A DNA stretch of 64,000 nucleotides from an uncultured virus (IMG/VR IMGVR_UViG_3300043107_000144) (Duplodnaviria > Heunggongvirae > Uroviricota > Caudoviricetes): IMG/VR virus record IMGVR_UViG_3300043107_000144; one strand, given 5' to 3'. The first letter of the stretch is position 1; each line of letters opens with the position of its first letter. The notes under the pieces are model-generated. The model ran no database searches, was not told the DNA's origin, and saw only the letters and a program-made list of their open reading frames with translations. The position numbers and the translations under genes are program-made. This document shows, one piece after another, positions 1 through 64,000 of this stretch.

Positions 1-544
1 TTGCCGTGCTTGCTGCCGTTTTCGCGGTCGTCGCTGCGGCATTGGCATTATCCACCGCCTTGCCTGCTTTCTCCACCGCACTGTTAGCTTCCTCCACCGC
101 CTTGTCTGCATTGGCAAGTCTTTGATTTGCTTCCTCTGTCAAATGCTCCAAGAACGCATCGGTCATATCTTCAAGCGAAGGGGTAATCTCCGCCTTTTGC
201 TCGTCCGTTAAGTCTTGAAACCTTAACCGAATATCATCAAAGGCGACAAGGAGTTTCCATGTACTTTCGCTTGTGTATTTCCACTCAATACCGAGGTCGC
301 TCTTCTGAAACTCTGCGGTCTTGCCTTCGGCTTCTATCTCCAAATCCTCTCCGCCAACCCACCAAGTACCATCCTTGATAGAGGGCTTGCACTCGGAGTT
401 GATAAGGCTGACAAAGACGGACTTTTGGAGCTTTCCACCTGCTCCGCCTGACTGAACAACGACGATATAATCACCGCTGCCCAGTCCGCTTAGGGTCGTG
501 AAGTCTATCATTTCCCTATTTGTCATTTCTGCTGTATCTGCCAT
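1..544 (-). CDS. Putative tail fibre / virion structural protein (partial, runs off window start)
   Basis: ATG at 544 reads MADTAEMTNREMIDF...KPSIKDGTWWVGGED...; Ala-rich coiled-coil at the window edge; directly follows the large tail gene. Confidence 0.55.
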   Translation of the reverse strand, partial: MADTAEMTNREMIDFTTLSGLGSGDYIVVVQSGGAGGKLQKSVFVSLINSECKPSIKDGTWWVGGEDLEIEAEGKTAEFQKSDLGIEWKYTSESTWKLLVAFDDIRLRFQDLTDEQKAEITPSLEDMTDAFLEHLTEEANQRLANADKAVEEANSAVEKAGKAVDNANAAATTAKTAASTA

Positions 545-550
545 AAACAA

Positions 551-3500
551 TTATTTTACATTATCCTTTTTCGTTAAACTTATCGTCGTGCCGTTTACTC
601 CCACCTGATACCAGCTGCCGCCAATCTTGAAGTAGAGAACTCCGCTAGATACCTTGATACCACCATTGCCCGAAACGGTTGTAAAGTCCATGATACTGTC
701 CTCTACAATCATCTGCGAGCGTTGCAGGAGCGATGTTCCGATTGCAAAACCATTGCCGAAGAACATACTGCGGTAAATGGACGGGTCGATGGAAACATTC
801 ATTGCATAGATGTTCGTAACAACATCGAGTGAACCCAAATAGCTCTTTTTATCAACAAAAGCGTCCATGTAAGAGTATGCCTTTAACTTATATGTTCCTG
901 CGTCAAGTTTTACGGATATACTCTCTGTGCTGTGATTGATAGAACCAGTTAAATCAAAGAGGTCGGGACTTTCATCCATCGTCCATAGAGAAATCTCCAC
1001 ACCATCGCTCACCCTTACAAGAGAGAACTGCAAGCGTTGGCTGACTGATACATTACCCATCGGGCCTTCTGAACCTGATATGGAATCCCACTTGATGTAT
1101 GTTTCAATGATGTTTCCTCCGTTTATCGCGGTAAACGTCACAAGTGAGGTCTGATTGACAGTGAATTTTGTAAATGAATAGTCAGCAAAAAGGTCTGTTC
1201 CTGATGCACTGCCATCCCATGTCTTGTAGCTGACATCCCAATTACTTGTATTAAGTTTCTCGGCATTAAGCGTTATTGCATCACCTGCAAGACCTTTTCT
1301 ATCGCCATCCTTAATCTCTACACTAGAGGCAGCACTGCCAGAAAATAGTTGGTCGTAGGTCATTTCATCGCCAGTAAAAGAGGTCTTTTCCACCGCTGTA
1401 TTCTCCGTTTCTCCTGAAAGGATAGACATTCCCGACGTGCCGTTTGCAGAGATTCTAACGATGGTATTTCCCTGCTGCACCTTCACATCTCCCGAAAACG
1501 TACCCTTGGAAGCCTTTATCTCTCCCGTTTCCGAGTTTAACTGCAGCACGGGGTCGCCATTATCATCCGTTTCCACGGAAGAGAGCCATCCGACCGTGTG
1601 ACCGTTAACGAGTTTATCCGTCTTGTCCGCGTTCTTTGAGGTCGAGAAGGAGAAACCACCGATATTACCACTGTCAGCAATAAGCGTGTCAGTGGCGATG
1701 AAGTTGAACGTGTCTGCCATCTCCCAAATGCCGTTGTTGTCGCTGCCGCTGTCGACAGAGGGAATACTGCCTGCAGGAACCGTCGTACCTTGATTAAGCA
1801 CCTGATATTTGTTACCTTCATAGATAACTACATCCCGATACTCATCATTGTAGACGTAATCCGTAACACTTGCATCCCAAACGCCTCTTAGTCTTACGAT
1901 AACACCGTTCTTTCCTCTTTCGCCCTCTCTTCCGTACATATTAAACAGCCAAGGCTCGCCCCAATTCGTCCAGACAATCTGCTTGATACGTTTGGTTACG
2001 TACTGATAAGGGAAGTCGCTTGTCACCGCGCTTATCTCCTTGCTCCAAGAGTATATTTGCAGCCAGTAATTACTGTTGGTCGGGACAATGTTCTTGCATC
2101 CCACCTTGCAGCGGTAATACTTGCCGTTATAGGCAATTTCATCCCCTGCCGAGTAGGTCGTATCGCTAGCGTAGGAATACTTCGTTATAACGGGTAATAA
2201 ACCGTCCTTCCCTCTGTCCGTTGCAGCGGTCGCAGGAGCAGAAGGAATGGCAGAACTGTCCGAGAGAAGGTAGATATACTCTTCCTCTGAGGTATCCGCT
2301 GTAACCCTGATAGGCTCGCTCCATACCACATCGCCACTTGTCGTTGTGTAGCCAAACGATGTGTAAAGGTTGTCGATTGTCGAGATGGTAAATGATATTT
2401 GGTCGTCGCCATCTGATTTACTTCCATCCTTTACGTAGGCTACCCATACGTAGTGCGTGCCTTTTGTCGGTATCTCCAGTTTGACTGTCTGATAGTCCTC
2501 TCCCGAAACAGCAGCGGTGCAGTCAGACTTGTCAATCGTATCTGAATCAATCTTGCCAACTACCGCCATATCATATCCGCTCTCCGTTGAAGCACCCACG
2601 CCAAGGAAGAGAATAGAATTATCCTCACTCGCAGTAAAGGTAATCTTTGACTTGTACGTGGTACTGTCGGCTGTTTCCTTGGGCGAGTAATACACGCCAT
2701 CACTCTCCGTCCATCCGTCGCCCTTTGAAACCGTACACGTAAGGTTGTAGGCATTGGAGGTTTTCTTCCACCCACTGGGTGTTTCTCCGCTATCGGGGGT
2801 AGAAGGCTTCTCCGTGTCGTATCTGAACACCTGCAGGACGCTTGTTCCTGCTGCGCCCTCCTCTCCATCGAAAGGTTTGTACGTAGTGGTATAGGTGTAA
2901 TACGAAGTACCGTCGGAGAATATCGTTCTTGTTCTCTGCCATTCGTACACTCCCTTGTTCCACGTCTGACGCTTCACATACCACGTGGTCGGCTCTGTTT
3001 CATCAGAACTTGAATATCCGTACTCTGTCGTTACGGAGCTTACCGTAACACTCGTACCGTTATAGCCAACCTTCGTACATCCGTAGGTGTTTGTCGTAGT
3101 GCCATCGGAGTAAACAACGGTTGTCTTAGACCATATATACTTGTTCTCGCTTGCGGTCGGGTAGCTTGTATAGGTAAAGGCTGAATCGGCAGGCTGAACA
3201 TACGTATCTGTTACCGCATAGGTGATTGTCTTGCTTACAATCGTTATGCTTGTACCGTCTTCACCCTTCTCTCCGTCTTTACCTGCTGCTCCGTCCTTTC
3301 CATCCTTACCGTCTTTACCTGCTGCTCCGTCCGCTCCGTCATGCACAACGGGAATGGTTTCCGTATCAACAAGTGTGTCACCAAAATACAAGCTGAACGT
3401 GATACTGTCGCTTGTTTCTACCTTGACGTAGCTTCCGTAGGTGTAATATCCTGCGGTATGGTCGTAGCTGTACCGCATTGAATACCCATCAGGAAGGCTG

Positions 3501-6500
3501 CTCATTATCCCCTGAGAATCTTTCGTCTGATATTTAAGAGAGCAACTAACCTCACTTACCGAGTAGCTTCCATCCTTTCTAAGGGAGATAGCGTTAACCG
3601 AAGGAAGAAGGTCATAGATTACCGCGTCCGCTCCTGCAAGCTGTCTTAGAATAGTCAGGTAAACCGTTCTTTCGTACTTCTTCTCTGAATAGGTCGTTGT
3701 GGCTTTAATGCCAAGTTGAACACTCTCCGTACCCTTCTGAATATCGCTTACAGTAACCTTGTTACCGTCCACACTCGCTGTTACATCGCTGTTATCTATC
3801 AGCTCTACCTTGTCAATGGCAAGAGAGAGGTTGCCGTACCACATATTAACGCTCGTTTCGAAGGGAAGTCCGAAGAGCAGGTTTCCATCGCTGTCGCAGG
3901 CGACGCTTGTCATCTCGTTGGTAAGGTCAGCAGTAATGGTGCTTTCTCCCGACATCACACTTGTAATGGAGAAACGTTTCTCGAACGTGGCATTGCCCTC
4001 GCAGGAAACATATAGGTCGATGTATGCGTTATCCGCATCACTGATACTTGTTACAAACAGAAGACCGTTGACAACACTTGCTTCACATCCTACCGTATTG
4101 ATAGCCACCGTATAGCCACCCTCCTGATACGTAGGGCTAAAGAACAGCTCCGTACTTCCTCTGTATGCCTGAATACGGGTATTGATGGTGTTCTCCTTGA
4201 CGATTACGTTTACTCCGTCGGCTGTTACGTTCTCTCCGTCTGCTGTTACATTGACATCCTCCAAAAGGCTGATAACCTCGCCATCGCTGTTCACCTTCAC
4301 TACCGCCTCTTCATTGGTAAGGGTGACGGAGTAGGCTGATTCGCCTTTCAGCTCTTTCAGCTGTGAAGGGGTAAACTTGACAATCACACCCTTAAAGTAG
4401 GCATTCGACTGAAACGAACCATAGCCTGACATCTCCATCGAGCCGATTGTAAGCCCATCGAGAAGACCGTACTGCGCGACGATATTTCTGTTAGGCTCTA
4501 TCTCCCACGTGTTTACTCCGCTCAGATAACGTGTATATGTTCTTGTCATATACGCACTTGCCTGACGTGATTTGTCAGTGAAGTTTCCATAAACGGCAAA
4601 CTTCATCGCAGCACTTGGATGAACGGTCGTCCCTGCTTTGAGCGCATATCTGAACTGACATTTACCCGTTTGGTTGACGATAATATCCGTCGGGGTAAAG
4701 TAGCTCGTTGAGAAGCCGTATATTCGCTGAAAACCGCACTCGTCTACTTCTTCCGTCTGCTCCCCGTTGCCGAAGTTAGAGAAGATACCGCGACAAATAT
4801 CCGATACCTTGATAGTGGCTGCTTCGCCCTCTTCAAGTTTAAGCGTCGCAAGACATTTCTCTGTATCTACCGATTCGATTGTTCCAAAGGCGATACTGTT
4901 CCATAGCTCTCCGCTTACTGTGTCTACCCTGTTGAACCTTAATTCGGGGGTTTGGATGAATCCGCGAGAGATAATGCTTTCGAACTCGGCATTGCCAAGC
5001 TCATCAATCTGACCGCCTTTACCGTAAACAAGACCGGTAACAAAATCGCCAAACTTACTGTTTCCGTATGACTTATAACCATTCTTGAATGTGATGGTAC
5101 CGCTTGCTGTATCATCAGCATCCTTTCTAAGATAGCGCCTGTCAATCTGCGAAGCCGTAAGTCCTGCTCCGCTTCCGCTGCCGCTTCCATAAACACCTGA
5201 GTTGGCGATGATGGACTGAACCCTGTCTACTATCTGCTCTTGGAAGGAATAACTGGTTTCCACATCTTCCGATAACTCGACGGATATTTCAGGAAGAAGC
5301 TCACTTCCCTTACATTCATAGGTAAAGGATGAAACATACAGATTGTATATCTTCTTGTTATACTGGACGTCGAGCTTTGAATACTCGCTTATTTCCTTCA
5401 GTACAAGCGGGTTCTCCGCAAAGAAGATACGCGAGAAGTCAATGGAGAAGGTGAACTTTTCATCATTGTTCTCCGCCATATATCGAATCGCCTCCTCTTC
5501 TCCTCTCTTCTCTGCCGCCAAGATATACGACTGCGGAAGGTTAATATTGGTGATTTTGAACTTATCGCCAACAGAGGGTTTGTAGTTATTCTCCGCGTTC
5601 GGGCATATCACGCCAAAGGTGGAAACATCCTTCTGGACGCAAATCCATATACTGTTCTTGTTGGTATATTGCTGATATGATTGCAGCTCTCTTTCCACCA
5701 CCGTATCACCAAGCACCTTGTCGCTGTACGAACCATCTACTATGTCGCCATCCGGTTCTTTTACAAGCACCGGGTTCTTGAAGTAGTAATACCCTTCCTC
5801 GTTCTCGAATTTCGTAGACTGAATAAGGAACTTACATCCATTGCAGCTGCCACTTGTCATGTTGATAGTCATGGAATCCGTCTGCGTAGCACTGCCGAAC
5901 AAATCGAATCCATTCTCTCCATCATAGATATGCAGCTTTATGTAGAAGTAGGAGTGCTCATAGTTCTCTGCAGAGAGCGTGCCATCATCATCAACGTCCG
6001 CTTTCAGCGCATCGCTATCATCATCATCGAACGCAATATCTGCTATCTCGCCAAAAAGCTCTCCTTTTGAGTTTTCAATACCTTCAATGGTGGGCATTAT
6101 ATCTTCATCGGTAAGGATATAGTCGCTTGGCTTACCTGCCTTGAACGGGTTGTTGAAATGGTAATATTCTCCCGTATCAGGGTCAACAAATGTATTGTTC
6201 TCTGCGTAGTAGAAGCGTTCCGCTCCTGCTGTTGACCGGTAAATGGATGGCATCAGGTTGCTCTGATACTCGATTCGCGAGGATGTGTACCAGCGGAAGG
6301 ACTCTCCGTTAGAAAGGTTGCCGACGCATCCAATCTCTGCCAATGTGCTGAATGAATCCTCTCCACTGACGTATGAATACGTCACCTTAGAGTCTCCGTT
6401 GACTGCCACATTGGTAATGGTGAGCGATGTGACGTCATTTACCTGAGTGTCAGTGTTTGTTACATAGTCATGAACATAATATTTATATGTAGGGAACCCG

Positions 6501-7774
6501 GTATCAATAACAAGCGAGTAAAGACCTTCCTCCACGATACCACACTCCACGACACCATTCATCTCATAGGCATAGGTAATGAAGTTCTGGTCTTGGTCGT
6601 AGAGATAGAACTTTGGGCCATCTGCGTTGATTGGCGGAACGTATGTGATGAAGTTGACCTCCTCGGATGGGCGGTCTTTATCTTTAAACGTGAATATTCC
6701 CCTTACGTCGGATACCGACAAGTCGCATCTGCCGGTTGTCTTGATACCAACACGCAGCCAAAGTGAGGCTGGCCTTTCTTCGAGCGGATATGCCTTGTTC
6801 GGCTCAACAGAATCGTTGTTGAACTCCAAGAAGTCCTTATCCCACAAAGCATAGCCACCCTCTATTATCCGGCAGGTTACATCCGTATTCTCTCTTACCT
6901 TATCAACAAGAAGCTCGGGTGTTTTTATCTGTACCTTCTGACTGGTAAGTGCGATGTTCGAGAACTCGCTAAGGTTGGGGTAGTAGTGCGGAATGTTATC
7001 CTCCGAGCCTTTGAATGATACCTTGTTGACAATCTTGTTGTTTGAGTTTGTCTTCGTTATGGAAAGAAGTTCACTCTCGCTGCCGTACTTGAACGTGCGG
7101 TTGACGGTATTTGACATTCCACCAAATATGATTTTTCTTCCGTGGAACTCATAGGTTATCTCCAGCGTGTTGTACACCTCTTCGATAGCTGCGAGAATTT
7201 TCAAATCATCAAATGACAGCTCCTCTGATTCCTCGTAGTCAAAATCGGTAAGTGGGTCTATCATGGCGCAGAAACCATCGCCAACGGGAGTATCTTCCGT
7301 TGTAAGATAGGTCTTTGTCTGAAGGATTGAATCGCCAACCCCAGCAAAGAGCAGGGCGCAGTTAAGACGGTCTACGAACTCCTTTATGTTGCCGTAGAAC
7401 TTGAAGCTCGTTGAGTTGGAACAAGGCTTGTCCTTGGTAAGAGAATACTCATGAACGGAGTCCGTAAAGTAGACATTGCCAAGCACCTCTCTCTCGGAGT
7501 GAAATGTTATCTCATGCTTATAGAGAAGGTCTGTATTCTGCTTGGAAGATGTTGGGGTGAAGTCAATGAAGAAGTTCTCGTCGTTGAACTTTACATACTG
7601 CTCTCCATTGAACTCATCATCAAGACAGTCCTTATAGTAGACCGTTGCCGTAATGGAAGGAAGTCCCATACGCGACACGGTATATTTATATTCAGATATT
7701 TCTATGTCGTGAAACGCAGGGTCTTCATCCGTCCCGTTTACGTATGTTCGTATTTTTAGTAATTGTCGAATCAT
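551..7774 (-). CDS. Large tail tip / host-specificity protein with a collagen-like GxD repeat and beta-rich domains
   Basis: 2407 aa, S/T/D-rich, GADGAAGKDGKDGKDGAAGKDGEKGEDG repeat; resembles Bacteroidota phage tail proteins by eye. Confidence 0.75.
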   Translation of the reverse strand: MIRQLLKIRTYVNGTDEDPAFHDIEISEYKYTVSRMGLPSITATVYYKDCLDDEFNGEQYVKFNDENFFIDFTPTSSKQNTDLLYKHEITFHSEREVLGNVYFTDSVHEYSLTKDKPCSNSTSFKFYGNIKEFVDRLNCALLFAGVGDSILQTKTYLTTEDTPVGDGFCAMIDPLTDFDYEESEELSFDDLKILAAIEEVYNTLEITYEFHGRKIIFGGMSNTVNRTFKYGSESELLSITKTNSNNKIVNKVSFKGSEDNIPHYYPNLSEFSNIALTSQKVQIKTPELLVDKVRENTDVTCRIIEGGYALWDKDFLEFNNDSVEPNKAYPLEERPASLWLRVGIKTTGRCDLSVSDVRGIFTFKDKDRPSEEVNFITYVPPINADGPKFYLYDQDQNFITYAYEMNGVVECGIVEEGLYSLVIDTGFPTYKYYVHDYVTNTDTQVNDVTSLTITNVAVNGDSKVTYSYVSGEDSFSTLAEIGCVGNLSNGESFRWYTSSRIEYQSNLMPSIYRSTAGAERFYYAENNTFVDPDTGEYYHFNNPFKAGKPSDYILTDEDIMPTIEGIENSKGELFGEIADIAFDDDDSDALKADVDDDGTLSAENYEHSYFYIKLHIYDGENGFDLFGSATQTDSMTINMTSGSCNGCKFLIQSTKFENEEGYYYFKNPVLVKEPDGDIVDGSYSDKVLGDTVVERELQSYQQYTNKNSIWICVQKDVSTFGVICPNAENNYKPSVGDKFKITNINLPQSYILAAEKRGEEEAIRYMAENNDEKFTFSIDFSRIFFAENPLVLKEISEYSKLDVQYNKKIYNLYVSSFTYECKGSELLPEISVELSEDVETSYSFQEQIVDRVQSIIANSGVYGSGSGSGAGLTASQIDRRYLRKDADDTASGTITFKNGYKSYGNSKFGDFVTGLVYGKGGQIDELGNAEFESIISRGFIQTPELRFNRVDTVSGELWNSIAFGTIESVDTEKCLATLKLEEGEAATIKVSDICRGIFSNFGNGEQTEEVDECGFQRIYGFSTSYFTPTDIIVNQTGKCQFRYALKAGTTVHPSAAMKFAVYGNFTDKSRQASAYMTRTYTRYLSGVNTWEIEPNRNIVAQYGLLDGLTIGSMEMSGYGSFQSNAYFKGVIVKFTPSQLKELKGESAYSVTLTNEEAVVKVNSDGEVISLLEDVNVTADGENVTADGVNVIVKENTINTRIQAYRGSTELFFSPTYQEGGYTVAINTVGCEASVVNGLLFVTSISDADNAYIDLYVSCEGNATFEKRFSITSVMSGESTITADLTNEMTSVACDSDGNLLFGLPFETSVNMWYGNLSLAIDKVELIDNSDVTASVDGNKVTVSDIQKGTESVQLGIKATTTYSEKKYERTVYLTILRQLAGADAVIYDLLPSVNAISLRKDGSYSVSEVSCSLKYQTKDSQGIMSSLPDGYSMRYSYDHTAGYYTYGSYVKVETSDSITFSLYFGDTLVDTETIPVVHDGADGAAGKDGKDGKDGAAGKDGEKGEDGTSITIVSKTITYAVTDTYVQPADSAFTYTSYPTASENKYIWSKTTVVYSDGTTTNTYGCTKVGYNGTSVTVSSVTTEYGYSSSDETEPTTWYVKRQTWNKGVYEWQRTRTIFSDGTSYYTYTTTYKPFDGEEGAAGTSVLQVFRYDTEKPSTPDSGETPSGWKKTSNAYNLTCTVSKGDGWTESDGVYYSPKETADSTTYKSKITFTASEDNSILFLGVGASTESGYDMAVVGKIDSDTIDKSDCTAAVSGEDYQTVKLEIPTKGTHYVWVAYVKDGSKSDGDDQISFTISTIDNLYTSFGYTTTSGDVVWSEPIRVTADTSEEEYIYLLSDSSAIPSAPATAATDRGKDGLLPVITKYSYASDTTYSAGDEIAYNGKYYRCKVGCKNIVPTNSNYWLQIYSWSKEISAVTSDFPYQYVTKRIKQIVWTNWGEPWLFNMYGREGERGKNGVIVRLRGVWDASVTDYVYNDEYRDVVIYEGNKYQVLNQGTTVPAGSIPSVDSGSDNNGIWEMADTFNFIATDTLIADSGNIGGFSFSTSKNADKTDKLVNGHTVGWLSSVETDDNGDPVLQLNSETGEIKASKGTFSGDVKVQQGNTIVRISANGTSGMSILSGETENTAVEKTSFTGDEMTYDQLFSGSAASSVEIKDGDRKGLAGDAITLNAEKLNTSNWDVSYKTWDGSASGTDLFADYSFTKFTVNQTSLVTFTAINGGNIIETYIKWDSISGSEGPMGNVSVSQRLQFSLVRVSDGVEISLWTMDESPDLFDLTGSINHSTESISVKLDAGTYKLKAYSYMDAFVDKKSYLGSLDVVTNIYAMNVSIDPSIYRSMFFGNGFAIGTSLLQRSQMIVEDSIMDFTTVSGNGGIKVSSGVLYFKIGGSWYQVGVNGTTISLTKKDNVK

Positions 7775-7778
7775 AAAG

Positions 7779-7809
7779 CAAAAATAATGTTTTATATATC
7801 CAAAACAAA
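7779..7809 (-). promoter_or_regulatory. Bacteroidota sigma-A-type promoter for the tail gene
   Basis: TATTTTTG (-7 element) at 7786-7779, with TTTG upstream. Confidence 0.55.
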
Positions 7810-7819
7810 TAATTTACCA

Positions 7820-9364
7820 TTATTTCTCAACCGAAGAAGTGGTGCTCGTCTGAGAGGTCGCAGCTGCCTCGTTGCTCTGCTCTGCGAGCTTTCTTGCTTC
7901 CTCATCTTCCTTTTCCTTCTTCTCTTTCTTGATACGCATAAGCTCATCAGGATTGGAGAGGGTGTTCTTTTCCACTGCTGTCTGCTCCGAGATGATACCT
8001 GCCCCGTATGCTGCCTCTACCATGACGTTGTGCGCCTCCTCTGACTTAGGCTTCCATACTTGGAACTTGGCATTGATTCTAAGGTCGTCAAACTCCGTAA
8101 TGGCAGTCGGGTTCTCCCCACTGTAGACAAGCTCGCGGGCAAGACCTTCGCTGAATAAGCGCTGCATCTTGCTGGCTACGTTCTGCCACTCGATAACACC
8201 GTGCTGTGCGGTTGCCATATCTATCTCCTGCGTAAGCTCAACCGCAAGACCGCTGATGTCGGAACTGATGTTGATGTCTTCGGGAAGAATGATGGTTGTG
8301 CCGGCTGACATCTCAATGGTACGTTTCATCTCCTTCAATGTGTCAATCATGTTCTGCGGAGAGGGCGCGTCAAGTATCTTGGCATCGCTTTCAGGGTTTC
8401 CTGAGTTATCAACGAGTACCACGTTGCCGGCAATCTTCTGACCGTTGTTCTGAAGCTGTCCTTTGATATAGATGATTCCCCATCCATGACGCTTCTGAAT
8501 CACAAGGAATGTGTTGTAAAGTGATTCATAGGCTTCAATATCACTCTGCGCCTCGTTCCATGCTACATCGCCCCTGTGCGTGATAAGCGGGTTCTCCGAG
8601 AATCCATGCGCAACGGAGGGGTATCTCTTCCAAGAAGATGTAACAGCGCCTCTCTGGTCTACGGTAATCTCATTGGTAAGGCGGGTAAAGTATGTATCAT
8701 CGTAGCAATCTATGTACTCAACGTCATTTACCACGTAGTAAAGGCATTCAAGAATGTGCTTCCCGTTGTTGTTCTTATGGGTGATAATCTTGTACCCATC
8801 CTCGAAGCTGATGTTTCGGGCGTTTACCTTTCCGTCATCCATATAGAAGAGAAGGCCTGCGTTTCCGTAGGATTTCTGATTCTCAACGAACTTCGTCTTT
8901 ATACCTTCCATATTCTTGCTCACCCAAGCATCCTTGATGCGGACGAAGTTCTCCATCTGCTTGTCGGAGGGGTCGCTGTTGGCAAGGGTAAAGATAATCG
9001 GATTCACGCAGAGATGCCGCACCTGCTTGTTGCGGATAATCACCTGAAAGGGTACACCCACCCTGTACTGCTTGATTTCAAGATAACCTCCCTCGTTGGT
9101 CTTTACCGTGATGGCGGGGATGTTGTCATCAAAGAGTACGTCATGGGAGTAGACGTCCAGCTCGCGTGAGAATTTCTCCTGCGATACCGCCATGCGTTTG
9201 ATACACGGAAGCTCCGCTCTTACCTTATCCGTTAAGTAAACCTCCTTGGGCGTACTTAGTTGTCTGTGTCCTCCCTCCTTGATACCGCGGTAGAACGGTG
9301 TTGTCATAAGCAGCTGCTCAGGGTCGGAAAGAAGGCTTTCTATAAGTTCTCTATCTGTTGCCAT
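7820..9364 (-). CDS. Portal protein (SPP1-like)
   Basis: About 514 aa from MATDRE; downstream of terminase; typical C-terminus (GIISEQTAVEKNTLSNPDELMRIKKE). Confidence 0.75.
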   Translation of the reverse strand: MATDRELIESLLSDPEQLLMTTPFYRGIKEGGHRQLSTPKEVYLTDKVRAELPCIKRMAVSQEKFSRELDVYSHDVLFDDNIPAITVKTNEGGYLEIKQYRVGVPFQVIIRNKQVRHLCVNPIIFTLANSDPSDKQMENFVRIKDAWVSKNMEGIKTKFVENQKSYGNAGLLFYMDDGKVNARNISFEDGYKIITHKNNNGKHILECLYYVVNDVEYIDCYDDTYFTRLTNEITVDQRGAVTSSWKRYPSVAHGFSENPLITHRGDVAWNEAQSDIEAYESLYNTFLVIQKRHGWGIIYIKGQLQNNGQKIAGNVVLVDNSGNPESDAKILDAPSPQNMIDTLKEMKRTIEMSAGTTIILPEDINISSDISGLAVELTQEIDMATAQHGVIEWQNVASKMQRLFSEGLARELVYSGENPTAITEFDDLRINAKFQVWKPKSEEAHNVMVEAAYGAGIISEQTAVEKNTLSNPDELMRIKKEKKEKEDEEARKLAEQSNEAAATSQTSTTSSVEK

Positions 9365-9368
9365 ATTC

Positions 9369-9968
9369 TTATTGTTTATTGTTCTCAATCAGGTTCCAGT
9401 GCTGCTTGGCGTATTCCTTCGTCTGTAACCAGCACTCCTTACGGGTAATGGAACAGATGTGGTTGAACTTCGGCTGCACGATAACATACTGCTCGGAGGA
9501 CTTATCCTCCACCTTAAACTTATCATTGAGCTTCACGCGAAGGTCTGCAATGGTTTTCAGTCCCTTGTCGGGGTCAATGGTGCCGCTTGAAAGAGCCTGC
9601 TCTGTTCTCTCGATAAGCTCAATCATTGCCGCCTTGTTCTCCTCAAAGGTAATATCCTGCGTAGGCTGCTCTTCTTTCTTCTCCGCTTTTCGTCTTGCTA
9701 TCTCGGCTATCACGTCCGCACCCTGCGCGGCTCTTTCTTTTTGCTCGGAGCGTTGGCGGAAGTATTTTGTAAGCCAGTCAAACTTATCAAGACTTTCATA
9801 GCAGGAAATGTCATTGTCCTTTCCCGGAGAACCAAAGACGACCGTATAGCACATAAGGTCGTTGTCAAGGAAGGTGCGCAGAAGAGCATACGCAACGTCG
9901 CGTATTGTGACGTCCTGCCCGAACTTCCTAGCCTCGTCGATTACTTTCTCTATCTTTATCGTTTCCAT
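9369..9968 (-). CDS. Hypothetical protein, possible small terminase subunit
   Basis: 199 aa, helical, between terL and portal; call is positional only. Confidence 0.35.
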   Translation of the reverse strand: METIKIEKVIDEARKFGQDVTIRDVAYALLRTFLDNDLMCYTVVFGSPGKDNDISCYESLDKFDWLTKYFRQRSEQKERAAQGADVIAEIARRKAEKKEEQPTQDITFEENKAAMIELIERTEQALSSGTIDPDKGLKTIADLRVKLNDKFKVEDKSSEQYVIVQPKFNHICSITRKECWLQTKEYAKQHWNLIENNKQ

Positions 9969-9970
9969 AT

Positions 9971-11563
9971 CTAACTCCAGAATGAATCATCATATATATT
10001 ACATTTCACACGTTCAGGCTCTACCTGTTCCGTTTCATATCCGTTCTTCATCTCCAGCTCTCCGCCATATTCGAACTGGTCGTATGCAGACATAAGCATG
10101 GAGAATACATCAAGCACATCCATCGAGCGGCCTTTACCTAGCAGGCTGTTCATCTCCTTCTTTGTCGGGAGTCGCTTCTTTCCGTCAGGCATCGTATTGA
10201 AGTAGACAGAGCTGCACTCATCGCAGAACTCCGTAAGGATGGTAATCGGGTGGAGCTTCTGATGCTCATACACCGCACCTGCTACACTCTCGTCAATGGA
10301 TAGCCTTCTTTCGTTGATGGCATTGACAAGGCGCATATAGCTCTCATCCTTTCTTAGCTTGAACTCCCTTCTGTACTTTCCGCGAGGAGCATAGGAAGAG
10401 ATGTATGCCGTAGCATTTGGTATATAGTCAAGTACGTAAGCCGCACGTGTTCCATCGTAGATGATATGACTGTCGGGTATGTTATGTTTTTCGGCCATGA
10501 TTTTCATCCAGTCGCAGTTCTGACGCGGAGTGGACTTCTGTACAATCTTATAGTCAAAGCAGTGAAGACCGTCGAACGCAAATATCATCGTGTTGTCTGT
10601 TCCAACGTCCGCCACGTCCGCCACCACATATTTAATACCGTTTCTCTGCTCATCGTTAAGAACAAGAGCATGTGCGGCAGATGGTTTTATCAGCTGCTCT
10701 TCCATTGACTGAATATCTGCGTTCCATGAACCAAGAAGAAGCGCCTCGCCAACCTTACCTGCGACGTTTCCTACGTAGTCGGGGTTGTTTTCAAGAAGGG
10801 CGGTGTTTTCCGAGAGATTGCCAAGGATGAATGTAAAGGACTTAATGAAGTTCTCATACGTCGCCACACCGTTCATCTTTTTAATCTTTCTATCAATGCT
10901 AGGCTTACATTTCATGTACACCTCTTCCTTTGTATCGCCCCATACGTAGTCCTCTACGGAATCTCCGTCGAGGTAGAGGTATCTGACTACTCCACTCTTT
11001 TCAGGGTCAACAAGACCATCAGGCCCGATATACCAGTCAAGCAGCTTCCTGACCCAATGCGACTTGGACGGGTTGGTGGTTGCCCTGACCTTGCCCGACC
11101 ATCCTGACTTACCACGGACACGCGAAGTGATGTAGTTCCACGTGAAGAACTCATAACCGGTAAGCTCCTCAAAGAAAGCGGCATCCGCCTGCATACCCTT
11201 GAAAGTCTCTATGATTTTGGAAGGGGATTCATCCTGAAGCTGATGACAGTCAATAAAAGCTCCACTGCTTTTAAAGGTGATTCTTGGGTTATCGGACATT
11301 TTGACCGTTATGGAATCTCCGTATGCCGCCTTGAAATCATCCGTGATAGAACCTGTCGTTTTCAGCTCCTTTAATGTCTTACGGAAGAATACCGCACGGT
11401 ACTTCGGGTCAAGTGAAGGTTCTGCGTTGGCAAGGATAGCGCCAAAGGACTTACCGCCACCAAGCGTACCACCGAATATGGCAATGTCGGTATTGCATCT
11501 TACGAATGCTTCCTGTCCGCCAACCTGCGGCTGTATGATTTTTATATTCTTGCTTTCTGACAT
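9971..11563 (-). CDS. terL: Terminase large subunit
   Basis: Walker A GGTLGGGKS, Walker B AAFFEE, motif III ATTNP, RNase H-like ADVADVGTD; likely start MSESKNIK at 11563. Confidence 0.9.
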   Translation of the reverse strand: MSESKNIKIIQPQVGGQEAFVRCNTDIAIFGGTLGGGKSFGAILANAEPSLDPKYRAVFFRKTLKELKTTGSITDDFKAAYGDSITVKMSDNPRITFKSSGAFIDCHQLQDESPSKIIETFKGMQADAAFFEELTGYEFFTWNYITSRVRGKSGWSGKVRATTNPSKSHWVRKLLDWYIGPDGLVDPEKSGVVRYLYLDGDSVEDYVWGDTKEEVYMKCKPSIDRKIKKMNGVATYENFIKSFTFILGNLSENTALLENNPDYVGNVAGKVGEALLLGSWNADIQSMEEQLIKPSAAHALVLNDEQRNGIKYVVADVADVGTDNTMIFAFDGLHCFDYKIVQKSTPRQNCDWMKIMAEKHNIPDSHIIYDGTRAAYVLDYIPNATAYISSYAPRGKYRREFKLRKDESYMRLVNAINERRLSIDESVAGAVYEHQKLHPITILTEFCDECSSVYFNTMPDGKKRLPTKKEMNSLLGKGRSMDVLDVFSMLMSAYDQFEYGGELEMKNGYETEQVEPERVKCNIYDDSFWS

Positions 11564-11588
11564 CGCTAAAGTGGTTAATGAACTATCG

Positions 11589-11703
11589 CAAAAATACCTT
11601 ATAATACATCTACTTTGCGTTTTACCCAAAATTAATCTCAACCGATACGGTTAAACTCCGCATATTTCGTATTGCACGAAAGCAAACCGTTAATTTATTT
11701 TTG
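11589..11703. promoter_or_regulatory. Divergent promoters for the packaging (-) and head (+) operons
   Basis: TATTTTTG on - at 11596-11589 and on + at 11696-11703. Confidence 0.55.
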
Positions 11704-11730
11704 CATGAATAATATTAAATTTTCACAGAT

Positions 11731-12402
11731 ATGAAGTTCACCCAAAACGAAGCAGCTAAAAAAATTAGCGCAATCTTGACAAGAGGCGGCAAAAAATGCT
11801 ATCTCTCAGAGAGAACAATCAACGAGCAGGTAGACACCCTATGCAAGCTCTTGGTAAATGACGAGACGGAACTTGACGACTTCATTCAGAAGGCAGAGCC
11901 AATCTTTAAAACAATGAACGGCAATGTACAGAATGACCAAGCAAGTTTTATCAATCAGTGGAATACAGACCACCCCGCTCCTGAACCACCCAGTGGTGAT
12001 GTGAAGCCTAACGCAACCGAACCGGCGCCAAGCAAGGAGATGCAGGAACTTCGCGAGAAGGTACAGCAACTACTTGATATGCAGGCTAAGAGCAATGAGC
12101 AGCGCATCCTCTCAGAGAAAAGAAACGAGTTGATAGCAAAACTTAAAGAAAAAGGTGTAAAGGACAGTGAGTGGATTGATTCTTTCGTTGGTGAGATTTC
12201 AATCTCGGCTGATTTGGATGTTGAGAAGAAGGCTGACGACTACCTGAAGCTCTACAACAAGAGCGTGGCAGGTGGCGCAGGACAGCAAGGCCCGACACCA
12301 ATGACACCGGGCGGTGGAAATTTAGACGACAACGATTCTCTCAAACTGGCTTCACAGATGGCAAAGCAGAAGAGAGAGTCAGAAGAAAACAGATTTAAAT
12401 AA
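11731..12402 (+). CDS. Putative capsid scaffolding protein
   Basis: Coiled-coil with Pro/Gly-rich linkers; first gene of the head operon. Confidence 0.55.
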   Translation: MKFTQNEAAKKISAILTRGGKKCYLSERTINEQVDTLCKLLVNDETELDDFIQKAEPIFKTMNGNVQNDQASFINQWNTDHPAPEPPSGDVKPNATEPAPSKEMQELREKVQQLLDMQAKSNEQRILSEKRNELIAKLKEKGVKDSEWIDSFVGEISISADLDVEKKADDYLKLYNKSVAGGAGQQGPTPMTPGGGNLDDNDSLKLASQMAKQKRESEENRFK

Positions 12403-12410
12403 TATTTGAT

Positions 12411-13145
12411 ATGGCTGAAATTACAAAAAATACACTTGGTTATTTTGCAGGTCGTACCCTTGTAAGCCAGTCCAGTAAGATTGGTGGTTCACGAGATGTA
12501 TTCGTGAAGCTGCAAGGTCTGCACAATGATTTGGTATTCCCGACTTTGGGTGGTAATATCAAGAACCCTTTCAAGGGCGCAGCTAAGGCATACGCAGCTG
12601 ACCTTGTTTGGTACAAGACGAACGACGAGGGTTTGAAGCCGGATATTTACCTGCTGAAAACATACGAGGTCGTTTCCGCTGACGGTGCTACCGTGAACAT
12701 CGCACGCGACGGTTATCGTCATATCCCGTTTGCAGGCGATATTCTGACTATCGCACCGAAGGAAATCGGTGGTACGGGCGAGGCTCTTACAGTTGTTTCC
12801 GTAAAGAAAACCACCGTTGATTCTGCGGACGTATGGGCACTTACACTTTCTGCAGCTCCCTCTACTGCTCCCGCAGCAGGCGATGTACTTGTAGAGGCTG
12901 ACGAGAACGGCAAGATGCTTGTTGAGCAAATCAACGCTTGTCTTCCCTGTGACTACGACTTCTCTTACTCTCAGGCAACGACCACTGATGATGAGGACGA
13001 CTTTGAGTCGGCTCGTTATATGATTACCCCCGCCTTGGGTGTTCGTGCATACATTAAGAAAATGAGCGTTCTGCCGGCTTGCGTCTTGGCTCTTAACGAG
13101 GCAAAGGTAAACGGTTGGTTTGAGCGCCACGGTGTTATTGTTTAA
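12411..13145 (+). CDS. Putative head decoration / auxiliary capsid protein
   Basis: Beta-rich 244 aa between scaffold and major capsid gene. Confidence 0.5.
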   Translation: MAEITKNTLGYFAGRTLVSQSSKIGGSRDVFVKLQGLHNDLVFPTLGGNIKNPFKGAAKAYAADLVWYKTNDEGLKPDIYLLKTYEVVSADGATVNIARDGYRHIPFAGDILTIAPKEIGGTGEALTVVSVKKTTVDSADVWALTLSAAPSTAPAAGDVLVEADENGKMLVEQINACLPCDYDFSYSQATTTDDEDDFESARYMITPALGVRAYIKKMSVLPACVLALNEAKVNGWFERHGVIV

Positions 13146-13166
13146 TCTTAAAAATTTGTATAGACT

Positions 13167-14357
13167 ATGGCAAAATTTGATTTTAATAACAGCCGGTACG
13201 TTAAGATGTTCGAGGACTCTCTGGAGGGTAAGAATATCATCAATTATATCTTGTCTGACCCGAACCTGCTCCGCGCCAACTACGACGCATGGAAGAACTG
13301 GTTTAGAGTAGACTCCAACGTCACACCTACCGCAGCAGATGGTACCGCTTCCTTTACGGTATCCGCTCGTGAGCCGGAGCACTCCGATTTGATGGATTGG
13401 AGAGCACCTTTGGGTGATTCAAGAGTTGCCCGTGAAGGTCAGTCAGTGAAGTATTCAGGAACCATCATCGACTTCATCTCAAAAGGATGGCAGGAGAAAG
13501 CAATGGAGAGAGAGTACAAGGAGAAACTTTTCAACGAGTTTGGCTCTGACGCACCTTTGTTGCTCGGCTACGCAGAGAACGTATTGCAGCCGCGCCTTGA
13601 CTCGGCCAACCAGACCCTGACCGCAATGTCAGCTCAGGTAATGACAAATGGTTTCGTCAAGTACATGCACGGACAAGGCATTACAGGTAATGTCTACAAG
13701 GCAGCTATCCCTGAGAAGAACTTCGCAAAAGCTCTCTCAAAAATCTGGACTGACCCCGAATGTCAGCTCTTGGATGAGATGGTTGAGCTGGAGAGAATCT
13801 ACAGAGAGGATGTATGGGGATTGCCCAACATCGGACTTCAGTGGTGGATTGACCGCGACACGATGGTAAACGTGTTCCTGAAGAACAAACAGGTCATTGA
13901 TACTATCAAGACCAACTGGTTGCTCTCAAAAGGTCAGCTCATCTCTCAGACAGACAGCGTTGCCGCTTCCGTTGTTTCCATCGAATCGTTCAACACTTAT
14001 GTAATCGGTAAGATTGAAGGCTTGTCGCCTATCCATGTTATCTCCGAGAAACAGAGCAATGACGGTACGATTGTCAGCAGCTGGAAGAAAGGTACAGCCG
14101 TTCTCTGCCCCACGGGTTACAGCGGTATTGTCCTGCACACCGACATCTTGGATGAGGTTCTTTACACCAAGTATGGCAACAGCTTGCAGACACGTGCATT
14201 CGGTAAGACCATGGATGGTTTGGTAACAGTCATGAACTACATGCTGCCCGATGGTAACATGAAGCTCTGGGGTACCGACTTCTTCATGAGTGCCGTACCG
14301 GTACTGGATGACTTCCTGTACCACGTAATCGTTGATTACACCCAAGTAAAAGACTAG
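13167..14357 (+). CDS. Major capsid protein
   Basis: 396 aa; position in the head operon; followed by a strong terminator. Confidence 0.75.
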   Translation: MAKFDFNNSRYVKMFEDSLEGKNIINYILSDPNLLRANYDAWKNWFRVDSNVTPTAADGTASFTVSAREPEHSDLMDWRAPLGDSRVAREGQSVKYSGTIIDFISKGWQEKAMEREYKEKLFNEFGSDAPLLLGYAENVLQPRLDSANQTLTAMSAQVMTNGFVKYMHGQGITGNVYKAAIPEKNFAKALSKIWTDPECQLLDEMVELERIYREDVWGLPNIGLQWWIDRDTMVNVFLKNKQVIDTIKTNWLLSKGQLISQTDSVAASVVSIESFNTYVIGKIEGLSPIHVISEKQSNDGTIVSSWKKGTAVLCPTGYSGIVLHTDILDEVLYTKYGNSLQTRAFGKTMDGLVTVMNYMLPDGNMKLWGTDFFMSAVPVLDDFLYHVIVDYTQVKD

Positions 14358-14391
14358 TAGGATTGTTCTTCATAGTTGTTTACTAAACTTC

Positions 14392-14442
14392 ACAGGAGCG
14401 GCTTTTCCCGGATTTGTGGGATAAGGTCGCTCCTGTACTTTT
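14392..14442 (+). terminator. Intrinsic terminator after the capsid gene
   Basis: ACAGGAGCGGC...GTCGCTCCTGT stem followed by T-rich run. Confidence 0.65.
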
Positions 14443-14509
14443 AACCGTATCGGTTGAGATAGAAAAGAGCATATATTTTACATTTTACATAATATAATAT
14501 TTTTGCGAT

Positions 14510-14878
14510 ATGCAAGAGTTTGATTTGATTACATATATGGGCAGTATGACGGGATATACCTTTACCCGTGAGCAGCTGGAGGGAATTGTTACCAACCGCG
14601 GGCTGGGCGATGTCACATCCTTTTCGGAGCTTACGTTAAAGGACAGGAACCTCATGCTTGCAGATATGCTGTTTATCATCTATACAACTCCTACCTCTAC
14701 GGGTTCCGTTTCCAAGCAGCACGGAGATTATTCTGTTACGGTTGGTGCCATGCAGATTACCGACAAGGATAACATCTATAAGCTCATGACTGCATTGTAC
14801 TCGAATCCGGAGCAGGAGCTGAATCAGACACTGGCGACTTATCAGGGTGGTGTATGTTGGATTAATGAGTTTGACTAG
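14510..14878 (+). CDS. Putative head-tail adaptor
   Basis: 122 aa after the capsid gene; SVSKQHGDYSVT resembles the adaptor beta-hairpin. Confidence 0.5.
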   Translation: MQEFDLITYMGSMTGYTFTREQLEGIVTNRGLGDVTSFSELTLKDRNLMLADMLFIIYTTPTSTGSVSKQHGDYSVTVGAMQITDKDNIYKLMTALYSNPEQELNQTLATYQGGVCWINEFD

Positions 14879-14880
14879 TT

Positions 14881-15285
14881 ATGCCGATACTTGAAGATAT
14901 GCTTTCAGTGGATATTGTAGATTATCCGTACACGGGTGCTTTTTACACCACGGATATAGCGGATAGTGGAGGCTTGATTGGAAACAAGCAGACAGAAACA
15001 CTTATCTGCGAGGTCAAGTGTGATATTCAGAAGACAGCAAAGATGCACAATGGCAACCTTCTTGCCGCGGCATATACGATATACTTCCCGCTGGAGAAGA
15101 ACGAAACAGCAGAAAGCACCGTTGATAAGTTCAATGATATTCTCGTTCGAAGAGCCATGACCTTCAAGGGAAAGTTCTACGGAGTGAATATCGAAGGAGA
15201 GGTAGAGTTAATACGTCCTTCCCAGCTAGGGGGATGTTCAGTGGATATTAAAGTGGTTACGGAAGATGAAGAAAGTAAGTCTTAG
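14881..15285 (+). CDS. Putative head closure / stopper protein
   Basis: Beta-rich 134 aa; gene order. Confidence 0.45.
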   Translation: MPILEDMLSVDIVDYPYTGAFYTTDIADSGGLIGNKQTETLICEVKCDIQKTAKMHNGNLLAAAYTIYFPLEKNETAESTVDKFNDILVRRAMTFKGKFYGVNIEGEVELIRPSQLGGCSVDIKVVTEDEESKS

Positions 15286-15778
15286 CTATCTTAAAAGAAA
15301 CCTAGAGGCCCGAACGGTTACTAGGCTTCAGAAAATCGGTCAGGACTTCGTCAATATGGCGGAGCGAAAGATGGATAGCAGGCTTAACATCGACACGTTG
15401 AACCTGTCTGCTGGATTTGCTTTTGCGGTCTACCTAAGAGGTAAGATTGCCTATAACACAGACCGCGAGCAAGCACTTGGTTTTTCTCCAATGATGCAGG
15501 AAGACCTCGGCACTCATAAGGGATGGGCAAAGCATGGCATACCCGATGGTAATGCTGCTGTATGGTGTTGGGATTTCTTCGCCAAGTACAAGCCACCCAC
15601 GAAGAAGTTCTGCCTTGTGATAGTAAACCCCACCTACTACGCTAGAATCCTTGAAGACGGGAAGCAGCGCTATGGTGTCGGAAATAAGTTCAGGATACTC
15701 ACCTACCTTCTTGGCGAGGCGGAGCGCATATCCACCGAAGCCTTTAAGGAGAGAGTGCTTGATGTTAGTGTTTTATAG
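15266..15778 (+). CDS. Putative neck protein (HK97 gp10-like)
   Basis: DTLNLS and NPTYYARILE motifs; basic; gene order. Confidence 0.45.
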   Translation: MKKVSLSYLKRNLEARTVTRLQKIGQDFVNMAERKMDSRLNIDTLNLSAGFAFAVYLRGKIAYNTDREQALGFSPMMQEDLGTHKGWAKHGIPDGNAAVWCWDFFAKYKPPTKKFCLVIVNPTYYARILEDGKQRYGVGNKFRILTYLLGEAERISTEAFKERVLDVSVL

Positions 15779-15788
15779 AATGTGAGCT

Positions 15789-16193
15789 ATGGAAAAAGTA
15801 AAGAGCATATCAGAGATTGAAGACCACCTGTACAGAAAGCTGAAAGCTGTATCGGACAGTGTGGTGTTTACCGACGTGTATGCCGGCACACTTCCATCTA
15901 CGCTTACAAAAGGAGTGGATAATTTTGTTCTCATAGACTGCGAGAATGCCATCTATGGGAACGGTGCATACAGTAAAGGGACGATTGGCATATACCTCTA
16001 CGCATTACCTTCAGGCAAGGTAAAGAATGTAGATACGCTCTACCTGATGGAGCAGGCTTATGACAAGTTCCTTGACAATAACGATGGAGATGATGAAGAG
16101 GAGTATCACTTTGCAGAGCTTTACCGCAAGAGCGGATACGATTCATCCTACGGTATGCACTACGTATTTTCGGCTATCAACTTGATTGTTTAA
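15789..16193 (+). CDS. Putative tail terminator
   Basis: 134 aa immediately before the tail tube gene. Confidence 0.5.
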   Translation: MEKVKSISEIEDHLYRKLKAVSDSVVFTDVYAGTLPSTLTKGVDNFVLIDCENAIYGNGAYSKGTIGIYLYALPSGKVKNVDTLYLMEQAYDKFLDNNDGDDEEEYHFAELYRKSGYDSSYGMHYVFSAINLIV

Positions 16194-16212
16194 TAATATT
16201 ATTTTAACAAAA

Positions 16213-16794
16213 ATGGCAAAGAAGTTATTTACAAAGGCAAAAGAAATCCTTATCGGAGTTTACAACGAGGGTGAGGAGGATACTGGTGTTGATTCAGTAG
16301 TTGCTCTTGACTATGTTGTTGCCGATTCGTTGTCTATCAACCCCGACGACGCGGAGGAGACGACCATTGATTGCGAGACTTCCGATTCTCCCATCTTGGA
16401 CGACTATACCCAAGGAGATGTCAAGGTTGACCTTAACAACGCATCGCTTGATGCCGACTTCCTGCAAAAGGTAATCGGCTGGGTTGCTATCAAGAACGGT
16501 GAGAAAACGGGTTATGCCGCACCGAAGGTTTACTCAACTCGCTACATTGCGCTGCAGATTAAGTTCTCCGCCTCTAGCTATGTTTACTTGCCCAAGATTG
16601 CAATCTCTCCGAAGGTTGTGTTTGAGAGCTTGAAGACGAATGCCGCTTACGGTACACTTTCCGGTACTGCATTGTGCGCAGAAATCACTGGCTGGACTGA
16701 TGCTGACGGTAATCCGGCAGAGAGCGCTATCACTACCATCGACTCTCCTATCTTGGAGAAAGGTAAGGATACCGCAGAGAATACCGGTGATTAA
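16213..16794 (+). CDS. Major tail tube protein
   Basis: Acidic, beta-rich, about 193 aa from MAKKLF; upstream of chaperone and tape measure; terminator follows. Confidence 0.7.
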   Translation: MAKKLFTKAKEILIGVYNEGEEDTGVDSVVALDYVVADSLSINPDDAEETTIDCETSDSPILDDYTQGDVKVDLNNASLDADFLQKVIGWVAIKNGEKTGYAAPKVYSTRYIALQIKFSASSYVYLPKIAISPKVVFESLKTNAAYGTLSGTALCAEITGWTDADGNPAESAITTIDSPILEKGKDTAENTGD

Positions 16795-16832
16795 GGTAGA
16801 CAGATAGGATTTTTAGGCTAACAAATCTTTTT

Positions 16833-16869
16833 AGGGCGGTAGGCTTGATTGCCGCCGCCCTTGATTTTT
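16833..16869 (+). terminator. Intrinsic terminator
   Basis: AGGGCGGT...GCCGCCCT stem followed by T run. Confidence 0.6.
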
Positions 16870-16882
16870 ATAAAGAACAAGT

Positions 16883-17368
16883 ATGAAAGAAACAAAGAAC
16901 AACGAGAATGGTTTGAGTATTGATTCGCAGCTACGTCTTGCGAGTATTCTCAACGATACCACCACCAAGGTGCATCTTGGCGGCAGGATATTTGAGATAC
17001 GCGCCCTTCGTGCCGGTACGCAGTACCTTATCGCGGAGGAGGCGGCAAGGATAGCAAAGAGTGGAGAGGACTTTTCGGATATTGTCAAGCGCTTTGCCGA
17101 GGATGTACCGCGGGTTGTCAGGTGTATCACCCTTGCCGTGCTTAACGACAAGGAGAAGATTCAATCCCGTGAGTATCAGGATATGTATGACTTTATCATG
17201 TATGAGACTGACCCGAAGGAGTGGTTGCCGCTGCTTATGCAGGTGCTGCAGATGCTTGATTTGAGCTTTTTTTTTGCGATTTTACCGCAGATAGATTTGT
17301 TCCGTCAGATGACCCTGATGAAAAAGACTCAAATAGAAGCGCAGTCATCCGAGCTACAAGCGAAGTAG
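16883..17368 (+). CDS. Tail assembly chaperone (gpG-like)
   Basis: Between tail tube and tape measure; contains T9 slippery tract at 17267-17275. Confidence 0.7.
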   Translation: MKETKNNENGLSIDSQLRLASILNDTTTKVHLGGRIFEIRALRAGTQYLIAEEAARIAKSGEDFSDIVKRFAEDVPRVVRCITLAVLNDKEKIQSREYQDMYDFIMYETDPKEWLPLLMQVLQMLDLSFFFAILPQIDLFRQMTLMKKTQIEAQSSELQAK

Positions 17369-17613
17369 GAATGATGTGTGACTTCCTGAAGGCTTTTCCG
17401 TTCGTATCAATGGACGATTACCTTTGGAAGTACAGCGTACCGATGATTCGCATTATGAGCAGCGACGCATCCTATACGCTCTATCTTACGGAGAAACAGG
17501 CTAAGGAGTACGAGCGCTACAGAGATGAGCATTGTCCCGTTGGTTATACAGACCCTGACAAACTGATGAACGACTTGGGTCTTCCCGTGTTCAAGAAGAA
17601 AACTAATAATTAA
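17267..17613 (+). CDS. Tail assembly chaperone -1 frameshift extension (gpGT-like)
   Basis: The -1 frame is open from the T9 tract (FFCDFTADRFV...SEVGMMCDFLKAF) through ORF 17371-17613. Confidence 0.7.
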
Positions 17614-17629
17614 ATGGTTATTAAATATT

Positions 17630-20600
17630 ATGGCTGATAGTGAAGTAGTAGGTATAAAGATAGAAGTCGATGAGGCCAACCTTAACAATGCCGCAAAAGC
17701 TGTTAAGGATGCTGTATCCGGCATACGTACCACCGTAGAGAGCGAGATGAGAGCCGTTAGCGACGCCATCTCCAACATTCCTGCCGCAGGTATAGAAGAG
17801 CTGGCGGGCAAGTTGAACTCACTGAAGGCGGCAATCGGAGATATGAACGTCAGCAAGAACCTGACGGAATCCATGAAGGCTATCAAGAGCCTTGCCGACA
17901 TAAAGGATACAACCGCACTTGAAAAGGTAACAACAATGCTCTCCGAGCTTCAATCAAAAACGGGCGGCAACGGACTGGAGAAGACCTCAAGGGACATAAA
18001 GCAGGTTAAAGAAGAGGCAGACAAGGCTGCTGAATCCATATCCAATATGGCGCAGCAGGTATCTGCCACCGCTGACTCTTCAGGTCTTGGTTTCTTCGGG
18101 AGGTTGAAAGAGAAGATTATAAAGGCGACCGATGAACTCACCTCCGACCCGTATGAAAAAGCAGAGAGTGAGCAGGAGAGAAAGAGCACGGAACGGGCGA
18201 CGGAAGCACTGCGTGAAAAGAACAAGGTGCAGAAGGAGACCAATGAGCTGTACAGAAGCCTCTCAACAACCATACAGCAGTTTACCGGTGCACTCTCACA
18301 GCTTCAGAGTGTACTTGACAAGGTGGCGCAGAAACACAGGACAGCAGGTAAAGCAGCAAAAGAGCAGACGGTAGACATAGAGGAGTTGAAGAACAGAATC
18401 AGTACCGTTGCTTCTGATAAGTCCATCGGCAAGCAGAGCGTAGCTTGGATAACAAACACAATCAACGATATTAATACCGCCATGCGCAGTATTGGTGTAG
18501 ACCGCGAGACCGAGCAGTGGTTTGCCAATATCAAGCAGAGCCTGACGGATATACGTAAGCTGCGTGAATCTGCTACCAGCGTAAAGGAAGCGGGTAAGGA
18601 GAGCAACGCAGAGAAAGAGCTGAACCAGTTATATACAGAGCGGTTAAGACTTCTCGGTCAGCTCAATTCTGCAGGCAGAACAATCGAGGTATCGCTTGCA
18701 AAGAACAATACCTCTACCGTAGAAACAGAGAACTACTTCAGCGCCATCAAGAAACAGATTGATGAACTGGACGCAAAGATAGCCGAGGCAAAAGGAAGGC
18801 TTGGCGACTTAGGTTCAAGCGCCACAAAAGTATTCGACGAGAAGACTATTCTTGCCGAAGCAAAGGCTGCGTCTCAACTTGCCGAAGCGCTCAATAAGGT
18901 AAGCATGGCGAAGCAGAAGCTGGAACAGACAGACCTGTCGAAGGCACAGACAAGTGTCCGCTCCATGTACAATCAGATTCTTCAGCTTGGAAGACTTCAG
19001 GAAAGTCTTTTCTCCACGCAAGGTAAATTTGCTGCCGGTTCAGAGAACTACGACAAGGCAGCAGAAGGTATCAAACGCATAGAGGAAAGAATCACCACCC
19101 TTCGCGAAAGAATCCAAGAGCTAAAATCCAAGTACGGAGAATCAAACTTCACGGATGCCGAGCAGCAGTATGCTATCAAGTCTACCGCGCAGCAGGTAAA
19201 GATAGCAGAGGATGCGGAGAAGGAGAAGACCTCCATTGCAGCACGTGAGGCAGCAGAGAGAAGAGCCAATGAGATACATGAAGCCAAGCTGGCGACGGAA
19301 GAGGCGAAGAGACTTCGCTTAGAGGCGGCAGCAAGCAACTTGGACGCACGCACCATCGCCACGCAAACAAAGACATCGACCTCTCAATCTAAGGAAGAGA
19401 GAGAGATTGAGCTTCAAAGAGAACGCGAGAAAGAGATTGCACGTGTAAGAGAGCAGATTGACGCACTTGACAAGGCAGACAAAGACTACGCAGAGAACCT
19501 TACAAGGCTCAATGCTATCCTTACCAACCTTATCAACAAGAAGTCCGCCAATGCCGCTACGACAAGAACAGCTACCGCAGAGGAAGCAAGAGAAGCTGTT
19601 GCTATTGCCAACAATACAAAATCTCTGAAGGACTATATCAATGCCCGCCAAAAGCTCATCAGTGCAATGAGCGGAATGAACAGCACAAGTGCAGAGTGGC
19701 AGAGACTTAACGCACTCCTTGCTGATACGACCAGAAATATCGACCGTATCAAACAGAAGATGGGCGAACTGAACAGTAAGGCGAAAGAAACCAATACACT
19801 TGCCTCGCAGCTGCGTAATCAGTTTGCCGCGCTATTCTCTATCTCCGCTATCAAGGGATTCATTACGAAGATGGTTGAGGTACGAGCACAGTTTGAGCTT
19901 CAGCGCATTGCATTGGGCGCTATCATTCAGGATGTAGACCGTGCAAACGACGTATTCAAGGAAGTTCAGAACATGGCCCTTGAATCTCCGTTCTCCATCA
20001 TGCAGCTGGAACGTGCCACCAAGCAGATTGCAGCTTTTGGTGTAGAGGCGGATAAACTGAAACCATCTATCAAGATGCTTGCGGATATTTCCGCAGGTTT
20101 GGGTGTTGATATTGACCGACTTATCCTTGTCTACGGACATATCAAGGCAAACAACGCACTCCAGCAGCTTCACGTTCGTCAGTTTACCAATGCAGGATTC
20201 AATATCGCACAGAACCTTGCCGATTACTTTACGGAGATTGAGGGAAAGATGGTGAGCGTTGCCGATGTGACAGATAGAATCCACAAGAAGATGGTTACGT
20301 TTGCCGATGTAGAGGAAGTGCTTAGACGTGTGACAAGCGCCGGCGGTATGTTCTATGATATGCAGAAGAAACAGTCAGATTCTCTTTGGGGACAGATGCA
20401 GCGTATCAAAGACCAGTATGACCTTATGCTTAATGAGATTGGCCAGAGTAGTCAGAACAGTATATCATGGGTTCTTACAACTATCCGTGCTCTTATCAAG
20501 CACTGGAGAGAGTTTTCGAATATAGTAAAAGGCCTTTCATACGTATTCGCAGGATGGGCGGCATACAAAATACTGTTTGGTGTTATCGCTAGCCTAGGAG

Positions 20601-23600
20601 CGAAGGTTGTAACCGTGTTTAAGAATTTGAGAGCGGCCATCATGCTTGTAAACTCAGAAGCCAAAAAAGGAGCTGCAATGGCTACGTTGTTTGGAACTTC
20701 ATGGAAAGCAGCCTTAGTGCAAACAGGTGTAGGTCTAGTGGTTATCGCTATTACATCTTTGATTGCTTTGCTTTTCAAGGCGAATGGAGCAGCTCAGCAG
20801 CTAAATGAAGAGCTCGGTCGCATTGGCGAGTCTCAAGGTCAGCACTTGAAAGAAAGTATCGCAAACTATTTATCTCTTGCGGAGACCGTAAAAAGCTCCA
20901 ATAAGTCATATTCAGAGCAAGAAGAAGCACTCTCTGAATTAAAGCGTATATATAAGGATATTCTTCCGTCGTATATGCTTGAAAGAGAGTATCTTGAAAA
21001 GAATACAGATGCGTACAAGGACGCAACGGATGCTATCAATAAGTATTATATCGCTCAGGAGTACAATAAGAAGTTGACAGCTATCGAACAGTCTGAGTAT
21101 TACACGAAGGCTCTTGAAAAGATGAAGGAAGTCGGAAAGAAATTCATGAAAGAGGGTGTGTTTGATGAGTATGTGACAAAAGATGCCGTAAATAAATGGA
21201 TGGAGGTTATCACAAAGGAGCTTGCTGCCGGTAAACTTGAAAACTCTAAGGCTGCGATAAAAAAGAGAATGGAAGAACTCTTTGAAGGGCACATGGATGT
21301 ATCAAAGATACCTGATACCGATACTGGCATTAAGAAGGTTACAAAGCAGATAGATAAGCTCATTGAAGCCGAAGGTAATCTTACGCTTGCTACTCTCGGT
21401 GGAAAGAATGTGCAGGAAGACTATGCAAAATCTCTTGAATCTGCTCCTCTGGACCAATTAATTGCTAGGTATAAGTCATTGCAGAAAGAGATAGATACGT
21501 ACAAAGAAAATATCAAAAAACTGCAGCAAATTACAAGCTCAACTCAACGCTCGAACATTGATGAAAAAATAAAAGATTACGAACAGAAAATCAGTGATAT
21601 TCAGAGCAGGCTGCTCCCAGAACTGGAAGAAGCGTTGTCGAAACGACTTGTCGATGAAGTTCAGGCCGGATTTGAAGAGTCTTTCAAGAATGTCGAAGAA
21701 ACCATCCGCTTGTACGCAAAGTTAAAGACGGAGAAGGAGGAACTTTCGAAGAAGAAGATTCAGACGGAAGACGATAAGGAGGCACTTAAAAAAGTGAATG
21801 AAGAACTTGTAAAAGCAGGCGCTAGTATTAGACAACTTCTTCCTCACATAGATGAAGCATCGCTTGCTTTTCTTGATAGCGCTGACAATGCCTTTACTCT
21901 TGAAAAAGGAATTAAATCACTTAAAGAGGCATTCTTGGCTAGAGAGTTTACAGCGACAGCACCCAAGTTCTTGTCGGGTATAAACTCGCATATACTTGAC
22001 ACACTTGGCAAGATTGAGTGGCTGAAGAAAGCCATCAACAGTATCTCGCAGACGCTATTCAAGAAGACGGTATTTACAGATGTTGACGAGACAGTTATTA
22101 CCGCGGCTCAGGAGGCGCAGATGAAAGCTTCCGAAGAGGCGGCTGAGGCACTCTCACGCGAAGAGAAGGTTTATCAGGAAGCGGCAAAAAAATACGGTGT
22201 TGACTTAAACAGGCTGACAAAATATAGAAAGAGCGACCAAGAGGCGAACTCTACGTATGCAAAAAGACTGAAAGATACAGCCGAGGAGTACGAAAAAACG
22301 CAGGCACATTTCAGTTCACTTGCAGCAGAGCAAAAAACAGCTTACCTGAAGGAACATTCAACAACTGTTCAGGCTATTGAGGATAATGCACAAATGGCAA
22401 AATCGCTTCGGTATATATCAGAGGTTTACGATGAGACCGGTGCAAACGACGCAAAGAACAAGAAGTCGGGTAAAGACCCCATCCTCGACCTCTGGAAAGA
22501 CCGCGTGAAGTATATCGAGGACTTCTTCAAACGCTATAAGGAATCCTTGAAGAACTTCAGCAAGGAAGCGACCGATGCCAATGTATCAGAATCCTTCAAG
22601 GCGCTCTTTGACGTAAAAGGTGCCGATGGAAATAGCCTTAGCCAGATGAAAGGTCTTAACATAGCAGACCTTATCGCGAACAATGTAGACGACAAGGGAC
22701 TTGTTGAAGCCTTTGAGAAGCTGAAAGCGCTTATCCCCTCAAAGTATAAAGACCTGATTGATGATATACAGAAGAAGATTTCCGATACATCCATGACGGT
22801 AGGAGTGAGTGTTCAGGTAGAAGGACTTAAAAACACGCAGCAGCAGATAGATGAACTCTTCGACAGCTACGAACTCTCAAAGACCATCAAAGACCTTGGT
22901 CTTAATGTTGAGATGGTTGCCATGGTTGGCGGAAAGCCGACATCACTTGAAGACCTCCAAGAAAAGATAGACGGAGTGTACAAGGATATGTTAAAGACGC
23001 AGAAGGTGTACGGTACGGAAGGTGAGAAGAGCTGGGACAAGTACTACGAAAAGGTAAAGAGTATCGAGAACAAGGCTCTTCAGGAAAGAATGAAGGACTA
23101 TGCCAAGTACATGACTACCGCCTACGGAGAGAGAGCAAAGTATCAGATTGATATGTACAATCAGATGACACAGATGCTTGGCGACTTCGACAAGGCTGCA
23201 CTGCAGAATCCGCAGATGGCCGATACGTACAAGCAGATGGCTGCTGATGCCATGCGCAACATGAAGAAGGAGATAGAGACGAAGATGGGAGAGTTTGACT
23301 TCAAGGACTTGATGGAATCAGATATGTTTACCGAGATGTTCCAAGACCTGTCCCGTATCTCCGACAAGGTACTTGACAGTATGCTCTCCAAGATTCGCGA
23401 GATACGTCAGACCTCTGAAAACCTATCCTTCTCGCAGCTTCGTCAGCTGGCGCAGTACGAGGAGAAAATCATGGCGGCTAAGTTTGACAAGGGCGGCATT
23501 ACCGATTACGTCAAGGCCATAAGGGATGCAGCCGCGGCACGCAAGGCATTTGGAAGCCGCGAGGATATTCAGGTGAAGCTCACCACCACGCAGGACCAGA

Positions 23601-25054
23601 TAGATTCACAGCAGAAGTATCTCGACGACCTGAACGTGGCGATGGCTATCGACTCGAAGACCTATGATATAGACGAAAACAAGGCAAACCTTTCGGAGCG
23701 GCAGCTGGAAATCCTGAAGCAGCAGAGAGTATCACTTGCCAACGGTCTTGACTATATCAGAATGCAGAAGGCATCCACGCAGGAGAATATCACCGCCATT
23801 ACCAAGGAGAACAAGAAACTTCAGGAGGCAGATGATAGTCAGAAGTCAGCAGCGCAGGCAGCGCAGCAGATGCAAAACAAGATACAGGCTTGGGGCGAGG
23901 TTGCGCAGCAGGCAGTCGGTATTGCCAGTGATGCCATGACGGTATTTAAGGGTCAGCTCAACGAGGAAGACGAGGCATGGATAGAGTTTGCAAGCAACAT
24001 GGTAAACATGATTGTACAGCTCGGTATCATGTTCGTAGCTCTGGGTGTAACAATCACATCCGCACTTGGAATCATCGGCCTTATTGCCACTGCAATCTCT
24101 ACTATCTTAGGCCTTGTAAAGACACTACTTGCTACGCATGATTCTTCCCTTGAAAAGCAAATCAGCCGGTTAAAAGATAAGATTGAAGACCTTGAAAGAG
24201 CCTACGACAAGCTGTCTGATGCGATGGATGCAGCCTTTGACTATAGCTCATACTCCATGGACTATAGCAAGATGCGGTATAACCTGAACAAGCAGATACA
24301 GTACTATAACGAGATGATTCAGCTCGAAAAGAGCAAGAAAAACTCCGACAGCAGCAAAATCAGGGAATATCAGCAGGCTATCGAGGACTTGCGCGACGAA
24401 CTTGAAGAGCTCAGAGAACAGCGTATCACAGACCTTGGCGGATTCGGTTCATCAAACTATAAGAGCACCGTAGAGGACTTTGTTTCCTCTTGGGTCGACG
24501 CCTTCAAGGAGACGGGCGACGGTCTTGATGCGCTGAAGGATAAGTGGAGCGAGAGTATCGAGAGTATGTTTGTCAAACAGGCAACCATCAACCGTGCCGC
24601 AAAACTCTATTCAAAGGCAATGGAGATTATCGACAATGCCATCGACAGCGGCTCTACAGGTTTCGGTCTTGAAGAGGCTATATCGGCAGCACAGAGAGCG
24701 AGCGACCAAGCAGCAGAGGAGCTGAACGATTACCTGAAAGCACTGGCGAAAGTCTTCGGTATCTCTTCGGAAGGAGAGAATACGTTGTCAGAGCTTCAGC
24801 AGGGTATATCCAACATTACAGAATCTCAGGCGGCAGCGATTGAGGCATACCTGAACTCCATTCGTTTCTATGTAGCCTCGGACAACGAGAAAGTGACGGA
24901 GCTGACAACGCTTATCCGCTCGCAGTATGAGAATGTAATCAATCCTATGCTGACGGTACTGAAGGAGATACGTGATGGTATCAGCTCATTCAGCGATAAG
25001 TTCTCCGCAGCCTTCAAGAACACTGGCGGTAGCTGGAAACTTCAGGTTTGCTAA
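17630..25054 (+). CDS. Tape measure protein
   Basis: 2474 aa, helical, with tape-measure domain (ALESPFSIMQLERATKQIAAFG) and hydrophobic segments. Confidence 0.9.
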   Translation: MADSEVVGIKIEVDEANLNNAAKAVKDAVSGIRTTVESEMRAVSDAISNIPAAGIEELAGKLNSLKAAIGDMNVSKNLTESMKAIKSLADIKDTTALEKVTTMLSELQSKTGGNGLEKTSRDIKQVKEEADKAAESISNMAQQVSATADSSGLGFFGRLKEKIIKATDELTSDPYEKAESEQERKSTERATEALREKNKVQKETNELYRSLSTTIQQFTGALSQLQSVLDKVAQKHRTAGKAAKEQTVDIEELKNRISTVASDKSIGKQSVAWITNTINDINTAMRSIGVDRETEQWFANIKQSLTDIRKLRESATSVKEAGKESNAEKELNQLYTERLRLLGQLNSAGRTIEVSLAKNNTSTVETENYFSAIKKQIDELDAKIAEAKGRLGDLGSSATKVFDEKTILAEAKAASQLAEALNKVSMAKQKLEQTDLSKAQTSVRSMYNQILQLGRLQESLFSTQGKFAAGSENYDKAAEGIKRIEERITTLRERIQELKSKYGESNFTDAEQQYAIKSTAQQVKIAEDAEKEKTSIAAREAAERRANEIHEAKLATEEAKRLRLEAAASNLDARTIATQTKTSTSQSKEEREIELQREREKEIARVREQIDALDKADKDYAENLTRLNAILTNLINKKSANAATTRTATAEEAREAVAIANNTKSLKDYINARQKLISAMSGMNSTSAEWQRLNALLADTTRNIDRIKQKMGELNSKAKETNTLASQLRNQFAALFSISAIKGFITKMVEVRAQFELQRIALGAIIQDVDRANDVFKEVQNMALESPFSIMQLERATKQIAAFGVEADKLKPSIKMLADISAGLGVDIDRLILVYGHIKANNALQQLHVRQFTNAGFNIAQNLADYFTEIEGKMVSVADVTDRIHKKMVTFADVEEVLRRVTSAGGMFYDMQKKQSDSLWGQMQRIKDQYDLMLNEIGQSSQNSISWVLTTIRALIKHWREFSNIVKGLSYVFAGWAAYKILFGVIASLGAKVVTVFKNLRAAIMLVNSEAKKGAAMATLFGTSWKAALVQTGVGLVVIAITSLIALLFKANGAAQQLNEELGRIGESQGQHLKESIANYLSLAETVKSSNKSYSEQEEALSELKRIYKDILPSYMLEREYLEKNTDAYKDATDAINKYYIAQEYNKKLTAIEQSEYYTKALEKMKEVGKKFMKEGVFDEYVTKDAVNKWMEVITKELAAGKLENSKAAIKKRMEELFEGHMDVSKIPDTDTGIKKVTKQIDKLIEAEGNLTLATLGGKNVQEDYAKSLESAPLDQLIARYKSLQKEIDTYKENIKKLQQITSSTQRSNIDEKIKDYEQKISDIQSRLLPELEEALSKRLVDEVQAGFEESFKNVEETIRLYAKLKTEKEELSKKKIQTEDDKEALKKVNEELVKAGASIRQLLPHIDEASLAFLDSADNAFTLEKGIKSLKEAFLAREFTATAPKFLSGINSHILDTLGKIEWLKKAINSISQTLFKKTVFTDVDETVITAAQEAQMKASEEAAEALSREEKVYQEAAKKYGVDLNRLTKYRKSDQEANSTYAKRLKDTAEEYEKTQAHFSSLAAEQKTAYLKEHSTTVQAIEDNAQMAKSLRYISEVYDETGANDAKNKKSGKDPILDLWKDRVKYIEDFFKRYKESLKNFSKEATDANVSESFKALFDVKGADGNSLSQMKGLNIADLIANNVDDKGLVEAFEKLKALIPSKYKDLIDDIQKKISDTSMTVGVSVQVEGLKNTQQQIDELFDSYELSKTIKDLGLNVEMVAMVGGKPTSLEDLQEKIDGVYKDMLKTQKVYGTEGEKSWDKYYEKVKSIENKALQERMKDYAKYMTTAYGERAKYQIDMYNQMTQMLGDFDKAALQNPQMADTYKQMAADAMRNMKKEIETKMGEFDFKDLMESDMFTEMFQDLSRISDKVLDSMLSKIREIRQTSENLSFSQLRQLAQYEEKIMAAKFDKGGITDYVKAIRDAAAARKAFGSREDIQVKLTTTQDQIDSQQKYLDDLNVAMAIDSKTYDIDENKANLSERQLEILKQQRVSLANGLDYIRMQKASTQENITAITKENKKLQEADDSQKSAAQAAQQMQNKIQAWGEVAQQAVGIASDAMTVFKGQLNEEDEAWIEFASNMVNMIVQLGIMFVALGVTITSALGIIGLIATAISTILGLVKTLLATHDSSLEKQISRLKDKIEDLERAYDKLSDAMDAAFDYSSYSMDYSKMRYNLNKQIQYYNEMIQLEKSKKNSDSSKIREYQQAIEDLRDELEELREQRITDLGGFGSSNYKSTVEDFVSSWVDAFKETGDGLDALKDKWSESIESMFVKQATINRAAKLYSKAMEIIDNAIDSGSTGFGLEEAISAAQRASDQAAEELNDYLKALAKVFGISSEGENTLSELQQGISNITESQAAAIEAYLNSIRFYVASDNEKVTELTTLIRSQYENVINPMLTVLKEIRDGISSFSDKFSAAFKNTGGSWKLQVC

Positions 25055-25092
25055 GAGCATTCTTTTCTTTTTCATACTTCTTCTTATACTTA

Positions 25093-25127
25093 AAAAGGGG
25101 GCGCGCTTCACAGCGAGTCCCCTTTGT
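25093..25127. terminator. Bidirectional terminator between convergent operons
   Basis: AAAAGGGGGC...GTCCCCTTT hairpin. Confidence 0.6.
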
Positions 25128-25228
25128 CCAAACGTCCAATCGTATAAAGAAATCTGGAAAACTGTATTAACCAAAAACTAACTTCTCTTAGATGAACTAA
25201 AAAATTGATATGATGTTATGACAAACTA

Positions 25229-25504
25229 CTACTCAAATAAACCTTTGTACCACTCATTGTAGGATTTGTCTATCTGCAATCTCTTCCTTACAAGTTCCTC
25301 CCTTCTCTGAACGGTACGTGTATTCATGCCAAAGAGTTTTGAGAGATTGGAGTATGAGATACCGTACTCGGAGTGAAGGGTGTATATGACAGCACTCTTG
25401 GCCTCAGAGACGTTCCGATGCCGGTTCTTTTCTATCACGTCCGATGGGTTGATTCCGCATTTAATGCTTATATCTATTATTACCTTTGCTACTTTATATA
25501 TCAT
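25229..25504 (-). CDS. DnaA C-terminal-like HTH protein
   Basis: KNRHRNVSEAKSAVIY...GISYSNLSKLFGMNTRTV resembles the DnaA domain IV pattern. Confidence 0.6.
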   Translation of the reverse strand: MIYKVAKVIIDISIKCGINPSDVIEKNRHRNVSEAKSAVIYTLHSEYGISYSNLSKLFGMNTRTVQRREELVRKRLQIDKSYNEWYKGLFE

Positions 25505-25638
25505 GGTGATTCTCTTTTGCTTTTACAAGCACCCCTGCCTCTCGGCAGGAGTGCAAGAAAAATCAGTAATACAACAAAACAAAACACAAATACACAAAAA
25601 GAAAAGAAAGGAAATCCTACATGGTACTAAATATATCT

Positions 25639-26271
25639 TTATGCCTCATCCTCATCGTAATTCGGAAGCTTATCCGCTTCTTCAATAAGGCGCTGCATGG
25701 TATTAATCTCCGCCTCCAGCTCGATGTTTTCCTTCACATCCTCTTCCGTTTCCTCATGCTCTTCTGCATTGTCAATATTCTCCCTGCAGAACTTACCGTA
25801 GGTATCAACAATGCACGTTGCTATATCCATGAGTGATTCCTCACTGGCGGAAGCAAAGAGTGGTGCTTGGTAAACATATTGAAGAGCCGCAGCGTAAAGT
25901 CCGCGCAGACGCGCTTCTTCTTCGTTTTCAGCCGCTTTCTCCTTGAAGATGAAGAGTTGGTCTAAAAACCGACAAACTCTCTTCATTCGCCAAGAAACTA
26001 GCGTCTGCAAGCCTCCTTTGGCTGTAAAGAGGAAACCTTGTGCGCAGCGCTGAATCTTCACCGCTCCGTAGTCAATCTCATCGGTAATGGATTTGACCGG
26101 CACAATCAGCTCAACGGAAGAGAGGTCTATCTCCTTCTGAAGGGACTTAATCTGCTTGATAAGCTGCTTTGCAAACTTATCATCCTTGGAGTTTGTCAGC
26201 AGAAGATTTTCTGCCTCTTTTAGCTTTTCCTGCGGTGTTTTTACTGCTGTTTGTTTGTTCTTTTTCGCCAT
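25639..26271 (-). CDS. Hypothetical protein
   Basis: 210-aa ORF in a minus-strand operon. Confidence 0.7.
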   Translation of the reverse strand: MAKKNKQTAVKTPQEKLKEAENLLLTNSKDDKFAKQLIKQIKSLQKEIDLSSVELIVPVKSITDEIDYGAVKIQRCAQGFLFTAKGGLQTLVSWRMKRVCRFLDQLFIFKEKAAENEEEARLRGLYAAALQYVYQAPLFASASEESLMDIATCIVDTYGKFCRENIDNAEEHEETEEDVKENIELEAEINTMQRLIEEADKLPNYDEDEA

Positions 26272-26773
26272 AGCTCTTATTGTTTTTTTCTATTGCTTTT
26301 CTGTATTTAAGGTCATCCGCAAGCGTCTGACGCGCCTGACGTGAGGCGCAGGCAAGGGTGATTCTGCGGACTTTTCTTCTGTCTTCGTAAATCTCGTTGT
26401 ACGTTTTTCCAACCGTGGAGAAAAGTCTCCTTATCTCCTGCATCTCCTCATCGTTTTTAAACTTGAAAAGATACTCGATATTTGCCGCGTCCGTATCGAA
26501 GTGCGGAATGTACTTGTTGTCAAGGGATTCGTAAGGGTAAAGCTCCAAGATTTGCACAATCTGCGCCGGCTCACCGAAGTCCCTCTTGATAATGGTGCCT
26601 TCTCCGTCATTCTCAACAAGCAGATAGGCCTTGCTTCCGTTTATCTTCTTCGCCAAGGCAATCGCCTTTATCCACATAACGGAGCTCCCGTCCGCTATCT
26701 TGTCGGGAAGGCAGACAAGACCTGCCGCCTCCACCGCGCTCTGTTTCATGATGTCTAAACTTGTCAGTGCCAT
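26180..26773 (-). CDS. Hypothetical protein
   Basis: 197-aa ORF overlapping the next gene. Confidence 0.65.
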   Translation of the reverse strand: MALTSLDIMKQSAVEAAGLVCLPDKIADGSSVMWIKAIALAKKINGSKAYLLVENDGEGTIIKRDFGEPAQIVQILELYPYESLDNKYIPHFDTDAANIEYLFKFKNDEEMQEIRRLFSTVGKTYNEIYEDRRKVRRITLACASRQARQTLADDLKYRKAIEKNNKSYGEKEQTNSSKNTAGKAKRGRKSSADKLQG

Positions 26774-26774
26774 A

Positions 26775-27314
26775 TTATTCAGGTGATTTTATGTCGTATC
26801 CGATTCGTTTTAGCTCGTAGGCTGCATCTTCAGGGTCAACAGAAACAAGAATCTGCCCCGTAATGAATGGGTTGCTTCCGTTAATGTAGATAATGTTCTG
26901 CGGGCCTTTCTCCTTCGATGAGAACTCATCCTCTTCTTCCTCATCCCCTTCGTAGTCAACCGTAAAGCCAAGCTCCGTGAGTACCTTGACAAGGAAGAGA
27001 ACGGGGAACTCCACCTGCGTACCGTGGTCGTCGTCATGAAGCACAACCTTCTGAAAGAGGATGCCTCTTTGCTCATCCTGCTCTTTTTCACTTGCTTCAT
27101 CATCATTCACATTTGGGAATGACTCCTGAAACCAGTTGACAAATTCTTGGAATGTTTTTTCTCCCTGATTGTCGGGAGAATAAATATCATCCGTTTCGCC
27201 TATGATACCTGCGCCAAGAAGAAATACCTTGGCTAGCTTTACCGCCTTCTTTGAATATTCTCCTGAGCCAATCTCTGCTTGGCATTTGTTTCTTATCTCT
27301 TTTTTTGCGTTCAT
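26775..27314 (-). CDS. Acidic hypothetical protein
   Basis: 179 aa, D/E-rich, tightly coupled to neighbours. Confidence 0.65.
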   Translation of the reverse strand: MNAKKEIRNKCQAEIGSGEYSKKAVKLAKVFLLGAGIIGETDDIYSPDNQGEKTFQEFVNWFQESFPNVNDDEASEKEQDEQRGILFQKVVLHDDDHGTQVEFPVLFLVKVLTELGFTVDYEGDEEEEDEFSSKEKGPQNIIYINGSNPFITGQILVSVDPEDAAYELKRIGYDIKSPE

Positions 27315-27315
27315 T

Positions 27316-27801
27316 CTACTTGCTATTTATTGGATTTTCATCATAATATGTGCCTGCCAGATTGGTGAACGTATAGGACACCTCTCGGTAGGGTTGTTTA
27401 CCGTAGAGTCTTTCTGCAACCATGGATGGCTGTTTCTGCATGAGAAGAAGGTAGTACTTCTTTCTGAATGTGTCATGATAAACGAGCTTCCTTCCCTGAA
27501 TGAACTTCTGAAAAGCCCGCTCGTTTTCAAGTGCCGTATAGTCCTTGTTGGTATGGAAAAGCAGCGTCAGCTTAGGCTCTGTTGTTTCATGCGTTATATC
27601 TTCAGGAGCAGGAGTATATACCCTTAATGCCTTGCTTTCGGCAAACTCTTCGGTGTACACCCTCGGCACACCGTCCTCGGATAGACCGGTGAATGATGAG
27701 TATGTACAGTCAAATGTTTCCTCGATGTCTATCTCACCCTTGTACTTGTCCGATTCGTACTGGGTGAAGGATTGCATATAGAAGTTATACCCGTTGCTCA
27801 T
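27316..27801 (-). CDS. Putative distal tail protein
   Basis: 161 aa, beta-rich (YTEEFAES, KLTLLF, LVYHDTFRKK); resembles Bacteroidota siphophage distal-tail proteins by eye. Confidence 0.45.
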   Translation of the reverse strand: MSNGYNFYMQSFTQYESDKYKGEIDIEETFDCTYSSFTGLSEDGVPRVYTEEFAESKALRVYTPAPEDITHETTEPKLTLLFHTNKDYTALENERAFQKFIQGRKLVYHDTFRKKYYLLLMQKQPSMVAERLYGKQPYREVSYTFTNLAGTYYDENPINSK

Positions 27802-28279
27802 GATGATATTCTCTTTTTACCTTAATACTACTATCTCCTTCTGTCTTTATGGATGAGTTATAGAGATATACGCTTACGCTCGCAGGGACAGGGCAGGTGT
27901 TCTTTATCTCTACCACCGAGTCTACGATGTAGATGTCGCATGGGCGGGTAGCTTCTATTTTGCCACCAGAGGACAATACAAGATTGTTTGCCTCCGTAAT
28001 GGTAATATCCGCATTCTCCGTAAAGAGCATACCGCTGTATCCATCCTGCCGGCTGATATACCGACCGTTGGAAAGTGAAGAGAACATCCTTGCTATCTCG
28101 CGGGCGCTGCACACAAGACCTTGTGAGATTCTTTCCGCTACCCAAGGTGTCGCGGCAGAGTTGAGGGCAAGGTCAAGGAACTGTTTCTTTGACCCCGCCT
28201 GTTCAACTCTGGTACTGAAAGAATCACAAATACCCAATGAACATGCCTTTTGCACAAATCCTATAAACTTCTCATCCAT
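27785..28279 (-). CDS. Phage protein of the type usually found after tape measure genes
   Basis: N-terminal ACSLGICDS motif; own TACCTTTG promoter at 28292-28285; likely start ATG 28279. Confidence 0.45.
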   Translation of the reverse strand: MDEKFIGFVQKACSLGICDSFSTRVEQAGSKKQFLDLALNSAATPWVAERISQGLVCSAREIARMFSSLSNGRYISRQDGYSGMLFTENADITITEANNLVLSSGGKIEATRPCDIYIVDSVVEIKNTCPVPASVSVYLYNSSIKTEGDSSIKVKREYHHEQRV

Positions 28280-28347
28280 AGCCACAAAGGTATGAAAATA
28301 AACCGAAGGTTCAAATTTTTAAAGAAGTTTTTTTCTTCTTTTTTAAA

Positions 28348-29076
28348 CTACTGGAACTTAATCAATCTTATGTTTTCTCTAAATGTGTAAAGACCGTCAA
28401 GAACTTCCTTGGTTATCTCGATGGGTACCGGGTTAAGGAACTGGCATAGCGCCTTCTTCAGAAGCTGAATCTTCGGGTGAAGGCGTGTAGGTCTACTCTC
28501 GCCAATCCTTTCAAGAAGCATCTTATCCATAGCCGCGTTGTGCCACTGAAGCACGTCAATGGAGAACAGCGACATATAGGCGTTGACGTATATCTCGTCA
28601 AACTCATCCTCCGATACACGCTTCAGCACTTCCTTGTCGATAGCAAAGAAGAGGTCTGCAAAGTGGTCTCTGCATCCTTCAAAGAACTGGTCCGTTGCGC
28701 TGATGATGTTCCTGATGTGAAAATCGTTAAGGTCAAGAGAAATGCTTCTCTCATACTCCCTGCGAAGTGTTCTCACATCACGGGCAAACGTCTTTGTAAA
28801 GGACAGCTTCAGCTCTGCGCCCTCATCGGCTACGAGCGTGGCGAACTTCCACGCAAGACGTGTAATGACAACCGGTACGAATCCAACAGCCATCTGCTCC
28901 TCATAGGAAAGCTCATTGAGCATCCTCTCTGTCGAATCACGGATAGAGCGAAGGAACTTGTACTCTTCGAGCCTTCCGTCTCTTATCATCTTCTCGGCAA
29001 TACGTCTTTCGCCTTCCCGCTCCAGACCATCCTTGAACGCCCGGTAGCCAAGTGTCATTTCATTTATAGACATCAT
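28348..29076 (-). CDS. Hypothetical protein
   Basis: 242-aa ORF coupled to the replication gene. Confidence 0.65.
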   Translation of the reverse strand: MMSINEMTLGYRAFKDGLEREGERRIAEKMIRDGRLEEYKFLRSIRDSTERMLNELSYEEQMAVGFVPVVITRLAWKFATLVADEGAELKLSFTKTFARDVRTLRREYERSISLDLNDFHIRNIISATDQFFEGCRDHFADLFFAIDKEVLKRVSEDEFDEIYVNAYMSLFSIDVLQWHNAAMDKMLLERIGESRPTRLHPKIQLLKKALCQFLNPVPIEITKEVLDGLYTFRENIRLIKFQ

Positions 29077-29755
29077 CTTCCGCTTCCTCCTTTCCGCCTG
29101 AAATCTCCGCTCCGTTCATTATCTCATAATACCTCTGCTTCTCCACATAACTGTTGCAGTAGTTGCCAGACAGCACTTTTTCGAGCGTTTCTGGCTTCTT
29201 TATGAGCCAGTCAAAGGTGGCGCTCCAGTTATGCTGATTCTTTCCCTGAAGGAACTCGCTGATACCTATAATTCTGAATGCTTTCATAAGGGCATCAACA
29301 GAGAGTGCATTCTGCGTAAGGGTGTTGCGCATCATGCGCTTTCTCTTCGGTGTGAACCGAGGAAAGGCAGGCAGGTTGGGGTTAGCCTGCTGCCACGCAC
29401 TCTGTATGGCTTCATAGTCATAGTCGGTGCGCGTCTGCTTCTCCCCTACCAAATCATTCTTTTCCGTTTCCTCCACGTAGCTCTCCTTGTAGAGAAGGGC
29501 AAGCACGCGCATGACGCCATCCTCGTCAACGGAGGCTTGTATAGCGCCTTTCTTATGAAGGGAGTTGAGTATCTCCTTTGCTTCCTTGGTGGATACTCCT
29601 ATCTCTTTTGAAATCGTATTAGACGTAATCTTTGAACCCATAGGGTCGTCTGTTGTCGCGTCAATATAAAGCATTGCGGCTTTCTCATGCCACGACAGCT
29701 GGTGCGTCTCAAATAGCTGAAGGGGTATAAAGAGCCCCTTTGGAATGATTTTCAT
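29060..29755 (-). CDS. Putative replication initiator
   Basis: N-terminal wHTH (SNTISKEIGVSTKEAKEILNSLHKKG) and C-terminal NWSATFDWLIK, typical of phage replication proteins. Confidence 0.55.
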   Translation of the reverse strand: MKIIPKGLFIPLQLFETHQLSWHEKAAMLYIDATTDDPMGSKITSNTISKEIGVSTKEAKEILNSLHKKGAIQASVDEDGVMRVLALLYKESYVEETEKNDLVGEKQTRTDYDYEAIQSAWQQANPNLPAFPRFTPKRKRMMRNTLTQNALSVDALMKAFRIIGISEFLQGKNQHNWSATFDWLIKKPETLEKVLSGNYCNSYVEKQRYYEIMNGAEISGGKEEAEDDVYK

Positions 29756-29805
29756 AGTGCTATTTGCTTTTTAAAATGAGTGTTTGTTTGAAATCTTTTT
29801 CTCTC

Positions 29806-30900
29806 TTAAATCATCATCGGCATTACCAGTACGGTCGTGAAATCATCATCGCTGCCGGTAACAAGTGCGGCATGGGAGCCATCCGTCATGGAGATGGTAA
29901 GCGTGCCCTCACTGAATGATTTCAAGGCCTGAATGATAAGGTCTGATTTAAGTCCGATGGTAATATCTCCCGTTGAGGTACACTCAACCGTCTCCTTGGA
30001 CTTTCTTGAAAGGTCAATATCGTCTACACTGATTGTCGCTCTTTCGCTCTTAATCTCAAACTTGATAAGTCCGGACTGCGGGCACAGAAGGGCAATACGC
30101 GAGATGGTATCAATAAAGAGCTTTCTGTCGAAGGTGGTCTTTATGGGATTATCCTTTGGGATGATTGCGCGGAAGTTTGGATATTTGCCCTCCGGCTGAC
30201 GGAAATACACCTCCGTATCTGCAAACTTTAGACACGCATTCTTTCCGTTGGTACGCACGTTGATAAGTCCGCTGCGAGAGGAGAGCCTTCCAACGAGCGA
30301 TGTAGTGAAACCATCCACGATAAAGGAGAAACCGACAGCATCGGAATCTACCTTGCGGCTTGCCGTGATAAGGGAGCGTGTGTTTGTAGCGCAATAGGTG
30401 AAGATATTGCCGTTTATCTCGCAATATACTCCGCACAGAACAGGACGAAGTTCATCCGTGCTCATGAATGGTACGGACTTTTCCATGGCAGAGACAAAAG
30501 CCTCCGCGTCGATATATGCTTCGTCTGCATCCTCTTCCAGTCTTGTTATCTCAGGAAAGGAATCTACGTCGTCTGAAGGAAGTGAAAACTCTCCCTGAAA
30601 GTGTGACACGGTAATGGTGGTGGAGCTTATCTCAATGCTTAGCTCCTGCTCAGGAAGGGATGACACCATCTTCAGAAGGGAGGCGCAGTCCACGCAGAAC
30701 ATCCCGTCTTCGGAGATGGATGTGGCTACGATATATTTCCTGATGGTGGACTGACCGTCCGAGCTCTGTAATCTTATTCTGCTTCCTTTTGTCACGAATT
30801 TGACACATGAGAGGATAGGAAGTACCTTACTTCTTCCGCAGAGCGGAGATACTGATTTAAGTGCCTCATGGAGGACTTTCTTGCTGATTTTAATATTCAT
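29806..30900 (-). CDS. dnaN: DNA polymerase III beta sliding clamp
   Basis: LPILSCV, STDELRPVLCGV, EGKYPNFRAIIP and C-terminal LVMPM. Confidence 0.92.
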   Translation of the reverse strand: MNIKISKKVLHEALKSVSPLCGRSKVLPILSCVKFVTKGSRIRLQSSDGQSTIRKYIVATSISEDGMFCVDCASLLKMVSSLPEQELSIEISSTTITVSHFQGEFSLPSDDVDSFPEITRLEEDADEAYIDAEAFVSAMEKSVPFMSTDELRPVLCGVYCEINGNIFTYCATNTRSLITASRKVDSDAVGFSFIVDGFTTSLVGRLSSRSGLINVRTNGKNACLKFADTEVYFRQPEGKYPNFRAIIPKDNPIKTTFDRKLFIDTISRIALLCPQSGLIKFEIKSERATISVDDIDLSRKSKETVECTSTGDITIGLKSDLIIQALKSFSEGTLTISMTDGSHAALVTGSDDDFTTVLVMPMMI

Positions 30901-31079
30901 TGTTTTCTCGCTATTAGTTGGCTTACATTACTCTCTTTTGAATAACACGTGAAATTTTCACATTTCATCAAATAGAATATCTCTCCCCAATATTCAAATA
31001 CACGGACGATTGTGCCCATCTCCAGCTCACCGTACCGGTAGAAGAGCACTTCATCGCCCTTTTTATACTTATTAGTCAT
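30897..31079 (-). CDS. Small hypothetical protein (SH3/KOW-like)
   Basis: KYKKGDEVLF...GTIVRV; overlaps neighbours. Confidence 0.5.
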   Translation of the reverse strand: MTNKYKKGDEVLFYRYGELEMGTIVRVFEYWGEIFYLMKCENFTCYSKESNVSQLIARKQ

Positions 31080-31293
31080 CTTCTATGGTGTTTCGAATGG
31101 ATTTAAGGAGTTTCTTTCCGCTCTTTGTCTTGTTCAGGAACAGCAGCAGGTTCAGCGTGTATGATATGCCAAACATATTTGCCCACATATTTCCGCTCTG
31201 GTTGAACATACAAAGGCATGGAACAAGCAGTACGAAGAACAGCGCGTGCGCGGCTATCTCTTCCTTTGTTATCTTAACTTTCATAGGGCTCAA
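31072..31293 (-). CDS. Small membrane protein
   Basis: Two hydrophobic segments. Confidence 0.5.
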   Translation of the reverse strand: MSPMKVKITKEEIAAHALFFVLLVPCLCMFNQSGNMWANMFGISYTLNLLLFLNKTKSGKKLLKSIRNTIEDD

Positions 31294-31516
31294 GCTTTAT
31301 CATTAAACCTGATACCTTACATACCTTGAACAGGTTGTCAATGCCATACGTGTTCCGCCCTTCAAGAATACGCTCCAGAGTAGGAGGTGAGACCTTTGAA
31401 TCCTTACAGGCTCTGTATTTACTCATTCCGATTTCCTTGAGCCTTTCAATGAGCTGACTACCGATTGAAAGGTAGAACTCATTTTCCTCTTCTGTTCTTT
31501 CTTTTCTTACATTCAT
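31274..31516 (-). CDS. XRE-family HTH regulator
   Basis: GMSKYRACKDSKVSPPTLERILEG; TATATTTG promoter at 31547-31540. Confidence 0.8.
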   Translation of the reverse strand: MNVRKERTEEENEFYLSIGSQLIERLKEIGMSKYRACKDSKVSPPTLERILEGRNTYGIDNLFKVCKVSGLMIKLEPYES

Positions 31517-31574
31517 AATAATCTTTGTTATCTATACCGCAAATATACTACATTCATTTTATCTATGCAAACTT

Positions 31575-31874
31575 TTATACATGAATTTTTTGTACGTATG
31601 TAAGTTCGCCCGTATAGCCTCTTCGTCTTAGCTCGGCAATGAGCTCGACGGGTTTATACTTTGAGAGCGGGCCATCGTCAGTCAGGACGGTGTTTGGCTT
31701 TACTCCCTTGTAATACTTTCTTTGTAGTTCCTTTGAGCAGTCCTTACATGAGCTTTGAAGTCCGTCGTTATGTGCGCGGCTTACGTAGAACTCTGACAGC
31801 GGCAGCCACTTGCCGCATCTGTTGCACTGCTTTACCTTTGGAGTGGTGGCTGAGGTAGATACATTCTCTTCCAT
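31575..31874 (-). CDS. Zinc-finger protein
   Basis: CNRCGKWLPLSEFY...DGLQSSCKDC. Confidence 0.65.
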   Translation of the reverse strand: MEENVSTSATTPKVKQCNRCGKWLPLSEFYVSRAHNDGLQSSCKDCSKELQRKYYKGVKPNTVLTDDGPLSKYKPVELIAELRRRGYTGELTYVQKIHV

Positions 31875-31908
31875 CTTTATTAGCTTTAATGGTTAAACTT
31901 ATATTTAT

Positions 31909-32688
31909 TTAGAATATCGCTCTTACTTTCTTCAGCATTGAGTAGTAGCGCGGAACGGTGAACTCCATGCCGGTGGATGTTCTAGCACCAAGGAAGTTCA
32001 GCTCTTCAACAACTTTCTCGACCTTGCTCTTTCCGTCTATCTTACCGTGGTTTCTCTCATAGTTGGAGATGTAGCGGAAGAAAAAGACGTTGTGCTCGTT
32101 GGCTTTGGCTCTTTCGGTCTTTCTTTCACCTGATACCTTGCCTGCCTTGGAGAGGCTTTCCTTCGTCCATTTATCGCTTCCAAGCTTCGTAATGACACGA
32201 CCTGCGTTCTTGCCTTTTCTAGTGATATGCTGACCTCTTACCTTCAGTTCATGCTTGATTGAACCAAGCTCCGCATTGACACGGTCGCACAACAGTTCTC
32301 GCTCTGTTTGAGCAGCAAATGCGAAGTTATTGATAATCATCTCGTCGATAGCTCTCATCTTATCACATTGAAGGTCTAGGTTCATGCTGACAATGACAAG
32401 GCGAATCTTACGAGGTTTCAGGTCTTCATTGACAAGCTTGCTTATATCGCACATGGAACGTCCAAGACGTGATAGCTCTGAAACGATAAGCATATCACCC
32501 TCACTCATCATGTCGAGAAGTTTTGACAGGTTTCTTTGCTTATATGAAATCTTTCCTGAAACTCCCTCATCTGATACCGTACCAGTAATTGTGAGGTTTC
32601 TCGACTCTAAGAATCCATTGATTCTGAATCTTTGTTGTTCCAACGTCTGCTGGTCTGTTGAAACACGATTGTACTGATAAACTTTCAT
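31909..32688 (-). CDS. Serine recombinase (resolvase/invertase family)
   Basis: YNRVSTDQQ catalytic motif, DEGVSG, LIVSELSRLGRS. Confidence 0.9.
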   Translation of the reverse strand: MKVYQYNRVSTDQQTLEQQRFRINGFLESRNLTITGTVSDEGVSGKISYKQRNLSKLLDMMSEGDMLIVSELSRLGRSMCDISKLVNEDLKPRKIRLVIVSMNLDLQCDKMRAIDEMIINNFAFAAQTERELLCDRVNAELGSIKHELKVRGQHITRKGKNAGRVITKLGSDKWTKESLSKAGKVSGERKTERAKANEHNVFFFRYISNYERNHGKIDGKSKVEKVVEELNFLGARTSTGMEFTVPRYYSMLKKVRAIF

Positions 32689-32787
32689 ATTCCTAGAATT
32701 TTGATTATTACTTGTGGGAGGATTGCTCCTCCCTTAAACCAACTCAAACTTATGAATAATTCTCCGTATGAAAGCGAAGATTGATTT

Positions 32788-33300
32788 TTACTTCTTCTTT
32801 CTCCGGACCGACCTATCCTCAATATATTGCGATAGGATGATTCGTATGTTTCGGCTACTTTTTGTAGCTTCATTGCTTATTCTAGCGACCTTAATACGAA
32901 CACCGTCAAATACCAAATCACGAAGTTCATCCTTTTTCCTTTGCGTCATTGAATCATGATAGCCGCCATCAACTTCTATAACCAGATTATCGTTAGGAAG
33001 GAAGAAGTCTACAAAGTAAACCTTCTCGTCAATAACGAATGGAGCCTGAAAGATATAAGGGATTTGCATTATCTTCAAGTACCTCATTACGTTCTGCTCG
33101 GAAGTTGTCATCCTTCCTCTAAGGTTAAGCATTGTGTGCTCAATCCAGTCGCGGAAATTTTCATCAACACGCAGCTTGTGAAGATGTTCGAAGTCTGCGT
33201 AATAATCTTTTATCTCATGTTCACGTCTACTCTTCTTCACGCGAACGATTTTCTTCTCATCCTTTTCGGATAGCTTATGCTTCTTCTGGTACCAATCCAT
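32788..33300 (-). CDS. DUF559/Vsr-like PD-(D/E)xK endonuclease
   Basis: FVDFFLP..LVIEVDGGYH...KKDELRD...GVRIKVARISN. Confidence 0.8.
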   Translation of the reverse strand: MDWYQKKHKLSEKDEKKIVRVKKSRREHEIKDYYADFEHLHKLRVDENFRDWIEHTMLNLRGRMTTSEQNVMRYLKIMQIPYIFQAPFVIDEKVYFVDFFLPNDNLVIEVDGGYHDSMTQRKKDELRDLVFDGVRIKVARISNEATKSSRNIRIILSQYIEDRSVRRKKK

Positions 33301-33420
33301 AGCGCTTATTTCTTTGGGAAATCCCGTAGGGATTTTCTTTCTTTAGGAAGCCTATCCACTGTTCCTGATTATAAATAATATATATGGTTGCAAAACGTAC
33401 ACACATAAATAAAAAAACAA

Positions 33421-34251
33421 TCAATGCTCGAAACAAGCGATAGGACTATAAACTTCATTCTCTCTATGACGTTTTCTGTGATTGAATATCACATTGGTCG
33501 CCATGTGAATATCCTCGTCTCTGGTGATACGATATTCATTCGCATCACGCACAACAAGGAACTTCGTACTTTGATAGCGTCCTCTTGAAAGGAGGAATCT
33601 ATCATCCGTAAGCGCAATCTTTCTGTCAAGGTCAAATACCGGTATCTCTTCATGACGTATGGTCTGAATGATGCCGCTCTCTTCCAAGCGATTGAGATGA
33701 CGTGATACGGTGGAATATGAACACTTTGCTACGTTGGCAAGTTTTCTTACCGACAAGGCTCTGCGACGCTCTGAATGAGAGGATGTTTTCGTTCCTGATT
33801 TCAGAAAATCATTCTTACGTTGCTTTGCATTGACCGGATAAAGAATCATGGCATCAACGAGTTCACGTGATATATCCCGGTGTGAAATATCTTCTGTCTC
33901 GTGCAAACGGAACTTGATACAATACGCAGCGTAAGCCTTGTATGTGCGTTGTCCGCTCGTGTACTCCTGCGGCTGAATGCCACGCAGGAATGAACGTGCT
34001 ACGAGGAAGTTTTTCTCTTTGTTGTAGTAGAACAGTTCATCGTTCTGTTTCGCCTCTCTAAGAAGGCGTTCAGCCTTTGCCTTACCGCAGGAGAGCATCT
34101 TGCGTATAAGATAAACAGACGGGTGGGTTCCACTTGAAATGGTGTAATTTTTAAGGCATACAGCAAATACAAACAAGTCCCACGCCCTGCTGTTCTTGCG
34201 GTAGCGTGCGACAAGCTCCTTTGGAAGATTTAAGTATTTTCTGTTAGCCAT
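33421..34251 (-). CDS. Winged-helix DNA-binding / Rep-like protein
   Basis: LSVRKLANVAKCSYSTVSRHLNRLEESGII; structured 5' leader. Confidence 0.55.
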   Translation of the reverse strand: MANRKYLNLPKELVARYRKNSRAWDLFVFAVCLKNYTISSGTHPSVYLIRKMLSCGKAKAERLLREAKQNDELFYYNKEKNFLVARSFLRGIQPQEYTSGQRTYKAYAAYCIKFRLHETEDISHRDISRELVDAMILYPVNAKQRKNDFLKSGTKTSSHSERRRALSVRKLANVAKCSYSTVSRHLNRLEESGIIQTIRHEEIPVFDLDRKIALTDDRFLLSRGRYQSTKFLVVRDANEYRITRDEDIHMATNVIFNHRKRHRENEVYSPIACFEH

Positions 34252-34263
34252 ATAAAAACAACG

Positions 34264-34404
34264 AGAGCTTTTAATGTCGTGGCAGGGTTACGCATTAAAA
34301 GCTCTAAAAAACATTCATGCCATGAGAAGCATGAGTTATACGTTGTTATGTCGTTGAGCGTTAGCGTTCCCTGCCCTTTTGCTAAATCTCGTGCAGCAAA
34401 CATA
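34264..34404 (-). promoter_or_regulatory. Promoter plus structured leader whose hairpin loop is complementary to its 5' segment
   Basis: TATGTTTG promoter; 13-bp stem 34264-34305; loop 34281-34287 complementary to 34369-34375. Confidence 0.6.
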
Positions 34405-34510
34405 CAACATAAATCACATCCGACCAAATCTTAAACTGATTATTTTTAGTTTGCGGCTATTTTTTAACTTTTGTTAGCCGCAATGAAGGTTTGTTTACAA
34501 AAACCAACCT

Positions 34511-35026
34511 TTAATAGTCCGCGCTCTCTGTACTGATACACTCATTGTAGAGCTCCGTAATCTTACGGATAAGCGACAGTTTCTTTCCCGCGTTGGCATC
34601 CATCGGGTCGTCATCATCCTCAAATCTCTTTTCAATCTCCGAGACTGCAAGAAGAAGAGAATCGAATGCCTTACAGAAGTCATTCTCACCGGTAAAGCAA
34701 CTGGCTTTCCACCGTTCATCTCTTCCTGCCGACTTGCTCAGCTCGATACATCTCTTCGCCAGCACTTCTACGTAATCATCTCCGCCAACGTATGTAGTGG
34801 TGATATTACCGCTTGATACCGGCACGATACTTCCTTCTTCGTATCCGAGCACCCTTAATGTGACCCACGCACCACCTGCGGTAGCAATCAATGCGTTGAA
34901 TGTATCATCCCATCCGTGCATGATGAAACGATGAAACCTTGCCGCCTCTTCTCTTGTATCAAATCTCGATACTTCTTCCTGCTGATGCCCAGTGTAGCGT
35001 ACTACTACTTCGTACTTTGTTATCAT
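34511..35026 (-). CDS. Array gene, hypothetical
   Basis: 171 aa with array leader. Confidence 0.7.
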   Translation of the reverse strand: MITKYEVVVRYTGHQQEEVSRFDTREEAARFHRFIMHGWDDTFNALIATAGGAWVTLRVLGYEEGSIVPVSSGNITTTYVGGDDYVEVLAKRCIELSKSAGRDERWKASCFTGENDFCKAFDSLLLAVSEIEKRFEDDDDPMDANAGKKLSLIRKITELYNECISTESADY

Positions 35027-35082
35027 ATTCTCATTAAATTAATTGGTTAATACTAGCAGGCGGCATATAACCGCCATTTGTA

Positions 35083-35394
35083 CTATAGCTCATAAAATTC
35101 ATCTTGGCAGGTATCATACGCATACCTCCAACTTTCCGTTTTTTCGTCCCATATTTGAACCTCATCGTCAATGTAGTAGCAATCATTAAGATAATCATAA
35201 TTTATGCAACCTTTTAGAATATTTTCAGAGGTTGTGAATGTGAACCGGAACTTATTTAGGTCTTTCTTGTATTTCCGCTCATATATGCGCAACCCATACT
35301 TTCGCACAAGCTCGTAAAGTTCCCAGAATATGCCGATAAACTCAACATCTATTTTTAAAAGTTGCAGCTTTTTTTTAATTTGCTTCTTTTTCAT
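35083..35394 (-). CDS. Array gene, hypothetical
   Basis: 103 aa with array leader; AT-rich. Confidence 0.7.
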   Translation of the reverse strand: MKKKQIKKKLQLLKIDVEFIGIFWELYELVRKYGLRIYERKYKKDLNKFRFTFTTSENILKGCINYDYLNDCYYIDDEVQIWDEKTESWRYAYDTCQDEFYEL

Positions 35395-35452
35395 ATTCTT
35401 TCAGTTTTATTGGTTAATACTAGCAGGCGGCCATTTTCAGACCGCCCTTTAA

Positions 35453-35632
35453 TCACGCTTCTCTTGCTATGGGTTTGTCTATCCCTGCGGCATAAGCTTT
35501 CATGAATAGCAGAAGAGATAACTCCTTACCGTCCTCGCCTGAGAACTTCAGTTTTTTCTCTTTTACTTGTTTCTTCCACTCATTCTCGCAGTAGACAATC
35601 TCCTCGTAGGAGAGCTCGCTTACATCTCGCAT
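35453..35632 (-). CDS. Array gene, hypothetical (not in ORF track)
   Basis: 59 aa MRDVSELSYEEIVYCENEW... Confidence 0.6.
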   Translation of the reverse strand: MRDVSELSYEEIVYCENEWKKQVKEKKLKFSGEDGKELSLLLFMKAYAAGIDKPIAREA

Positions 35633-35678
35633 AACTTAAACACTTAAATGATTAATACTATAGTTGACTTATGAATCG

Positions 35679-35915
35679 TCATTTAAGGAACCACTCAGCG
35701 TAGTTGTGAAGCGCTTCGTTTCGAGTACTTCCGGTGGCAATCACATCATCGTCGTCGGTATAAGCAGTCCAGAGCTTATTAAATTCGCTCATCATGCGCC
35801 CATGCAGCCAGCACCATCTATTTGCTTCAGCAGCTGTATTAAAGTCCTCGACGATATTACCATTCTCATCCGTAAGTGAAAGTATGACTTTCACGTTTTT
35901 TCCGTTAATCTTCAT
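35679..35915 (-). CDS. Array gene, hypothetical
   Basis: 78 aa with leader. Confidence 0.7.
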   Translation of the reverse strand: MKINGKNVKVILSLTDENGNIVEDFNTAAEANRWCWLHGRMMSEFNKLWTAYTDDDDVIATGSTRNEALHNYAEWFLK

Positions 35916-35999
35916 AATTCTTTCATTTTATTGGTTAATACTATGTAGGCGGTCAATAAAGACCGCCTTTAGCTTGAATCAGACTACAAGCACCTTTTG

Positions 36000-36566
36000 T
36001 TATTCCCATCCGAGAATATTTTCTTTGTAATCACGCTCAAAGTCAGGTATAACACTGAATTTACCACATTCCCCAAGATAGTAGGCATTGTCGTCCTTAT
36101 CCACACAGACCACATCCTGATAAGCATCATTACAGATTGGAACTCTAAGACCTATTCGTTTGCAAATCTCAGTAACATCAAGCGGATAGTAATCTTCAAT
36201 CTGGTAGATGTACTTTTCAAGGTCTTTAATATCTTTCACATCCTCGCCCTTGATATATCCGAAGTGCTTGTTTCCGATTGTCTTAATTCCCTCTTCATAG
36301 AGGGCTTTCTCAACAATCTGAATCAGGTCGGGCAAGATGTCGTTCTGATAGTCACCGGCCATAATCACCGGGCGGTTAACGTCAACCTCTGCAACCACCT
36401 TGTAGTAGTCGCCAAATTCGTCTACGTTAATATCGTCCGCGTCAAACACCTGAGTGTACTGGCTATCCACTTCAACAGCGTAGAATTTCTGAACCATTGT
36501 TCCAAAATCCTCGACTACATTCTTGTTAACTCTCGGTTGAAAAGCATTTACTTCAATCGTCTTCAT
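36000..36566 (-). CDS. Array gene, acidic hypothetical
   Basis: 188 aa, D/E-rich. Confidence 0.7.
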   Translation of the reverse strand: MKTIEVNAFQPRVNKNVVEDFGTMVQKFYAVEVDSQYTQVFDADDINVDEFGDYYKVVAEVDVNRPVIMAGDYQNDILPDLIQIVEKALYEEGIKTIGNKHFGYIKGEDVKDIKDLEKYIYQIEDYYPLDVTEICKRIGLRVPICNDAYQDVVCVDKDDNAYYLGECGKFSVIPDFERDYKENILGWE

Positions 36567-36624
36567 AATTCTTTTGTTTTTATTGGTTAATACTTGTGTA
36601 GGCGGCAGGTGCCGCCAGTTTTTA

Positions 36625-36954
36625 TTATTCAGCTATAATCTTCTCGACCTCTTCGAGAGTATAGAATGTGCCACCGAAGGTATATTCTGAATTGTCATTG
36701 ATATAGAAGTCCTGCGACAGATAGACAGGCTCTATATTACTCTTCGGCTCTTCCGTGATACATAGGTCCAGCTCCCAACCATCGGACAGCGGATACGTAA
36801 AGTAGTTGTCTACGAAGGTATCACCATCATTGCATACGTCGTAGTATTCGAATGCGCTGACGCCTTCTCTCTTTAAAGTTTCATTGGCTTTATTCCATGC
36901 AGCCAGAACTTCTTTTGCTCTTTCCTTGCTAATCTTTACTTCGTACATATTCAT
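36625..36954 (-). CDS. Array gene, acidic hypothetical
   Basis: 109 aa. Confidence 0.7.
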   Translation of the reverse strand: MNMYEVKISKERAKEVLAAWNKANETLKREGVSAFEYYDVCNDGDTFVDNYFTYPLSDGWELDLCITEEPKSNIEPVYLSQDFYINDNSEYTFGGTFYTLEEVEKIIAE

Positions 36955-37001
36955 AAGTTTATTGGTTAATACTTGTGGAAGGCTTTCATGTAGCGCCTCC
37001 C

Positions 37002-37298
37002 TTATTTCTTTCCCGGCTCTATATGGTATTCATCGCCATGGAAGTAATCATCACAGATGTTCTCAATCCAGTCGATTGCCTCGCAGTTGTCTTCAACCCC
37101 GAAGCATTCGAAGGAAAAGAACTCTCCGTTTGATTCGAATGCCTTGACAAACAGTCTATCCACGTGCATGATATTGGTATATATCATATCAAAGTGGATT
37201 GAATCTGATTCGCTGCTAGCAGATATGGAGAACAGGTGATGTTCTCGTTGCTCCGCCATATATCCATTCAGTATGGAGCTTTCGCCATCTAATATCAT
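37002..37298 (-). CDS. Array gene, acidic hypothetical
   Basis: 98 aa. Confidence 0.65.
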   Translation of the reverse strand: MILDGESSILNGYMAEQREHHLFSISASSESDSIHFDMIYTNIMHVDRLFVKAFESNGEFFSFECFGVEDNCEAIDWIENICDDYFHGDEYHIEPGKK

Positions 37299-37400
37299 AA
37301 TATAAGCATTTAATGGTTATTGTTCGGGGACTATCCTCACGGACTGTCCCCGATGAGATTAACATTTAACATTTAAAATTAGGAATTATGAAAAAACCTA

Positions 37401-37435
37401 GTGGGCGGAAACGACCGCCCTTATGTGCAAATATA
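37401..37435 (-). promoter_or_regulatory. Internal array promoter followed by an array-type hairpin
   Basis: TATATTTG at 37435-37428, then GGGCGG..CCGCCC hairpin at 37403-37420. Confidence 0.5.
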
Positions 37436-37570
37436 TAAATTATTTGCCGTGTCCTGTCATTTCGTTAAACGTATTTAACAGGAAAGTCATGAAAATTAAA
37501 ATTGTAAAAAGCATATAGATTAATTTTAAAGGGTTTATAAATCGGTGGGCGGTCATATAACCGCCCTTTT

Positions 37571-38131
37571 CTACTCTTCGTCCGGCTCTTCATCTTCCGG
37601 GTCGAACGCATTAAGACCAACACCGATGATGTACAGAGTGCCTGAATCATGTGTATCCATTCTGCTTACTGCGTACCGCGTATCGGTTTCAAGGTAGTCT
37701 TCCTCGAATGTTATCACTACCTCGTGGGAAGCACGCATTTCAAGTGCGTCGGAAACACGTTTCATCTTCTCGATGTATTCCTGAGCCTGAGATACATTGT
37801 CAAGTTCTGTTACGAATCCAATATTTCTCTGGAAGTATTCTTCAGCCGTTTCATCAAGCACTTCGTAGTCAAAGGAATCTGACTTGTAGAAGTCCTTCGC
37901 GTCAAGACCTTTGCCGCAGAAAACACCACGGTCTTCGTACACCTTCCGACCATTTTGTCTGGTGTAGAGATGTACTTCAAGTCCGTACTGTTGGGCAAAC
38001 TGTTCAACTTCGTCCATGTCGATGAATCCGATGAATGCGCGGCCATCAATGGTCGGAGCTATCATGAATCCGTCATACTTGTGTTCTTCCATCATTCTGT
38101 CAAGCAGTGCATAATACTCATTTCTTTTCAT
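37571..38131 (-). CDS. Array gene, acidic; apparent paralog of 43801-44364
   Basis: 186 aa; shared GF..E...A...LE and D.GT.Y.I.VG patterns. Confidence 0.7.
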   Translation of the reverse strand: MKRNEYYALLDRMMEEHKYDGFMIAPTIDGRAFIGFIDMDEVEQFAQQYGLEVHLYTRQNGRKVYEDRGVFCGKGLDAKDFYKSDSFDYEVLDETAEEYFQRNIGFVTELDNVSQAQEYIEKMKRVSDALEMRASHEVVITFEEDYLETDTRYAVSRMDTHDSGTLYIIGVGLNAFDPEDEEPDEE

Positions 38132-38189
38132 ATTTGTAAGTTTTTAATGGTTAATAACTAGTAGGCGGTCAGTAGATACCGCCCAATCT

Positions 38190-38591
38190 TTAGTCGATTC
38201 TTTCATCGAATGAGAATACCTCGACTGCACATTTCCAATACGGTAGAGGAAACGGAGTCTTCGATAATCTATATCCAGTCCAACCGCACTCGCATATACG
38301 GAACATGTGGTAGCCGGCTTTTATCAACTCATCGAATGCCTGCTGCATCTCGACCCCACGGATAACATATCCTTTGTCGCTGCTACATATAGGCTCGAAG
38401 TGGAATCCGTAGAACTCACCGCTTCTATGCCCTATTACCTGTCGGCACCTGTTTCGGCATCTGCCGCCATCATTCGGGTGATAGATGTTCCAGCAATTCT
38501 GCTCGCACAGGAAAGCGTCGCAAATAGCTTGTACAACCTCTTCTCTAATCTCTGTTGGCTGAACGTAGTCGTTCGGTTTAATCTTTATCAT
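38190..38591 (-). CDS. Array gene, Cys-rich hypothetical
   Basis: 133 aa. Confidence 0.7.
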   Translation of the reverse strand: MIKIKPNDYVQPTEIREEVVQAICDAFLCEQNCWNIYHPNDGGRCRNRCRQVIGHRSGEFYGFHFEPICSSDKGYVIRGVEMQQAFDELIKAGYHMFRICECGWTGYRLSKTPFPLPYWKCAVEVFSFDERID

Positions 38592-38643
38592 AATTGTAAG
38601 TTTTAATGGTTAATACTCGCAGTCGGGTCGCCCCGACCATCAA

Positions 38644-38907
38644 TCAAGCCCTTCCTCCATAGCAGTAGGATAAAGCCTCGTTTATGCACGCTTCAAGCGT
38701 TGAGAATGTTTGAAAACCCTGCATATCAAAGAATGGGTGCGAGAGCGGTTCATTGTATATCTTTCCAAAGATATAATACTTTTCTCCGCGGTAGTTGATT
38801 TGTTCGTTCCACCCGACAAAGTAGTGTTTGTATTCTTTAATGATACCACATCTGCCTTGCCATTTCTCTAACTCCGCCCAATCTTCTCTTGTTATTTTCC
38901 GTGCCAT
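38644..38907 (-). CDS. Array gene, hypothetical
   Basis: 87 aa. Confidence 0.7.
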   Translation of the reverse strand: MARKITREDWAELEKWQGRCGIIKEYKHYFVGWNEQINYRGEKYYIFGKIYNEPLSHPFFDMQGFQTFSTLEACINEALSYCYGGRA

Positions 38908-38944
38908 ATATCATAAGTTTTATTGGTTAGTATTAGCAGCCGGA

Positions 38945-39223
38945 TTACTCCGGCTCGTTCTTCTTCACCTCCTCTATACAGGAGTAGGTGAGATGTTCGT
39001 CAATCTCTACGTATGCTCCACCATGTTTGCCAACGAATATATCAAATCTCTCTTCAACCATCTTTCTGTACTTCTCATCCCACAGGTTTCCGTAATGAAG
39101 GACGTCCGTCATGAGGAATGATACAAGGTTATAACGTGTCGTTTCATTGTTTACGAATGAAGCAACGTGCTGGATTGTTCCATCATCCTTGATGGAATTT
39201 ACTTTGAATACTTTCTCTTTCAT
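38945..39223 (-). CDS. Array gene, hypothetical
   Basis: 92 aa. Confidence 0.7.
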   Translation of the reverse strand: MKEKVFKVNSIKDDGTIQHVASFVNNETTRYNLVSFLMTDVLHYGNLWDEKYRKMVEERFDIFVGKHGGAYVEIDEHLTYSCIEEVKKNEPE

Positions 39224-39277
39224 ATATGATAAGTTTATTGGTTTATATTGGTGGGCGGCTCTTTTCGAGCCAACCTT

Positions 39278-39550
39278 TTAGTGAATTTCGTAGAGGTAGA
39301 ATTTTGAATCGCAACCGTCGCCGGCGGCAATTACGGCACCAACTTTGGTTTCGCCTTTAAGTGTCTCATTGAGCACCCACAAGTAATCTTTTGTCGGATT
39401 AAACTCACCTGCGGACAATGTAGCTTTCTTACCAAACGCTAATTCTATCGCTTCTTCTTTGGATAATGTAAATTTGCTAGCATAAATGCCCATTTGCGGT
39501 TGTACTTGCTTGTTGAAAATTTGTCTAAGGATTTCAAATGTTGTATTCAT
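39278..39550 (-). CDS. Array gene, hypothetical
   Basis: 90 aa. Confidence 0.7.
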   Translation of the reverse strand: MNTTFEILRQIFNKQVQPQMGIYASKFTLSKEEAIELAFGKKATLSAGEFNPTKDYLWVLNETLKGETKVGAVIAAGDGCDSKFYLYEIH

Positions 39551-39608
39551 TTCTTTAAAGTTTTAATTGGTTTAACATTCGCGGGCGGCAGAACCGCCCT
39601 GAAACATT

Positions 39609-39809
39609 CTAAATTCTTGCTGTACTTTCTTTTATCGCCCACTGAACGAGCTCTCTAAGACCTTCTCTTGTGTCGGACTTTACCGGTATTAAATAACCAC
39701 CGTACAGTACATCTGCCACATACCATCCGGTAAGGCTTTTTACAATATTTCCCGACCACTCGCCATCAATCATGATGTCGTTTTTCTTTGTAAATACAAC
39801 TTTCTTCAT
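39609..39809 (-). CDS. Array gene, hypothetical
   Basis: 66 aa. Confidence 0.7.
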   Translation of the reverse strand: MKKVVFTKKNDIMIDGEWSGNIVKSLTGWYVADVLYGGYLIPVKSDTREGLRELVQWAIKESTARI

Positions 39810-39865
39810 AATACGTAGTTTTTATTGGTTAGTAATTGTAGTCGGGATAAACCCGACTGAATAGG

Positions 39866-40063
39866 TTAATAGCCCCATAGATAAGATGGTACATCTTCTT
39901 CGTAATCCGTAGCGTCTACATAGCAATGTTCAACCGCCTCGATTTCGTATGTACCACCAAAGTCTCTTTTTAGCTCGATTGCCTCTCTCTTAGCTTCTTC
40001 ATAGCTATCGAAAGAATCTAAGTACTGATGAGTTTCCTTAGCAAAAAGTTTAAATTCACACAT
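39866..40063 (-). CDS. Array gene, acidic hypothetical
   Basis: 65 aa. Confidence 0.7.
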   Translation of the reverse strand: MCEFKLFAKETHQYLDSFDSYEEAKREAIELKRDFGGTYEIEAVEHCYVDATDYEEDVPSYLWGY

Positions 40064-40120
40064 AATCCATTAAGTTTTAAAGTTAGTAATTGTTGGCGGT
40101 CTCTCACACCGCCATAGTTG

Positions 40121-40297
40121 TCAATCGTCATACACTCTGAATTTACGTATGCCCCACAGACTGCCCATGTTGCCCCAGCAGGACTTCATAGCTCTTGCGT
40201 TACGTGCCTCGCCCAAGGTGCGGTAGCGTCCTAAAAATGTGCCACCATAAGCCAGACTGACATTTCTTACCTCGTACTCGTAATGATACTTTCTCAT
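40121..40297 (-). CDS. Array gene, hypothetical (not in ORF track)
   Basis: 58 aa MRKYHYEYEVRNVSLAYGG...; array leader present. Confidence 0.6.
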   Translation of the reverse strand: MRKYHYEYEVRNVSLAYGGTFLGRYRTLGEARNARAMKSCWGNMGSLWGIRKFRVYDD

Positions 40298-40357
40298 AAT
40301 TCTAAAATTTTAAGTGGTTAATAATGGTAGGCGGTCGGATTGACCGCCTGAAAAAAG

Positions 40358-40633
40358 TTAATCTTCAACGAGCCTTCTTTCGATTGATAGTTGCAACTTA
40401 TCGTTGAACGAAACAAAATTAATACTCCGATAGCTGGCTATCCACTGGTCGTCGTCATCGCATCGCTGATAATCGCTGCAGGATTGTGTAGTGTCGGCAA
40501 CCGCAGCCATATATCTGTCTGCTGCCGCTTGCGCACCCTGCAATGTGCGATATAATGATATACGTTCCATGCAACGCCTTGTGACGTTTCTAACCGTCAG
40601 GCAAAATACCCATTTTGATTTATCCATAATCAT
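40358..40633 (-). CDS. Array gene, hypothetical
   Basis: Start moved to MIMDKSK after the leader. Confidence 0.65.
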   Translation of the reverse strand: MIMDKSKWVFCLTVRNVTRRCMERISLYRTLQGAQAAADRYMAAVADTTQSCSDYQRCDDDDQWIASYRSINFVSFNDKLQLSIERRLVED

Positions 40634-40688
40634 ATCTATAAGTTTTATTTGGTTAATAATGGTTCGTGGCCCGAAGCCACGAGGGAAG

Positions 40689-40889
40689 CTACCTCTCAAT
40701 CAAAATGACATCGGCAGCATCTAAACTGAACATCGTAAATCCCGAATGGTTGAATAACTGAATCAAGTTACCCATTCGTTCAACTCGCCCGCAGAATACG
40801 GTCTCTGTTCTATCTGCATACGCACGGTAATTGTCAGGCTTAAACACTCTCATCGTCATTGGGTCTTTTACTCTAAATGTAACTTTCAT
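40689..40889 (-). CDS. Array gene, hypothetical
   Basis: Start moved to MKVTFRV after the leader. Confidence 0.65.
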   Translation of the reverse strand: MKVTFRVKDPMTMRVFKPDNYRAYADRTETVFCGRVERMGNLIQLFNHSGFTMFSLDAADVILIER

Positions 40890-40950
40890 AATCATAAAGT
40901 TTTTTTGGTTTAACATTCGTAGCACGGGCGTGGTGCCCGGCTTAAAAGGA

Positions 40951-41151
40951 TTACCCAATGCCAGCCTTGAGGTAGCATTTAAACGCCCATGAGGGTGTCG
41001 CATACTTTCTCTTTACGGTTGATATTACCGTGAGACCGCCTACCACAAACTGAATCTTATCTTCGGTCTGTGCTTTCTCTTTCGCTTTCGGCAGCGTGTT
41101 ATAGTCCTGCAATCCGTAGCGGTTCAATACTCTGAATGTAATTACGTTCAT
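40951..41151 (-). CDS. Array gene, hypothetical
   Basis: 66 aa. Confidence 0.6.
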   Translation of the reverse strand: MNVITFRVLNRYGLQDYNTLPKAKEKAQTEDKIQFVVGGLTVISTVKRKYATPSWAFKCYLKAGIG

Positions 41152-41207
41152 AACTCAAAAGTTTAAAGGGTTAAACAATAGTAGTCGGGCTGTGCCCGAC
41201 CATGCAA

Positions 41208-41435
41208 TCAGCATTTGTTAGGTATGAATGTTATGCAGCGTTTAAGGTTGCGTAGCAGCAGGTCATAGCCCACAGCCTCAACCTCTTTCTTAAAGTTACG
41301 CTCACAATACATTTGGAAGTGCATCTCCATCATACCGCTCCGCAGGGGTGTACCCGATTCGATATGGGCGTTCCACCACTTTACGAAGCTCTCTAACACC
41401 TTTGCAATCATTCTCTTTGTCTGATTCTCTGTCAT
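41208..41435 (-). CDS. Array gene, hypothetical
   Basis: 75 aa. Confidence 0.7.
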   Translation of the reverse strand: MTENQTKRMIAKVLESFVKWWNAHIESGTPLRSGMMEMHFQMYCERNFKKEVEAVGYDLLLRNLKRCITFIPNKC

Positions 41436-41497
41436 AATTATAAGTCTTTATAGGTTAATAATTGATGTCGGGCACTTCGTGCGCCCGACAAAGTAGA

Positions 41498-41824
41498 TTA
41501 ACAGTGCTTGCGAATCCAATCTTTTATGAATCGCACCTCGCCCGGATAGTCCTGCCCAGCGCAGTACGTGAAGCGTCTGCCATCGTAGAACAGCCTCTTT
41601 AAGATACCGCATGATTCGTACAGCGTTTCAAGCCTGTAAGCCTTGCGCAGGTCGATAGCGTCCGCAAAGCCTTTTACCAGCTCGTCACGCAGCTCGTCAG
41701 ATAGTCTTATCTTTATCCATCCGAGTTTGTCGTGGTACGCCATACCTTTTACAAAATCATCCAAACTGTACTGATGTACGTGCTTTGTCAATCCTCTCAA
41801 TGTCTTGTAGTCTCTTGTCTTCAT
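41498..41824 (-). CDS. Array gene, hypothetical
   Basis: Start MKTRDYK. Confidence 0.7.
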   Translation of the reverse strand: MKTRDYKTLRGLTKHVHQYSLDDFVKGMAYHDKLGWIKIRLSDELRDELVKGFADAIDLRKAYRLETLYESCGILKRLFYDGRRFTYCAGQDYPGEVRFIKDWIRKHC

Positions 41825-41880
41825 TTTCGTCAAGTTTAATGGTTAATAATTCGTGGTCGGCTCTCACCCGACCGTAGAGG

Positions 41881-42273
41881 TTAGCCGCATACATACGGCT
41901 CTGCAAGCGGTACGTACTCCATACCGTTCAGCTCATAGATGGGCTGCAGGTTCACGTGGTTTTTGTAATGGCTCGCATTATAGAAGCCAAGAAACGTGAA
42001 ATCATCCGCTGTCGCTCTCTCTATAATACTTATTTCGCGATAACCTAGCGGAGTATTGCGCTTCTTCGCCCATCGTTTGAGCCACGCAAGACCTTTTTCG
42101 CCTTGCTCCCGTGTGATAGGTACTCCGTACCCGTCATTTATGGTCTCGATTAACCCATAGTCGAATAAATCACGACCTTCACGGTTTGAGCGGTTCTTCA
42201 ACAGCTTCATCTGCTGCTCTGTGATATAACCCTGCTCTCTAATCTCTGCAAAAATCTGCTCATTTGATTTCAT
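41881..42273 (-). CDS. Array gene, hypothetical
   Basis: 130 aa. Confidence 0.7.
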   Translation of the reverse strand: MKSNEQIFAEIREQGYITEQQMKLLKNRSNREGRDLFDYGLIETINDGYGVPITREQGEKGLAWLKRWAKKRNTPLGYREISIIERATADDFTFLGFYNASHYKNHVNLQPIYELNGMEYVPLAEPYVCG

Positions 42274-42332
42274 AATCTAAGTAAGTTTTAAGTGGTTAAT
42301 GAATGGTGGTCGGGATTGCCCCAACCGTTTTT

Positions 42333-42782
42333 TTAGAGGTCAATAAAACTGTTCTGACCTTTTGGTCTGCTCAGCCAGTCTCTATCTCTGTAATAAAGCA
42401 CCTCGGAGATTTGTGCATCGGTCAATTCTCTCGTCATCTCCTTCTCGATTCGTTCCAGACGTTCCCATGTACGCGCTCTCTGAACTTCGTCGGGTAATGG
42501 CAGTACGTCAGAGTCGTCATAATCTCCGTAAAAATCATCGTCCGTCACAGTGTAAGAGTTGTATAAATACACTGGTTGCTTTGAGATTACCTTATTGGAG
42601 TTCATTTCTATCTCGTAAATTACTGCATTCTTGTCCAGCCCAAAAGCCTCAAACTTGTGTTCAATCGACTCCCAAAGAGCTTTATAGAACGAATCGTATA
42701 TGTAATCATCGTGTACATACGCTACATCGTCTACATGAATGTTTCGATACTCAATTCTAAGTACAAATACAGTCTTATTCAT
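42333..42782 (-). CDS. Array gene, acidic hypothetical
   Basis: 149 aa. Confidence 0.7.
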   Translation of the reverse strand: MNKTVFVLRIEYRNIHVDDVAYVHDDYIYDSFYKALWESIEHKFEAFGLDKNAVIYEIEMNSNKVISKQPVYLYNSYTVTDDDFYGDYDDSDVLPLPDEVQRARTWERLERIEKEMTRELTDAQISEVLYYRDRDWLSRPKGQNSFIDL

Positions 42783-42835
42783 AACTCAAAAGTTTAAATG
42801 GTTAATAATTGCAGGCGGAATCTCTTCCGCCCAGT

Positions 42836-43063
42836 TCATTCTTCGTTCATTTGTAGCTCGCGCACCTTCTCCATAATATCATCCGGTAGCCAGCTTCTTC
42901 TACTAAAGTACTCCGCTACGAGCGGCATCTCCTCTTTCCAGTACGCATCTATATAACCGTTCAGGTTGTACAGATTCTCGCAGCTCCACCTATAGTGCAG
43001 CTCTTTCTGTCGTTCATCGTCGAGGCTCAGGACAGTCTTTTTGACAGCTTCGTAAAAGTCCAT
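42836..43063 (-). CDS. Array gene, hypothetical
   Basis: Start MDFYEAV after the leader. Confidence 0.7.
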   Translation of the reverse strand: MDFYEAVKKTVLSLDDERQKELHYRWSCENLYNLNGYIDAYWKEEMPLVAEYFSRRSWLPDDIMEKVRELQMNEE

Positions 43064-43133
43064 AATTCTAAGTTTTAAATAGTTAAACAATGTAGGCGGT
43101 CTTATCGACCACCCTGTGGAGTCAGCCTATCGG

Positions 43134-43463
43134 TCATGGTCTGCATATACTATTTGTGACACGTTCGTATAAATCGTACACCATTATACGGTTAGGCAGG
43201 TCGGTGCGCTTCACGACGATTCTATACAAAAGGTCGCTCCACCAATCTTCACCCTTTCCATGAGACTCTACGTAGTACTTGCTCGGTTCACCTTCGGCTT
43301 TGTCCTCCATGAACCATCTGCCATGTGACACTAAATACACAATCGTTTCCATCTGCTCTATGGCTTTTGCCTTACTTGTGAATACGAAGTCGGGTCTACC
43401 GCAGTGCATCCAGTCTGAATCTTTCTCCCATGTACTCTCTACAATAACATAACTCTTTTTCAT
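43134..43463 (-). CDS. Array gene, hypothetical
   Basis: 109 aa. Confidence 0.7.
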   Translation of the reverse strand: MKKSYVIVESTWEKDSDWMHCGRPDFVFTSKAKAIEQMETIVYLVSHGRWFMEDKAEGEPSKYYVESHGKGEDWWSDLLYRIVVKRTDLPNRIMVYDLYERVTNSICRP

Positions 43464-43519
43464 AATTTTATAGTTTTTATTGGTTTAACGATTGTCTGCG
43501 GCTCATTTGCCGCAGGTGT

Positions 43520-43747
43520 TTAGCGGTTGTATCTCAAAAAGTTGTAGAGGTACCACCTTTGACCTCTCGCTACGAAGAACGGGTCGCCTTTCATATTATA
43601 CTGAATCTTAATCCATCGCATCGACGGTTTGAAGTCGTACCACTGATAGCGCACAGCATCGCCTTCGTCGTTTACTTCAATCTGAATACCTCCATTGTAG
43701 CTGAGAGGGTAGCCTCCTTGAGGCTTAAATTCATCCTTCTTTTTCAT
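43520..43747 (-). CDS. Array gene, hypothetical
   Basis: 75 aa. Confidence 0.7.
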   Translation of the reverse strand: MKKKDEFKPQGGYPLSYNGGIQIEVNDEGDAVRYQWYDFKPSMRWIKIQYNMKGDPFFVARGQRWYLYNFLRYNR

Positions 43748-43800
43748 ATCAAATAAGTTTTATTGGTTAATACTCTGCCCGCGGAATAATCCGCGGTTTT

Positions 43801-44364
43801 TCATTTTTTCAGGTTCATGCACCCAACGGCAATTTCATACCGTGTGCCGTCCCTCTCAAAGCTCACCTCGTTCTCCCAGTAGGTGCGGTAATACTTGCCG
43901 TTTTGGTCGACGTACACAATCTCACCCGGCTCTTTCATGTCGAGTTTATTGTACACCTTGTCGATGTCCTGCATGATTTCTGCCATGTCCTCGTAGTCGG
44001 GCTCATCGTTATAAATCACCCCCAATCGTTCGAGCCAGTACTCTTTTGGCGTACAATCGTACCCGTAGTACTGCTCTCCGAGCGATTCAGCGTCCATCAC
44101 GAATCCTTCCTTTAAGAAGTCCTGACCGATTCTATGGAAGAATTGATGTCCCGCAGGATTCTTCACCTTCCATAGTTCTAGGTTAAATTCCCTAGCAGCC
44201 TCGATAGCCTCGAAGATGCCGTGGAATCCAACCACCATCTTACGGATTTCTTTCGGGTAGTCGTTCGACCTCTGATTTGTTTCTACAATTCTCACGTGTG
44301 GATAGGCATCCTTGATACCTTCCAGCAGGAGCTCATAACACTCCTGTTCAGATAACATGTTCAT
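43801..44364 (-). CDS. Array gene, acidic; apparent paralog of 37571-38131
   Basis: 187 aa. Confidence 0.7.
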   Translation of the reverse strand: MNMLSEQECYELLLEGIKDAYPHVRIVETNQRSNDYPKEIRKMVVGFHGIFEAIEAAREFNLELWKVKNPAGHQFFHRIGQDFLKEGFVMDAESLGEQYYGYDCTPKEYWLERLGVIYNDEPDYEDMAEIMQDIDKVYNKLDMKEPGEIVYVDQNGKYYRTYWENEVSFERDGTRYEIAVGCMNLKK

Positions 44365-44417
44365 AATTCAAAAGTTTAATTGGTTAGTAATGGTGGGCGG
44401 AGGTCTCCGCCCGTGGT

Positions 44418-44561
44418 TCATCTCTGTCTGCGGAACGTCCTATAGTCCTCGACAGATTCAAAGCACATGTAGCCACCGACCAGCTTCATGATTCGACTTG
44501 CCCAAGGGCATTCTTTTCTCGCCTGATACTTTGTACCGCAATTCACAAATTTTGTTCTCAT
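44418..44561 (-). CDS. Array gene, small hypothetical
   Basis: 47 aa MRTKFVNCGTKYQARKECPWA... after the leader. Confidence 0.65.
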   Translation of the reverse strand: MRTKFVNCGTKYQARKECPWASRIMKLVGGYMCFESVEDYRTFRRQR

Positions 44562-44713
44562 TTGATTAATGTTTAAATGGTTAATAGTTTGAAGGCGGTT
44601 CAAGACCGCCCTTAAATTTTAGAGGATAACGTGCGGGTACAAGTCCCATTCCTCATCAACGTCGAACTCAGGCACATAAACCGTTGCACCACCGAGCAAA
44701 ATAACACCGTCCA

Positions 44714-44947
44714 TCATAATTCATCTTCCTCCCCGAAGTCATCCTTTGTGAAGTCGTTTGTAAATCTGATGCAAGCAATGAAGATAATAACATAGAGCGC
44801 ACCGATGAGGTATTCGCCCGCGCACAGTGCGATGAAACCACTAATAAGTGAGATAGCCGCAAGAATGGCTACACCTAGTTCAATCATTCTAAACAGCAAG
44901 GAGAACAACGCTTCGTCATTCTCCATAAGTTTCTTTAATTCTTTCAT
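44714..44947 (-). CDS. Array gene, two-TM membrane protein
   Basis: Two hydrophobic helices and an acidic tail. Confidence 0.65.
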   Translation of the reverse strand: MKELKKLMENDEALFSLLFRMIELGVAILAAISLISGFIALCAGEYLIGALYVIIFIACIRFTNDFTKDDFGEEDEL

Positions 44948-44994
44948 AATTCGTAATATTAAATGTTAATAAAATTGGTTTTCTAGTTGACGGT

Positions 44995-45309
44995 CTACAC
45001 CGTCAGAAATTTCTGCACTTCGCGATTCGACAGCCCGTACTTTTTCTTCAGCGCTGCGATTCGCTTTCTATGCTCCGCCACCCCCCAATAGAGGTGGTTC
45101 TCCGTCTGAAACTCGTATCGTTCAAGGTAGCATAGTTCCAGACCGTACATGTGTGGGTCTACTTCCTTCAATTCGCGCATGTAGTCCTCCCACCTCATTC
45201 CGTCGCGAAGCACCGGCGTTATCACCAATTTGGGAGCGCGGTTCTTGCCCTTGCTCCTTTCTTGACAGTGGAGATGGAAGTATTTCTTTTTTAGTTCCAC
45301 ATAGTTCAT
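44995..45309 (-). CDS. First gene of the array, hypothetical
   Basis: 104 aa. Confidence 0.7.
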   Translation of the reverse strand: MNYVELKKKYFHLHCQERSKGKNRAPKLVITPVLRDGMRWEDYMRELKEVDPHMYGLELCYLERYEFQTENHLYWGVAEHRKRIAALKKKYGLSNREVQKFLTV

Positions 45310-45331
45310 TCAATCAATTTTTAATGGTTTG

Positions 45332-45379
45332 TGGTGTGGTGGGGATTCGAACCCCTTCAGCCCGTAGTTCACCCACACC
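45332..45379 (-). ncRNA. tRNA-like minihelix (acceptor stem + T-arm, no anticodon arm)
   Basis: GGTGTGG...GGGG-TTCGAAT-CCCC-A-CCACACC-A. Confidence 0.5.
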
Positions 45380-45921
45380 TAAAAGCCCCTATTATTTCCA
45401 TTCGCCTAGGGCGCAAGCGAACTTTGTCCACCTCCCAAAAATGGAAGGGCGGACTTAACCAATTCAAAAAACTTAATCTTATGAATTGAACCCCGCATAG
45501 TTCATGCCACACACACGACCAAAATATTTTCACAAACGTGCCAGAGCTGCACACAAGGCATCTTCAGTTAACTTAAATACATTCTCCCAGCCGTACCGCA
45601 GAAAAGGAACTACAGAAGTATTTGGGCGTAGTTCACCCGCATAGTTCATTTAACCACGTGGTTCACGTGGTTCATCGTCCCCCACTACGACCGTCCACTA
45701 GGTGTACCGCTCGTAATTCGAGACACCCCGCGTAATTCACCCTACAGTTTGGTAGATATGGAGGTTTTTACGAATTATGAGTGCGCATAATTCGCCCCCT
45801 CCACTCCCCTCCCCACAGTGAAATTTGCTTTCGTAATGGTACGAGTCGTCCCCGTACCACTACGATTTTTCGCCTGCATTAACGCTCGTTAACATAGTGG
45901 CTGGATACGGATGACACTCTT

Positions 45922-46073
45922 ACTAGACCTCCTACGTAGGAGGTCTAGTTCCGTACCTCTAGACCTCCTATATAAGGAGGTCTAGACCACTATATTAATA
46001 TAGGTAGTGGTGTGGCGCTACGTTGACTCCGTAGCGCGGTATAATACCACTCAGGCTACAACCTGAGTGGTAT
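45922..46073. repeat. Cluster of back-to-back inverted repeats
   Basis: 28-bp perfect palindrome 45922-45949, near-copy 45958-45986, further inverted repeats to 46073. Confidence 0.85.
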
Positions 46074-46291
46074 GATTAAGCGACTGTTATAACCTCCGTT
46101 TTTTTAAATCTAGGAACTTTCGCAACTAGGGAAAACGGACTGAATAAAAGTCAACGCCCTGCAGATACCCTCTTACAAGTACTTGCATCAATCGACAACT
46201 AGAGGCGCTTCCACGCCTGCAATTAATGCAGGTAGCGACTATAGTTTTGCCCCTCTCTAGAGGTCTATAGTCAGACGTACTTAATCAAGAG

Positions 46292-46322
46292 CAAAGATAG
46301 GTATTATCTATTGCATACCAAA
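46292..46322 (-). promoter_or_regulatory. Leftward promoter for the small-gene array
   Basis: TTTG (46322-46319) and TATCTTTG (46299-46292). Confidence 0.6.
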
Positions 46323-46726
46323 AATTTAATAGGTACAATTTTTGCTATATAGCCTTATTTATACAATTTAAAAATAAGGAAAGCGTAAACCGCTATAAAT
46401 CAATCATTTATGCAATTTAAATAATTGGAATTATAGCGTAAATTACTGAAACATAGCTAGTTAGATGCCAAACGGAATAAGTGTAAAAAATACACTTAAA
46501 GGACGCCGGCGATGCCCAAAAATAAGTGTAAAAAATACACTTATAAAAGCACCTCGACAAATGGAGGGGCGCTATCTCCACTTTTTGGCGCGGTGCTTAT
46601 TTTGAGTGTACAAATTACACTCATTCCCATATATATAATAAGGTGTAATATAGAAATTAACAAAAGTTTAGAAATAAGCCTCAAACCATAAAAAGAGTTA
46701 AACGCTGAAAAATAATAGGTAAAATG

Positions 46727-46758
46727 TTTGGTGGGCACGATAAAACGGCATATCTTTG
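46727..46758 (+). promoter_or_regulatory. Bacteroidota promoter
   Basis: TTTG 46727-46730 and TATCTTTG 46751-46758. Confidence 0.7.
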
Positions 46759-46826
46759 TGATGGAAAAAGCGACGGAGGCGCTTAAGAGTCCTCCACTAG
46801 TATTAACATTTTAACATTTTTTAATC

Positions 46827-47561
46827 ATGAAAAAAGAGGAATTAAAAAGCCGTATTAACGCGCTTGTAAGTGAAAAACAGAGTTTGCATGCAGCATTAAA
46901 AGCGGTACTCGAGGTCAGTGAAAAAGAGTCGATTGACGGTGTTGTGCGTAGTTGGGCGAAAGATTTTTGTAGAAAATTTGGAATTACTGAGACGGCGCTT
47001 AAAAAAGCAAATAGGGCTGCAACTAGAGGTCGCGTAATGCCTTGCATCACAATGATTGACAATGTAGCGTACCAACCTTGTAAAATTGTCAAGGTGTACG
47101 GCACTGAGTTCGGGCGCGTACGTTATATCGCATGGACAACCGCACTCGCTATGATTGATTTGGACGCTACTGAGTGCACTCAGGTTGTTGTCAACACTCA
47201 GTCGCACAATGAGTACTACCACGCTGACGGCACACCGTGTACCGCCGAGGAGGTTGCTGAAGTGGAGGCGGCGCGCAAAATTGCCGAGGCTGAGCGCGCC
47301 TTGGTGGCGCTTAGCAAAGCGCGAGCGCTAGTCAAGGAGGCGGACGCGCGCGAAGCCAAAGCCAAAGCCGAAGCCGAAGCCGCCAAAGCCGCAAAAGCCG
47401 CCAAAGCCGCAAAGGAAGCAAAAGCCGCCAAAGCCGCAAAGGAAGCAAAAGCCGCCAAAGCCGCAAAGGAAGCAAAAGCCGCCAAAGCCGCAAAGGAAGC
47501 AAAAGCCGCCAAAGCCGCAAAAGCCGCAAAGGAAGCCAAAGCCGAAGCCGAAGCCAAATAA
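46827..47561 (+). CDS. Protein with C-terminal Ala/Lys/Glu repeats (histone-H1/TolA-like low complexity)
   Basis: (AKAAKAAKE)n encoded by 27-nt repeats; own promoter and terminator. Confidence 0.75.
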   Translation: MKKEELKSRINALVSEKQSLHAALKAVLEVSEKESIDGVVRSWAKDFCRKFGITETALKKANRAATRGRVMPCITMIDNVAYQPCKIVKVYGTEFGRVRYIAWTTALAMIDLDATECTQVVVNTQSHNEYYHADGTPCTAEEVAEVEAARKIAEAERALVALSKARALVKEADAREAKAKAEAEAAKAAKAAKAAKEAKAAKAAKEAKAAKAAKEAKAAKAAKEAKAAKAAKAAKEAKAEAEAK

Positions 47562-47579
47562 GTAGTGTAGTGCTTCTGC

Positions 47580-47613
47580 AAGGGGGGGACTCAAACGGGT
47601 TCCCCCCTTTTTT
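47580..47613 (+). terminator. Intrinsic terminator
   Basis: AGGGGGGGAC...GTTCCCCCCT followed by T run. Confidence 0.8.
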
Positions 47614-48835
47614 GTGTCTATATATTGACTGAGTGCACTCAGGTCAATAGTGTATAAATTACACTTATTTGTAGTGGGTATAACGCCCTCCTATGTATCT
47701 AGTGTATCTAGGTATGTAAGGGCGTATTGCAGCGCCCTTTGCAGCCCCAAAAGTGACGCCAAAAAGGGCGCTATCTCCAAAAACACATTTTAAGCGCTTG
47801 TAAGCGACTTTTAAACAGCTAGACTATAAAGAGTATTACCGCACCTACAAAAGTCGCTTATACGGCAAATAAACCGCTAAAAACGGGTATTGTGGCAAAT
47901 GTATGTAAGTAGGTATATTCCTAGCTTGCTTTCCTGCAGATATGTAGGAGGGTGTACAATACCCTCCTAAAAACGCAAACTATATAGTCGTATTGTTCAC
48001 GTTTTTGGGGCGCGTGTACGCCCCGCCCCGCCCTCCTATGTATCAACGGAGGGGGACGCCCCCCAAACAGCCGGCAGCCGCCTCAGCCTCAGCTCACAAA
48101 TTTTTTATTTTTGAAATTTTTTTCTATCTCTTCGTCTAGTTCTGTTTTGCTTGTCTGTTGCCAATGGTAGCATGTATTTGGTACTGCCGATGTTGTTGTT
48201 GTTGCTGATGTTGTTGTTGTTAGTTTTGCTTGTCTACGCAGGAAGTTTTATGGTTGTGGTATTTATGATGGTGTAGTGTATTGTGGTATGTTTATGGATA
48301 TTTTGCTAATGGTATGATGTTGTTGAGTTTGTAAAACTTGATTTGGCGTTGTTTTCTTTCGATTTGCGGGACTTTTTTGCTTTGTGTGGTAAGATGTTCA
48401 CCTTTTGCTTCATTGATGGCTTACGTGGCTTTATTTTGCGTCAGCGGGGAGATTCCCGACAAGGGTGAACAAAGAGGGAGTGCCTTCGTGTGTGGTGTCA
48501 TGGGTTGCTTATGCGAAGGTACGAAGTCTTTGTGAGTTCTTTCGGGAATAGGTCATGGCTGAATTTCTTTTATATATACGTAGTATATATTTTCTTTATA
48601 TAAGTGTATAGTATATAATCTTTACTTTCTTTTGGTTCTTTTCTTTCTTTTCTATATCAAATAAGGATTTTTTGGGTTTGTTTTTGGGGTTTTGGAATTT
48701 CTTTATATCTTTGCTGTTGATTTCAATGACAGTATTAGTATTAAGCTTTGAGTTTGGCTTGCCCGTGAGGGTAGGCCTTCTTCGTATTTGATTATCAGTG
48801 AATTACAACTTTTCTATAAATTTGTCTTCAAATTA

Positions 48836-48867
48836 TTTGGATATATCATTTATTTTTCGTATGTTTG
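48836..48867 (+). promoter_or_regulatory. Promoter for the tRNA / KilA-N transcript
   Basis: TTTG and TATGTTTG just upstream of the tRNA; a second TATCTTTG at 48706-48713. Confidence 0.65.
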
Positions 48868-48876
48868 CTCTCGATA

Positions 48877-48950
48877 TGCGGGATGGAGCAGTAGGTCAGC
48901 TCGTCGGTTTCATAAGCCGGAGGTCGTCGGTTCGAGTCCGTCGCCCGCTA
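48877..48950 (+). tRNA. tRNA-Met(CAT), initiator-like
   Basis: Cloverleaf close to bacterial tRNA-fMet (TGGAGCAG..AGCTCGTCGG.TCATAA..GGTCGTCGGTTCGA); 1:72 mismatch; no encoded CCA. Confidence 0.85.
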
Positions 48951-49055
48951 CGATATATAAGGGCAACCACCACTGCCTGAAAGAAATATATTCAATCAAA
49001 GTCCTCTTGCGAGTGCGTGGTGGCCTCGCTTGGGGACGTTTTTATTTCTGCGTAT

Positions 49056-49829
49056 ATGATTAATTACAAGACTTTTACCTACGAAGGAAACAAGGTAAAC
49101 TTTTCAAAGAGTGCGAGTGGCATTATGGTAAATGCAACGGAGATGGCTAAGCCGTTTGGTAAGAGACCTATTGATTGGCTTCGCTTGCAGTCTACTAAGG
49201 AGTTTATGGATGCGCTGAGTGTTGTGAGGAAATCTCACAACACTATGGTCTATACTAAAAGAGGAAATTTCTCTGACGATACAGAGCAGGGCACATGGTT
49301 CCATCGTGACGTTGCCCTTGAATTTGCCCGTTGGCTCTCTCCTGTCTTTGCTATTTGGTGTAATGATAGAATATATGAATTGCTCACCACGGGGTACACT
49401 ACCATGAATGAGCCGATACGCCAATATGATATTGTCAGCGGCAACGAAAGAGTAACCATCGAGCCTTCCGTTCTTGTGGATGCTATTATCGACGCAGATG
49501 GCGATAAAGGTTTCAAGAAGGTTGCTGGTTCAATCATGCTTACTAACGGACGAAAAATGACGCAGCCACAATTTCTTTCATGGTTGCATGATAATGGCTA
49601 TCTTTGTGAGCAGGATGGATTGAAGCATTATCCGACAGAGAAGGCTCTTTATGAAGGTGTGATTATGATTAAGAAGCCGGCAACGGAAATACGTTATGAC
49701 CGCCCCGTCAGACTAAGACAGAGCAAGATACGTGTTACACCGAAGGGCTTTATATATTTCGTGCAGACACTTTCTCATCCTCTGCCTAATGCTATCGGTG
49801 TTCATCCAGAACGGAAGTCTATTGAATAA
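49056..49829 (+). CDS. KilA-N domain protein with antirepressor-like C-terminus
   Basis: VNATEMAKPFGKRPIDWLRL...GTWFHRDVALEFARWLSP; C-terminal VTPKGFIYF; start MINYKTF. Confidence 0.85.
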   Translation: MINYKTFTYEGNKVNFSKSASGIMVNATEMAKPFGKRPIDWLRLQSTKEFMDALSVVRKSHNTMVYTKRGNFSDDTEQGTWFHRDVALEFARWLSPVFAIWCNDRIYELLTTGYTTMNEPIRQYDIVSGNERVTIEPSVLVDAIIDADGDKGFKKVAGSIMLTNGRKMTQPQFLSWLHDNGYLCEQDGLKHYPTEKALYEGVIMIKKPATEIRYDRPVRLRQSKIRVTPKGFIYFVQTLSHPLPNAIGVHPERKSIE

Positions 49830-49982
49830 AACTGGCTTCGATGATTAACAGACTATTATTAACCAATAAATAAGAACGTATATGAAAAGATACATCCTCT
49901 GGCTTCTCTTTGGTGATAGACGAAGGAGCCTTATTTTTCTTACTGCTTTATTAACTGACATGCTTCTATTCAGGTCGCTGTT

Positions 49983-50741
49983 ATGAAGACGATAAGAGTA
50001 TTTGAGGCTTTTGCCGGCTATGGAAGTCAGGCGATGGCATTGAAGAGATTGGAGAAGGAGTTTCCCGACAAGGTACATTTTGAGTTTGTGGGTATCTCGG
50101 AGATAGACTCTAATCCGATTAAGGCTTATGCCGCCGTTCATGGAGATACCCCGAATTACGGTGACATCAGCAAGATAGATTGGTCGAATGTGCCTGATTT
50201 TGACCTGTTTACTTACAGTGCGCCCTGTACGGACATTTCAGCCGCCGGCAAGCAAGCAGGGTTTGAAGAGGGCAGCGGTACACGTTCATCCCTCCTTTGG
50301 GAATGTAAGAGAACCATCGAGGCGAAGCACCCGAAATACCTTATCATGGAAAATGTCAAGGCAATCACGCAGAAGAAATTCCTTCCGTTCTTTCGTATGT
50401 GGCAGGAATGGTTGAGCGGTCAGGGCTATGTAAATTTCTATAAGGTACTTAATGCCAAAGATTACGGGGTACCTCAAAACAGAGAACGTTGCTTCATGGT
50501 AAGCATACTGGACGAGAACGCCACCTTTGAGTTCCCGAAACCTTTTGAGCTTGAAAGGCGATTGAAGGATGTATTGGAGGATAATGTGGATGAGGGTTAT
50601 TATTTAAGTCCGCAGCAGGTGGAAAGAATCGTAGCCCATTGCGACAGAAAGGTGGCTGAAGGCTGCGGCTTCAAGACTAATTTTACCCCCCCAAGGAATC
50701 AGCGGGGCAATCAAGACAAGAGAAGGACAAAGAGAGTATGA
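49983..50741 (+). CDS. C5-cytosine DNA methyltransferase, catalytic N-terminal part ending just after a C7 tract
   Basis: FEAFAGYG (motif I), SAPCTDIS (IV), MENV (VI), PQNRERCF (VIII). Confidence 0.9.
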   Translation: MKTIRVFEAFAGYGSQAMALKRLEKEFPDKVHFEFVGISEIDSNPIKAYAAVHGDTPNYGDISKIDWSNVPDFDLFTYSAPCTDISAAGKQAGFEEGSGTRSSLLWECKRTIEAKHPKYLIMENVKAITQKKFLPFFRMWQEWLSGQGYVNFYKVLNAKDYGVPQNRERCFMVSILDENATFEFPKPFELERRLKDVLEDNVDEGYYLSPQQVERIVAHCDRKVAEGCGFKTNFTPPRNQRGNQDKRRTKRV

Positions 50742-50914
50742 CACCTACCTTAAAGAACCGTGTGGAGGTAGTAGGGAAGATAAGCAGCTCACAGGACGGA
50801 GTGGTGATAAGTCCGCAGGGGATAGCACCGACGCATACGAGCGGACACGGCAACTGCCCGAAGGTAATGTTAAGAGATTATGAAAGTTCAAGAAGCGATA
50901 AACGTAGACAATGA
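50692..50914 (+). other. Out-of-frame methyltransferase variable-region modules
   Basis: +1 frame QGISGAIKTREGQREYDTYLKEP (open to 50883); +2 frame VEVVGKISSSQDGVVISPQGIAPTHTSGHGNCPKV (open to 50914). Confidence 0.7.
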
Positions 50915-51428
50915 GGGCTGTGCATATACTGTTACCGGAAGGTACTCAGCCATGTGCGCCACGAACGTCATGGGAGGAGGCCATTACCCAATGACCGCTG
51001 TATGCGTAAGGGATGAAGGAATACCACCCCTACCAAAAAAATTAGACATTAAAAGAGAAAAGAAGAATGCCATGAAAGAAGACAAAGAACCCATTACGTG
51101 CGCTCCAAGAAAGAGAGGCGAAGAGCACAAACTGGAAACAGGCGGGAATATAGCCGGTTCCATTACCACTATCGCTACTGACAGTATGGTGACAGAGCCT
51201 AGCGAGCCTGAATACCGAATAAGAAAGCTCACGCCTCGCGAGTGCTTCCGCCTGATGGACGTATCGGACGAGGATATTGACAAGATACAGGCAGCTGGGA
51301 TAAGCAAGAGCCAACAGTATAAATTGGCCGGCAATTCAATCGTTTGCTCAGTTTTGTATCATATCTTCAAGGCGATGTTTATCGAGCAGGTACAGCCGAC
51401 AGAGCCAAGACAATTAGAACTATTTTAA
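50880..51428 (+). CDS. C5 methyltransferase C-terminal part (two variable modules plus motifs IX-X)
   Basis: RIRKLTPRECFRLM (IX), QYKLAGNSIV (X). Confidence 0.88.
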   Translation: MKVQEAINVDNEGCAYTVTGRYSAMCATNVMGGGHYPMTAVCVRDEGIPPLPKKLDIKREKKNAMKEDKEPITCAPRKRGEEHKLETGGNIAGSITTIATDSMVTEPSEPEYRIRKLTPRECFRLMDVSDEDIDKIQAAGISKSQQYKLAGNSIVCSVLYHIFKAMFIEQVQPTEPRQLELF

Positions 51429-51439
51429 AAAAATATATC

Positions 51440-52325
51440 ATGGAAACATTTGGAAAGATAAACCTGATTCACGGAGACTGCATGGATTACCTTCGCTCTC
51501 TTCCAGACAACGCATTTTCGTTAACGTGCGTAGACCCGCCATACTCTGATGGTAAACTGCATGATAATCAGCAGGTTATTGAAGAAATAGGGGGGGTACG
51601 CAGGAGTGGCGGAAGCTGGTTCACGAAGTATCAGCGAAAGATACAACCGCTTCGGCAGCAAGGACAGCCGATTCGAGCGGTACAAGCGGAGTTTGCCGCA
51701 GCCTTACGGGCAGGTTCGGAAGGTACAGGAGGAATTTACCCCCCCCCAACAGTCTATGGAAGAATCTGAAAATGAAGAATATACAGAAATAAGAAACTGC
51801 CGCGGAAGGTTCAAGAAATATGAGCCTGATAGCGACAAAGAAAAGTCAACGACCGGTATCTGGTGGGACGTTGCACCGTCACCTGAATACTTCAAAGAAC
51901 TTTTTCGCGTATCAAAGAATCAGATAATATGGGGAGCCAACTACTTTCCTAATATGCCGCCCACACGGTGCTTCCTTGTATGGAGAAAGCTCACCATATC
52001 AGAGAAGTTCTCGATGGCGATGGCCGAGTACGCATGGACGAGCTTCGACAGGAATGCCAAGGTCTTTGAGTGCGCCCCGCAGGGGAAGAAGAATGACCCG
52101 CGTTTTCATCCAACGGCAAAACCTATCGAGCTATATGCGTGGATATTCAACAACTTCTGCAAGGAAGGAGATACGATACTTGATACCCACTTGGGTAGTG
52201 GTTCATCAGCCATTGCCGCCCATGAGCTTGGGTACGATTTTACCGGTATCGAGATAGACGATGAGTATTATCAGAAGGCAAAGGAGCGGCTTATCAGGTA
52301 TCAGAGCCAGTTATCTCTCTTCTAA
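51440..52325 (+). CDS. N6/N4 (beta-class) DNA methyltransferase, split across frames by G7 and C9 tracts
   Basis: GDCMD...DPPY in the 51440 frame; WDVAP, HPTAKP and ILDTHLGSGS in the 51606 frame. Confidence 0.88.
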
Positions 52326-52376
52326 ATCATTGATTTACAGCGTATATAAAACTTTTTGAAATTTTTACTCAAAAGT

Positions 52377-52409
52377 TTTGGATAATTGAAGAAATATTTT
52401 ATATCTTTG
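52377..52409 (+). promoter_or_regulatory. Bacteroidota promoter
   Basis: TTTG 52377-52380 and TATCTTTG 52402-52409. Confidence 0.7.
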
Positions 52410-52439
52410 CACTATACAAATTTAAAGATTTAATACACC

Positions 52440-52871
52440 ATGAATTTATCACTATCAATCGACCTTACCTCGCTTTCAAATGCGCAGGTACAGAACGCAC
52501 AGGACGGGACAGCGGTGCTGATAATCCCCATCCAGCAGAATGATTTGTTTGTTTCCGAGAGAGGCAGGGTTTATCTCACTGTTGACGCTTGGGAGAACAG
52601 AATGGGACAAGACCAATATGGCAATACCCATGAGGTAAAACAACACTATTCGCAGGCTAAGCGTGCTACTCTTCCACAGGGTGTTTACCCCCCGAAGGTT
52701 GGAAAGGGAAAGGTAATCCTGACGAAAGCGGAAAGAGAAGCGCAGAATGCAGCTTCGGCAGGCTATAAGCAGACCACTGGCCCTGCTGGATACGTACCGG
52801 CAACGGAACCGAGAATGCAGTACAGTCAGCCGCAGCAACAGCAATCACAGAACAATGATATGCCATTTTAA
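52440..52871 (+). CDS. Putative single-stranded DNA-binding protein
   Basis: Beta-rich N-terminus, Q-rich linker, acidic DMPF C-terminus. Confidence 0.6.
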   Translation: MNLSLSIDLTSLSNAQVQNAQDGTAVLIIPIQQNDLFVSERGRVYLTVDAWENRMGQDQYGNTHEVKQHYSQAKRATLPQGVYPPKVGKGKVILTKAEREAQNAASAGYKQTTGPAGYVPATEPRMQYSQPQQQQSQNNDMPF

Positions 52872-52880
52872 TACGGAAAT

Positions 52881-53306
52881 ATGAAAGTAAAGATTAAGAG
52901 ATTAAATGAATCGGCCGTAGTGCCTAAGTATCAGGTAGAAGGCGATGCAGGAATGGACTTGGTGGCGACCTCCCGAAGCGTGGACGATAAAGGAAACATC
53001 GTCTACGGAACAGGGTTGGCCTTTGAGATTCCAAAAGGCTACGTAGGTCTTATCTTTCCTCGTTCTTCACTCTCCAAGTACGGTCTTATGCTTACCAATC
53101 ACGTAGGTGTTATCGACAGCGGATACAGGGGCGAGGTAACAGCAAAATTCAAGGTCATTTCAGGCAATCCTGAAATATACAAGGTTGGCGACCGTATCGC
53201 ACAGATGATTATCATGCCATACCCAAAGGTCGAGTTCACTGAGACGGACGTTCTCTCTGACAGTGAAAGAGGCACCGGCGGATATGGCTCGACTGGAAGT
53301 AAGTAA
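52881..53306 (+). CDS. dut: dUTPase (trimeric)
   Basis: AGMDL, PRSS, GVIDSGYRGE, RIAQ, RGTGGYGSTG. Confidence 0.95.
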   Translation: MKVKIKRLNESAVVPKYQVEGDAGMDLVATSRSVDDKGNIVYGTGLAFEIPKGYVGLIFPRSSLSKYGLMLTNHVGVIDSGYRGEVTAKFKVISGNPEIYKVGDRIAQMIIMPYPKVEFTETDVLSDSERGTGGYGSTGSK

Positions 53307-53327
53307 TACATCAAAATAAGAGAAGAT

Positions 53328-55289
53328 ATGAAAAAGATTACATTAAAGAAACTCTCTCTGGAGAACTGGCGAGGACAAAGTGTATCGCTCAGCTTCTCTT
53401 CGGAGATTACGGAAGTCCGCGCAAAGAACGGAGCCGGGAAGTCTACGCTGTTCAGTGCGTGGGTATGGCTCCTTTGCGGAGTGGACTTTAGAGACAATGC
53501 CAACTTCGAGCTCTTCAACAAGCGCGAAGAGGTATCAAAGGATACACCTGCTGCTACCGTAGAGGCGGAGATTGACGTTGACGGAACAATGTTCACGATT
53601 AAACGCTCTGCCAAGTCGCAGTGGACCAGACCTCGCGGAAAGGATGAGTGGGTAAAATCACCTTCTGACAAATACTCCTTCTTCGTGGACGGAGTTGAGT
53701 ATCAGGCAAAGCAGTATCAGGATTTTATCTCGCAGCTGTTCATGGGTCAGGATGCAGACATGATAAAGATGATGGTAAACCCGAATCAGAGCCAGTGTCT
53801 TGAGTGGAAAACACTCCGCAAGATGTTTCAGCGCATTATTGGCGAGATAACGGAGGGCGACTATGAGGGCGACTACTCGCTTATCGAAGAGAGTATCAGA
53901 CAGCACGGATTTGACATCGCCAAGCAGTCGGTTGTGAGAAGCGTGAGCGACCTTAACAAATCACTTGCTGCCATTGCTTCCGACATCAGCGCAAAAGCCA
54001 AGACCCTGCCCGACCTTACCAAGTGCGATGAGGCGCAGCGCCAGATAGAAGAGAAGAAGGCACGCATTGCCGATATTGACCGTGAGCTGCTTGGCGCCGG
54101 TGAGAAGAATATCCCGTTTATCGAAAAGAGAAAGCAGGAGGAAGAGGCGATAAGACTTAAAGAGCAGGAGATAAAGAAGGCCAAGGAGGACTACTATAAG
54201 AAGGTGGATGAATCCATCAGCGAGGTCAAGAAGGCCTATGAGGATGCCGAGAGTGAGAGCCGCAAGGTTGTCTTCTTCAACCGTGAACTGGAAGGAAGGA
54301 TACGTGAGCTTCAGGCCGATATTTCATCCCTAAAGTCCGATATTGAATACCTTTCCGAGTCAAGAGATGAGCTACTGAAGCAGAAGGAGGCTGTAAAGAG
54401 CCGCACCTTCGTATATAACGATACGTGTCCTACGTGCGGACAGACCCTTCCCTACGATGAGAAAGCCATCAGTGAAGCCCGTATGCGCTTTAATGACGCA
54501 AAGGAGAAGGAAGTGGAACTGGTTGTTTTCAAGGGCAAGAAGGTTCGCTCCCAGCTCGATGAGAGAAAGGCTCGTCTCGAAGATGCGGAGGCAAAACTTC
54601 CAACTCTTGTGAGAAAAGAACCGGTAGACTACTCCGCTTTGAAAGAGAAGTATGAGACCGCACGTGCGTCCGTTGTCAGCTTTGAGGATACCGATGAGTA
54701 TAAGAAGCTGGCGGAAGAGCTTTCCTGTATGCAGGATAACCGCACGGAGATTCCGCAGATGGATGACATGAGCGCCATTACGGAAGAGAAGAGTCGGCTA
54801 CTTAACGAAGTCCAGACCCTCTCCGAGATTACCGCCTACCGCTCTATCCATGAGAAGATTTCTCTTGATATAGAGAAAAGAGAGAAGGAGAGAAAGGCTA
54901 CAGCGCAGGCTCTTGCCACGCAGGAACAGGCACTGATGAAGTATCAGGAAAAAGAGCGTGAGCATGCCAATATCATCTCCACAAGGGTGAATAAGTTCCT
55001 TAAAATCGCCAACGTGAAGATGCAGTCCCTGACAAAGGGCGGAGAATACGTTGACTGCTGCGTTGTTACGTGCGACGAGGTGGGGAAGACCATGAACCAT
55101 GCCTCCGAGATACGAATCGGTGTGGATGTGGCGAGCGCCTTCCAGAGATACTTTTCCATCAGTGCGCCTATCTTTGTTGATGAGGTGGACTGTATCGCGG
55201 AAGAACTTATCCCTGAAACGGATGGGCAGCAGATACGCCTTCGCTTTGACAAGACGTATGAGACTTTGACTGTAATGTGTGTTGATTGA
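53328..55289 (+). CDS. SMC/Rad50-like coiled-coil ATPase
   Basis: Walker A NGAGKST, coiled coil with CPTCGQ hook, Walker B IFVDE. Confidence 0.85.
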   Translation: MKKITLKKLSLENWRGQSVSLSFSSEITEVRAKNGAGKSTLFSAWVWLLCGVDFRDNANFELFNKREEVSKDTPAATVEAEIDVDGTMFTIKRSAKSQWTRPRGKDEWVKSPSDKYSFFVDGVEYQAKQYQDFISQLFMGQDADMIKMMVNPNQSQCLEWKTLRKMFQRIIGEITEGDYEGDYSLIEESIRQHGFDIAKQSVVRSVSDLNKSLAAIASDISAKAKTLPDLTKCDEAQRQIEEKKARIADIDRELLGAGEKNIPFIEKRKQEEEAIRLKEQEIKKAKEDYYKKVDESISEVKKAYEDAESESRKVVFFNRELEGRIRELQADISSLKSDIEYLSESRDELLKQKEAVKSRTFVYNDTCPTCGQTLPYDEKAISEARMRFNDAKEKEVELVVFKGKKVRSQLDERKARLEDAEAKLPTLVRKEPVDYSALKEKYETARASVVSFEDTDEYKKLAEELSCMQDNRTEIPQMDDMSAITEEKSRLLNEVQTLSEITAYRSIHEKISLDIEKREKERKATAQALATQEQALMKYQEKEREHANIISTRVNKFLKIANVKMQSLTKGGEYVDCCVVTCDEVGKTMNHASEIRIGVDVASAFQRYFSISAPIFVDEVDCIAEELIPETDGQQIRLRFDKTYETLTVMCVD

Positions 55290-55304
55290 TTATATATTTG
55301 ACAA

Positions 55305-56114
55305 ATGGCGAATTTCTATTGTACGCTTTTATTGAGCCGCCTACCGTATTCGTTTACGGAGAGACGTGTGGTAAATGGTAAGGAGCAACCCTGCATTGTA
55401 GTACCTATTGATGATGGCCAGCTCTTCTACACCAATAGAAAGGAGCTGTTTGTCAAATTTATAGCCAAGGAGAACGATTTCATCGACGAGAATAATATCA
55501 CCCACCGGCTCGCCCTGATGTATCACTCGCAGGAGGATATTGAAAGGGCAAGAAGGGAAGGGTACAGAAACTTAACGGAGAAGATTGGTCTGCTTCGACC
55601 GCTGCTTGAAGGAAAGACGAGAAACTACTCTAATGAGGAGGCAACGGATATATACATCAAAGGATATATCTGTCTTGATGATGTAAGGAATGATGATATA
55701 GAGATGTCCCCATATACGGGAGTAAAGTCCATTAAGTGCAACTTCAAGACGGTGCGTGGTGATGGCACACCTGTTTTTCTTGCTGGCAGCATAAACGTAA
55801 GCGATATTATTGAATCGGATATTATAACCAACTATAAAACGGGAAGACGCAATGTTCCCGTTGTCATGAAGCGTATGGAACTACAAGACAGTTTAAAGAA
55901 CACGCATATACTTTGCGTTGTAAGGCCCGACGGTGGAGAGGTGGAGATTGGACGCTTCCGTGAGTTTAAGGAAGCAACGAAAATCAGCAAGCGAATCGTT
56001 GGTATTCAGAACCAGTTGCCAGCAGCCGGCAGCAGCGAGCCTGTCATACCAACAGAGCAGGAAAGAGATTTGCCGCCCACTACACCAATTATGATTGACG
56101 GATATAATTTCTAA
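55305..56114 (+). CDS. Hypothetical protein, possibly tandem domains related to 52440-52871
   Basis: CIVVPIDDGQLF/THRL resembles VLIIPIQQNDLF/THEV. Confidence 0.5.
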   Translation: MANFYCTLLLSRLPYSFTERRVVNGKEQPCIVVPIDDGQLFYTNRKELFVKFIAKENDFIDENNITHRLALMYHSQEDIERARREGYRNLTEKIGLLRPLLEGKTRNYSNEEATDIYIKGYICLDDVRNDDIEMSPYTGVKSIKCNFKTVRGDGTPVFLAGSINVSDIIESDIITNYKTGRRNVPVVMKRMELQDSLKNTHILCVVRPDGGEVEIGRFREFKEATKISKRIVGIQNQLPAAGSSEPVIPTEQERDLPPTTPIMIDGYNF

Positions 56115-56136
56115 CAACCATTAATTTTAAGACTAT

Positions 56137-56553
56137 ATGAAATATGAAGTAAAAATGTCGCTGCTTGAAATGACTGAAAAGGGCAGAAAGAAGAGAGTAT
56201 CACATCTATTCCTTGTGGAAGCACTTAGCATTGTCGAGGCTGTTGCAAAGGCTACGAAAGAGGAGGCGCAGTACGGAGCGGAAGAGCTTGACTGTCTGGC
56301 AGGCAAAGCGGTAAACTACACAGATGTAATCCTCTCCAAGGACGCAGAGAAGTTCTATAAGGTAAAGGTATCTTATATGGATTCTATTGGCGAAGACTTG
56401 AAGGAGAAGAAGGTATCTCAGTATTTCATTGTTCAGGCAGAGACGCTTGACGCAGCCAAGAAGATTATAGAGGAGGGTATCAGCACTTGGATGGTTGAAG
56501 CCTACATCGAATCCATTAACGAGACGAGCATATACGATTACATATCAGAGTAG
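56137..56553 (+). CDS. DUF4494-like protein
   Basis: KGRKKRVSHLFLVEALSIVEA...FYKVKV...IVQAET pattern. Confidence 0.65.
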   Translation: MKYEVKMSLLEMTEKGRKKRVSHLFLVEALSIVEAVAKATKEEAQYGAEELDCLAGKAVNYTDVILSKDAEKFYKVKVSYMDSIGEDLKEKKVSQYFIVQAETLDAAKKIIEEGISTWMVEAYIESINETSIYDYISE

Positions 56554-56602
56554 ACAGATTTTGTGAATGATATTCATATTCCTGTAATTGATTATTATGG
56601 TT

Positions 56603-56637
56603 GTGCACCGGTTCGTGAGAATAGGTGCATTTTTCTT
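56603..56637 (+). terminator. Intrinsic terminator
   Basis: TGCACC..TTC-GTGA-GAA..GGTGCA followed by T run. Confidence 0.65.
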
Positions 56638-56667
56638 CATGGATATGTTTTATAACATATAAAATAA

Positions 56668-56808
56668 TTTGCTTTTTAAAAACAAGGTGTTTACCTTTGC
56701 TAAAGAAGAAAGATACAGCACTCCGCTACGTGCTTGAAATTCATTTGCTTTTATAACCCATACTTGCTTTGTTCGGTAAGTAGAAAGAGAGTGTAGCGGC
56801 TCTCTTTC
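56668..56808 (+). promoter_or_regulatory. Promoter plus structured leader
   Basis: TACCTTTG 56692-56699; CCGCTAC 56723-56729 complementary to hairpin loop GTAGCGG 56793-56799. Confidence 0.6.
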
Positions 56809-56927
56809 CGGCTGCCTGGCAAGAGAAACCTTTATTTTAAAGTCTATGTTTACACAAGAAGGAACGTCAAACTCTTCCTACGATGAGGATGAGATAATCA
56901 TCGAGGAACAAACATTAAAAGAAGATT

Positions 56928-57566
56928 ATGAAGATTAATATAAGAAAGCTCACCGGTATAGAGCTTCTTCGCTCTGCCGCGGCATTCACAACGGGAAAGG
57001 AATGCCACATGAGCCTTGAAACAGCGTATCGAAACGAACACTCGCTCATTAGAACACAGCAGTTCTATATTGAGCTATGTGATATACCACTCTTTGTCGC
57101 CTCGCAGCTTGTAAGAAGCCACGTTGGTGTTCAGTTCTTTATGAGGTCGAATAGAGCCGACAGGGGAGGAAAAGATTTCAGGCAGGAGTGCGAGAAGCTG
57201 TACTCTGATATTATGTCGGATGCCGCCATGTACGATGTCCCGTCAATGGATACCATGCAGAAACTCATTGAGCTTCCGAACAATTATGACAGGTACGCTC
57301 CAACGGATGTATCATTTATCTGCAATGCAGAGATGCTTCTTAACACGTCCCATAAAAGGCTCTGCACGAAGGCGAGCGAGGAGACAAGAATGCTATGGAA
57401 TCAGCTCGTTGTAAAGATGAAGGACGTAGACGCTGCACTTGCTTCACACATGGTTCCAAAATGTATCTACCGTGGCGGAATATGTGGAGAGCCTAGGTGC
57501 TGCAAGTATTACGAATCGGCACTTGGTAGAAGAGAAATGGAAGAATATAAAGCACTGTTTAAATGA
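56928..57566 (+). CDS. thyX: Flavin-dependent thymidylate synthase-like protein
   Basis: EHSLIR, VASQLVRSH...SNR, KRLC.KASEETR, C-terminal Cys cluster. Confidence 0.75.
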   Translation: MKINIRKLTGIELLRSAAAFTTGKECHMSLETAYRNEHSLIRTQQFYIELCDIPLFVASQLVRSHVGVQFFMRSNRADRGGKDFRQECEKLYSDIMSDAAMYDVPSMDTMQKLIELPNNYDRYAPTDVSFICNAEMLLNTSHKRLCTKASEETRMLWNQLVVKMKDVDAALASHMVPKCIYRGGICGEPRCCKYYESALGRREMEEYKALFK

Positions 57567-57796
57567 AGAAATTTATTTCAAGACTAAAGAACCTGCTTAC
57601 CGAGTGGCGGATAGCACGTGCGGTAGGCAGAATCAGGGTGAAGGAAAGAGCCGGCAGGCTTTACCTGCTTGTTGGTGGTACAGCCTTCTCTGAACTGGAT
57701 GACGGACTAATGGCGGAAGATGTTCTTTCGCTTGCTGATGAGGCGAGAAATGCTGCTGCAAGGTATATATCAGATAAATCAAATGATATAAAATGA
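57563..57796 (+). CDS. Hypothetical protein
   Basis: ATGA-coupled 77 aa. Confidence 0.6.
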   Translation: MKKFISRLKNLLTEWRIARAVGRIRVKERAGRLYLLVGGTAFSELDDGLMAEDVLSLADEARNAAARYISDKSNDIK

Positions 57797-58041
57797 CAAG
57801 AGAAGAGCTGAACAATACCCATTGGAGGGAAATATCTCACGCGGCATGGGAGTGTTACTACCTAGCAACCTTCCGTTGTCTGGAACACCCCGACCTTCGG
57901 ATGGTGGTGAAAACCCTTCGCAATGAAGCAGGGTTCGCAACTGGCAGAAGCTACAAGAGATATATCTACAAGGACAAGAGATATAGCAAGGTTGATGATT
58001 TTTTAAATGCGATTAACGATGGAGGAGCAGAGAAAGTGTAA
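57793..58041 (+). CDS. Hypothetical protein
   Basis: ATGA-coupled 82 aa. Confidence 0.6.
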   Translation: MTREELNNTHWREISHAAWECYYLATFRCLEHPDLRMVVKTLRNEAGFATGRSYKRYIYKDKRYSKVDDFLNAINDGGAEKV

Positions 58042-58136
58042 GAATTGCAGGTACTTTACCAAGGGGAGCGGAAACCTAGGCTACTGCTACTGTCTGGATA
58101 TGAGTACGGTATCAAACAAACATAGTTGCACATTCT

Positions 58137-58280
58137 ATGAACAAACGGATAAAGGAGCTAATCGAAACGGTCGGAATAGTGCTGGCGGTAATACTAGCTA
58201 TGACCGGACAAGTAACAAATGATGAGATGTATATGTTGCAGGCAATATCAGTCCTGCTATTGTTAAACCTAATTAAATAA
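58137..58280 (+). CDS. Small two-TM protein (not in ORF track)
   Basis: MNKRIKELIETVGIVLAVILAM...AISVLLLLNLIK. Confidence 0.45.
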   Translation: MNKRIKELIETVGIVLAVILAMTGQVTNDEMYMLQAISVLLLLNLIK

Positions 58281-58283
58281 GCC

Positions 58284-58637
58284 ATGAAAGAAGAAAGAGT
58301 GAACTTACAGCAGTTAGTCAAGGCGAAGACGATTGAAGAAAGAATCAAGCTACTGACTGATGAACTTGAAACCAACAACGGAAAAGGCACCTGTGCCAAT
58401 GCCAAGGCAATCAAGATGGTGATTGGTGATATGGAGCTTGCTAAACAGTCCGAGAGCTACTTAAAAAAGCTAGGCGAAGAGGAAACAAGACGCTTCAACG
58501 CGGAGATGAACGAAGCCAAACTTGAAGTACAGCTTGCCGAAGCCAAGGATGAGAACAAACTGAACAAGCAGGCCGGTTGGTTGCTCGCAGGATTGTTCGC
58601 ACTTGCGTGTATTTTCTTACTTATGTTAAGAGTTTAA
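58284..58637 (+). CDS. Coiled-coil protein with C-terminal TM segment
   Basis: 117 aa. Confidence 0.6.
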   Translation: MKEERVNLQQLVKAKTIEERIKLLTDELETNNGKGTCANAKAIKMVIGDMELAKQSESYLKKLGEEETRRFNAEMNEAKLEVQLAEAKDENKLNKQAGWLLAGLFALACIFLLMLRV

Positions 58638-58648
58638 ACAAAGAAGAT

Positions 58649-58966
58649 ATGAGAGTGATAAGATTGAAACACTTCCCTCTTGGGGATGAGCCTTTGAACC
58701 TTTGCGGAATAGTTTTCTGCAAGGACGGAGTGAAGATAAAGACAAAGAGATTAAACGCAGAAAGAATCAAGGCAGCGCAGCAGATAGAGCTGTTGTTTGT
58801 TGGGTATTACATCGTGTATTGGGCGGAGTTCCTATTCAACTACATGATATGCGGAAACAGCAAGACAGCGAAGTCGAGAGTGAGCTTGATTTTTGAGCAG
58901 AACAAGTACAACCATTTTAGCTGGTATTGTCAATCAAGGCGGTTGTACGCAATGTGGCGAGTATGA
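58649..58966 (+). CDS. Hypothetical protein, possible degenerate HExxH family
   Basis: LNLCGIVF...LNAERIKAAQQIELLFVGYY. Confidence 0.5.
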   Translation: MRVIRLKHFPLGDEPLNLCGIVFCKDGVKIKTKRLNAERIKAAQQIELLFVGYYIVYWAEFLFNYMICGNSKTAKSRVSLIFEQNKYNHFSWYCQSRRLYAMWRV

Positions 58967-59160
58967 AAAGACAGAAATACAGAATCGGTGATACGGTGAG
59001 CGTGGATAACCGAATAAATAAGATTGATGGGGTTATTAGAAGCGTATATCACTACGTAGGTCATTACGTCTACGGTGTATCGGCAAGCGAGGATGATTAT
59101 CCGCTGTTTATTGGCGAGGAAGAAATAAAGTTAGTGAAGGAGGTGAAATATGAAGAGTGA
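58963..59160 (+). CDS. Small SH3/KOW-like hypothetical
   Basis: KYRIGDTVSV. Confidence 0.5.
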   Translation: MKRQKYRIGDTVSVDNRINKIDGVIRSVYHYVGHYVYGVSASEDDYPLFIGEEEIKLVKEVKYEE

Positions 59161-59858
59161 GTTGATGGAAAGATTTGGCGACATAACAATCTATCATGGT
59201 GACTGCTTGGATATTCTTCCAACGCTTCCAGAGAAGAGCGTTGATGTTATCCTCTGCGACCCTCCATACGGAATAGATTATCAATCCGCCTGGCGGATTG
59301 ATAAGTCTTCACGTAAACCAAAGATTGCCAACGACAAGAAGCCATTTACGAAGCCTATCGCAATGCTATCGAGACTACTGAAGGACACGGGGTGCTGTTA
59401 CATCTTCACCCGATGGGATGTACAGCAGGTCTTCATCGACGAGATGAATGCTCACAACCTTCCAGTAAGGAGCGTTATTGTATGGGATAAGGGCTGTCAT
59501 TCGATGGGCGACCTTTACAAGTCCTACGGTTCGCAGTATGAGAGCATTATCTTCTCTTCAAAGGAGAACTTCAGATTTCCGAGCGGGCGACCAGTTGACA
59601 TCATAAAGGCAGCACGGGTGCCTGCCGAGCAGTTATGCCATCCGAATGAGAAGCCATCGCTATTACTGCAAAAAATTATAATTCAATCAGTTAAGAGAGG
59701 GGGGGGTAATTTTAGACTTCTGTATGGGCAGTGGCAGCACGATGTTGGCGGCATACGACTGCGGATGCGGTGGGATAGGCATAGAGATAGACGATGCCTA
59801 CTACGACCTTGTTAAAAAGAGGTTGAAGATTCATCAAGCGCAACTAAGAATTTTTTAA
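59150..59858 (+). CDS. N6/N4 (beta-class) DNA methyltransferase frameshifted at a G8 tract
   Basis: DPPY and HPNEKP in the annotated frame; SAM-binding VILDFCMGSGST...GIEIDD in the +1 frame after G8 59699-59706; stop 59856-59858. Confidence 0.88.
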
Positions 59859-59922
59859 GTTATGATTAAATTTATCAAGAAAAGCGGAAAGGCTAACTAC
59901 AAAGAGAAGAAGGAGGTGAAAT

Positions 59923-61008
59923 ATGAAGAGTGAAGTTATAAAGTCATATAAAGGATTTGACAAAGATTTTAAATGCAGGGACTTCCAATATGAGGTCGGA
60001 AAAGAGTATGAAATTGACGGGGAAATAACAGTCTGCAAGAACGGTTTTCACGCCTGCGAAGATCCATTGGAAGTATGGGACTATTATGATATGCTTAAAT
60101 CGAGATTCGCGGAGGTTGAGCAGTCAGGAGAAATTGATAAAGAAAGTGATTCGACAAAAGTTTGCTCATCTAAGATTAAGATTAAGGCGGAACTAAAATT
60201 AGCAGATATTATCAAACTTGGTGTTGAATGGTTGAAAGAGAAAACATCAATACCAAAAGACACAGATATGAATGATAATGGCGGTGACTATGCGCAGATA
60301 GGTTCAAGCGGTAACTATGCGCAGATAGGTTCAAGCGGTAACTATGCGCAGATAGGTTCAAGCGGTAACTATGCGAAGATAGGTTCAAGCGGTAACTATG
60401 CGCAGATAGGTTCAAGCGGTGACGAAGCGCAGATAGGTTCAAGCGGTGACGAAGCGCAGATAGGTTCAAGCGGTGACTATGCGCAGATAGGTTCAAGCGG
60501 TAACGGAGCGCAGATAGGTTCAAGCGGTAACTATGCGAAGATAGGTTCAAGCGGTTACGGAGCGCAGATAGGTTCAAGCGGTAACTATGCGAAGATAGGT
60601 TCAAGCGGTAACTATGCGAAGATAGGTTCAAGCGGTGACGAAGCGCAGATAGGTTCAAGCGGTAACTATGCGCAGATAGGTTCAAGCGGTGACGAAGCGC
60701 AGATAGGTTCAAGCGGTGACTATGCGCAGATAGGTTCAAGCGGTAACTATGCGAAGATAGGTTCAAGCGGTAACGGAGCGCAGATAGAAAGTACCGGAGA
60801 GGATTCCATCATTTGTTGCGCAGGGCATAATTCTATTGCGAAAGCCAAGAAAGGCTCATGGATTACATTGTCCGAATGGTACCGAAGCGGAGAGAAAGGC
60901 GGATGGGTTCCGAAGTGTGTTAAAACTGAATATGTGGACGGTGAGCGCATTAAGGAAGATACTTGGTACAGATTAGTTAATGGCGAATTTACGGAAGAAA
61001 CGGTATGA
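59923..61008 (+). CDS. Phage protein with central 9-aa repeats (DUF7666-like)
   Basis: YKGFDKDFKCRDFQYEVGKEY...GFHACEDP N-domain and KEDTWYRLVNGEF C-terminus. Confidence 0.75.
   Translation: MKSEVIKSYKGFDKDFKCRDFQYEVGKEYEIDGEITVCKNGFHACEDPLEVWDYYDMLKSRFAEVEQSGEIDKESDSTKVCSSKIKIKAELKLADIIKLGVEWLKEKTSIPKDTDMNDNGGDYAQIGSSGNYAQIGSSGNYAQIGSSGNYAKIGSSGNYAQIGSSGDEAQIGSSGDEAQIGSSGDYAQIGSSGNGAQIGSSGNYAKIGSSGYGAQIGSSGNYAKIGSSGNYAKIGSSGDEAQIGSSGNYAQIGSSGDEAQIGSSGDYAQIGSSGNYAKIGSSGNGAQIESTGEDSIICCAGHNSIAKAKKGSWITLSEWYRSGEKGGWVPKCVKTEYVDGERIKEDTWYRLVNGEFTEETV
60292..60786 (+). repeat. 18 tandem 27-nt coding repeats, A[Q/K]IGSSG[N/D/Y][Y/E/G]
   Basis: gcg[c/a]agataggttcaagcggt + 6 variable nt, x18 plus a partial unit. 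Confidence 0.95.
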
Positions 61009-61301
61009 TTGACGATGAGAAGCATTGGTTGGGGTGCTCATTTTGCAGCAGCGACCCGATTGAGGTTGAGTACGGCTCAAAGGAATGGGCAAGGCGCGAA
61101 GAAGCAAGATTCGAGGAGATGGTTCGCGATACTCCGGACGTGCGCGACATTGGCAAAAAGATAATCATCGGACTACTTATCGCAGTAATGGCGGTGTCAA
61201 TACTCCTCTTGCAGCATAACTACAAAGAGCTGACAAAGAGAGTGAACCACCAAGATGTTATCATTAACCATCTGATTGAAAAGGTCTATGCAAGCGATTG
61301 A
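61005..61301 (+). CDS. Membrane-anchored hypothetical
   Basis: One TM segment. Confidence 0.6.
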   Translation: MIDDEKHWLGCSFCSSDPIEVEYGSKEWARREEARFEEMVRDTPDVRDIGKKIIIGLLIAVMAVSILLLQHNYKELTKRVNHQDVIINHLIEKVYASD

Positions 61302-61524
61302 GGAACAGTGGTTGAGATATGATGCGAAGGTTAAGACAGCCGAAGAACTGTTAGCCTACCTGCAAGCAGGGGATGGTAGTTTCCCCGACAGATACCGCAA
61401 CGAGAAGATAATTAACATTGCGTTTAACGCAATTATTGATGAACTGAAAATCTACAAGGCAGTAAACGAAAGCCGAGCAGACAGATTAAAAAAAGTAATA
61501 GATGACAAAGGAATTGAGAATTAA
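61288..61524 (+). CDS. Hypothetical protein
   Basis: Overlapping ORF starting MQAIEEQW. Confidence 0.55.
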   Translation: MQAIEEQWLRYDAKVKTAEELLAYLQAGDGSFPDRYRNEKIINIAFNAIIDELKIYKAVNESRADRLKKVIDDKGIEN

Positions 61525-62125
61525 CGCAAACGATTATCTTGAAACCCTCTTTTCGGCAACAAGATACGCCATAGGCAGACACTCTTATGTCGTGAGTGAT
61601 GCAGAGGACTACGCGAAGATAATCAGCAGGAACAGAGATAAGTTCTCCGAAGGGCGGCTCTCCTTTCTCGCAAGGGATATAAGAGTGAACATCAGCAACC
61701 AATTACAGTGGACGTGCGACAATATCAGGTCGACAAACTGCTATAATGACCGCTGCGAGTATGATACATTATCGCTGATGATGGAGCTTATACAAGCCAA
61801 GAGGGTTGAGGACTTCGAACACACCATCTTTACATTTGATTGCAGGACGGGTGAGGTTGAAACGACCAAGAGCGAGGAAACATACAGCTTCGGAGCATTC
61901 ATGGCGGAAAGCAGTGATTTGTTCTATTGGCAGATGTTGGCAGATTCCATCGACAGACGGGTGTACGAAGTTCATGCAAGTGGGTATGTGTTTACCTGCT
62001 TAAAGAGTTGGAGTTGGGACACGCAGGAAAAGAAAGCGTTTACCGAGTATCACAATATCAATAAGAACTGGTGCTTTTCCATTCCGAGTGGTTTAACAAC
62101 TAAAGTGGTTAAGATATGGGAATGA
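61502..62125 (+). CDS. Hypothetical protein
   Basis: 207 aa, SATRYAIGRHSY motif. Confidence 0.65.
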   Translation: MTKELRINANDYLETLFSATRYAIGRHSYVVSDAEDYAKIISRNRDKFSEGRLSFLARDIRVNISNQLQWTCDNIRSTNCYNDRCEYDTLSLMMELIQAKRVEDFEHTIFTFDCRTGEVETTKSEETYSFGAFMAESSDLFYWQMLADSIDRRVYEVHASGYVFTCLKSWSWDTQEKKAFTEYHNINKNWCFSIPSGLTTKVVKIWE

Positions 62126-62514
62126 TTATATGTAGTGTGATTTATATGACAGCAGTTATCGCCTTGTTCAATATGAATTGGCGGTTGCGCGACAAATGCC
62201 ATCGGTTGACAGTGGAAAAGGCTGCATTGCAAATGAAATGCAATGATTTGGAAGAAAATGTGAAGTACTCAAAGCTATTGTTGGAGAAATCCTACACCAA
62301 TCAAGAAACGCTAAACCATGCAAACAGCCTTGTGCGAGCGTTTATGCAGCCTGCTGAACACTTCGATATTGGCAGAAGCCTTAAAGGTAAGACAACGGTT
62401 TTCGCTTTTCATGGTGAGGATAGGTACTTCAATGTAGTGAAGGTGTTCGATTCTTCTGATGCGGATGCAAACGAGAAGAAAGCAAGAGAATTGGTTAAAA
62501 TGTTGGAGGAATGA
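62116..62514 (+). CDS. Hypothetical protein with N-terminal TM segment
   Basis: 132 aa. Confidence 0.6.
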   Translation: MGMIICSVIYMTAVIALFNMNWRLRDKCHRLTVEKAALQMKCNDLEENVKYSKLLLEKSYTNQETLNHANSLVRAFMQPAEHFDIGRSLKGKTTVFAFHGEDRYFNVVKVFDSSDADANEKKARELVKMLEE

Positions 62515-63023
62515 ATATGATAAAGAAAGAATTAGAAAATATGCTTGCGTGGTTCGCTAATGGGGTTTCTCTGTACTTTGAAACCGAACATTCTCCCGAA
62601 TCAGTGAAGAATGGTGTGTATGAGTATTACAAAGAACTTCACACAGCATTAAGGAAGTATGCAAAGATTAACTTCGCAAACCTTACAGATGCGGAATGTG
62701 ATTTACTTGGCTTTGGTGATTGGAGTAACAAGCATGGCGCGGAAGAAGAAATAAAGGAGATTGTTGAGCAGATGAAATCCTGCAAAACGGAAGATGAAAC
62801 AAATAGGTTACTTGAACAGATAAACGCAGCCAAGAAAGGTGTTGGATTAAGACTGATTCCATTGTGGCTTTACAGTCAGATACCGTTAGGCATGGAACTG
62901 ACGGATATATTTGGAAAGAAAGTCATATTTGATGGGACAAATGACAAAGGAACAAGACTTGGCTGTCTTGCGTATGGCATTTATCCGGTGGATGTTAAAC
63001 GATTTGATGATGATAGGCTATGA
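62511..63023 (+). CDS. Hypothetical protein
   Basis: 170 aa, ATGA-coupled. Confidence 0.65.
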   Translation: MNMIKKELENMLAWFANGVSLYFETEHSPESVKNGVYEYYKELHTALRKYAKINFANLTDAECDLLGFGDWSNKHGAEEEIKEIVEQMKSCKTEDETNRLLEQINAAKKGVGLRLIPLWLYSQIPLGMELTDIFGKKVIFDGTNDKGTRLGCLAYGIYPVDVKRFDDDRL

Positions 63024-63277
63024 AAGAGGAAAACAAAGACAAGTCTGAAATGCTACATAAAAAGCTCGATGGGATTAAGCGTCTAATGCACCCACGTGAT
63101 AGCTTAGCCAATTATGTATGTTTGTTCGGGTGTGAAGATAAATTCGAATGTGAAGTTTTAGGCTGTTGCAATATTATGCAGGACGTAATCAACATATTTG
63201 AACGCCACGAAAATCAGATACAAAGGGAGCTATATCAAGAAATGATTAAAGTACGTAAAGAAATCAAAGCCTTATGA
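63020..63277 (+). CDS. Hypothetical protein
   Basis: 85 aa, ATGA-coupled. Confidence 0.6.
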   Translation: MKEENKDKSEMLHKKLDGIKRLMHPRDSLANYVCLFGCEDKFECEVLGCCNIMQDVINIFERHENQIQRELYQEMIKVRKEIKAL

Positions 63278-63594
63278 AAGAACTTGAAGTGAAATCAATG
63301 TTATCAGACCCATCAATCCCCGACAGCTATAAGTTAGGCGGTCGTTTGGATGAGAGATTCTTGGCAGGGGTTGAGTATGCCGAAGCGGTGATTGAGAAAG
63401 CACCGTTGCTTTGGGCGGCTAGAGATAAAGATGATGAAGTGAACTTCTTTGCTAATAAGCCATCCTATGACGTGTGCTACAATAGTTTCATGTCAGCGAC
63501 AAACTCAAAGGCAGCGGTAAACAAGTGGTTCCCGGAAATTACTTGGGAGAACAGTCCTAAGAAGGTTAGATTAATTTTGGAGGATGAAGAATGA
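63274..63594 (+). CDS. Hypothetical protein
   Basis: WAARDKD...FPEITWENSPKKV. Confidence 0.65.
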   Translation: MKELEVKSMLSDPSIPDSYKLGGRLDERFLAGVEYAEAVIEKAPLLWAARDKDDEVNFFANKPSYDVCYNSFMSATNSKAAVNKWFPEITWENSPKKVRLILEDEE

Positions 63595-63755
63595 AGATTA
63601 AAAGAAAAGAGCTTGAAGGAATAAACTATTTCCTGAACAAGATTATAGAACTTTCAACGCCACCAAACTACGATGTGTTTGAAGTCTTCTATAACCTGAA
63701 AGAAATAGAGAAGCTAACAAAGGCAATAAAAGCAATATTGAAGGAGGGAAAATAA
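63591..63755 (+). CDS. Small hypothetical (not in ORF track)
   Basis: 54 aa, ATGA-coupled. Confidence 0.5.
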   Translation: MKIKRKELEGINYFLNKIIELSTPPNYDVFEVFYNLKEIEKLTKAIKAILKEGK

Positions 63756-64000
63756 ATGATAGATAATAAATACATATTACATCTCGTTCTAAAAGGTAAG
63801 TGGTACGATATGATTAAGTCCGGAGAGAAGTTGGAAGAATACCGAGAAATCACACCATATTGGAAGAAGAGAATCATTGATAAATATCCTTTATATGTGA
63901 AATTCCATCGTGGGTATTCTAACAAGCAAACAATGACCTTTGGTATATCGAATATCACGATAGGCGGTGGACGAATTAAGTGGGGAGCCGACCCAAATAA
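63756..64000 (+). CDS. ASCH-domain protein (partial)
   Basis: LHLVLKGKWYDMIKSGEKLEEYREITPYW...FHRGY. Confidence 0.8.
   Translation, partial: MIDNKYILHLVLKGKWYDMIKSGEKLEEYREITPYWKKRIIDKYPLYVKFHRGYSNKQTMTFGISNITIGGGRIKWGADPN

Follow-up and report, generated by a model that had tools for sequence, protein, structure and literature searches.

The window, that is, the whole 64,000-nucleotide stretch of phage DNA analysed here, carries a C5 DNA methyltransferase gene of the multispecific kind found in Bacillus phages, which is divided into two parts (Table 1), and the C7 homopolymer at the junction of its catalytic core and variable region probably acts as a switch by replication slippage in a two-chain enzyme with several modules; of its three states, two would be productive and one truncated. 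The first-pass annotation had described a split, frame-switchable multispecific enzyme at this place. The observation as a whole was confirmed, since every feature that it described was found again at its coordinates, including the C7 with its three frame outcomes, the two ATGA overlaps (50738 and 50880) and the C8 reading open to 50914. In its interpretation, the split, the run as a hot spot, the selection on the modules and the similarity to the phi3T, SPR and SPbeta enzymes stood, while the first module as an alternative recognition domain, the A7 tract and the argument drawn from the ATGA overlaps did not. What carries the observation beyond chance is the comparison with relatives, and not the ATGA overlaps or open frames alone.

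Table 1. Parts of the split C5 methyltransferase gene and the homopolymers in it (positions of the window).
Feature	Position	Strand	Description
N-part ORF	49983..50741	+	252 aa as sequenced; motifs I-VIII, then a 15-aa off-frame tail behind C7
C7 homopolymer	50686..50692	+	core/variable-region junction; proposed slippage switch
Module 1 (QGISGAIKTREGQREYDTYLKEP)	50692..50760	+	frame 1; joined to the core at C6 or C9
Frame-2 ORF	50738..50914	+	58 aa; contains module 2 (VEVVGKISSSQDGVVISPQGIAPTHTSGHGNCPKV, about 50762-50863)
C-part ORF	50880..51428	+	182 aa; two recognition-type modules and motifs IX-X
Module 3 (C-part)	about 50892-51008	+	
Interrupted C-run, then A7	51024..51041	+	CCACCCC 51024-51030, A7 51035-51041; between modules 3 and 4
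In-frame internal ATG	51072..51074	+	Met65 of the C-part; matches the start of separately called relatives
Module 4 (C-part)	about 51099-51200	+	
Motif IX (RIRKLTPRECFRLM)	about 51216-51257	+	in the C-part
Motif X (GNSIV)	about 51330-51344	+	in the C-part

The N-part matches PF00145 over profile positions 2-227 (E 4.3e-49), and the family motifs I-VIII (FxGxG, PC, ENV and QxRxR) are legible in its translation as FAGYGS, SAPCTDIS, MENVKA and PQNRERCF. The C-part takes up the same profile at positions 239-322 (E 1.2e-8), and in the alignment of its relatives RKLTPRECFRLM and GNSIV of motifs IX-X are invariant. By tblastn, the C-part finds the methyltransferase genes of phi3T, SPR and SPbeta at 36-44% identity over 60-75% of the query (E down to 6e-16), so that the proposed likeness to these multispecific enzymes is real. 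All motifs are not placed on one polypeptide: the N-part ends at 50741 and the C-part begins at 50880, no length of the C-run joins the two in a single frame, and motifs I-VIII and IX-X lie in separate ORFs, divided inside the variable region. The four modules have a common G-I-x-P-T-L-T-like core, and the last module of a fused relative aligns to the GIGPTLTASG loop of M.MpeI (4dkj), immediately before motif IX. Modelled by itself with AlphaFold (22-sequence alignment), the C-part gave a mean pLDDT of 51.6, with residues 17-112 below 50, which is too poor for judging folds.

The separate motif IX-X subunit, which had been proposed from the window, is upheld by the relatives, in which the separation of the N-part from a motif IX-X part is conserved. 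The closest relatives (70-88% identity) are short N-parts, and among the matches listed no fused relative exceeds 69%. Many relatives end in TDTYLKVNETDNPD and a stop codon overlapping the C-part start MKQxIPINA, the C-part of the window has its start M-K-x-Q-E in common with L046 and the C-parts of L004-type relatives, and stand-alone relatives of the size of the C-part number 5,021.

The C7 starts 13 nt past the GF codon closing the conserved core, and, as a homopolymer within the coding sequence, it sets the frame by its length, with three outcomes. In the sequenced state (C7, frame 0), the N-part reads to FKTNFTPPRNQRGNQDKRRTKRV and a stop at 50739-50741, which overlaps the first ATG of the 58-aa ORF, running from MTPTLKNRVEVVGKISSSQDG to PKVMLRDYESSRSDKRRQ. 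With C6 or C9 (frame 1), module 1 follows and the reading continues to NVKRL, where the TGA at 50881-50883 overlaps the ATG of the C-part, and with C8 (frame 2) the reading is open from the run to the end of the 58-aa ORF, which is fused to the core. The two ATGA overlaps had been offered as an argument against random decay; by themselves, overlaps and open frames are weak evidence, and the ATG at 50738 is missing in L046 and L049. Reassignment of a stop codon was ruled out, for TAA, TAG and TGA all occur in frame 0 within 130 nt past 50741. Exactly this N-part protein (P0001) is found on 6 contigs, the longest of 101,671 bp, and all of them hold the C7 state, the sole state seen for this phage. 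By megablast against phage records no near-identical DNA of this phage was found, the nearest record (G001) being without this region, and scans with single proteins through viral and metagenome contigs gave no near-identical loci, only relatives at 53-59% identity.

In relatives, C7-C10 or G5-G11 stands at the same core/variable-region junction, and all three frames are represented. A junction G/C run of at least 7 bases (within -10..+40 nt) is present in 21 of 118 distinct related loci. Where the distinct loci with a junction run of at least 5 bases are taken (n = 22), six lead into module 1, five into the module 2 path and 11 into neither; P0002, P0004 and L046 take the module 2 path. At this site some lineages have poly-C (Pro-Pro) and others poly-G (Gly-Gly), and fused relatives have neither of them (QSPDD, QTGEG); since the site is conserved and the encoded residues are not, the run is kept as DNA rather than for its residues. 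An off-frame tail straight behind the run is carried by about 33 of the 120 listed protein relatives, such as FTPPR before the stop (23 contigs) or FQDEGGGMRNNNNHV, a class obtained from 42 regular-expression matches minus 9 that carry module 1 by eye; another 33 of the 120 lack a match to the anchor motif and stand outside the tail classes. In relatives without a run, module 1 is the natural continuation of the core. Moreover, the frame of module 2 is that of module 1 plus one both in the lineage of the window and in the G-run lineage, the cores of which are only about 58% identical, and module 2 is at a different offset in L074.

The run is also a hot spot of length change in these relatives. 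Four loci (L038, L039, L098 and L076) are 26-63 substitutions apart in about 4,490 nt (about 99% identical), and their internal indels are at three runs (G7-G12, G7/8/11 and C6/8/11), with the exception of one single-base indel in L076; likewise, L010 and L012 differ from L007 by one indel each, G8 to G6 and G8 to G7. The span of these genes (197,959 bp) holds 144 G/C runs of at least 7 bases and the flanks (627,297 bp) hold 29, so that such runs are 16 times denser in the genes (Poisson P about 6e-116), and the gene is not a single ORF in 47 of 53 run-bearing cases against 17 of 65 run-free ones (Fisher p 4e-12). The window has four coding G/C runs of at least 7 bases, every one of them inside one of its three methylase genes and accompanied by a frame break. 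For the third methylase only two related loci were found, at 39% identity, both without a run at the site. ORFs with A/T runs are unbroken in the window, and a T9 at 17267-17275 is located at the classical tail-chaperone -1 frameshift site.

Codon changes between loci point to selection on both modules behind the run. Module 1, in its own frame, has 6 synonymous and 1 non-synonymous codon changes between the window and L046, and 10 and 0 between L039 and L042. Module 2, in its own frame, has 17 synonymous and 8 non-synonymous changes between the window and L039, against 1-2 and 22-24 in the other frames. Modules 1 (frame 1) and 2 (frame 2) are thus each under purifying selection, even where the run puts them out of frame. 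Because both are kept in different frames, a decaying pseudogene is argued against, and the earlier view that the gene is no pseudogene gains support. At the protein level, neither the 41-aa frame-1 tail behind module 1 nor the frame-2 linker is conserved. In every fused relative inspected the first element is always module 1, which is therefore likelier to belong permanently to the variable region than to serve as an alternative recognition domain. In the fused form P0257, module 1 is directly followed by module 3, and recognition cassettes have been gained and lost among relatives.

In the proposed mechanism, chain 1 would be the catalytic core (motifs I-VIII, from 49983), and chain 2 (50880-51428) would bring two recognition-type modules and motifs IX-X, starting at its own ATG overlapping the end of the upstream reading. 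The C7 would be a contingency locus, a simple repeat prone to slippage, whose length modulo 3 would set what the core carries. At C6 or C9 the conserved module 1 would be put on the core and the reading would end at the ATGA with which chain 2 begins, at C8 a linker and module 2, a canonical recognition module of the form SQDG...GIAPTxT...PKV, would be added, and at C7 a bare truncated core would be left. We infer that this phage undergoes slippage at the run, that the two chains form a complex, and that activity or specificity depends on the state. Since the run length would set the attached module, the phage population would hold mixed methylase forms with differing patterns of self-methylation, and such a mixture could hedge between two kinds of restriction, the classical kind, which methylation blocks, and the methyl-dependent kind, which it provokes. 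Because module 1 is universal in fused relatives, the C6/C9 state may be merely the "on" state and not one of two specificities.

This last point leads to a plain on/off switch, in which a working enzyme would come only from the module 1 frame (C6/C9), the C8 product would be a by-product, and module 2 would be conserved through its use in other arrangements (recombination, or relatives with module 2 in frame behind module 1). The constancy of module 1 in all inspected fused relatives, the single productive frame of L004, L084 and L121, and L094, in which module 1 is followed by module 2 in frame, speak for it, and on/off G-runs in methylase genes of phages are already on record (PMC4791379). 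But module 2 is under purifying selection in L039, L042, L077, L101 and the window, lineages in which it lacks a start codon of its own and is reachable solely through the run; in addition, a short G5 fixes the module 2 path in L042 and L044, and L107 and L110 join the core straight to a module-2-type domain. On balance we regard the plain on/off switch as unlikely.

The three N-part forms could also arise from one DNA state, by recoding on a fixed C7 through slippage of the ribosome or RNA polymerase. As is known of frameshift sites in general, C CCC CCA permits -1 slippage and CCC-C permits +1 slippage, and the C7 is a formal slippery heptamer; the T9 at the tail-chaperone site of the same window and the restriction of this phage to C7 in the contigs seen are in keeping with recoding. 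Nevertheless, the runs of relatives differ heritably in DNA length by up to 4-5 bases, and the occurrence of C and G runs of many lengths at the same site fits DNA slippage better than a tuned signal, which makes recoding rather improbable. Very improbable, in our view, is a broken gene or an assembly error, meaning a decaying methylase or homopolymer miscalls. It is true that the source is an uncultured-phage assembly, that reading the gene through needs three frame changes, and that each of the window's three methylase genes has exactly one base too many, an appearance that a systematic over-call of G/C runs would share. Against this are the purifying selection that each module shows in its own frame, the plus-one offset of module 2 in two diverged lineages, the exact protein on 6 contigs, the long A/T runs that leave frames intact (one inside a 2,494-aa ORF), and the length differences of 3-5 bases among relatives, which are larger than usual miscalls.

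The slippage switch at the core junction may be extended to a wider arrangement. A single relative gene contains up to 13 runs of at least 7 bases (15 at a threshold of at least 6), each at the start of a module. It is conceivable, though we put it forward tentatively and with less confidence than the switch itself, that in gut and rumen phages the G/C runs ahead of recognition modules constitute a combinatorial specificity switch, in which slippage at each run would decide whether the next module is translated, skipped or the chain ended. If so, one phage genome would give a population with many self-methylation patterns, as a frameshift-driven counterpart to the recombinational hsdS shufflons, serving the virus rather than the cell.

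Compared with known systems, M.SPRI, M.Phi3TI and the SPbeta enzyme MtbP are likewise phage-borne and have motifs I-X, with several tandem recognition modules in the variable region, where the window gene carries putative ones, but they are single polypeptides with their domains in one frame, whereas the window gene is split, its modules are in different frames, and a slippery run is proposed to decide which module is joined to the core. M.AquI and M.EcoHK31I resemble the window gene in having motifs I-VIII on one chain and IX-X on the other, split in the variable region, the small chain of M.EcoHK31I being encoded in another frame of the same DNA. We know of no slippery run at the junction of either, and both are single-specificity restriction-modification enzymes, unlike the multi-module phage type of the window. 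In NgoAV, a poly-G in hsdS reportedly alters specificity through truncation. The bacterial phasevarions (Type III mod, Type I hsdS) are cellular N6-adenine systems controlling host genes, whereas the window gene is a phage C5 enzyme whose run separates the catalytic core from a series of stacked recognition modules. In bacterial phase-variable methyltransferases, simple-repeat slippage alters methylase expression, as described in PMC12707154. Homopolymers in phage DNA-modification genes, as in the window gene, occur in T2 agt, where reversible frameshifts were shown to hedge between two restriction systems (bioRxiv 10.1101/2025.10.21.683753), and in the methylase ORF of BPP-1, where a variable G-stretch was proposed as an expression control point (PMC4791379); these are on/off switches, whereas in the window gene different conserved modules are reached in two of the three frames. 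Searches of the literature found no paper on slippery runs choosing between recognition modules of C5 methyltransferases.

Phage methylases are a main escape from restriction, and methylation also exposes DNA to methyl-dependent nucleases. A switch altering which modules join the core, and not just turning the enzyme on or off, would give a standing mixture of protection patterns. The slippage switch seems to be common to many gut phages and may let them vary the DNA sites that are protected, and it would explain many of the "broken"-looking C5 methylase genes of metagenomic phages. In annotation, run-bearing methylase genes should not be labelled as pseudogenes. Enzymologists can draw on the family for points at which C5 methyltransferases are naturally split and for recognition cassettes that can be exchanged.

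Between modules 3 and 4 of the C-part, the A7 and the internal ATG are both present as had been described. The A7 was ruled out as a conserved switch, L046 and L005 being without it, and the notice given to this tract is not borne out; it adjoins the site at which both relatives have an uninterrupted C8 and the window has CCACCCC, and in L046 the C8 splits the ORF. Downstream of its C8, L046 has NIMNDKTRTC, which matches the region of the internal ATG. The relative P0122 starts as MEKEPKIL, corresponding to the 51072 ATG, and the start of P0124 is a few residues upstream.

At 49983-51428 a C5 DNA methyltransferase is encoded in pieces, with the N-part carrying the catalytic core (motifs I-VIII) and the C-part carrying recognition-type modules 3 and 4 together with motifs IX-X. 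At the border of the core and the variable region lies a C7 homopolymer (the junction run), and three readings follow from its length. In the sequenced state, C7, frame 0 yields 15 off-frame junk residues and a stop at 50739-50741, which overlaps an ATG at 50738. With C6 or C9, frame 1 yields QGISGAIKTREGQREYDTYLKEP (module 1) and 41 more residues, up to a stop at 50881-50883 that overlaps the C-part ATG at 50880. With C8, frame 2 yields a linker followed by VEVVGKISSSQDGVVISPQGIAPTHTSGHGNCPKV (module 2), open up to 50914. The C7 tract, its three readings, the ATG overlaps, the A7 tract and the internal ATG had all been placed correctly by the first-pass annotation.

Coordinates of the methyltransferase parts and of homopolymer runs in the window
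Feature	Position	Remarks
G7/C6 hairpin	47582-47607	terminator-like stem with a T run behind it; next to the end (47561) of the preceding ORF
N-part ORF	49983-50741	252 aa; Pfam PF00145 positions 2-227, E 4.3e-49
C7 run	50686-50692	13 nt downstream of the GF codon closing the conserved core
C-part ORF	50880-51428	182 aa; Pfam PF00145 positions 239-322, E 1.2e-8
A7	51035-51041	present in the window
In-frame ATG	51072	inside the C-part
G7	51590-51596	in the next gene, N6_N4 (PF01555) methylase
C9	51739-51747	in the next gene, N6_N4 (PF01555) methylase
G8	59699-59706	third methylase, immediately upstream of its motif I

Among related loci, the place of the junction run is kept and its length and base are not. 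A run of at least 5 bases was found there in 22 distinct loci, the window included: C7 (window, L073, L112), C8 (L004, L046, L084, L121), C9 (L049, L074), C10 (L087), G5 (L042, L044), G7 (L038, L076, L079, L101), G8 (L002, L039, L075, L077, L108) and G11 (L098). After the run, module 1 is read in 6/22, the module 2 path in 5/22 and neither in 11/22, and run-free relatives (L006-L013 and others) pass unbroken from the core through module 1 and further modules to motifs IX-X. The run site codes for Pro-Pro or for Gly-Gly, depending on the lineage, and in the remaining lineages for neither; therefore, it is the homopolymer that is maintained, at the DNA level. As for the best 120 protein relatives, about 44 carry on into module 1 (by eye), about 33 end just past the run in off-frame tails (FTPPR, FTPPPIKYAER or FQDEGGGMRNNNNHV..., then a stop) and 2 take the module 2 path, with 33 left outside these tail classes, their anchor pattern being unmatched.

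Change of run length can be seen directly between close loci. L038, L039, L098 and L076 are set apart by 26-63 substitutions over about 4,490 aligned bases. If the ends of the alignment and a lone one-base indel in L076 are left aside, indels among them occur at three runs only, which lie within the core (G7-G12), at the junction (G7, G8, G11) and behind module 2 (C6, C8, C11). Similarly, a single indel upstream of the last module separates L007 from L010 (G8 to G6), and a single one separates it from L012 (G8 to G7). Moreover, across the 118 distinct loci for which both ends of the gene were located, G/C runs of at least 7 bases number 144 within the gene spans (197,959 bp in total; 0.73 per kb) versus 29 in the flanks (627,297 bp; 0.046 per kb; Poisson P ~6e-116). 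Among these loci, 53 have at least one such run and 18 at least three, with a maximum of 13, and the gene is not a single ORF in 47/53 run-bearing cases versus 17/65 run-free ones (Fisher p 4e-12). In L075, 15 G runs (at least 6 bases) each open a short recognition-type module. In L006, a C12 at 4540 lies within motif IX itself (IRKLAPPPR.../...PPPPECFRLMDV), and through it motif IX-X is off frame relative to the otherwise fused gene. A related prophage C5 methylase of Streptococcus phage Javan129 (L145; MK448675.1 13752-14982) is annotated as two genes; close to A7 runs at locus positions 957 and 1006 its pieces switch frame, suggesting that A-runs play the equivalent part in AT-rich phages.

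Codon changes indicate that selection maintains both module 1 and module 2, each in a frame of its own. Module 1 is out of frame in both the window and L046, and of the codon changes made by its 9 base differences, 6 are synonymous and 1 is non-synonymous in its own frame; between L039 and L042, where it is again out of frame in both, the changes are 10 synonymous and 0 non-synonymous, the +1 frame giving 0 and 10. For module 2, synonymous to non-synonymous changes are 15 to 1 (L039 vs L042), 17 to 2 (L039 vs L101) and 17 to 8 (window vs L039), the other frames of the last pair giving 1-2 to 22-24. In both the window lineage and the G-run lineage, module 2 lies in the +1 frame of module 1, and the cores of these two lineages share about 58% identity; L074 is an exception to the offset. 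Module 2 has no conserved start codon, and the ATG at 50738 is common to the proteins P0002 and P0004 and absent from L046, L049 and the G-run lineage, in which module 2 is accessible only by way of the run.

The C7 is probably a replication-slippage switch with three states, length change being seen in relatives rather than in the phage itself. That is to say, the C6/C9 state would produce the core with module 1, terminating on the C-part start, the C8 state would produce the core with module 2, and the C7 state a truncated product. A plain on/off switch is unlikely, and slippage of the ribosome or of transcription on a C7 of fixed length is distinctly improbable. Gene decay or a run-length miscall is hardly to be expected: own-frame selection on both modules and the common frame offset speak against decay, in line with the initial view that this is no pseudogene. 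Regarding earlier work, PMC4791379 cites a G-stretch of variable length in the methylase ORF of Bordetella phages, phage contingency loci, including one in the T2 DNA-modification gene agt that hedges between two restriction systems, are shown in bioRxiv 10.1101/2025.10.21.683753, and PMC12707154 reviews phasevarions driven by slippage and the tandem recognition domains found in enzymes of Bacillus phages. Our literature search returned no paper on runs choosing between recognition modules of a C5 methyltransferase.

In many relatives, the end ...TDTYLK(V/L)NETDNPD and its stop overlap a C-part start MKQxIPINA in the next frame, which the window's C-part start MKVQEAINVDNEG... matches, as it does MRKIQEPLNTDAQG... 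of L046. The fused relative P0257 reads ...DTYIVEPIGADPEGCAYALTT..., in which the counterpart of the window's module 3 comes immediately behind module 1. Proteins of 100-319 aa matching the C-part number 5,021. Among the best 120 relatives, full-length fused forms occur at no more than 69% identity and the closest (70-88%) are short N-parts or run variants; thus, the two-chain layout is a conserved state of the clade, which supports the split proposed at first. Two-chain C5 methyltransferases are already known (M.AquI, M.EcoHK31I), and the two chains here presumably assemble; the predicted structure of the C-part alone is poor. In the closest DNA relative, L049 (2166-4193), an intein-like insert sits in the N-part right after the motif IV catalytic Pro-Cys (FPC/FVAGT...VHN/CQSISSAGKQ), and for the protein P0242 the precomputed Pfam assignments include Hint_2, Intein_splicing and LAGLIDADG_3.

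Every module has a G-I-x-P-T-L-T-like core, and the last module of a fused relative aligns with the GIGPTLTASG segment of M.MpeI (4dkj), immediately before motif IX. The C-part shares 36-44% identity with the multispecific enzymes of phi3T, SPR and SPbeta. Among close relatives, modules are gained and lost as cassettes; in P0122, motifs IX-X identical to those of the window are preceded by another module. The first-pass annotation had the C7 tract select between variable-region modules. Module 2 is of the type that adjoins the core directly in L107 and L110. Module 1 stands first in all fused relatives inspected and is therefore read as a constant part of the variable region, not as an alternative domain. 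Where the window has the interrupted run CCACCCC, L046 and L005 have a C8 (TACCCCCCCCTAC), which splits the ORF in L046; the window's CCACCCC thus marks the place of a former run, now fixed in frame. A7 lies just behind it and was rejected as a switch, being absent from L046 and L005. The internal ATG falls where relatives called as separate proteins begin.

The window is a tailed phage with a 2,474-aa tape-measure-like ORF, a dUTPase, an SbcC-like nuclease and a KilA-N/ANT protein. The exact N-part protein occurs on 6 contigs (longest 101,671 bp), and its relatives come from IMG/VR phage contigs and from Muribaculaceae, Prevotella and other Bacteroidales assemblies. Of five G/C runs of at least 7 bases in the window, four lie within three DNA methylase genes, each out of frame by one extra base, and the hairpin G7 at 47582 is the only one outside; long A/T runs do not break ORFs. 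The N6_N4 methylase gene (51440-52325) is also broken, its N-terminal part (DPPY motif) being in frame 2 and its C-terminal part in frame 0; the two overlap between G7 and C9, and one base less in either run would join them. In the third methylase (59150-59858; phrog_67; DPPY...HPNEKP), G8 shifts the frame just ahead of motif I, VILDFCMGSGST, which goes on in frame 0 to 59858, and the intact relative L143 is without a run at this site. Finally, a T9 at 17267-17275 lies 90 nt before the end of ORF 16883-17368, upstream of the tape-measure ORF 17630-25054, and the -1 frame from it is open for about 110 codons, to the tape-measure start; this layout is the classical one of a tail-assembly chaperone with a -1 frameshift.

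Follow-up and report, generated by a model that had tools for sequence, protein, structure and literature searches.

Phase variation driven by repeats is, as a rule, found in bacterial pathogens and switches between two states, on and off. In the phasevarions of Type III mod and Type I systems, as described in the available portions of the source reports, simple repeats in a methyltransferase slip, shift the reading frame and generate mixed populations (PMC7383803; PMC13076061). The available text on the NgoAV Type I system of Neisseria gonorrhoeae describes a poly-G tract of HsdS that alters what is methylated, with the long and short HsdS forms leading to asymmetric and palindromic sites, respectively (bioRxiv 10.64898/2026.01.10.698759). 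The Type IIG protein Cj0031 of Campylobacter jejuni, according to the accessible part of its description, contains poly-G inside a methyltransferase-containing ORF (PMC4889913). Hypermutable homopolymers that serve bet-hedging are also described for phages, in accessible sections of the relevant reports, as the poly-G tracts of Campylobacter Fletchervirus and the contingency loci of T2 and T4 (bioRxiv 10.1101/2025.10.21.683753; Sorensen 2021). The homopolymer switches of T2 and T4 are a recent claim, and the same preprint, in its available portion, mentions a poly-G tract in the methylase gene of phage BPP-1 (bioRxiv 10.1101/2025.10.21.683753).

The DNA analyzed here (the window) is the whole 64,000-nucleotide stretch of an uncultured Caudoviricetes virus (IMG/VR record IMGVR_UViG_3300043107_000144). 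Its genome is phage-like, with a 2474-aa tape-measure-like ORF, tail-fibre-like proteins and a KilA-N/ANT protein. A gene on the + strand encodes a small β-class (DPPY ... GSGS) DNA amino-methyltransferase of a tailed phage. The C-terminal half of the gene product matches the Pfam family PF01555 (N6_N4_Mtase) with 61 bits against a cut-off of 26.7 and corresponds to the PHROG 67 DNA methyltransferase; protein P0001 is the same product. The N-terminal half alone has no family match in the profile search, and it aligns to the N-termini of the full-length relatives P0002–P0006 and to the CcrM N-terminus, including DPPY. The motif order is that of the β-class, with DPPY (51533–51544) located before LGSGSS near the C-terminus of the 51606–52325 frame. 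This gene probably contains a slippage-driven, multi-frame loop switch, in which the loop between DPPY and a downstream WD dipeptide is a contingency locus. The locus comprises the following features:

51440..51769, + strand: N-terminal methyltransferase half, 109 aa (ATG at 51440 and stop at 51767–51769; ORF list and frame analysis)
51533..51544, + strand: catalytic motif IV, DPPY (direct sequence reading; equivalent to the CcrM DPPY in the P0002 alignment)
51590..51596, + strand: G7 tract, proposed entry switch (sequence; a G run of 6–13 in the same loop of relatives)
51597..51738, + strand: inter-tract segment of 142 nt, no stop in any of the three frames (frame analysis)
51602..51640, + strand: loop version A in the DPPY frame, RSGGSWFTKYQRK (frame analysis; homologous loop in-frame in P0002 and P0006)
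51642..51689, + strand: loop version B in the C-half frame, YNRFGSKDSRFERYKR (in-frame in P0008, P0009, P0027, P0038, P0095 and L012)
51694..51732, + strand: loop version C in the third frame, CRSLTGRFGRYRR (in-frame in P0016, P0004 and P0040)
51739..51747, + strand: C9 tract, proposed exit switch (sequence; equivalent C runs of 6–12 in relatives)
51756..52325, + strand: C-terminal half with the conserved core and SAM-binding GSGS (first ATG at 51756, frame open from 51591, stop at 52323–52325)
51798..51824, + strand: constant motif CRGRFKKYE, beyond the exit tract (the same RGRFKKYE at the same place in P0002)
51864..51869, + strand: WD dipeptide, end of the loop and start of the conserved core (W62 and D63 at least 90% conserved in an alignment of 60 relatives)

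The DPPY frame (phase 2) is open from the ATG at 51440 until the stop at 51767–51769, and the C-half frame (phase 0) is open from 51591 to 52325 and contains the ATG at 51756. The third frame is open from 51583 to 51792, and all three frames are open at once from 51591 to 51769. Between the tracts, a separate [FW]-x(1-2)-[KR]-Y motif is encoded in each of the three frames. The assembled G7+C9 allele is broken, with a stop at 51769, the two halves in different frames and no single uninterrupted coding frame. A net change of −1 or +2 nt is needed to join the halves, and path enumeration yields exactly three open routes. An earlier note on this DNA had reported the positions of both tracts, a stop-free segment of about 140 nt between them, one motif copy per frame with a further copy (CRGRFKKYE) downstream, the stop at 51769 and the ATG at 51756 in the C-half frame; each of these was reproduced from the sequence and by frame analysis, with a segment length of 142 nt. 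The tract combinations that the note listed as in-frame (G7+C8, G6/G9+C9 and G8+C7/C10) are arithmetically correct, and the three open routes were enumerated.

In the proposed mechanism, replication slippage would lengthen or shorten the entry (G) and exit (C) tracts, and the 142 nt between them would be kept stop-free in three frames. A full-length enzyme would result from those length combinations whose net change is −1 or +2 nt, and the split of the length change between the two tracts would pick loop version A, B or C. All other combinations would truncate the protein, and the assembled G7+C9 allele would be among these and represent an off state. Switching would occur at a high rate within the phage population. 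At the level of sequence, three in-frame states and an off state are supported. The run lengths assembled for the window could be miscalled, and the evidence of length variation comes from the relatives.

The neighbouring genes encode a C5 methyltransferase, the KilA-N/ANT protein, small unknown ORFs and an SMC-like ATPase. Neither the ORF list nor profile and PHROG matching of the neighbours revealed a res or hsdR gene at the locus. Because partner restriction genes were not found at the locus, the methylase is considered solitary and the locus is not classified as a phasevarion. Four of the five G/C runs of at least 7 in the 64-kb window sit in three DNA-methyltransferase genes (C7 in the neighbouring C5 enzyme, G7 and C9 in the gene described here and G8 in a third enzyme at 59150–59815), and the fifth forms the stem of a terminator-like hairpin at 47582. 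In the assembly, the reading frame of each of the three methyltransferase genes is broken at its tracts.

The third methyltransferase (59150–59815; PHROG 67) has DPPY near its start. Its frame is broken by the G8 run (59699–59706) just before the SAM-binding LDFCMGSGST, which runs on in another frame to ~59900. The G8 run looks like a plain one-tract on/off switch that is off as assembled; the relatives obtained for this enzyme are two distant loci. The C5 cytosine methyltransferase (49983–51428) consists of three pieces in two frames (49983–50741, 50738–50914 and 50880–51428). The C7 run at 50686–50692 opens the variable target-recognition region of this enzyme and is followed by recognition-domain-like peptides in more than one frame, and a second frame change (about 50875–50914) occurs without a repeat. 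Decay, a split enzyme or a second multi-frame switch could each account for the three pieces. The low-complexity tail of the ORF at 46827–47561, with AKAAKE and KPKP repeats in different frames, forms the longest stretch of the window that is stop-free in all frames (47330–47592; 231 nt on the + strand, 260 nt on the − strand). This tail is followed by a terminator-like G7...C6 hairpin and a T run (47582–47615).

A protein search with the C-half frame identified thousands of relatives, and 160 loci were fetched from viral and metagenome contigs, which together with the window gave 161 sources. The DPPY-to-WD loop was anchored in 128 of the 161 sources, the 33 unanchored sources were dropped, and 112 distinct loops were obtained. 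G/C runs of at least 6 are found in 74 of the 112 loops, with lengths of G6–G13 and C6–C12. They occur at 5.37 per kb in the loops (95 in 17,688 nt) and at 0.158 per kb in flanking phage DNA (68 in 431,224 nt), and are thus 34-fold denser in the loops. The first run is positioned no more than 30 nt from DPPY in 55 of the 73 loops that have a G run of at least 6. At the place equivalent to the C9 tract, C runs of 6–12 are observed in L001, L002, L011, L095, L044, L143, L050 and L133; version C is also present in L001, in a frame that is not used there. In other relatives, the exit tract is a G run or an A7 run instead of a C run. An A7 run is located no more than 24 nt from WD in 58 of the 112 loops and appears to be the exit tract where the C tract is missing; the window has no A7 run at this pre-WD place. 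In the assemblies, 44 of the 112 loops are out of frame; a G/C run is present in 37 of them. Locus L033 contains four repeats, and all of its 27 frame routes are open.

Other repeat forms are observed in the same loops. Where it lies 15–24 nt before WD, the A7 run codes for the KK of KKII.WD (e.g. L005, L007, L008, L033 and L034). Homopolymers are replaced by dinucleotide repeats in L003, L004, L036, L037, L081, L084, L085, L088, L092 and L110; these are (AG)6–17 or (AC)12–21 repeats that are translated as ERERER, with a frame shift of two per unit. The loop of L069, a viral contig, contains a G28 run, compared with G6–G13 elsewhere, which is either an extreme allele or an assembly problem.

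The design is widespread among uncultured phages and among metagenome-assembled genomes with the labels Bacteroidales, Spirochaetes, Fusobacterium and Bacillota. L161–L180 are relatives in metagenome-assembled genomes with the labels Bacteroidales, Muribaculaceae, Sphaerochaeta, Treponema, Fusobacterium, Oscillospiraceae and others. No repeats are present in a Sphaerochaeta isolate genome (L168) or in a metagenome-assembled genome of Sphaerochaeta (L169), and in each of the two a single frame contains both loop motifs. A search of cultured phage records at the DNA level gave no close relative (best match, 17% coverage and 66% identity). A protein search of cultured phages matched 81 records, all with less than 60% identity, and the three that were inspected (Bacteroides phage C3_41T2LP, Streptococcus phage phi3396 and a Flavobacterium phage) have plain loops without repeats or motifs.

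In the full-length relatives, the closest of which is P0002 (74% identity), a middle region that is seemingly unrelated between proteins is flanked by a common G-rich entry (DGGG) and a common proline exit (PP or PPP). To judge from the frame compatibility of the peptides, the dissimilar middles are the same DNA read in different frames. P0002–P0006 are known here as proteins alone, and their compatibility was assessed from the peptides. In pairwise comparison, a single DNA accommodates the loops of P0006 and P0004 at 51 of 71 positions with a +1 shift, those of P0006 and P0005 at 51 of 71 positions with a +2 shift, and those of P0005 and P0004 at 54 of 72 positions with a +1 or +2 shift, compared with at most 24 positions in shuffled controls. 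Moreover, each of the three frame-peptides of the window is in-frame in some natural full-length relative.

Alleles read in different frames are also observed at the DNA level. L044, L143 and L133 read one frame and L050 reads another; all four are full-length, and their tract lengths differ. In the L044 group, the loops exhibit a nucleotide identity of 0.86–0.93 with gaps counted as mismatches, compared with 0.40–0.65 at the third codon positions of the flanks, and the amino-acid identity is alike in all three frames. This pattern is a prediction of multi-frame constraint, and recent cassette exchange could also give the same pattern. Over all pairs, the loop identity (0.57) is lower than that of the first and second codon positions of the flanks (0.78); this comparison is uninformative for distant pairs because unrelated short DNA that is globally aligned already gives ~0.5, and the loop-versus-flank argument applies to closely related groups only. 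A diversity-generating retroelement was also considered as a source of the variation; the variation seen is in frame and run length and not in adenine-specific substitution. The central idea of the earlier note, that the two tracts are entry and exit switches among overlapping-coded loops, is supported in its architecture by the comparison of relatives. As the note had asked, tracts and frames were followed across the relatives: the tracts are kept with lengths that vary between otherwise identical contigs, and the alternative frames stay open with their motifs kept.

The three-frame pattern could in principle be a chance product of T-poor sequence, and the frameshift a homopolymer miscall or the mark of a dying gene. 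Some observations in the window fit this reading. Only one stretch on the + strand is stop-free in three frames for longer than the ~180 nt seen here. When the window was shuffled by mononucleotides, the longest stretch had a mean of 140 (sd 19, maximum 239), and the stretch of the window alone is about 2 sd above this shuffled mean of the longest stretch, which makes a moderate and only suggestive case against chance. The segment is T-poor, with 29 T in 179 nt, and all three methyltransferase genes are broken at runs. Nevertheless, an artefact or decay is scarcely credible and is already contradicted for the architecture by sequence comparison, since composition-preserving shuffles almost never keep three frames open. 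None of 500 shuffles of the 142-nt inter-tract segment was open in all three frames. Among the 19 loci with two G/C tracts, three frames are open between the tracts in 12 and two frames in 7, whereas the shuffles predict 0.41 of the 19 loci with all three frames open. The same design is found in independent assemblies with compensated full-length alleles in each frame, and a miscalled length would change the state of this genome only and not the architecture. The comparative data on the relatives thus appear decisive against chance.

The comparison was extended to all repeat types. Of the 72 inter-repeat segments, 30 have three open frames, 42 have two and none has only one. Among 756 C-domain pieces of matching length from these loci, 121 are open in all three frames (binomial p = 2e-7 against 30 of 72, a value that overstates independence because the compared loci are related and were de-duplicated solely by exact loop identity). 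The pattern W..[KR]Y or F.[KR]Y has 93 matches off the C-frame, distributed over 60 of the 112 loops, compared with none in 112 equal-length C-domain controls. With stricter patterns, 26 of the 68 in-frame alleles and none of the 112 controls have an A- or B-type motif intact in a frame that is not used; these motif and frame counts represent related sequences and not independent events. With the same patterns, 19 of the 68 in-frame alleles have neither an A nor a B motif, and perhaps the motifs are not essential or not all full-length states are active. Altogether, the switch architecture is real and conserved, and apparently under selection.

Run-length polymorphism is directly observed among the relatives. 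Near-identical contigs differ solely in the G run, which is G9 in L075, G10 in L077 and G11 in L072 and is interrupted in L074. L060 and L062 have G7 and L054 has G9 in otherwise identical DNA, and further pairs in the relatives differ as G7/G8, G9/G10 and A7/A8. L077 (G10 and A7) is full-length via a B-type loop, and L061 (interrupted G run and A8) is full-length via an A-type loop, which is the other frame of homologous DNA. The same A7/A8 pairing is found in L175 and L180 from metagenome-assembled genomes. The compensated alleles, in which the entry run is interrupted and the exit run is A8 (L061 and L180), point to selection at the level of DNA states.

In bacteria, long homopolymers lead to transcriptional slippage, and A7 is a classic slippery sequence for RNA-level frameshifting. 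Isoforms could accordingly be mixed during expression of a single genome, if RNA polymerase slips or ribosomes shift frame on the runs of G, C and A, with DNA switching being secondary. Such recoding would fit the A7 runs found within 24 nt of WD in more than half of the loops (58 of 112) and the many tracts that are 9–13 long, and the 44 consensus alleles that are nominally off would be less costly if recoding rescued them. As the primary explanation it is quite unlikely, given that length differences are seen directly in the DNA of otherwise identical contigs and that L061 and L180 are compensated at the DNA level. Recoding complements the slippage-driven loop switch more than it competes with it.

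The position of the switched segment in the enzyme was analyzed by fold comparison using a model of P0065 (214 aa), a simple-form relative, and not the broken product of the window. The P0065 model adopts a β-class methyltransferase fold with a mean pLDDT of 79. Its structural matches are M.BceJIV (Z 16.6), CcrM (PDB 6pbd; Z 16.6, rmsd 3.6, 183 residues aligned), M1.HpyAVI (16.5) and M.RsrI (15.8), followed by M.MboIIA and M.PvuII. The loop of P0065 is modelled with a pLDDT below 50, which counts neither for nor against DNA contact. In CcrM, the available portions of the structural report describe a Loop-2B (residues 31–61) that, as in the gene described here, is a loop starting at DPPY; it is disordered in the monomer off DNA, wedges into DNA and reads the target bases G1, A2 and A3 of GANTC (PMC6787082). 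The window segment sits at the Loop-2B position, and this analogy supports a possible DNA-reading role. In M.BceJIV, the accessible text attributes recognition to the TRD, loop-45 and loop-6F, and in the post-DPPY segment, beyond DPPY, it names Tyr68 alone as touching the flipped adenine (PMC11380664). Since M.BceJIV is equally close structurally and recognises its target by other elements, the role of the CcrM loop in specificity is a precedent and not a rule.

A plain on/off phase variation, in which the loop is a linker that tolerates any frame and the isoforms are functionally equal, would agree with the low pLDDT of the modelled loop, with the frequent out-of-frame alleles (44 of 112, with a G/C run in 37 of the 44) and with the 19 of 68 in-frame alleles that lack both motifs by the patterns used. 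It is unlikely, however, because one tract would be enough for such a device, and the paired entry and exit tracts are left unexplained. Also unexplained are the presence of at least two open frames in all 72 inter-repeat segments and the preservation of intact motifs in unused frames (93 matches against 0 in the controls; 26 of 68 alleles). In the simple forms, the loop is short and contains a nearly invariant RTGGTWAAKYG motif (RTGG.W..KY) that is related to version A. This near-invariance argues that the loop is not a free linker.

For the multi-frame loop switch, the consequence for methylation depends on the loop. The loop would contact DNA as CcrM Loop-2B does, and the isoforms would differ in what, or how well, they methylate, which would allow the population to hedge against varied host restriction systems. 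By analogy with CcrM, isoforms that differ in methylation specificity, as the earlier note proposed, are plausible, at roughly one in three. A more complete version, in which frame shuffling is a phage diversity generator, each isoform methylates a different target and a burst is pre-protected against different host restriction systems, is tentative. As part of this tentative version, the number of isoforms with different DNA-reading loops would be 3 in the window, 9, or up to 27 in L033. Alternatively, the loop could be sensed by a host defence or an inhibitor, and frame switching would alter the loop without altering the methylation target. The alternative peptides do differ strongly around a constant core, and the gene is phage-borne and spread across many host phyla. 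Such an escape from recognition is very unlikely, however, as no sensor or inhibitor is known to us for this family and the aromatic-basic motif shared by the alternative loops better suits a common biochemical role.

By combining slippage with multi-frame coding, one phage gene would move among several full-length proteins and an off state. If the isoforms differ in target, the locus would represent a new viral route to diversify epigenetic protection and a compact natural example of selection that keeps three overlapping frames. The design also affects annotation: in consensus assemblies, roughly four in ten of these genes (44 of 112) appear broken, and gene callers give them as fragments or unrelated-looking proteins.

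The literature search, whose coverage lacked most subscription journals, found no description of entry and exit tracts around multi-frame methyltransferase coding. Within this coverage, the result agrees with the view of the earlier note that the architecture is undescribed, and the design is new as a form of phase variation in the literature searched. Each of the closest systems differs from the window locus in a specific manner. Compared with CcrM Loop-2B, which has a fixed length of 30 residues without repeats, the DPPY-to-WD region of the window would span ~106 residues and has alternative sequences. Cj0031, in the part of its description that is available, has a single tract and an on/off mode in a bacterial restriction-modification fusion. 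In NgoAV, the specificity subunit is truncated and then dimerises, and the available text describes no second tract, frame return or overlapping-coded alternatives. The tracts of Fletchervirus, T2 and T4 are located in receptor-binding or other genes, where one reading is lost or restored, and no multi-frame cassette is described in the accessible sections. Phasevarions are on/off systems with one tract, in which specificity is set by the recognition domain of the allele, and they are chromosomal parts of restriction systems. In contrast, the window locus places at least two tracts around multi-frame DNA in a solitary phage methylase with no adjoining restriction gene.
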